DNA of 31,639 bases from Amoeboradix gromovi X-113 (taxonomy: Eukaryota; Fungi; Sanchytriomycota), in contig JADGIF010000033.1 of assembly GCA_018985225.1 (NCBI GenBank), positions 1-31,639 on the forward strand. The letters are read 5' to 3'. Numbering within the stretch: position 1 is the stretch's first letter; each line of letters begins with the position of its first letter. Under the pieces are notes generated by a model, which was not told the DNA's origin, did not search any database, and saw only the letters and a program-made list of their open reading frames with translations. Shown piece by piece: positions 1-31,639 of this stretch. A program made the translations under genes and the position numbers.

Positions 1-171
1 CAATGCTTATTTGGCTACCCATGAAGAATGAATTTCATAGTATAGAGTCTCAATAGGCTACCATTATGAGACAGTCTCTCAGCGATTGGTGTTTCCTAAA
101 TTCTGATTTCAGACAGTTGAGGGGCTGCGTCTGTTAACAGAATCACAATCTCCTTGAAGTAGTTCATTTTT

Positions 172-714
172 ATGATTAGCAAAACATCGTTAACTCAATC
201 CAATTCCCCATTCTGGCCAAACGAAGGATGGCTTACAAGAGAACTTCCTCAAGAGGAAGGTGTCAGCGATGCATGCTATGACGCTGCTTCAACTTTTATT
301 AGTTGTACTTTAGACGAAGACTTGCCAGTGAATGCGAGTACTACAGCTTACACTGGGCTATGTAAGAGCTGTTCTGATCAGTATAAACTCTTTGCATCTA
401 GTTGCAAAGATGATGATTATAAGAATGGTAGCCCTATCATGTTATCCTCCTATTTAGCATGCCATAAGGAAGATGACAAGTGGTGCGCGTCTACTATTTT
501 AGACAAATTCGAATGTGACTCTTGTGGAAAGTATGTTGCCCAGAAATATGTTGATACTAACAATACTGGCATTATTAGAGAATCGAATATTACGGCGGTA
601 ACTGATTGCAACTCGAAAGCAAATTCTGACAACAAGACTGCGTTGAATAAACAGCAGAGCGGATCCAAGAGCTTGTTCAACATCGTCGGATTAACTATAT
701 TGACTTTTTATTAA
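172..714 (+). CDS. Cys-rich (10 Cys) putative GPI/tail-anchored surface protein, paralog 1
   Basis: 180-aa ORF; its Cys pattern (C..F.SC...C.SC..QY...C.DDDY...L.CHKE.D..C...C..C.KY...C) is shared with 1627..2112; hydrophobic C-terminus (LFNIVGLTILTFY) preceded by small residues. No clear signal peptide. Confidence 0.7.
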   Translation: MISKTSLTQSNSPFWPNEGWLTRELPQEEGVSDACYDAASTFISCTLDEDLPVNASTTAYTGLCKSCSDQYKLFASSCKDDDYKNGSPIMLSSYLACHKEDDKWCASTILDKFECDSCGKYVAQKYVDTNNTGIIRESNITAVTDCNSKANSDNKTALNKQQSGSKSLFNIVGLTILTFY

Positions 715-1626
715 ATTATCATAGATTAATTTTGTTTTACTCTACCATTTTTCTTGCTAACTTCTAATTTGTTCTTACCGTGGTCACCAAATTGCTGGAA
801 ATAACTCGAGATTATTATCTCATTTTCCATCTTTTGTTTTGCTATATAAATTCATTTTAATATCATTAAAAATCGTAGTTTCGTAAAAAATCAAGAATCA
901 CTAAATAGAAAAATACAATATCAGTCGCTCAGGTGCAGTATTTTATCACGCTTCCACTTTGAAGAAAGAACAAGAACTCATAAATCTGCTTTCTTAATTA
1001 GGATAATGACACACTTAAGAGAATGCTTTTTAGGTGTCGGATAAGTTGAGTAACGTTAACTGCGTTCATCTGTGAAAACTCAAGTTAATCAGTAAAAGAG
1101 CAATGGATTCTAATTGAATAATTCATATATCGTCATAACATGAGCCTTATCACTCCATTGGGTCACCTTTCTAAAATACTCTAATTCTTCATTTTTAGCA
1201 AATAGTGGGAAAGAGATTGCTGGAAAATGATGACGAATCTAAACGTGGACAGGATGTGGTACTCTGAGGAAGACTAATTTGGATACATTAGCATGTGCAC
1301 CTGTCATTTTTAAGCAGATAGAGACCACGTGAAAACAAGGAATATTTACTCGAAGACTTTGTGCCAATTCAATGCTATCTTGGTGTTCGAATAATTTAAT
1401 TCCTGGTATAAGGAATCTGCTGACTTTCTCAGTTTCTGTGTCCAAGTTTTTGATATTTTAGGAAAATTCGCAAAACATTCAATTTTATTTCTTTAAAGTC
1501 AAAAGCTGTCTCTACTACGAGGTTTGAGGTATCACTCTGATTTGATAGCTTGTCTGCAGAAATTATAAATTAAGACAATTTGATTGGGCAATATATTGTC
1601 AAAAGGCCCCACGAGTTAACTGCCTA

Positions 1627-2112
1627 ATGAGCACTCTAAATTCTACTGCATCAAATTTTACCAATACCGATAATAGTACTTCCTCATTCAACAGCTCGTC
1701 AATTCAAGGTTTAAACATGACTTCAATCATATGTCAAACTACTGTTACAGCGTTTATGGCATGCGCAGAGAACGTCCCCTCTGGAAACAGTACTTATCAA
1801 GAAACATGTGACAATTGCACTAGCCAGTACAATGATTTGGTGGCGCAGTGTAATGATGATGATTATGAGAAGAGCTCATTCTTATTGGGGCTATCATTAA
1901 ACTGCCACAAAGAAAACGATCAATATTGCCAAGGTACAGAAGAGGAATCATGTGGCCCTTGTAGGAAATATACCAGCGAAAGGATATATACTACTGGTCA
2001 CATTGATAGCTTAGAAGGTGATAACAAAATGAAGGTAATGCAATGTGCTAATGGTAGCGGTAGCATTAGAGCCGTGGTCATTGTAGGTTTGTCATTATTA
2101 AGTTTAGTTTAG
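1627..2112 (+). CDS. Cys-rich (10 Cys) putative GPI/tail-anchored surface protein, paralog 2
   Basis: 161-aa ORF; N-terminus rich in N-x-S/T; same 10-Cys spacing and DDDY/CHKE motifs as 172..714; C-terminal NGSGS followed by a hydrophobic tail. Confidence 0.75.
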   Translation: MSTLNSTASNFTNTDNSTSSFNSSSIQGLNMTSIICQTTVTAFMACAENVPSGNSTYQETCDNCTSQYNDLVAQCNDDDYEKSSFLLGLSLNCHKENDQYCQGTEEESCGPCRKYTSERIYTTGHIDSLEGDNKMKVMQCANGSGSIRAVVIVGLSLLSLV

Positions 2113-2558
2113 ATTCAATAAATATATATTTTTATAGTTTTTCACGGTAATGACTCATTTTAAAACCTAACTAATTTTATGGCTGCCCGATATTCCATTG
2201 CCTGAAGTTTTAGTTAAGACAGCTCCCATCATATTATTTGTTCCAACTTGGTATTTCGTTATATGATCACAGCTATTCATTGAATTGAAGAATTGTTTCT
2301 TTTTGTGCAATATTAAGCAGAGGACAGTCAAAAATGCTGGTCAAGGGCGCAAATTCGGCTTTGCAAACCATGTTCATTATCTGACGGATTCCCAAGTTAC
2401 ATAGCTCTGTAGCGTCCAAAATTTATTATTTTAAACTGTAGCACCTTTTCATTTAGACACTTGGTCTATGTATGTTACCTTACCTGCTAAACAACTGGAA
2501 CACATAGTTAAATAACCTAATTTTCAGACTTGGTCTAGTTTTCTATTTGATCTCTCCA

Positions 2559-3086
2559 ATGTTTTGGCTTGCCGTGGTTTTCCTACCAGTTGCTTTAATA
2601 TTCACATTGTTGATATATGCATCATTAATTTATTTCAAAAAAAAGACTCTTCCTTTCGAATTTGATGAAGTCCCTATTCCTCTGAACCGTCAGTTAATTC
2701 ATTCCACCGCCGTACAGTCCAAGGAAACTAGAAAGCAAGAACAGAAGGAAATGTACAGGGAATTTAAAAAGAAGCAGGAAACCTACCATCAGCGTCAAGA
2801 ATACATTCGTAGCGAGAAGGCGAAGCAGGATAGCAAAATTACAAAATTTGATAAAACTTGGTTCAAGAATACCAGTATCACACAGAAATTTATCGATATA
2901 GAATTAGAGCTGAAGTGCGATTCCTCTGTTTTACTAGAGTATTTAAAATCTAAAGAGCTGGTGCACATAGGTGAACTAGAAGTGCTATTTTTTTACCATA
3001 AACAAGAACTAGTAGCTCAAATTGATCATTGGATCAGCGTTGGTACCTTAGCCTTGAGACGAGAGGGCGATTTGATATTACTTTGA
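2559..3086 (+). CDS. DDRGK1/UFBP1-like ER membrane protein (divergent)
   Basis: First ATG at 2559; N-terminal TM helix, charged coiled-coil, and a C-terminal segment (LLEYLKSKELVHIGELEVLF...LVAQIDHWISVGTL) resembling the DDRGK1 winged-helix domain. The DDRGK motif itself is degenerate (RREGD). Confidence 0.5.
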   Translation: MFWLAVVFLPVALIFTLLIYASLIYFKKKTLPFEFDEVPIPLNRQLIHSTAVQSKETRKQEQKEMYREFKKKQETYHQRQEYIRSEKAKQDSKITKFDKTWFKNTSITQKFIDIELELKCDSSVLLEYLKSKELVHIGELEVLFFYHKQELVAQIDHWISVGTLALRREGDLILL

Positions 3087-3088
3087 GT

Positions 3089-4304
3089 TCAAACAATAAA
3101 TTTACTTAACTGTTGTAGTTTCTCAATGGCTCTTGCAATTATTTCAGAATCCTTACAAAAACAAAGTCTGATATAGTTTTCACCAATATGAGCATGTTCC
3201 GCCAAATAAAATGAGCTTGGAGGTATGCATGCTACCCCTATTTTTGTTGTCATCCAGTAACACATCAACCAGTCTCTTCCTCGCTGTTTAATCTCTTCGG
3301 GGATTTCTTCTTTATGCTCTAGTGGTATTTCTATATTTCGAGTATCAACCAACAAAAAGTAAGAGCCCTGTGGAATTGTGCATTTAAGATTTAAGCCCTG
3401 TATGCATTTCAATAGCAAATCTCTCTTATTTCTGTAATTATCTCTTTGGGACTGAAAGAAGTTATGGTTCAACTCGTCTTTGAATCCCTTCACGATTAAG
3501 TGTTGCAAAGGTTGATTAGGGCAGAAGACAATGCGAGTATGTGCCAGCAAAATCTAAATGAGTAGCGAATACATTGTGCAGGATTGAGGGTTTAGAAATA
3601 GCCCAGCCGATACGCCAGCCCGTAGCAGAAAACATTTTGCCTGCACTTCCAACTGTTACTGTATAGTCGTACATTCCCGGTAAATTGCAAAACGGTATAT
3701 GAGGTTGCTCATAAGTCAATTCCGAATATACCTCATCGCTAATGACAAGAATATTCTTCTCCTTCACAATATTTGACAATTGTATCATTTCATCGTAAGT
3801 GAATACCTTTCCCGTGGGATTGTGAGGAGTATTTAATATTATGATTCTAGTTTTGCTGGTAATAGTTTCAAGCAGCTTTTCATACGGAATAGTCCAGTCA
3901 GGTTCTTCCAGTGGAACTGCTTTGATGATACCACCTTGGAATGTAATATTCGGAAGGTATTGGTCAAAAAATGGCTCAAAAACAACAACTTCGTCTCCCG
4001 GGTTTATGTAGGCTGCTAAAGTAGCAAATATTGCTTCATTTGCACCAGAGGTTACGCACACATCGCCATTAATGCTAGATTTCTTGTAAAAGTCTAACAA
4101 CGCATTTTTGAGTGGCTGAATACCCGAAGGAGGAGAATACTGATGACCATTAATTGGCACAGTTTGCAAAATATATTCTGGTGGTGGACTAGATGGAAAT
4201 CCTTGACCTAGATTTACACAGTTCGGTGTTTTGTTTGCTAAAGGAGTGAAGACTGACCAGCAATCGATAAGTTCATTTGAAATTCTTCTAGCTGGTTGGA
4301 ACAT
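3089..4304 (-). CDS. BNA3: Class I PLP aminotransferase (kynurenine/glutamine transaminase-like), 2 exons: 4304-3573 and 3553-3089
   Basis: NLGQGFP, LNTPHNPTGKV, SDEVY and SAGKMFSATGWRIGW (PLP Lys) motifs, plus C-terminal IRLCFCK. The two ORFs join in frame (LHN|ILLAHTRIVF) once the 19-nt intron 3554-3572 is removed. Confidence 0.9.
3554..3572 (-). other. 19-nt spliceosomal intron GTATTCGCTACTCATTTAG
   Basis: GT..AG; its removal resolves the frameshift in the aminotransferase. Confidence 0.85.
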
Positions 4305-4464
4305 AAAACTGATGGAGACTTACTTGACACAGATTCTCGAGAGAAAGGCCCGGAGAGCTCCCTGTGATATTACGAAGAAAATTAAAACTTGTTCAGTCAA
4401 ATACTTTCATTCCTACTTATATTTGATAACTTATCCTTGTTTTTTTTAAAATTAAAAAATCACG

Positions 4465-5994
4465 ATGAGTAGATTTCATTGGTCCAATCCAGCATATTAT
4501 GATTTCACCCCAAAGAGTAACAAAGATTCCATTATGATACATTCCTCGAAAACTTGGCAAACTTATGAACTGGCTGATCCAATTTGGGAGAGCACAAAAA
4601 GCACCAAAACGATTGAATTTGAAAGCGATCCTAATCCCCGCAAGACCGGGTTATTATTAGTTGGTTTGTGTGGTAACAACGCATCTACGCTTATTGCTAG
4701 TATTTATTCCAACAAACACGATATTAGCTGGAAGACAAGGAATGGTGTGCAGCGTCCAAATTATTACGGCAGCGTCTTTTTGTCATCCACTACTCCCATT
4801 CCAACAGCTTCCGGTCATTCACATGTTGGGCTAAACAAGTTAATCCCGATGGTGCATCCAAACGATTTAGCTATTCATGGATGGGATGTTATCAATAAAG
4901 ACTTGTATACAGCTATTCAAGACAATCATGTTATGGAACCAGATTTAATAATGCAGTTGGAAGAACTGAAAGAACTAAAACCGATGCCAAGTGTGTTTTA
5001 TCCTGATTTCTATGCTCTTAATCAGCAAGAACGAGTTAACAACGTACTGCAATCCAGTTCTAAGCAAGCACATTTGCAACAGATTCGTAAAGATATCAAA
5101 GATTTTAAAGCTAAAAATAAATTAGACACGGTTGTAGTATTATGGACAGCGAGTACAGAGAGGTTTTCTGAAATTATTAAAGGTGTCAATGACACCAGCC
5201 ATAACCTGCTTGTTGCGATTGAGGAAAATCATCCGGAAATTGCCCCCAGTACCATTTTTGCTGTCGCTTCTATTTTGGAAGGCGCTATATTTATAAACGG
5301 ATCCCCTCAGAATACTTTAACTGACGCTGTGCTAGAATTAAGCAAATTGCATCAAACCCCAGTCGCTGGTTCAGATTTTAAAAGTGGTCAGACAAAGATG
5401 AAGAGCGTTTTGACAGAATTTCTTATTAATGCGGGAATAAAGCCTTTAGCTATAACTAGCTATAACCATCTAGGTAACAACGATGGATACAATTTAAGTC
5501 AGTATGAGCAGTTCAAAAGCAAGGAAATCTCAAAAAGCAATGTTGTAGACGATATGATTAGCAGTAATCCTCTACTTTACAAAGATAACGAGCACATTGA
5601 CCATGCGATAGTCATAAAGTACGTACCGGCTGTTGGTGATGTTAAGAGGGCCATGGATGAATACTACTCTGATATTTTCATGGGCGGTAAATCAATTATC
5701 ACCATTAATAACATCTGCGAAGACAGTTTATTGGCTGCACCGTTAATTATTGATTTAACAATTTATGCAGAACTTCTGGGAAGAATTAAATACAAAGATG
5801 AAGATGGCAAATACACACCAATCACAAGTTGCTTTGGAGGTTTACTTAGTTATATGCTGAAGGCGCCAACAGTAAGCAAGGGTGGGGTGATTAACTCATT
5901 AAATAAGCAAAGAAGAGGGATTGAAAACTTTATTAGAAGCCTGGTTAATATCAATGCTGTTGAGGATGTACCTATTGAATGGATCTTGCAATAA
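4465..5994 (+). CDS. INO1: Inositol-3-phosphate synthase
   Basis: GLCGNNAS, LWTASTER, NGSPQNT, DFKSGQTK, SYNHLGNNDG and CEDSLLAAP motifs; 509 aa. Confidence 0.97.
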   Translation: MSRFHWSNPAYYDFTPKSNKDSIMIHSSKTWQTYELADPIWESTKSTKTIEFESDPNPRKTGLLLVGLCGNNASTLIASIYSNKHDISWKTRNGVQRPNYYGSVFLSSTTPIPTASGHSHVGLNKLIPMVHPNDLAIHGWDVINKDLYTAIQDNHVMEPDLIMQLEELKELKPMPSVFYPDFYALNQQERVNNVLQSSSKQAHLQQIRKDIKDFKAKNKLDTVVVLWTASTERFSEIIKGVNDTSHNLLVAIEENHPEIAPSTIFAVASILEGAIFINGSPQNTLTDAVLELSKLHQTPVAGSDFKSGQTKMKSVLTEFLINAGIKPLAITSYNHLGNNDGYNLSQYEQFKSKEISKSNVVDDMISSNPLLYKDNEHIDHAIVIKYVPAVGDVKRAMDEYYSDIFMGGKSIITINNICEDSLLAAPLIIDLTIYAELLGRIKYKDEDGKYTPITSCFGGLLSYMLKAPTVSKGGVINSLNKQRRGIENFIRSLVNINAVEDVPIEWILQ

Positions 5995-6142
5995 ATAGGT
6001 AATTCATATACTTCGAAGTTTTGTTATTGCAAATTATCTGATGCGGAAAGAATACTTCTACAAGTGTCTTGCTAAATCTTAACATGATTGACATACATAA
6101 AGGGTTGCACCACGCTCCATCGCCTCCTCGTCAAAAGTCCTG

Positions 6143-6688
6143 ATTTCCGAGAAAATCGAGAATTTCCACAGAGAAACGAATGCTAGATGCTCCGTTACAG
6201 TGATTGTTCATGCTTTCAATACCCTGAGGCGGGATTGAATAAGGATGCGGATACTTGATGTATATGTTCCTTGCTGTCATATGGTCTCTCTCTATCTTCA
6301 AATGACAATTTGTACAGGTTCAGGTTTCTAAATTAGTTTTCATTAGAGTACCACACCTTGTACATGTCTGACTAGTAAATGATTCATTACATTCGATTAT
6401 AGTCCTTCCTCTTTGTTTGCACTTGAACTTCAAGCGTTCCTTGAATAAAATGTACAGATATCACTGCCCAGGCATTGAAAGACATCTAATTCTTCCATGT
6501 TTGGATCAGTTCCTCAACGTTGATCAATTTATACTCTACCTGCTAGTTATTTCTTTAGAATTGATTTACCATTTGCGAAAAGAATTTAGTATTTGAGCTA
6601 TTAGAAAAATCTGGAAAAGTCTTGAAATTATACAAAAATGCATACAGATTCGCGATAAATGATTTATTCAAGAAAACAATCTAGCTGT
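6143..6688 (-). mobile_element. IS607-like non-autonomous mini-element, copy A (TnpA-HTH remnant + Fanzor2/TnpB C-terminal remnant + structured tail)
   Basis: Colinear with 28977-29500. The minus strand reads STLRN*SKHGRIRCLSMPGQ*YLYILFKERLKFKCKQRGRTIIECNESFTSQTCTRCGTLMKTNLET*TCTNCHLKIERDHMTARNIYIK, with in-frame stops. Confidence 0.85.
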
Positions 6689-6728
6689 ATATCAACAGCA
6701 CTGAAAATTTCATAAACCAGGTATTTAC

Positions 6729-7639
6729 TTATAAATTTTTTAATACATGAGAGCTTGTAACTTCATTAACATTGGAGCCTTTCGGAATAAATACAATTTT
6801 TGTTCCTGATTCTTTACTCATAGTTGTTAAGGTTTCCAAAAATCTTATCTGCATTGCTGCTGGACTTCTTAAAATATCGCTCGCCTCTCGCATCAACTTT
6901 GCACTTTCAACCTCTGCACGAGCAGCTATAACTTTAGATTCTCCCTAAATTAATACTAAAATACAATTCTTCGCTGTTTTGCTGCACTTGACAATGCTGC
7001 CTCAAGCTCTTTTGAGAATGCAATGTCTTTGATCAAAATACTTGAGATTGTTGCTCCGAACGCTTTTGCAGCAGGCGCAACAATTTTCATGATTTCTTGA
7101 GCAATTACATCCCTGTTCTCAACACATTCCTGCATGTGCCTGCTACCAATAACGCTTCTAAGAGTCGTCTGTGTTCTTTCAATAATAGCAGTTCTGATGT
7201 CTCTGATCAAAAATGCAGCAACATATGGATCGGTGACTTGCCAATAGAGTACACTGTCAATGTTCACACCAACGTTATCTTTAGTCATAACATACTGTCT
7301 TGGTATATCTTCAACTTTGATTCTGATGTCAATGGCCAAGATCTTCTCAGTAGCCACGTTAATCGCATGCAGACCTGGATCTACGATTTTATAACACTTA
7401 CCAAAACGACTAATTAGCCCAACGTTACCTTGATTAACTTGCTTCATTGGGTTAGGGAAACAAATTGTCGTGCATGGAACTTGTCCAAAAAATCCTAAAC
7501 AATTACCAATAGTGTTCATCATTGATTCATAAAAACCGTAATTAGCTTGAGATACTGGTAGTAGCTGTTGATATGGCTTCTGGATCTTCTGTGGTGGTTT
7601 TGAAAATGCTTCTCGAAGTTCAATCCCAGTACTAGACAT
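6729..7639 (-). CDS. Stomatin/SPFH (band 7) family protein, 2 exons: 7639-6965 and 6944-6729
   Basis: SPFH motifs (TKDNV.V.IDSV, ERTQTTLR). After removing the 20-nt intron the frame continues RRI|GESKVIAARAEVESAKLMREASDIL...AMQIRFLE, the typical fungal stomatin C-terminus. Confidence 0.92.
6945..6964 (-). other. 20-nt spliceosomal intron GTATTTTAGTATTAATTTAG
   Basis: GT..AG; its removal restores the conserved stomatin C-terminus. Confidence 0.9.
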
Positions 7640-8050
7640 GTTTCACGGAATTGAGAATACTAGACGTGGGTCACATCTTGTGAAAAAATCCAAAGTACTA
7701 CTCTGGATTGCTCCCACGGGTCTGCCCTGCAGTAATACCTAAAGTACTCCTTAGATGCCCACCTTTCTCTTATTGATACTGAGCCAGGAACGCTTCTCTT
7801 GTATTTAGTTCACTCAGGAGACAATATCAATCTTTAGCCGTATTCAAATACGTGACAAGCGTAAAAGAGATAAGAACAACAGTTGTTTAATTTTTATGGT
7901 TTTGCCGCTTTAATTTAAATAAATGGCACTCGATTAGCTTCACTAAGCACTAGACATGGGGCGCCTGGTTATAGTCAGTAACATTTTCTGAAAATCTGTT
8001 ATATTAAAGTTAAATTAAACTAATACTGTGTTTACTTCAAATGCACATTG

Positions 8051-10104
8051 TTAGTCAAACAAGTTCCATCTGGTTTCCCCTGTTCTCTTGTTTGAATAGT
8101 ATAGGGTTCCATCAGGTTGCACCACCTTCACCCACTCATGATTATGCCCAAGATCAAAAACCGATACTTCAGACGCATAGGTGGGACGGCTAGCAATAGA
8201 TCCTATAATTGACATCACATCGCTCTCTTTCTCATCTATGACAGACAAACCCGCATCCAGTCCAAAGGAGAGCTGACTGGTCTCAAACATACTTTGAATC
8301 GATGGCCTTTCTCTCAGTGAGTTTGTAGATCTTTTAATTACTATTGCTCCCAAAGGATGCTCAAAGCTTTTTTCTCTGGTTTCTGAGTTTTCGTAGTAAA
8401 CGAGGCCGTTATTCAACTTAATCTCAGACCATCCATTGCCAAGATCCACGTTGGATATATACGCAGAATACTTGTCATTCTTGCCTGCAAGATCATGAAT
8501 TGAAACCTGATTCTCTTTCTTGTCTAAAACGTCTCCCATTTTTGCTAGCTGCTCTGTGATGTCCAGTTGAGAAGAGCTCTTGACAAGTTTAGATACTTTG
8601 GGCGCTTCTGTTAACACATCCTCAGTGTCCATGAGTATCGATAGTCGCCCTTTTGCTCGTGATATCGTACTCTTACCACTACTAATCTTTGAATTTCCTT
8701 GACTAAACATTGTGCGATTAGCTTCCAAAAATGACTCAATAGGCAAGTTTTTCGAAATTTTAATTGAAAGGTATTTATCAGGCTTAATCTGCTTACAAGC
8801 CGCTAACCATTTCTTTCTTTCCTCCTCATTTGAAAATACAATTACAAACTTTTCAGACTTCTGCGATCCTATCATAATAACTTCTGAATGCGAATCGTCT
8901 CTTTTGGAATTTATCCTATTAACTAGTTTTTCTGCCGGCCATTGCACTTGCATCTTTATTTTACTATTATTTTGTTCTTTGCAAATAAGTAATCTTCGAG
9001 AAGTCAGTACGATATACCTTATTTTTCTAACTTTTTCCGTTTCTATTTTGAGATGATTATCGAATAGGATTCGTTCTCCCTCTTTGAATTTAACCTACAT
9101 GAATTAAACATTACAGTTTCTTTTATCTTTGACTGAATCGAATGCTTTTTTTTGTCATCTGTTGAACTAATAGTGATCTCGTTTACCTTCGTTATAAACA
9201 ATAGAATAGTTTCAATTACTTCAAATATTGATTTGTTATTCGGCATGTTTTTTGCATATTCTTTTAGCATTAAAGGGTACCTGCACAGTCTTTGAATAGG
9301 TTTTATCAAAAAACTGTCCACAGGCTGCCCTTTTGCCTCTGAGGTTCTCCATAAATCAAAGAATTCCACATATTCGCTCTTGTATTTTAGGATACTCAAA
9401 ACTCTGGTTACTTCAGTAAAAGTGACTGCGTATTCTTTAAACAACTCAAATGACTCTGAGTCAATCTCGCCTAGACATTCAAGGTTCTTTCGCTCTTCTA
9501 ATAGTTTTATTAGAGACTCGCTAAACTCAATTAAGTTACGAACGAACAAATCTAAATCGTCATTCAAATTCTGATGAAGAAGATGTCTATTTCTTATTTC
9601 TCTCAAGTAAACTTGATCAAAAACTACTAAGTCTTGACAGTAACTTTTTTCTGTTCTCAAAAATTCTTCAAATACCATAGATTGTTGTGCGTTTTCTTCC
9701 TTTGGAACTTGTGAAAAATCCTCGAGTGGTTCATTTAAATTTAAAGTGATATTAGATGGTAATCTATCGATTCCCATCTCTAGTTTTTCTAGCCTTTCTA
9801 AAATTGCGTCCAAAACCGAACTCAAGTCTTGGAATTTATCATCCTCTTTTTTGACTTTCATAATCTTTTCGTCTAATATACTGAGAGGGTCTCCTTTCTT
9901 GCAGATACTGAACAAGGGAACTAACAATTCTTTTATGGTATATATACTAATCTGACTAGGCGATATGGTAAATCCTAATTCCTCGCATTTTGTGCTAAAA
10001 GCGCGAAGATTATACTGGTCAGTCAATGCTCCTTTAGATTTTAGGGGTTTGCACGATCTTGGCTTAAGCTCATTTAAAAACTCACATAGTGCTTCGCCCA
10101 ACAT
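8051..10104 (-). CDS. RhoGEF (partial CH-like - DH - PH - two WW domains), 2 exons: 10104-9115 and 9094-8051
   Basis: DH motifs EFLRTEKSYCQDL and SFLIKPIQRLCRYPLML; PH domain ending EEERKKWLAAC; two WW-like repeats (GWSEIKL..GLVYYENSETREKSFEHP; EWVKV...GTLYYSNKRTGETRW). The ORFs join in frame via a 20-nt intron. Confidence 0.88.
9095..9114 (-). other. 20-nt spliceosomal intron GTAATGTTTAATTCATGTAG
   Basis: GT..AG; its removal gives KET|VKFKEGERILF...MQVQW, joining DH to PH. Confidence 0.85.
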
Positions 10105-10984
10105 TTAAGTAATAGCAAGCCACAGTTTCATTAAAAGTATACATATATATAACGACAAGTATAGATGTTCAAACCCTTGTCAAAGAGGTACCAAAAACTG
10201 AAGTAACCATTCAAACCTTATCAGAGCATTGCTAAGTATACGATATATGATTAGAGAGAAAGAAAGTTGAGATATCTAGGAACTAAAAGAACTTGATAAA
10301 AACGATTTATTAAGGCGATAGCAGTCTAATTATAACAAAAAAGATAATTGCCATATTGAAACCTCTAGATCATACAATGCCTTATCATTATCACCCGTGC
10401 CAAAAAATTTTCATGTTATCATAAGGGAATGGAAGTGGGGGAATATGGGGGCCTAGCCCCATCTCATAAGCTTTTCTCCAAGGAGCTTATGTGAGTTCGA
10501 ATTTGTTGCTACCTGCGTGTTAAGACCTGCGGCCTAAAGCCATGCAGGGTCTCAGCTAAGAATATGTACAGAATGTTTAGTTAGGCATTGTTATCGCAAT
10601 TCAACGTCTTGCGCATGCATTTCGCTGTTAAACCGCGTCGCACTCCAAAGATCTCATGTACCCGCCTTCACTATACATTAGCACTGCTTTTTAATGACAG
10701 CAGGCACACAGCAGAATAGTGTAGTCGTCATTCACAGCTAGCACGCACATGAGGTCTAAAGCCGGTGGTGGTTCAGGTGCAGATTCATCTACTTCTCTGA
10801 AATACGCAGTTGAAGACCCCTGAAAATGCATGTATCAATATTAATGTCTTTGGAAGTGAAGCTGCATAGTGGAAAGATTGGCCCATATTAGGCGCTTCCT
10901 CACCTTCTTCCAAAAGCTTGAGACTGTAGAAATTCAAGAAACTGCTTGCCTCAGTAGAAACTCAGATAATGTTGCAAATCCGTC

Positions 10985-11105
10985 TTGATCCTTCATTATT
11001 ACCCGTAATAAAAACATTTCGCCCCCCCCCCAAGGAGCTAGTGTTTTTGAACCAAGAATATGGATGAGTTGACAACCCACTACTCAGCTTTCCCTCGGCT
11101 ATATT
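10985..11105 (-). ncRNA. Putative Fanzor1 omegaRNA (scaffold ~11105-11002 plus flank-derived guide)
   Basis: Lies between the stop codon and the 3' TIR. The minus-strand RNA can pair CCGAGG(GAA)AGCU (11098-11086) with AGCUCCUUGG (11039-11030), enclosing the hairpin GUGGGUU-GUC-AACUCAU (11080-11064). The G-U pairs favour the minus strand. Position matches known Fanzor omegaRNAs; boundaries are inferred. Confidence 0.55.
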
Positions 11106-12233
11106 TTTACCTATAGAGAGCCTCGGCACTGCGTAGTCTTGTTTGATACGTGCGTGTGAATACTACTGGTCTCTTACCATGCAGTGTCTCGTGTAGAAAG
11201 ATATGTAAGATGTTGAGAGCAGCGTTGATGTCGCGATTCCACAGAGTGCGCGGACAGTTCGTTGTTTTACAACGTCGGACACTATGGATTGCTTCACCCC
11301 CGCTCTCCCCATACATAGGTTCTACCTTGTGATGACACTCGCTACACAGTTGACTAGAGTAGTCCTCGTTCACGTCACCTACTTCTACACCACTTCTTCT
11401 TAATGCTGTTCGTACACCTTTCACTGGTCCTGGACAGTGTCCCTTGCTACTGCTCGAAAACATGCCTGCCCCAAATGCTACCACCACTTCTCGCTCATCG
11501 TCTTCATTCAAAGGCTGACAAATGCGTTGGCAAATGTCGTGCATCACCTTCTGCTTTCTTCCAAACTGTTTGAACTTGAGACACCTCACTCTGCTCCTAA
11601 AGTTACGAGCCAGTACTGCATCGATGATCTTGAACAGTGCAGTGATGTGCAACACCATTTGATCGATGCTGGCTGTCTTTGCACTTGGCAAAACTGTCAG
11701 TCTGTCTTGTAGATCATTGTCCTCCTCCAGCCAGGTGCGTCTCTTATTGGAAGCTCGTGCCGAACCAATCTTCTCTCGGTACTCAGCATTGGTGTAGTGA
11801 GTCTTGTACTGCTGCCCTTCGTCACTGTGGCTGACACATGTTGCCAAGTCGATACGGCCAGGATCCACTACTACCACTCTCTTGTTGACCAGTGAGATGG
11901 TGTTTGCGTCTCCAGACACTGTCCTGACCTTCACCTTGCTGACAACTATGCTTGCTGCGTAGCCACCCGTTCTCAGGGAGTACTCGAAGTCAACACGCTT
12001 GTTCTTGCCGTCTGCTTTGCTGAGTCGAAAGCATTCCTCCCAGTAGTGCTGCTTCTGCTGCACAGACATTGTTGCATTGGGAACAGCTTTTTTGCCAAGT
12101 ACCCGTTTCAAGACACCTTGTAGAGTGGTAGTGCTGATCATGATGTAGCGTGCTTGCAGACTGCAGAGAGGGAGCTCCGAACACTGAGTTGAAATTCCTA
12201 GTTAGGGGGGGGGTGCAATCTTTATGTTACAGG
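11002..12233 (-). mobile_element. Tc1/mariner-style TIR element (TA TSD) carrying Fanzor1; no transposase
   Basis: Imperfect ~29-bp TIRs (CCCGTAATAAAAACATTTCGCCCCCCCCC at 11002 vs CCTGTAACATAAAGATTGCACCCCCCCCC on the minus strand from 12233; 6 mismatches), TA on both sides (11000-11001, 12234-12235), interior visibly more GC-rich than host genes. Confidence 0.85.
11107..12141 (-). CDS. Fanzor1 (eukaryotic TnpB-like RNA-guided RuvC nuclease), N-terminally truncated
   Basis: RuvC-I VVVDPG (D93); VAFGAG..GHCPGP; rearranged RuvC-II E259 in VNEDYSSQLC next to the zinc finger (C266/C269/C291/C296); RuvC-III WNRDINAALNI (D304); C-terminal RP..F.R. The in-frame upstream LPLCSLQARYIMISTTTL resembles an internal Fanzor1 motif, so the ATG is probably not the native start. 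Confidence 0.92.
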   Translation of the reverse strand: MISTTTLQGVLKRVLGKKAVPNATMSVQQKQHYWEECFRLSKADGKNKRVDFEYSLRTGGYAASIVVSKVKVRTVSGDANTISLVNKRVVVVDPGRIDLATCVSHSDEGQQYKTHYTNAEYREKIGSARASNKRRTWLEEDNDLQDRLTVLPSAKTASIDQMVLHITALFKIIDAVLARNFRSRVRCLKFKQFGRKQKVMHDICQRICQPLNEDDEREVVVAFGAGMFSSSSKGHCPGPVKGVRTALRRSGVEVGDVNEDYSSQLCSECHHKVEPMYGESGGEAIHSVRRCKTTNCPRTLWNRDINAALNILHIFLHETLHGKRPVVFTRTYQTRLRSAEALYR

Positions 12234-12812
12234 TAATAATTAGAGATTCTAAAGAGGGGAAAGTTAGACATTATCAAGTCGATGAGATATCCGCAAAGAA
12301 AGTATTCCGGCTGCCAAGATTTTATAACCCTAGAAAATTCGAAAGAATCATGTGAGTAAATATCCAGAAGCAGCTAATAGACTACTGAACAACAAGTTCG
12401 CAGGTGAAACTCTTTATCAAAGTATTGGACTGCAAGAGTAGTCCAATAAGATATAGCATGTGGTACATAACTATTCATTACGCACATGGAGGCCCTGTTT
12501 TTGTCTCTATAAATCTATCTGTAGTTGTATGCCATGTCGTACTCCTCTAAATAGTAAAAACAATCTTTCACACTATTCATTTTACATTTCTTACGTTGCT
12601 TCTTGTTTTACTCAAAGATGACCTCCCCTCAAACGCTGTCAAAAACATGAGAAACGCTTATGTTTCAAGCATTAAATCTCACTGTTAAGAACAACAGTTA
12701 CTTCCGAATCGAAACAACTAACAGATAATGAAAGCACTGGCAGTCTCCACTATTTTCATCTTTGAGATTAGGGGTTAGCTTGCTATTTTTTGAGTATGGG
12801 TCAAACAAAAAT

Positions 12813-13463
12813 ATGAAAGTAACACGAGTTAAAAACGTAAAAAAAATAACTTCCTTTTATACGTTCGTGTTTAAATTGGATCAGCCACTAAGAGTCTACC
12901 TGCATCACTCCATAGTAAGTTATTGCTTGGAGCACAAGTTAGACTTGCAACATCTTTTGCAATCTACTTTTCAACAACCAATAAAAGTTACTACGCTGAA
13001 ATGTACAAAACATCTACCCTTGGATAAATCTATTAAAAAAGAGATGAAAAAATACCTGGGACATGAATGCGATAAAGATGAGCATACCGAGGAATGCTTT
13101 CATGAATTGAACGGGGTCTTATGCATTCAGGACTCTGAAATCAGACAGCAGCTAAATCAACAAAAATGTGTTCCATTCATGTATTTCAACAACAGCACGT
13201 TAGTTATGGAGCCTATTAGTGAACTGGCGAGAAAAAGGTCTAAAGAATTGGATTTAGGAAGTCGCAAAGATATTTCAGATTTTGAGTCCAATTTGCTTAA
13301 TAGGCACAAAGTTGTGGAACCATCTACTCTTGGAAATGATATGGGATACAAAGGTAAGATGCCGAGTAGACGGAAAGCAAAAGGACCAAATCCGCTAAGT
13401 TGCAAGTCCAAAGTTATAACTAAGAGATCCAGAAGAAGACCCAAGGTCAAGATCAGTGAGTAA
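12813..13463 (+). CDS. UTP23: rRNA-processing protein UTP23 (PIN-like)
   Basis: MKVTRVKNVKKITSFY..F N-terminus, zinc-binding C/H residues, QDSEIR..L...VP, C-terminal KAKGPNPLSCK; ATG at 12813. Confidence 0.85.
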   Translation: MKVTRVKNVKKITSFYTFVFKLDQPLRVYLHHSIVSYCLEHKLDLQHLLQSTFQQPIKVTTLKCTKHLPLDKSIKKEMKKYLGHECDKDEHTEECFHELNGVLCIQDSEIRQQLNQQKCVPFMYFNNSTLVMEPISELARKRSKELDLGSRKDISDFESNLLNRHKVVEPSTLGNDMGYKGKMPSRRKAKGPNPLSCKSKVITKRSRRRPKVKISE

Positions 13464-14355
13464 ATACAGCATCGCTTGTTTAATATAACAATTTTTCTCT
13501 TCAACATCTAATCTTTTTTTTTATTCAGTACATGCCTCCCATTTGATTTTTGTAGTGTTTATGTCAGTCAAGGGCAAGAATTTATGTTTTCAAAATTGTA
13601 ATTGTAGCAGATTGTAGCAATGCATTGTGGCAATATACAATTCACTCAAAAAAGATGCATGGCATAGTGCAACACTAAATAAATAATTAAATGTGATTTA
13701 CTCCAGTGTTTATGCTCTATTCTATGAGCTTAAAAATAATATAAAATGGTTATCGGCTGAGATGTTGCAACATATGCTCAAGTGCTAATCAGCAAAACTC
13801 TTTTGAAAGAGATATTGACAGTGTATTATTCATGTCGAAGAAAGGTTTATGGCATATTATGCGACTGACTAATCTTCCAGGTCCTCCGACTTAGAGTTAG
13901 GGACATTTTCTGAAATTGGATCTTAAATGAAACCAGTTGATTCTTGGTCTTCATAAGATAATGAACGTAATGGACTCGCTAAGGTTGCGCAAACTTGGTC
14001 AAAAGTTTAGTGAAAACCACAGCACTTATATAAATTACTTTTGCATAGAAGAAAATAACCACTAGGCCATTTCACTATCGACAAGGAATTCAAAAGCCGA
14101 CCGCCGACAGATATTGCGAGACTGTTCAATCACACTTACGCAGCTAATACGGCTATCCAATTCCAACAATGTTATAAAGAGAATGGATTCAATCTTCAAG
14201 CAATTAAATGTCTGCAGAAGATGTTGAAATTCCAAATTTGCAGAGAAAAACAATGGCACAACCATGTTGCCAAGATATAGGTAGTGACTTATGGAACACT
14301 TGAGTAGAAATTAGTTCAGGAAGTACAGCGGGTGTTTCATTTTGTGCAATCAGGT

Positions 14356-14823
14356 TTAAACGACTTTATTGATTAAATGTTCGTAAAATAGCGACTTTTC
14401 CTTGTTTCTTTTAACGCCAACTCCGTATCTATACATTGATTGTATTTTCTTTATAGCATTGACGTCTCCAAGTTTGGCACTTACTTCATAATATAATGCC
14501 GCTTGAACTATTCTCTTGTCACAACCTATTCCGTTTTCATAGCAATGCCCTAATTCATATGAGCTCAGCGCAATCTCATCCTTTATTGCTGAGCACAATT
14601 TGGGGTTTTTTTTCAACTCTATAAAACCATAATGTATGCCTTTTTCTAAATACTCTACGCCTAATTCTAATTTTGGTTTACACCCTTGTCCGTACAACAA
14701 CGCAATCCCATAAAGTATAAGACCTGACGGATCGTGTAAATCACTTGCTAACTTGAAATAATATGTCGACATTTCATAGTTTTGCTGTTCATAGTAAGCT
14801 ATACCTTGCTCAAGATAGTACAT
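14356..14823 (-). CDS. Sel1-repeat (SLR) protein
   Basis: LYGIALLYGQGC, YELGHCYENGIGC and MYRYGVGVKRN repeats; first ATG at 14823; true 5' end uncertain. Confidence 0.8.
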   Translation of the reverse strand: MYYLEQGIAYYEQQNYEMSTYYFKLASDLHDPSGLILYGIALLYGQGCKPKLELGVEYLEKGIHYGFIELKKNPKLCSAIKDEIALSSYELGHCYENGIGCDKRIVQAALYYEVSAKLGDVNAIKKIQSMYRYGVGVKRNKEKSLFYEHLINKVV

Positions 14824-15669
14824 CTGTATAGTCCGAAATCTCCAAAGATTTAATATGATTCTTTTAACCAATCACAACACAATGTTTTGATTGCCTCATT
14901 TGATCTCAGTCAACGTATGGAGTCAAATAAATTTCCAATTCCTGCACTACATCATCTGTTGTTGGGAGAGACTTGGCAATGACCAAATTACAAATCGAAA
15001 TAAATTCTTTTTGACTTCCTCTCTATGCTCTTGCTGCCCACTCTGTCAAGTAGCTGTACATGTCAAATTCTGTTTTGACCGCGGCGCTGCTATCCAAAAT
15101 AAAGACATGCTACAGCGCTGCTAATTCCGAAATAAATAGCAACTGTTAGACGCAGCCTGATTTTATCTAGTTGCAAATGAGTAGAAAGAACTTAACAAAG
15201 TATTTTGTTTTTTACTAGCTATTAAACTTGCTCTTCTTTTTTCTTGTAATTTAACACCAAGTAGAAATGTTGCATATTACCATCCAATGTTATTTCCCTT
15301 TTCTAAAATTTTCATGAACGCAACGATCCGGGGTGTACAATAGATCTAAAATCTGGATGGATACTCATGGTGTGTTCTAGGTCACGGTTCATTTGCATTC
15401 TTGTCTTTGAAGTCCTATGCTAACTGTTCTCATTTATAGAGCACAAACCGGTGCATCTCTTAAATGTTCAATTGGATGCACTTTTAGACACAAAAAGTTA
15501 AACCAGTAGGGCAAAATATCCCGTATTATATGAAATAAACTCTACACAACAAGTCCTTTCAAATCGTACATCTTTCCAACCAGGTTCTCGCTATTGGTCA
15601 ACTATCAATCAAATCACTTGATATTTCTGGCTACTTGAAACAATCCATTCTAATCAAGCTCAAACGGAT

Positions 15670-16101
15670 ATGAGTCATATGGATCATGATATGGGTAATT
15701 CTGGTAGCAATGACATGTCTAGCAATCCTTCAGGTACCTTATCTATGGGTGCCATGGGTATGTACTTTAATTTCCAAACTACTGATTTCCATATTCTATT
15801 TGAGTTTTGGCACGTAACCAGCATCGAGATATTTATAGCGTCACTACTGATTATAGGCTTTATTTCATTTATTAATGAGATATTCGGAATCCATATAAAG
15901 GACCTTGTTAAAATTTTGCCTGAATATGAGCGGTACAGTAACCCGATGTTGCTATTTATTAAAATGTTTTTAAATGCCGTTTTGATGCTAGCTATGATGA
16001 CTTTTAACGGATATCTTGTTATAATTATTGTTGCTGCTAAAGTGCTTGCTCATGTAATATTTCCTGGTCGTTTCGAAGAATTAACAGACTGCCATGAGTA
16101 G
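15670..16101 (+). CDS. Ctr-family copper transporter
   Basis: Met/His-rich N-terminus, MGMYFNF, ILFEFW and TM MLAMMTFNG (MxxxM) motifs. Confidence 0.92.
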   Translation: MSHMDHDMGNSGSNDMSSNPSGTLSMGAMGMYFNFQTTDFHILFEFWHVTSIEIFIASLLIIGFISFINEIFGIHIKDLVKILPEYERYSNPMLLFIKMFLNAVLMLAMMTFNGYLVIIIVAAKVLAHVIFPGRFEELTDCHE

Positions 16102-16122
16102 AAAGTAAATTTAATGCATTTA

Positions 16123-18924
16123 TTAATCTAAGGACTTGCGCTGTCTCTTAGCATTCTTCTTTTCCTCCTGTTTCCTCTTGTTTCCTAGCTTTATTCCTCT
16201 CTTTTGCTGCTTCTCTCTTATTGCCAATTGCTTCCTCTCATCTATCTGGCTCAGTTCTAAAGATCTCTTTGCTTGCACTTGCTTTTGCTTGAGATCTCTT
16301 TTACTCTCTTGATGTTTCTTTAACGTCCTTAGTTGTTGTAACAATCCTAATCTTTCTCTCTCGTGTTCCTCTAAAACCACCGCCCTCTTTTTTTGATAGC
16401 TATCTTTTCTTAGTTTGCTCTGCAGCTTAGGTCTAGATGCAAACGGTAACCTCATCTCTAGTTTCTTCGAAATTCTTAATGGATGGAACTTCTTTTCAAC
16501 TCGTTCAATTGGCTTATACAGTGAGTCTAGTTGGTTCGTTGGTTTAATATTTAATGCATCTCTAAGCTCTCTCATACTTCGCATACCTCTCCAAGCCATA
16601 TTAGCTGGTAACAACAAATTATCAACATTTGAACAAAACCTTTCTATAGGCACAGTTATCCATGTTCTTAAGAACACTACATCACTCATTACTATCTTAT
16701 CTTCAAATGTAGCTCTAAAGACCCCTGCTGGCTTACTGCATGGCTTTTTAATTTGTCCTCTAATACCTGACACTGTTCTGATCAGTGCGTTTTCAAATCT
16801 CGCTACCTCTAATGTACTGCTAAACATGTCTTTAATAAATGCAGTGTTCTTATGAATTTTACATGGAACTCCCGTGAGCTTCAATTTCTTCTTTAAATCG
16901 AAATTAGTTTGATTACTTAATGTTGTGCCATTCATGCATATTCTGAAATGCTTTTGCTGCTGATTATGTACTCTATTTATCGCGATAAATCCGGTATTAG
17001 GTGCTATCTGGGGCCCGTAGATTACCATGTTGCAATAATCAAATTCGGGTGTGTACTTGAGAAATCTGCTCCGAATAGAATCTGATTTCATATATACAGG
17101 AACAGATTGATATCTACGCCATCCCATAGACATGATTACGGGATCATTAGTTTTTAATATTTGCGGGTACCATTTATGCTTCTTGATTCTGCAATGAATA
17201 TACTGCTTTTCTATCTCGTAATCATGTAACCCACCAATTATACAAATTCTATTTGGGTCCCAATTCAACACAAACTCAGGAGAAATCGAAATTCTTATTC
17301 GAACATAAGTGCCAGGCAAATGCCCAACATGCTTAATTACATCTGATTTGCTGAGACTAGATATTTGAGCCATATCAGCATCGAACTTTGACTGCATGTC
17401 TTGTTTCTGAGCATCGTAGAAAGTATTTTTATCCGCTTGTAATTTGTCGTCATCCTTTGCTTCAAATTTATTAATAAGCACTGTTTTATCAATAGCTGAA
17501 GCCACTGAGACATCATCATCGGAACCAGAGACATCTTCATTTGCAGAATCCAGTTCAACTGCCTGTTGTACATCTTTGTGCATACCTGTAATAAACATAG
17601 TTTCCAGGTTATCATCACTGAGATCGTCAAGACTAAAAAGGTCCTCGTCATCGGTGAGCTCGTTCTGCTGAAGGAGCTCATCATCTGACTCGAGCAGTGC
17701 TGGTAATTTCACATCTTCGGTCTGCTCATGTTCAGATTCTACCTCTTCGTCGCTATTCTCGCCTTGCACTGATTCATATTTATTGCTCTCTTCGTCACTC
17801 TCATCTTGTTCAGAATCACACTCGTCCTTTTGCTCGACTTGCGATACATCATGTCCAGCAATAACTTGCAGGTTATCCCAATTTGAAACCAGAGCAGTTT
17901 GGTGTAGTTCTTCTAAAAGAGGGTTAGCTTTAGACTGAGGCATATTGATGTAAATAGAATCTTTATCATATTGAATGCCATTCAAATCAGATTGAGGAGC
18001 ATAGATAAGCTTATGAAGAAGCTGCAATCTCTTCTTTTCAGGCTGCAGCGGACAAGGATCAGGAAGAGTCGAGATATCGTCGACTTTGTAATCATTGGCA
18101 CCAATGATATGAATGTGATGGTGGTTAAAAGGAAGACCACGGGTGTAACCGTACAAAGCAACAGATCTGTTGGCGTTTGGGTTATTTTTAATATCTTGAA
18201 CAGAAGTTAGATCTTCCATACGATCAACAAGAATATATGAGTGAGATTGCCGGTATTCAATAGGGCGAACTTTCTGCGTATTGATAAAACGAGTCAAATT
18301 AAGTAAATCCCGTTTCATGTAGTTGTCGTATTTTATACCACTCATAAAAAATACTTTTAAACCACCATACAACTCCTTCCATAATCTATCTTTTATAACT
18401 TTCTTCACAGTACGTTGTTGCTTGTTCTCTTTATAATGATCTAAATGTGTAATTACAGAAATGATTTTAGGCATACCGTGAGACTGCAAACAATGAATAT
18501 ACTCCATGGTTGACATATCTAGACCATCTTTGGCATTTACCATAAGTATAACAATATCAGCAATTTTTGAGGTATCTATTAAAGACTCTATCGTGTTCTC
18601 GACTTGAATAAAGGTGATCCGTCGAGTTTTATTACAAACAACTGTAACCGGACCTTGAATGTTAGGAATATTCTGACTAGAATATCTTTTAATCAGACCT
18701 CTTAGCAAGGTAGATTTACCAGCACCTGGTGGACCTTGGATAGCTACAACATATGGAGGACGGCCATTAATCTTATCAATCTGTGGAACATGTAATTTCT
18801 TCTCTAACAAGTCCTGCTTTCTTTGGAAATTTATATTGACTTTATTGGTAAATGCTTTGACATTATTTGCATTTGATTTAGGTTTTGGATTATTACGATG
18901 AACTTTGTTTTCCTGCGCTTCCAT
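16123..18924 (-). CDS. BMS1: Ribosome biogenesis GTPase BMS1
   Basis: GPPGAGKSTL P-loop, KKHKWYPQILKT.DP, GWRRYQ, RTVSGIRGQIKK and FRATFEDKI motifs; 933 aa. Confidence 0.97.
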   Translation of the reverse strand: MEAQENKVHRNNPKPKSNANNVKAFTNKVNINFQRKQDLLEKKLHVPQIDKINGRPPYVVAIQGPPGAGKSTLLRGLIKRYSSQNIPNIQGPVTVVCNKTRRITFIQVENTIESLIDTSKIADIVILMVNAKDGLDMSTMEYIHCLQSHGMPKIISVITHLDHYKENKQQRTVKKVIKDRLWKELYGGLKVFFMSGIKYDNYMKRDLLNLTRFINTQKVRPIEYRQSHSYILVDRMEDLTSVQDIKNNPNANRSVALYGYTRGLPFNHHHIHIIGANDYKVDDISTLPDPCPLQPEKKRLQLLHKLIYAPQSDLNGIQYDKDSIYINMPQSKANPLLEELHQTALVSNWDNLQVIAGHDVSQVEQKDECDSEQDESDEESNKYESVQGENSDEEVESEHEQTEDVKLPALLESDDELLQQNELTDDEDLFSLDDLSDDNLETMFITGMHKDVQQAVELDSANEDVSGSDDDVSVASAIDKTVLINKFEAKDDDKLQADKNTFYDAQKQDMQSKFDADMAQISSLSKSDVIKHVGHLPGTYVRIRISISPEFVLNWDPNRICIIGGLHDYEIEKQYIHCRIKKHKWYPQILKTNDPVIMSMGWRRYQSVPVYMKSDSIRSRFLKYTPEFDYCNMVIYGPQIAPNTGFIAINRVHNQQQKHFRICMNGTTLSNQTNFDLKKKLKLTGVPCKIHKNTAFIKDMFSSTLEVARFENALIRTVSGIRGQIKKPCSKPAGVFRATFEDKIVMSDVVFLRTWITVPIERFCSNVDNLLLPANMAWRGMRSMRELRDALNIKPTNQLDSLYKPIERVEKKFHPLRISKKLEMRLPFASRPKLQSKLRKDSYQKKRAVVLEEHERERLGLLQQLRTLKKHQESKRDLKQKQVQAKRSLELSQIDERKQLAIREKQQKRGIKLGNKRKQEEKKNAKRQRKSLD

Positions 18925-19729
18925 GTTTGATCCGCTAACTTCAAGTCAAGTTGTTGATCCATATCCGTTATGTTGAACTTTAAGCCATAAGAAACGTATA
19001 AATGAAGCTAATAAAAAGTTTCCTCATCAAGAAAAGTTGATTTGGGGCACCCACTGTGAAAACTAGACCAACCCATTTTGCAGAAATACCATCATGTACT
19101 GTAATTAAGCAAAGTGGTTCTAATTTCACTAGTTCTCTGCCAATTAGTCTTTTAAAATTTGTTAATAGGTATTGCTTTGCCTTGCAAACATGTTTAATTT
19201 TCTTTTAACTTAAGGAAATTGGTAGACACGGTGACGGCACCAGCATCCTTGAAATAGTTTGCTAAGTTTTATGTATAAATATCTCTTTTCTTTCTTCATA
19301 TCATAGTAGATAGATGACGATCAAAGTATTTATTTGAACTTTGGCCCATGTTTGTACAAATTTTTCTCAATCAATCACGTTAGTCTTAATAAATAATAAA
19401 TTGATTAGATTGCTAAGTAAGATTCTACTGATGCAGCAATTAGCATTAATAAAACTTTATGTATCATCCTATGATATGAATTGTTGTAAATGGTTGTTCT
19501 AGTCTTCTTAAATGATGCCTCGGTGTTAAAACATAAACATCCTGGTTTTATTTGCAGAACATTGGAAGTAAGCATGTACCGTGATGATATAACACAACGA
19601 GTTGCTGTTGGTTTAAACAGAGTCTATCTTCATTGACTTAAAAATCGTCATGATGATTGCAAACTCGCTGATAAAGAAGCTGAATTATTTGCGCTTGAGA
19701 TGAAAGCTGTAAAGAATCTTTTATTACAT

Positions 19730-21370
19730 TTATTTGGTAATCCATTTGTTATCGTGTCCCTTTTGCGCTCTGCCGCTTGGGTCTGCGGAACATCCCCAAT
19801 CTTCTCTTGGTACCCATAATTTGACGCTCTCACAGCAACTAGCTTGCGGGAAGTGCTGCACAAATATGCTTCTAAAGTAATAAGCTTCTTTTGTAGCAGG
19901 AGTATCCCTTGGGAACCTAACATGTCTTTGCTCGAAAATGGTATCACTGACTTTTTTCTCCGCATGTAATTTGAGTGAATCGATCCAATTATAACCTACT
20001 CCATCTGAAAACTGCTCCTTCTGTCTGTACAAGACATCTTGTGGTAAATAAGGATCTTTCGGGGTGTCAAACGCCTGACGAATTAAATTCTTCTCCATTT
20101 CTTTATTGCACAACTTGTACTCGGGATCAACTAGCATAGCAACGTCCATAAATTCTTTGTCCAAAAAAGGTACCCTAGCTTCTAACCCCCAAGCCATAGT
20201 ACTTTTATTGGCTCTTAGACAATCTGCAGAATGTAGATCATTAACTCTATTAATCAATTCTTGTTGAAATTCCACCTTATTCGGAGCATCATGAAAGTAT
20301 AAATAACCACCAAATATCTCATCACTCCCCTCCCCACTAAGTACCATTTTAATGCCATGGGCTTTTATTTTACGAGACATTAAGAACATTGGAGTGCTCG
20401 CACGTATAGTGGTTACATCATAGGTTTCTAAGTGGTAGATAACATCAGAAATAGCATCTATGCCATCTTGTTCAGTAAATGTAAATTCATGGTGAATAGT
20501 TGACAAGTAATCTGCGACCTTCTTGGCAGCTTTTAAATCTGGTGAATTCTCTAGTCCAACACTGAAGGAGTGTAAGTTCCATACACTAGCCGATTTAACA
20601 GCATCTGAGTATTCACCATCAAGTGAATTAACATCCCTTAAAAGCCGTTTAACAATCGAACAAATTAATGAAGAGTCTAAACCCCCGCTTAGCAGCACTC
20701 CAAATGGTACTTCGCACAGCAACCTCTTTTTAACAGCATTTGTCAGAGAGTCGCGCAGAACCTTTAGATCTTTCTTATGGTTAGCAGCACTCGCAACTTG
20801 CCAAGAAGGATTAAAATATCTAACAAACTCATCATTTTTATAATAATGGCCCGGGGGAAATGAAATAATCCTATCACAATAGTTGTGAATAGCCTTCATT
20901 TCGCTTGCAATTAAGAAGTTGTTGTCAGAATATGCCCATCCAAAATAAAGCGGAGTAATTCCGATTGGGTCACGAGCTGCAAACACAGAACTGTCCAACT
21001 TGTCATACAAAATAAAAGAGAACATACCGTCTAGTTCATGAACAAAGTCTATTCCTTTTAATAAATACAAATACAAAATAATATGACAGTCGCTGGTCAA
21101 TTTATCAGTGATCTTATATTTGATAGCCAGCTGCTTGTAGTTGTATATTTCACCGTTAACCGCTAGTACAATGCGATCGTTCACAATAGGTTGCGCTCCA
21201 CTGTCTACTCCATTAATCGCCAATCGTTCATGGCATATAATCCCATCTTTAACAATCACACAGCCAGTCCAGTCGGGTCCACGATGCCTTAATGACTTGC
21301 TACACTTCAGAGCGTTGCTTCTAAATCCGTTAGGATCTTGAAGTTGAAATATTCCAAAAATACCGCACAT
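19730..21370 (-). CDS. ASN1: Asparagine synthetase (glutamine-hydrolysing)
   Basis: Ntn start MCGIF at ATG 21370; RHRGPD, NGEIYN, LLSGGLDSS, SGEGSDE and RQKEQFSDGVG motifs. Confidence 0.97.
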   Translation of the reverse strand: MCGIFGIFQLQDPNGFRSNALKCSKSLRHRGPDWTGCVIVKDGIICHERLAINGVDSGAQPIVNDRIVLAVNGEIYNYKQLAIKYKITDKLTSDCHIILYLYLLKGIDFVHELDGMFSFILYDKLDSSVFAARDPIGITPLYFGWAYSDNNFLIASEMKAIHNYCDRIISFPPGHYYKNDEFVRYFNPSWQVASAANHKKDLKVLRDSLTNAVKKRLLCEVPFGVLLSGGLDSSLICSIVKRLLRDVNSLDGEYSDAVKSASVWNLHSFSVGLENSPDLKAAKKVADYLSTIHHEFTFTEQDGIDAISDVIYHLETYDVTTIRASTPMFLMSRKIKAHGIKMVLSGEGSDEIFGGYLYFHDAPNKVEFQQELINRVNDLHSADCLRANKSTMAWGLEARVPFLDKEFMDVAMLVDPEYKLCNKEMEKNLIRQAFDTPKDPYLPQDVLYRQKEQFSDGVGYNWIDSLKLHAEKKVSDTIFEQRHVRFPRDTPATKEAYYFRSIFVQHFPQASCCESVKLWVPREDWGCSADPSGRAQKGHDNKWITK

Positions 21371-21733
21371 TAATAATAAATGTATGTAGGAGAAGTCATC
21401 AGAAATGCATGACGTAACATTTTCATGAGTAAGATCAAATAACATTATTTTCTCAAATGAAGACAAGCACTCTAAGAACTAGGCTAATTAGCTTTTGCAA
21501 AAGCACTCTATATTTCATCGCCAGGTGATTAGAAGAAATTTTGCCATTATCGTGAGAACCAATCTCACAAAATGTCCCAAAGTAGTTTTTCGTCATTTTT
21601 ATTATAAATGTTAATAAATACACCAAGTATCAGGGCATAGGAATATTGAATTACAAGTTAAATATTTTGTTGTTTACAAGAAATTAATTTTACTTGAAAA
21701 ATGAAATAAATTTGCGTTTATTCTGAGAGAATC

Positions 21734-22129
21734 CCTATGGGACACCAAATATAAAAACTAGACCAAGTCGTTTTTAAAGGAGGTGCTCCATAAGGAGGAA
21801 TACTATCATTAATAAAAGTCCTTCTTTCATTAATGACATTCCACTTTTTCAAATATAACAAGATGACCCACTATTTCTTTCAAATAAGGTCTTTGAGTAT
21901 CTTATCTGTTCCTTTTTCTTTTTCTTCTTACCATCTTTAGTATAACTTGTTTTTTGTTTTCTCTTCTTCTTAATCATTGTTTCTAAGATTTTGATGGATG
22001 AAAAGCTTTTATACTAAAATAATAGGCTTGAACAGATTAATTTATTTTACTACTGCTTAATACACTTGAAATAATGAGTCAAACTGTATCAGAAATTTTG
22101 TCCAGTTTTTATATTTGATGTCCCATATG
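21734..22129. mobile_element. MITE / deleted Tc1-mariner-like element with ~30-bp TIRs
   Basis: TATGGGACACCAAATATAAAAACTAGAC (21736-21763) is the inverted copy of GTCCAGTTTTTATATTTGATGTCCCATA (22100-22127), 2 mismatches; the same end recurs at 27357 and 31507. Confidence 0.75.
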
Positions 22130-22382
22130 TTTCTGATATTGTGAATGAATTGAGTGTGTTTTATTTGCTAGTGATTAAACTAATTATAATCGTATATCCT
22201 ACAAGTGTCGTAGCATATATCGGATTGCATCCAAATATTTGTTGGAATAATCGATGCCAGAAGCAATTAGCTCAAAGGATCAATTGTATAATGAGAGAGG
22301 CTGCTCATATTTGCCAATAACTCCTTTATGGTTTAGCAAAATAGGCAACACATGATAAAAAATTCCTAACCCTTGGGTTTTA

Positions 22383-22721
22383 ATGAAAATTACTGTTCGA
22401 TTCATTAAAAACTTTGAATACAGAACCATCAAGCAGCAGGTCGTTGATATTGATGAAAACATGACGATTAGAGAGCTAAAAGACTTCATGCTTCCTCGAA
22501 TATCAAAACCTTTTCTAATTGCCTATGATTGCTTGAAAATATATTTTATTCCTTTTCATTATAAGTCGCAGAATCTTGTAATCAATATGGATAAAGATGA
22601 TGAATGGATCCTTAAGGATACCCAGATTGTTAAGGATGTACTCGTGGAACAGTGCGAGGTTTCGTTTTTTAATTTTGAAATGTATAAGGAGTTTCAAAAC
22701 AATCCAAATATCAAGTGGTGA
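22383..22721 (+). CDS. UPF0538/DUF2340 ubiquitin-like protein (C2orf76/AIM29 family)
   Basis: ITVRFIKNFEYRTIK, YDCLKIY, KSQNLVINMD.DDEWIL and EVSFFN...Y..F..NP..KW motifs. Confidence 0.88.
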   Translation: MKITVRFIKNFEYRTIKQQVVDIDENMTIRELKDFMLPRISKPFLIAYDCLKIYFIPFHYKSQNLVINMDKDDEWILKDTQIVKDVLVEQCEVSFFNFEMYKEFQNNPNIKW

Positions 22722-23340
22722 TCTCCAGCTGCTGAGATAGACGGAACACAGTAAATATATAGTTTAATCAGATATTCTCCTCACACTTGCATATCAGAAT
22801 TTCTGTGACTTGAAGATTTTTGTAACACGCTCCCTACGGTAGCTGAAAGGAGAGAGCCTTGGAACATTATGTGTTCTTAAGATTTACTTTTTTTTCCCTT
22901 TCGTAAAACATGTCCATTTTGTTGAATTTGCAGAATTTAATGATAATTTTAAGTTGACTGCAATAGATCTCCAATACTTGCATGTTGTGGCTAAGGTATC
23001 TATTTAATGAATCTTTGGACAACTAAGAACTCATCTATATAATTTTTCCTTCTATTTTATTACCGATTTACCTTTTACAGAGTATGCCGCGATTATGAAA
23101 ATGTCAATTTCTGAGATTAATAATTCAATCTTCAATTCTTACATCTTTTTAAAGCGCTTAAGAATCTTCTCGATTCATCTAATGTATTTTTCTTCTTAGA
23201 AGAGACCTGGTGCCGTAAATTAAATATAAAGACACTCAGACTCTAAGCCTACTATTTTGCAAAATTATGACTCTTCAAAACAAAATTATAAAACTTTTGC
23301 TTGATTTTCCAGTCCAAAAAAGGTCTTTTTTATAAAACTA

Positions 23341-24378
23341 TCATAATTTATTAACATTTATTCTGATATGCTTCTCTTTTTGTTTTACTTGTGGCTTTTG
23401 AGCGATTTCCTCAACAAAACGCTTTTGCTTCATGTCAAACTTAGGCCTTAGTTTTGCTTCTCTTTTGCAAACCTTTAAATGATATGGAAGCCGATCTTCG
23501 GTAAAGTGTCGATTACAGTTGGGGCAAGTTGGGTTTACAATTTCCACTATCTTTTGCTGTTTTTCTGCATATGATTTGGAAATAATCATTTGGGGTTCAT
23601 TTGGGACTGCTATTTTGGGCTCAATTTCAGGCCTTGTCTTTCTATGTAAAAGTTTGGATAGCAGACTCTTGTTCTGAGATAAATTAATAATTGCTTTATC
23701 AGCCAAAGCTACTGAGGATGAGTCAGCTACTATCTTCCCTTTGTGCATAGGCTCATCAAATTTACTGGTTGCTATGTTGTCTTCAAGTTTTAAAGGCTTT
23801 GCTGCTATCTTATTATCAGCATCATCTTTTATCACTTTCGTACCTTCTGTTTCTACTACTTCAGTTGTAGAATCTGAATTTTTATTACTTCCGTAATTTT
23901 GCTTTTCATATTCAGCTGTTTTCGACCCTATTGACAAGTCTTCAAGTTTTATATAGAGAGAGGATGTTTTATGGAGTGAATAATCTTTTAAAGTCGAAGC
24001 ATAGGATTGATAGTCTGTTATTTCATTATCGTATTCTACCTTGAATACTTTTTTTGTTCTTGTGGATGAGCTTGTAGTAGATAAAGACTTGTGCGAGTCC
24101 AAAATCCAATCTTCGCCATGTTTCTGCTTCATCAATTGAGTGTATTCTTGCTCTAACTGATTTTGTAATCCTAACTTTCTAGATCTTGCCTGCTTAAAGA
24201 ATTCTCTTAAATCACCCCCACTTGGATTTTGCAATTCGTGGCTAGTCCAAGGCTCAGTAGCTACCCTTTGTCTCTCAACTGTTTTTTTCAGCTTAGTTTT
24301 TGTTGGCTGAGTAGTGTGTTGTCTTGAATGCGTGTATGAGTTTTTTTTGCTTTTGGCAACATGTTGGGTTGAATACAT
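23341..24378 (-). CDS. C2HC zinc-finger protein (ZC2HC1-like)
   Basis: Low-complexity hydrophilic protein with CPNCNRHFTEDRLPYHLKVC followed by RPKFDMKQKR; first ATG at 24378. Confidence 0.7.
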   Translation of the reverse strand: MYSTQHVAKSKKNSYTHSRQHTTQPTKTKLKKTVERQRVATEPWTSHELQNPSGGDLREFFKQARSRKLGLQNQLEQEYTQLMKQKHGEDWILDSHKSLSTTSSSTRTKKVFKVEYDNEITDYQSYASTLKDYSLHKTSSLYIKLEDLSIGSKTAEYEKQNYGSNKNSDSTTEVVETEGTKVIKDDADNKIAAKPLKLEDNIATSKFDEPMHKGKIVADSSSVALADKAIINLSQNKSLLSKLLHRKTRPEIEPKIAVPNEPQMIISKSYAEKQQKIVEIVNPTCPNCNRHFTEDRLPYHLKVCKREAKLRPKFDMKQKRFVEEIAQKPQVKQKEKHIRINVNKL

Positions 24379-24401
24379 TTCGGTTGTGAAACACAAGCGT
24401 C

Positions 24402-25580
24402 ATGAAGGTGGTATTTGTTCATCCAGATCTGGGGCTAGGTGGAGCAGAGCAGCTCATCACCCAGCTGGCGTATGGTTTACAGCTCAGAAACCACAAAGTA
24501 GTGGTATATACTAACTATTTTAATCCTAATCGTTGTTTTGAGGAATCCGGATCCTTGACTATCGTTCAGAAATTCAATCTTCCTAATTCTTTCTTCAATT
24601 ATGGTCATGTGTTTTTTGCCTGGTTTAAATTCATGTTGCTTAGTCTCTATATCTATCTTTACGAAAACTGCGATGCACTGGTCGTTGATCAAATCAGTAT
24701 CGCAAACCCCATTCTAAAAAGAAAAGCCCCTCTATACTTCTATTGTCATTACCCTGATATGCTACTGACTAATCGTAACTCGGTGGTTAAAACGATCTAT
24801 AGATGGCCATTTGACACTCTTGAGCGAATTTCTACTAATTCTGCAAATTTTGTGTTTGTAAACTCCAACTATACAAAGCAGGTCTACATTAAAACGTTTG
24901 GTGATAGGCAGTTATGTGTGCTATATCCTGGCACCAGATATATCAAATATACTGGTCCCAACCTATGGGAAACAAAGCAAAATGTTATTTTAAGCATTAA
25001 CAGGTTTGAACGCAAAAAGAGAATAGATAGAGCAATCAAGGCATTTAAAAAGATTGAAACTAATGCTATACTAATCATTGCAGGTGGCTATGATCTTAGA
25101 ATTGCCGAAAATATAGATTACCTGGTAGAGTTAGAGCTACTGTGTAAAGAGTTGAACTTAACGCATACAACAATAAAAGGTACTAATTCGACTTTAATAC
25201 CTTGTGATACACAAGTTGTCTTCATTACGTCTTTTACTGATGACCAGAAACATTGGATGTTAAGCCACTCAAAACTATTGCTGTACACTCCGAGTAATGA
25301 GCATTTTGGCATTGTTCCAATTGAGGCCATGGCTTACGGACTACCTACAATTGCCATGAAAAGTGGAGGGCCTATGGAGACAGTAGTTCATGGCGAAAGT
25401 GGATTTCTTTGCACTGATTCCGCTAATGTCGATGTCATGGAAATGGCAAACTATGCCTCTATAATATTAGAGAACAAGCAACTGTGGACTGATTTATCTC
25501 GCTTCTGCAAAACTAGGCATCTCAGCAAATTCAGCATCAATGCCATGATGCAAGCGTTTGAAGAAATCATCCTAAGTTGA
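24402..25580 (+). CDS. ALG2: Alpha-1,3/1,6-mannosyltransferase ALG2
   Basis: FVHPDLGLGGAE, FYCHYPD, SINRFERKK, AGGYDLR..EN..Y and LYTPSNEHFGIVPIEAM motifs. Confidence 0.96.
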   Translation: MKVVFVHPDLGLGGAEQLITQLAYGLQLRNHKVVVYTNYFNPNRCFEESGSLTIVQKFNLPNSFFNYGHVFFAWFKFMLLSLYIYLYENCDALVVDQISIANPILKRKAPLYFYCHYPDMLLTNRNSVVKTIYRWPFDTLERISTNSANFVFVNSNYTKQVYIKTFGDRQLCVLYPGTRYIKYTGPNLWETKQNVILSINRFERKKRIDRAIKAFKKIETNAILIIAGGYDLRIAENIDYLVELELLCKELNLTHTTIKGTNSTLIPCDTQVVFITSFTDDQKHWMLSHSKLLLYTPSNEHFGIVPIEAMAYGLPTIAMKSGGPMETVVHGESGFLCTDSANVDVMEMANYASIILENKQLWTDLSRFCKTRHLSKFSINAMMQAFEEIILS

Positions 25581-25861
25581 GTAAATACTTCTTAGAATTA
25601 AACAACTACTGTCTGTGTTCCTATAAAGGTATATCTTCTCGTGTTGCACTGGTTTTATATTGCAAGTACTGCCTTACCAATTTGGCATGCTATAAAAACA
25701 TCTTTTATATTCCAACTAGCATTCTCAAAATGCTCAGGAATTGTGGGATAGCATCCGAATGTACCCAATCTTGAGCACCTAATTTCTGAGCAATTATAAA
25801 TCAGGAAATGAGAAATTAGAAATTTAGCGAGTCGGTATCAAAACTTGATTTATTAATAGTT

Positions 25862-26656
25862 TTACGTGATTCTCGCAATGCTTTTTGTGCTGCCAATTTC
25901 TGCATCAGCAGCAACAACATTTGAGTAGCTCGAGGAATACTTAATTCTTAGTATCAAATTGTCATAAAATTGAATAATAACATGAACCCGTATTATGTAT
26001 GCAAACGCCCTTGTAGGTGCGTCTATAATTGATCCAAAACACTTTAATATAATAACTATAACTTCAAGTAAGATAATCAACACAAAGGATGATTTGATTT
26101 GAAAATCAAGCGCGTGCAAGAGCTCAGTACGATACTCCAGAATAAAATTCAATTTTTTCAACAGCAATACTGTCATAAGCCATTCCAACAAGATAGAAAT
26201 GAGTGTAAAAACCGTCGAAGTATACCTGTAAGCTAATTTATATTTCTCCGTCTGAATCCCATACAATATTATGCTAGCAAAAGTAAATACTTGAAATAAT
26301 GCGATTATCCAGGGTATTAGGAAAACATGTTTATCGAACCAGTAATATTTGCCCAAAGATTCGATTCTCAACACGTAAAGCCATGTTACAGACTGAATCA
26401 TGCAGAACCACAAAATAGCAAAGCAAATCATAGATATCAAGCGACTCATTTCATCCACGTATGATCTGTTTGAGTCTAAATACATAGAATGTATCCCCAT
26501 TGCAGACTCCACAACACACAATATCAGTGCAGTAACAACTAATGCAAACATTTTATTGTACTTTTTGTTAAAAGTTATCACTGCCTGTAGAAGGTACTGT
26601 AAAAACAAACTAAAAGTACCGCCCCAAATCATCAAGGATATGGTATGTGAGTCCAT
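25862..26656 (-). CDS. Orphan seven-transmembrane (GPCR-like) protein
   Basis: Seven hydrophobic segments from ATG 26656 (MDSHT...), LYVLRI at the end of TM3, short Ser-rich cytoplasmic tail; start codon uncertain. Confidence 0.65.
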   Translation of the reverse strand: MDSHTISLMIWGGTFSLFLQYLLQAVITFNKKYNKMFALVVTALILCVVESAMGIHSMYLDSNRSYVDEMSRLISMICFAILWFCMIQSVTWLYVLRIESLGKYYWFDKHVFLIPWIIALFQVFTFASIILYGIQTEKYKLAYRYTSTVFTLISILLEWLMTVLLLKKLNFILEYRTELLHALDFQIKSSFVLIILLEVIVIILKCFGSIIDAPTRAFAYIIRVHVIIQFYDNLILRIKYSSSYSNVVAADAEIGSTKSIARIT

Positions 26657-27356
26657 TGAATATGTTTCAGCAGCTGCTACCTTAATTATTAGTTCGCAGA
26701 CCGATGGCATCAGTAACATCGAGGAGGATTTAAGATACGATCTAACCCCCGAAGTTAAAAACAGAAATAAAACCAACTGCTGTTTTGGTAATTCGCCTAT
26801 TTTGGGCTCACAATACCTAGCCCTAGGAGCACCTAAAAATTAGACAAACTTTTTAAGACGAATAATGCGAAAATGTCGGAAAGGTATATTTTGCAAAAGA
26901 TCCATTTCTTCGATATTCCTGATTTTTGTTTTGTGAAATCAAAGTATATAATCATGAAATCGGGTATTACAAAAACTAGTTGAGCATTTCAAAATAAACT
27001 TAAAAAAGAAATGCTTGAGCAAAAATGTTCCAAATTTTTATAAATTGGATATTGGGTGTTGCCCTTATATTTTCCATCATTCACTTCACTGCTGAAGCAA
27101 TACTTGGAGGCACTACTCTGGAATGAAGATTACTAGTGTCTTTATAACGGATGCACATAAAAGCTTCTTGCTTTCCACACCACCATTTGCATTTCTTGTG
27201 GGTTGATAAATGCAGTGACTAATGTGAATAGTAATTTTATTGTGAAGGTAATGATCGGATAATATTTCTTCGGTGGAGATTAGGCTAAATTTTATGTATA
27301 CGATGGCCCTCTAATAACTAAACCACCTCTTTTCTTCTTAATGAGCCCTTGGCTGC

Positions 27357-27390
27357 ACATGGGACATCAAATATAAAAACTAGACTAAGT
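27357..27390 (+). repeat. Solo TIR of the Tc1-like family
   Basis: ACATGGGACATCAAATATAAAAACTAGACTAAGT matches the 21736 end. Confidence 0.75.
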
Positions 27391-27761
27391 ATTTAAACTA
27401 ATCAAATCACATAGAAAGAATTTAAAAACTGTTCCGCTATTAACATTTCACCTTGATGGGTGTTAGTTTGACTTTTCAAACTTGACAATAAAAAGAATAA
27501 ATACTTTCTTTTAACTAAAATTAGAGTTCATTCTAAAAATATTAATGAGAAGAATCAAAAAATAATGATGCTTTTAAAGATTTTTTATCATGGGATAAAA
27601 CATGTAGCTCAATATGAGGTATGGTGAAATGGAAGCCAGTATTACATTCGAAAATTGAGAAAAAATATCACACTTGAGAACAGAGCTGGCAAGTTCAAAT
27701 GGTAAAGCACTCGAGCTAATTCAAATTTGTTAGATGGAAAAAATTAGGGAGTAGTGAAACT

Positions 27762-28769
27762 TTGAAAGAAGGTATTGTATACGATTATCAATATTCAGTT
27801 GAGCAAACGAATGATATCCCAAAAGCTTGGACAGGGGGTGCAAATGAGATTCTAAATCGTGCAATTCAATTACCACTCAATGAGGTTGTTGGAGATATTT
27901 TCACATATGAAAACTTACCAGACCATCAATCTTTGACTGATGCAAAATGAGAGGATGATATGCAAGGGGTTGTTTTGAAATTCTTAATGGAACTTTGAGG
28001 AGAGTAAAGTTTGCTAACGTTGCATGACACATCTAAAAAACAAGTTAATGGCTCAAAGCGTAAACCTGATGTCACCTGTATGTCGAAGAAAGTCTCCGGT
28101 GATCCTTCTATGCCTATGTTAGTTACAGTAATTGAGTTGAAGTATGATTGGTACAAAGGTGCAATCGATCAGTTGAATAGATTTACAGAAGAAACACAAG
28201 TCAACCTGATAGAGGTGTTTTACGGAATTGCAGCAGACAATAAGGGAGCCAAATTCGGAAATTTGTCAAGAGTGAGTCAAAGTTAATATGCAATCATAGC
28301 TAAATATTCTGATACTAGTGCCCGGATATTTAGTCGTAAATTAAATTCTAAAAAAACTTTACTCAAATGTTGTTTCAGTCCAATACTACTTGAACACGAG
28401 CAAAAGTAATGAATCTGTTAACTCACGATAACATTTAAGTCTTTAGAAGTATTCAAAGGTGTTTTTGATGTTGTGCATCACTTTTACATTCAAATTAAGC
28501 CTTATGGTCAAGTGTTTGGAAAAGAACATAGGCTAATTGCAAATGATGTTTACAGAACATTAAAAAATGCAATTGGGTTTGCACATGAAATAGGCTTTTC
28601 TCACAGAGATGTCAAACCAAGGAATATACTTATCCATAACAATATTCCTATACTAATTGACTGGGAACTAGCAGTCAAATGTATTAATGAGGTTGAATTT
28701 GAATTGTCATGTACTTGGATGTTTGCAGCAGATGATTATTTGAAGTTTATACATAATACTATGATGTAA
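27762..28769 (+). pseudogene. Fragmented Crinkler-like REase (PD-(D/E)xK) + protein kinase gene
   Basis: Fragment RKPDV...VTVIELK (REase-like) upstream of fragment HEIGFSHRDVKPRNILI....ILIDWELA (kinase catalytic loop); broken by stops and frameshifts. Confidence 0.65.
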
Positions 28770-28976
28770 AATGTTAAAATCTTCACCATTTACTCATGTA
28801 TTTTAGCATAACCAAGACTAGTAAAGAATAACTTTTCATTCAATTACATTTGGTATCCCAAATACTGGAAAACAACAATAGGAATATCATCTGAAGAGCA
28901 CAATTGCTTCGTTGTAAGATAATGATTACGATTGACTTCTGAAGATTTCACAGAAAAAGTTGTAGGGGACAACTTG

Positions 28977-29500
28977 ACAGCTCGATTGTTTTCTTGAATA
29001 AATCATTTATCAGGAATTTGTGTGGATTTTTATATAATTTCGTGACTTTTCCAGATTTCTCCAACAGCTTAAATACTCGATACTCTTCCTTTTCACAAGT
29101 GGTAAATCAATTCTAAAGAAATAACTAACAGGTACAGCATACATTCATCAACACTTAGGAACTGGTCCAAACATGGAAGAATTAGATGTCTTTTAATGCC
29201 TATAAGAGATATCTGTACAATTTATTCAAGGAACGCTTGAAGTTCAAGTTTAAACAAAGAGGAAAGACGATAATCGAATGTAATGTAGCATTTACTAGTC
29301 AGACATGTACAAGGTGTGATACCCTAAAGAAAACCAATTTGGAGAGTTGCACTTGTACCAATTGTCATTTGGAGATAGGTACAGACAATATGGCAGCAAG
29401 GAACCCAATATTCAATCCCGCCTCAGGGTAGTGCAAGCGTGAGCAATCGCTCTAATCGAGAGATTAGTTTATCTCTTAAACTCTCGATCTTCTCGGATAT
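28977..29500 (+). mobile_element. IS607-like non-autonomous mini-element, copy B
   Basis: 29112-29201 encodes SKEITNRYSIHSSTLRNWSKHGRIRCLLMP (IS607 TnpA HTH-like); 29186-29431 encodes the Fanzor2/TnpB C-terminus; terminal hairpin at 29455-29488; homologous to 6143-6688. Confidence 0.85.
29186..29431 (+). pseudogene. Fanzor2/TnpB C-terminal fragment (zinc ribbon + RuvC-III)
   Basis: FKERLKFK...IIECNVAFTSQTCTRC....CTNC.LEIGTDNMAARN; the catalytic E is V here and RD is TD, whereas copy A keeps NES and RD. Confidence 0.85.
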
Positions 29501-29675
29501 TTCGCCTTTTAATGAAGAATACCTTGTAAGAGTGTACAACATTAGTTTAACGCTTTGTCCCGCCGCTATTTGCTATAAATATTACGATAGACGCACATAA
29601 ATAATTATCTTTATATAAAACTTTTTCCTGTAAATATATTTAAGTTAGTGGAGATTATTTGCTTATAGAATAAAT

Positions 29676-30239
29676 TTATTGAATGCTATTAAAGAACTCG
29701 TCCGCTTCTGGCACTTCCACTGGTTCCTCTTCCTGGTCAATGCCCTTGACCTGTCTTTTTAAAATTCTAGCAGGAGTTTTAAAAGGCTTATAAACCACAT
29801 TTGTAGATAATTCACCGGACCTGGTTCTTTCGCTTATGGCATTGTAAATCTCTAGCTTCGCAGAATTATTGTTAGCATCTTTCAAAAGTGAAATATACTT
29901 TCGATCCATTGGGAATTGAAGAGTATATATGTAATCAATTTTTGACTTTAAAACTTCATCAGGATCTGCGTTAGATTTCGACGCCTTTTCGTAAATCTTT
30001 TTACATTTCTTGCGCTCAAAAAACATGACCTGTTTGTATTTGATACTGAATTTTTTGTACTTTTCCAAAGTTTGCTTAATTTGCAATAACTTCTTCAGCT
30101 GAGCTTTTAAATCGTCGTCCTTAGCTAGTGATATCTCCTTTTTAATCTTGTACATTCCAATGTCAACCACTTGCTGTAAATCATAGTTTTCTGGTAATTC
30201 CTTTTGTAAATTATTAATCAGATCAATCATCAACAACAT
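29676..30239 (-). CDS. EFG1: rRNA-processing protein EFG1
   Basis: KYKQVMFFERKK and IDYIYTLQFP..RKYISL motifs, acidic DEFF C-terminus; start uncertain (ATG 30239 or 30155). Confidence 0.85.
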   Translation of the reverse strand: MLLMIDLINNLQKELPENYDLQQVVDIGMYKIKKEISLAKDDDLKAQLKKLLQIKQTLEKYKKFSIKYKQVMFFERKKCKKIYEKASKSNADPDEVLKSKIDYIYTLQFPMDRKYISLLKDANNNSAKLEIYNAISERTRSGELSTNVVYKPFKTPARILKRQVKGIDQEEEPVEVPEADEFFNSIQ

Positions 30240-30496
30240 TCTCCAAGTTTTCAGGAGTGTAGATATACAGCTATCTATGTTAACCACTTAAAGCATGCCT
30301 AATATCCACGTGAGCTATATTGCTCTAGCGATTGAGTAAACCAGTTTCTCTGTGTGAATTCTTGATTTTTTAGAAACCGGACTATCAGCAAGGTGATCGT
30401 TATCTATCCTCAAGAAGAAAGGGACCTTAAAAATTGAACTCTACGGGCAAGCAGATTTGTTCTAGAAGAATAATAATGTAAGGCCGTTATCGCAAA

Positions 30497-31465
30497 ATGG
30501 AAAAACTGATTTTTATAGGTGGTAATGATTTAAACGGAGTACCAAAGATTGTTAAACAAGAACAATACTGCAAAAGTAAAATTGCTTTGAAGCCTATAAA
30601 AAAGGGCATTGCGGTTCTACCACTTGTAAACCCAATGAAGGCTTTGGATAAATCTGCGGCTCAGCTACTTTATCTCTCTCAATCTTGCTTTAATGTCACT
30701 ACAAAGGTCGGATTACCTACCCAAATCATCTTTAAGCTTGTTAATACTAACAATAGTAAGTATTACCTGAGTTTTAGACTAGTCAAGAAAGTATTTGTTT
30801 GTATATCTAATATTCAATCTAAAAAAGCAATCATGCCTTATGAGGAGCTAGATATAACAGTGACCTGCAATAGCCAGTACCCTGGATGGTTTAGAGATGT
30901 GTATGACTTACAATGTGGGGACCAAGTTTTGAAATTCCAATTAAGCTGTTTTTTCCAAGGGTCAGTATTTGCTGTTGATAAAACGAAGTTAATCCACAAG
31001 GCAGCAGAAAGAAACGCTCATTCTGCAATTGACCTGATCTTCAAAACCTTATGGTCTACTGTAGAATATAAACAGACAGTAATAAGTCCACTTCTCTTCT
31101 ATGTACCGCTTCGTTTGCATTCTAAAGTAGCTCATTTAAAGGTCAGCACAAAGGACAAGTTTTTGATGGAAATAGAAAAGCAGTTAGAACCTGAGGATGT
31201 AGAGTTTTATATGGAAATGATTAATACCTTCAATCAGAATGATTTGTTTTTACCAGCTGGATCGCTGAAAGTCTTTGATAAGGCATTATTAAGTTGTTTT
31301 GAGCTTGATTTGCAAGTTTGTTTCTCAAGTTGCTTAGACTTTTTTTGTGAAGACCTGTTGCTGTTAAAGAAGCAAAAAAAGAAGGACAAGAAAATTAGCA
31401 TAGAAGAAGGGCTGAAGATTCACATTTTGACGTTTTTGGATTCCATATCTGTGTTTTTAAAATAA
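30497..31465 (+). CDS. Hypothetical protein with possible Ig-like (ASH/MYCBPAP-like) domain
   Basis: 322-aa ORF; beta-rich segment (IIFKLVN...IMPYEELDITVTCNSQYPGWFRDVYDL) reminiscent of ciliary Ig-like domains; family call is weak. Confidence 0.55.
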   Translation: MEKLIFIGGNDLNGVPKIVKQEQYCKSKIALKPIKKGIAVLPLVNPMKALDKSAAQLLYLSQSCFNVTTKVGLPTQIIFKLVNTNNSKYYLSFRLVKKVFVCISNIQSKKAIMPYEELDITVTCNSQYPGWFRDVYDLQCGDQVLKFQLSCFFQGSVFAVDKTKLIHKAAERNAHSAIDLIFKTLWSTVEYKQTVISPLLFYVPLRLHSKVAHLKVSTKDKFLMEIEKQLEPEDVEFYMEMINTFNQNDLFLPAGSLKVFDKALLSCFELDLQVCFSSCLDFFCEDLLLLKKQKKKDKKISIEEGLKIHILTFLDSISVFLK

Positions 31466-31506
31466 ACTTTGTTAATTATAAAGTGCATTTTTGGCGCCTT
31501 ATAATA

Positions 31507-31580
31507 CATATGGGACATCAAATATAAAAACTGGACTAACTTTCTGTAACAACTTTGAACAGTATTTCAGCTTTATTAAT
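31507..31580 (+). repeat. Tc1-like transposon end (TA|CATATGGGACATCAAATATAAAAACTGGAC), element may run off the window
   Basis: Preceded by TA (31505-31506); identical over 30 nt to the reverse complement of 22100-22129, with weaker similarity continuing ~40 nt. Confidence 0.75.
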
Positions 31581-31639
31581 TTTATGGATTTAAGAGGCGA
31601 GTGGACATTCAGCTAGTTGCGGAGTTGAAGAGTATAAAA

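Follow-up and report, generated by a model that had tools for sequence, protein, structure and literature searches.

The window, a stretch of 31,639 nucleotides from the sanchytrid fungus Amoeboradix gromovi X-113, carries on its minus strand what is very probably a copy of an SPu-1-like non-autonomous Fanzor1 DNA transposon shortened by about 1 kb, most probably through microhomology-mediated end joining. Fanzor1 enzymes are RNA-guided nucleases of eukaryotes related to CRISPR-Cas12. Of such an element the copy still has the nuclease lobe, the structured right end and the TIRs on either side, and is without REC and the first WED strand.

The element and its Fanzor1 gene

The internally deleted element (10999..12236, minus strand) measures 1238 bp, compared with 2269 bp for a complete relative, and has a GC content of ~49% in a neighbourhood of 36% GC. 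It is flanked by a RhoGEF gene and a UTP23-like gene. Its open reading frame (ORF) of 344 aa (11107..12141, minus strand) begins at an internal Met and covers the second WED half, RuvC and the zinc finger. The codons of the catalytic triad, all on the minus strand, are those of RuvC-I D93 in DPG (11863..11865), which is invariant in the alignment of relatives and aligns with SpuFz1 D383, RuvC-II E259 (11365..11367), just ahead of the first CxxC in the rearranged site of the Fanzor type, and RuvC-III D304 in NRD (11230..11232), assigned from the relatives' alignment. D93-P94-G95, E259, C266/C269/C291/C296, R303-D304 and R324-P325 are all present, as the sequence-only reading had listed them, and are invariant or nearly so among the relatives. 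The spacing E259-x6-C266xxC269 sets the RuvC-II Glu six residues ahead of the C4 zinc finger; DPG together with a displaced Glu has been described as the signature of Fanzor proteins (PMC10711439).

In Pfam, PF07282 matched the ORF product (E 6e-11). When a profile of the close relatives was compared with solved structures, only SpuFz1 (E 9e-17), PpFz1 and GtFz1 matched. The fold comparison used the modelled structure of P0020, a full-length relative (pLDDT 82), that of the truncated protein being too poor (pLDDT 53), and Foldseek gave TM values of 0.67-0.69 to SpuFz1 and 0.59-0.69 to Fanzor1 structures as opposed to 0.23-0.24 to Fanzor2 and TnpB. The gene is a Fanzor1, the family to which it had been assigned from sequence. 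The IS607EU/Fanzor2 type (serine recombinase TnpA, no TIR or TSD, 400-500 aa) was considered and rejected, as TIRs are present, the full-length relatives have 609-696 aa and the fold is that of Fz1.

The inverted repeat of ~30 bp proposed in the sequence-only reading is real: the arms 10988-11033 and 12202-12247 are 78% identical, and the best 34-nt window matches at 28 positions; five shuffled versions of the whole window gave no more than 26. The 29-bp arms named there match at 23 of 29 positions. A TA dinucleotide stands on both sides of the element, also as proposed, and only the limits 11002-12233 had to be moved. Since the termini read TA-T-TA, the boundary is uncertain by 3 nt and the TA duplication fits in two places; a comparison of 11 ends, all with TA, favours 10999-12236. 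The simplest reading of these sequences would be ATTA / TTAC...GTAA / TA, with TIRs of 32 bp. The left TIR (12205..12236, minus strand) starts with TTACC and closes in a C run, and the same end is found with ~91% identity in C778, a second copy in the genome. The right TIR (10999..11030, plus strand) matches it at 26 of 32 positions.

Upstream of the left TIR stands ATTA (12237..12240, minus strand), putatively the TA target duplication preceded by AT and a candidate TAM; it is found before the TIR at all three known left ends (window, C778 and L086). The TA on the right (10997..10998), a putative target duplication, is kept at the right ends compared. At the right ends from the Amoeboradix genome and from metagenomes, T(A/G)ATA is kept after the TIR and the sequence is variable beyond, and two insertions of one family, L073 and L074, part just after the right TA. 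From these ends we infer a TA target duplication. Only this 2-bp duplication is consistent at both ends; readings of 3, 4 or 5 bp, which give non-identical repeats, and an AT duplication were rejected, as the two sides or other copies disagree. A search for an empty insertion site in the assembly and the sequencing-run contigs found none.

TA is the hallmark of Mariner/IS630, and on this feature alone the element is likely to be of the Tc1/mariner type. Neither the element, L086 and the other related loci nor the rest of the genome yielded a transposase linked to this TIR; this bears out an element without a transposase of its own, L086 also carrying Fanzor only, and the cognate transposase expected by the sequence-only reading was not found. 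The same absence, together with the TA-T-TA termini that blur the length of the duplication, is what would favour a host element of another TIR superfamily with AT-rich targets, a less likely reading that still deserves some weight, against which stands the TA duplication as the only one consistent at both ends. Domain searches for pogo and mariner (PF03184, PF01359) gave no hits, but the controls gave none either.

Four Tc1/IS630-type DDE (DDE_3) genes are present in the genome, directly beside a distant Fanzor family. TIRs were seen on C99 and, for the distant Fanzor family, on C875, and they are unrelated to those of the window element. On C99 (L062:3084-6008), and also on C692, C422 and C1267, the transposase is paired with the distant Fanzor in a PGv-1-like layout, with broken Fanzor frames; the C99 element has 31-bp TIRs ~2.9 kb apart. 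Beside it lies a TnpB/Fanzor2-like C-terminal fragment (L021:1969-2445, minus strand; PF07282, E 6e-19). On C875 (L013:328-1946), an ORF with a KilA-N domain (E 5e-16), a domain common in large DNA viruses, lies directly upstream of a fragment of the distant-family Fanzor.

The window contains further repeats. An older, degraded 3' fragment of a Fanzor1 family B (10389..10880, minus strand) with its own scaffold and right TIR lies ~120 bp downstream of the element in the same orientation, head to tail, and has kin on C738, C501 and C164. Insertion of the element within this remnant was rejected, no family-B sequence being present past 12238. A TA-flanked MITE of ~390 bp (21736-22127) has 31-bp TIRs starting with TGGGAC, with related ends at 27352, 31503 and 19035. 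The same MITE is inserted in the family-B copy on C738, where it breaks up the right end. A repeat of ~540 bp occurs twice, in inverted orientation, at ~6143-6688 and 28977-29500, with 85-89% similarity. Genes for inositol-3-phosphate synthase (4465-5994), a BMS1-like GTPase (16123-18924) and asparagine synthetase (19730-21466) show a compact host-gene layout.

The internal deletion

The ORF had been read as a nuclease cassette. It is instead only the C-terminal 54% of the protein, with 294 N-terminal residues missing. Residues 1-343 correspond to residues 295-637 of P0188 (638 aa) with 81% identity, and residues 1-339 to residues 291-628 of P0020 with 77% identity; P0188, P0020 and P0191 have the complete bilobed architecture, with REC and WED in 600-700 aa, which the window copy lacks. 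M1 aligns approximately with R276 of SpuFz1, and the equivalents of SpuFz1 1-275 are absent, among them those of H21, T22, K25, R96, Q129, Q130, N133, R157, R260 and R268. In SpuFz1, the first WED strand and REC residues serve to recognise the TAM and to keep the guide-target duplex in place (PMC10432273). As the ORF starts at the position of R276, these parts are lost, and the protein of the window copy would be without TAM recognition or guide positioning.

The genome's pieces were compared one by one with natural full-length relatives. The junction (12169..12175, minus strand) is a 7-bp microhomology, GCTCCCT, at which the 5' leader, most of it deleted, is joined to the middle of the ORF with a loss of ~1 kb; an in-frame ATG follows 28 nt past it. 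Two sister copies in the genome, C778 and C665, have 91-96% DNA identity and differ from the window copy by 9% and 5%, respectively. C778 has the same left end, next to it a leader of ~130 nt and then a frame that corresponds to aa 21-227 of P0188; it is frameshifted and without the 3' half. In C665 the coding frame goes on upstream of the junction (aa 254-303), and this copy carries further deletions. The window copy, C778 and C665 all meet at GCTCCCT, which indicates a microhomology-mediated deletion of ~1 kb, most likely the product of end joining.

Microhomology joints are typical of amplification chimeras, and the junction could also have arisen by fusion of the C778 left end with the C665 body during amplification or assembly. 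Sanchytrid genomes were sequenced after whole-genome amplification (PMC8371127), from which the present assembly also appears to derive, and an unplaced contig gives a second flank to the element at 10966-11001. Nevertheless, we regard a chimera as very unlikely, as the window copy differs from both presumed parents by the percentages given above and has a left flank of its own. In addition, a sequencing-run contig whose depth (25) equals that of unique flank crosses the junction, its shorter side covering 50 nt, though it probably comes from the source sample of the assembly and is then not independent of it. The contig giving the second flank shares ~30-36 nt of the right flank (10966-11001) and continues into sequence absent from the assembly; it may represent a further copy with the same flank at the guide position, another haplotype or a chimera.

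Returning to a genuine deletion, the truncated protein might have been retained as a functional mini-Fanzor or nuclease lobe, for example as a dominant-negative sponge for omegaRNA or as a nuclease without specificity. The frame is open, with its ATG close behind the junction, the triad and zinc finger are intact, and the product is annotated as a protein in EukProt. Such a retained function is nonetheless very unlikely. The locus is a single copy, TDG, otherwise conserved among the relatives, has become TGG at residue 59, and selection appears relaxed, with a dN/dS of 0.49 against C665 (19 and 11 changes, 30 in all) compared with 0.15 against the outgroup P0020. The orphan WED half (aa 34-79) was poorly modelled, with pLDDT below 50 on a shallow alignment, most of the 5' leader is gone, and the sister copies carry other, independent deletions. 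The frame, open over 344 codons with an intact triad, speaks against a dead copy; a recent deletion accounts for it without proving the copy dead.

Searches of the assembly, of the kind that the sequence-only reading had proposed for finding full-length copies and ORF-less derivatives, turned up no intact copy of the element and no MITE family bearing its TIRs; the copy counts are lower bounds. Judged by these comparisons, the window locus is a decayed, internally deleted copy of an SPu-1-like Fanzor1 TIR element.

Relatives and the predicted omegaRNA

The closest relatives of the ORF product are the ENA metagenome proteins P0188 and P0020 (628-638 aa), and its nearest named kin is BBJ28_00024584 of the oomycete Nothophytophthora sp. 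Chile5 (53%). The window ORF, the metagenome proteins and the Nothophytophthora protein fall into one well-supported clade with the same scaffold core, and many members have full-length open frames. None is characterised in the literature searched, and the clade seems to be an uncharacterised Fanzor1 sub-family. Related TIRs occur at several clade loci (L049, L050, L073, L074 and L086), and L086 holds the complete element of 2269 bp with a Fanzor of 661 aa and nothing else. An intact element has ~2.2-2.3 kb, TIRs of ~32 bp, TA ends and one Fanzor1 ORF of 625-665 aa, with no transposase. At L053 and L072 (P0020 and P0168), the P0020 locus keeps the scaffold core and has no TIR pair, with a 110-bp direct duplication in the leader, so the same Fanzor clade may be riding in different elements. 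Viral contigs and prokaryotic genomes contained no relatives and no TIR matches. The identities of 53-81% to oomycete and metagenome copies hint at horizontal spread. The literature searched, including part of one supplement, contained no paper that connects Fanzor with sanchytrids, and with the present locus the known hosts of Fanzor1 come to include sanchytrid fungi.

The prediction that the transposon end encodes an omegaRNA is supported by a structured right end with covariation over 13 loci. The conserved core of the predicted scaffold (11057..11140, minus strand) overlaps the last codons of the ORF and consists of a bulged stem, a variable inner hairpin and a G/C hairpin, with the end CCAUAUU. 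Across the 13 loci, 86.5% of the cells are paired and two-sided changes occur in 9 of 15 pairs. The covariation of 0.447, compared with 0.162 in shuffled and at most 0.20 in slid controls, is to be read as support and not as a probability, as the sequences share ancestry and the alignment scored is the one that had yielded the structure. One pair is broken in the window copy, the minimum free energy is unremarkable (z -1.5), and Rfam gave no match to the scaffold. The core is followed by a predicted terminal stem (10997..11056, minus strand), in which a variable spacer would pair with the right TIR ahead of the TA. In a permutation test over 7 ends (p 0.004), a spacer paired better with the TIR of its own element than with those of other elements, an effect carried mainly by three ends, with individual significance only in the window copy, L073 and L086. 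In L086 (4747-4909) the main stem is enlarged by an insert of ~45 nt, and the spacer repeats the TIR almost perfectly in inverted orientation.

The predicted guide is the flanking DNA at 10982..10996 (minus strand), by analogy with SpuFz1; it has no second match in the assembly. Because the pairing of spacer and TIR resembles stem 2 of SpuFz1 and the GtFz1 RNA, and known Fz1 scaffolds include the TIR and the 3' TSD (PMC13565253), the guide is probably the flank 10996-10982 and not the internal spacer. The opposite arrangement, a fixed internal guide, would have the scaffold stop at CCAUAUU and use the spacer before the TIR. Conservation indeed ends sharply at CATATT in 16 loci, some of them without a recognisable TIR, and the distance from CATATT to the TIR varies from ~7 to 35 nt. 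We nonetheless consider an internal guide improbable, as the spacer folds on its own TIR, in L086 as a near-perfect hairpin, as an internal 19-mer had no genome match beyond chance level, and as the known scaffolds, of up to 150 nt with several stems, extend through TIR and TSD. If true, it would mean that the nuclease promotes its own spread into members of the host transposon family that carry no Fanzor, rather than protecting sites of excision; an uncharacterised Fanzor1 clade of that kind, common to a sanchytrid fungus, oomycetes and aquatic metagenomes, is equally improbable.

Proposed mechanism and comparison with known systems

With the guide in the flank, and by analogy with known systems, an intact element would be excised and reinserted at TA sites, cut-and-paste, by a TA-targeting DDE transposase acting in trans. 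The omegaRNA of the intact relatives would be ~145 nt long, run through the right TIR and TA, and continue into ~15 nt of flank as guide. Fanzor would then cut 5'-ATTA plus flank, that is, the empty donor site after excision, and repair from the intact chromatid would restore the element. This restorative homing is taken from work on SpuFz1 and TnpB, and to our knowledge it has not been demonstrated in vivo for Fanzor1. The window locus could at most serve as a passive, mobilisable omegaRNA donor, a half-ghost, and is more likely a fossil. On its own the copy changes little, its value being that of a pointer to a Fanzor1 clade with the full-length proteins P0188, P0020 and P0191, which offers a predicted TAM, ATTA, and a predicted modular omegaRNA made of a conserved core and an exchangeable TIR stem.

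Fanzor1 genes in TA-flanked TIR elements are also known from the Mariner-borne PUl-1, PUl-2, PUl-4 and PGv-1 (PMC3627910). PUl-2 has the DPGR and GPVK motifs in common with the window family. PUl-1, PUl-2 and PGv-1 encode a Mariner transposase and the TIRs of PUl-4 match confirmed Mariners, whereas no linked or matching transposase was found for the window family. GtFz1 of Guillardia theta (PDB 9CER) and PpFz1 of Parasitella (PDB 9CF0) are alike in their Fanzor1 fold (TM ~0.6) at 13-18% identity. The omegaRNA of GtFz1, with 150 nt and four stems, is near the length predicted for the window family, whereas GtFz1 loci have no IRs and N at the third catalytic position, where the window copy has D.

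The closest counterpart is SPu-1 of Spizellomyces punctatus with SpuFz1 (PMC3627910, PMC10432273; PDB 8GKH), the best match in both sequence and fold. Like the intact relatives of the window copy, SPu-1 is an element of ~2.1-2.3 kb with ~30-bp TIRs, TA ends, one Fanzor1 ORF of 630-640 aa and no transposase; alike are also a tetranucleotide with TA as its last two bases ahead of the left TIR, a structured right end that includes the TIR, and partial genomic copies. The spacer folded on its own TIR resembles stem 2 of SpuFz1. In contrast, the proteins share only 17-18% identity, the TIRs are different, and SPu-1 has CATA upstream, where two fixed bases and TA make the CATA TAM, while the window family has ATTA. 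The SpuFz1 scaffold has 75 nt, whereas ~145 nt and an extra stem are predicted for the window family, and SpuFz1 possesses the REC and first WED strand missing from the window copy. SPu-1 is represented by 19 full-length and 134 ghost loci, Amoeboradix by three decayed copies. The ghost Spu-1 loci are non-coding derivatives with both TIRs and an omegaRNA usable in trans (PMC10432273). The window copy resembles them in its TIRs and its predicted omegaRNA; it differs in that it retains half of its ORF and that the assembly yielded no intact partner protein.
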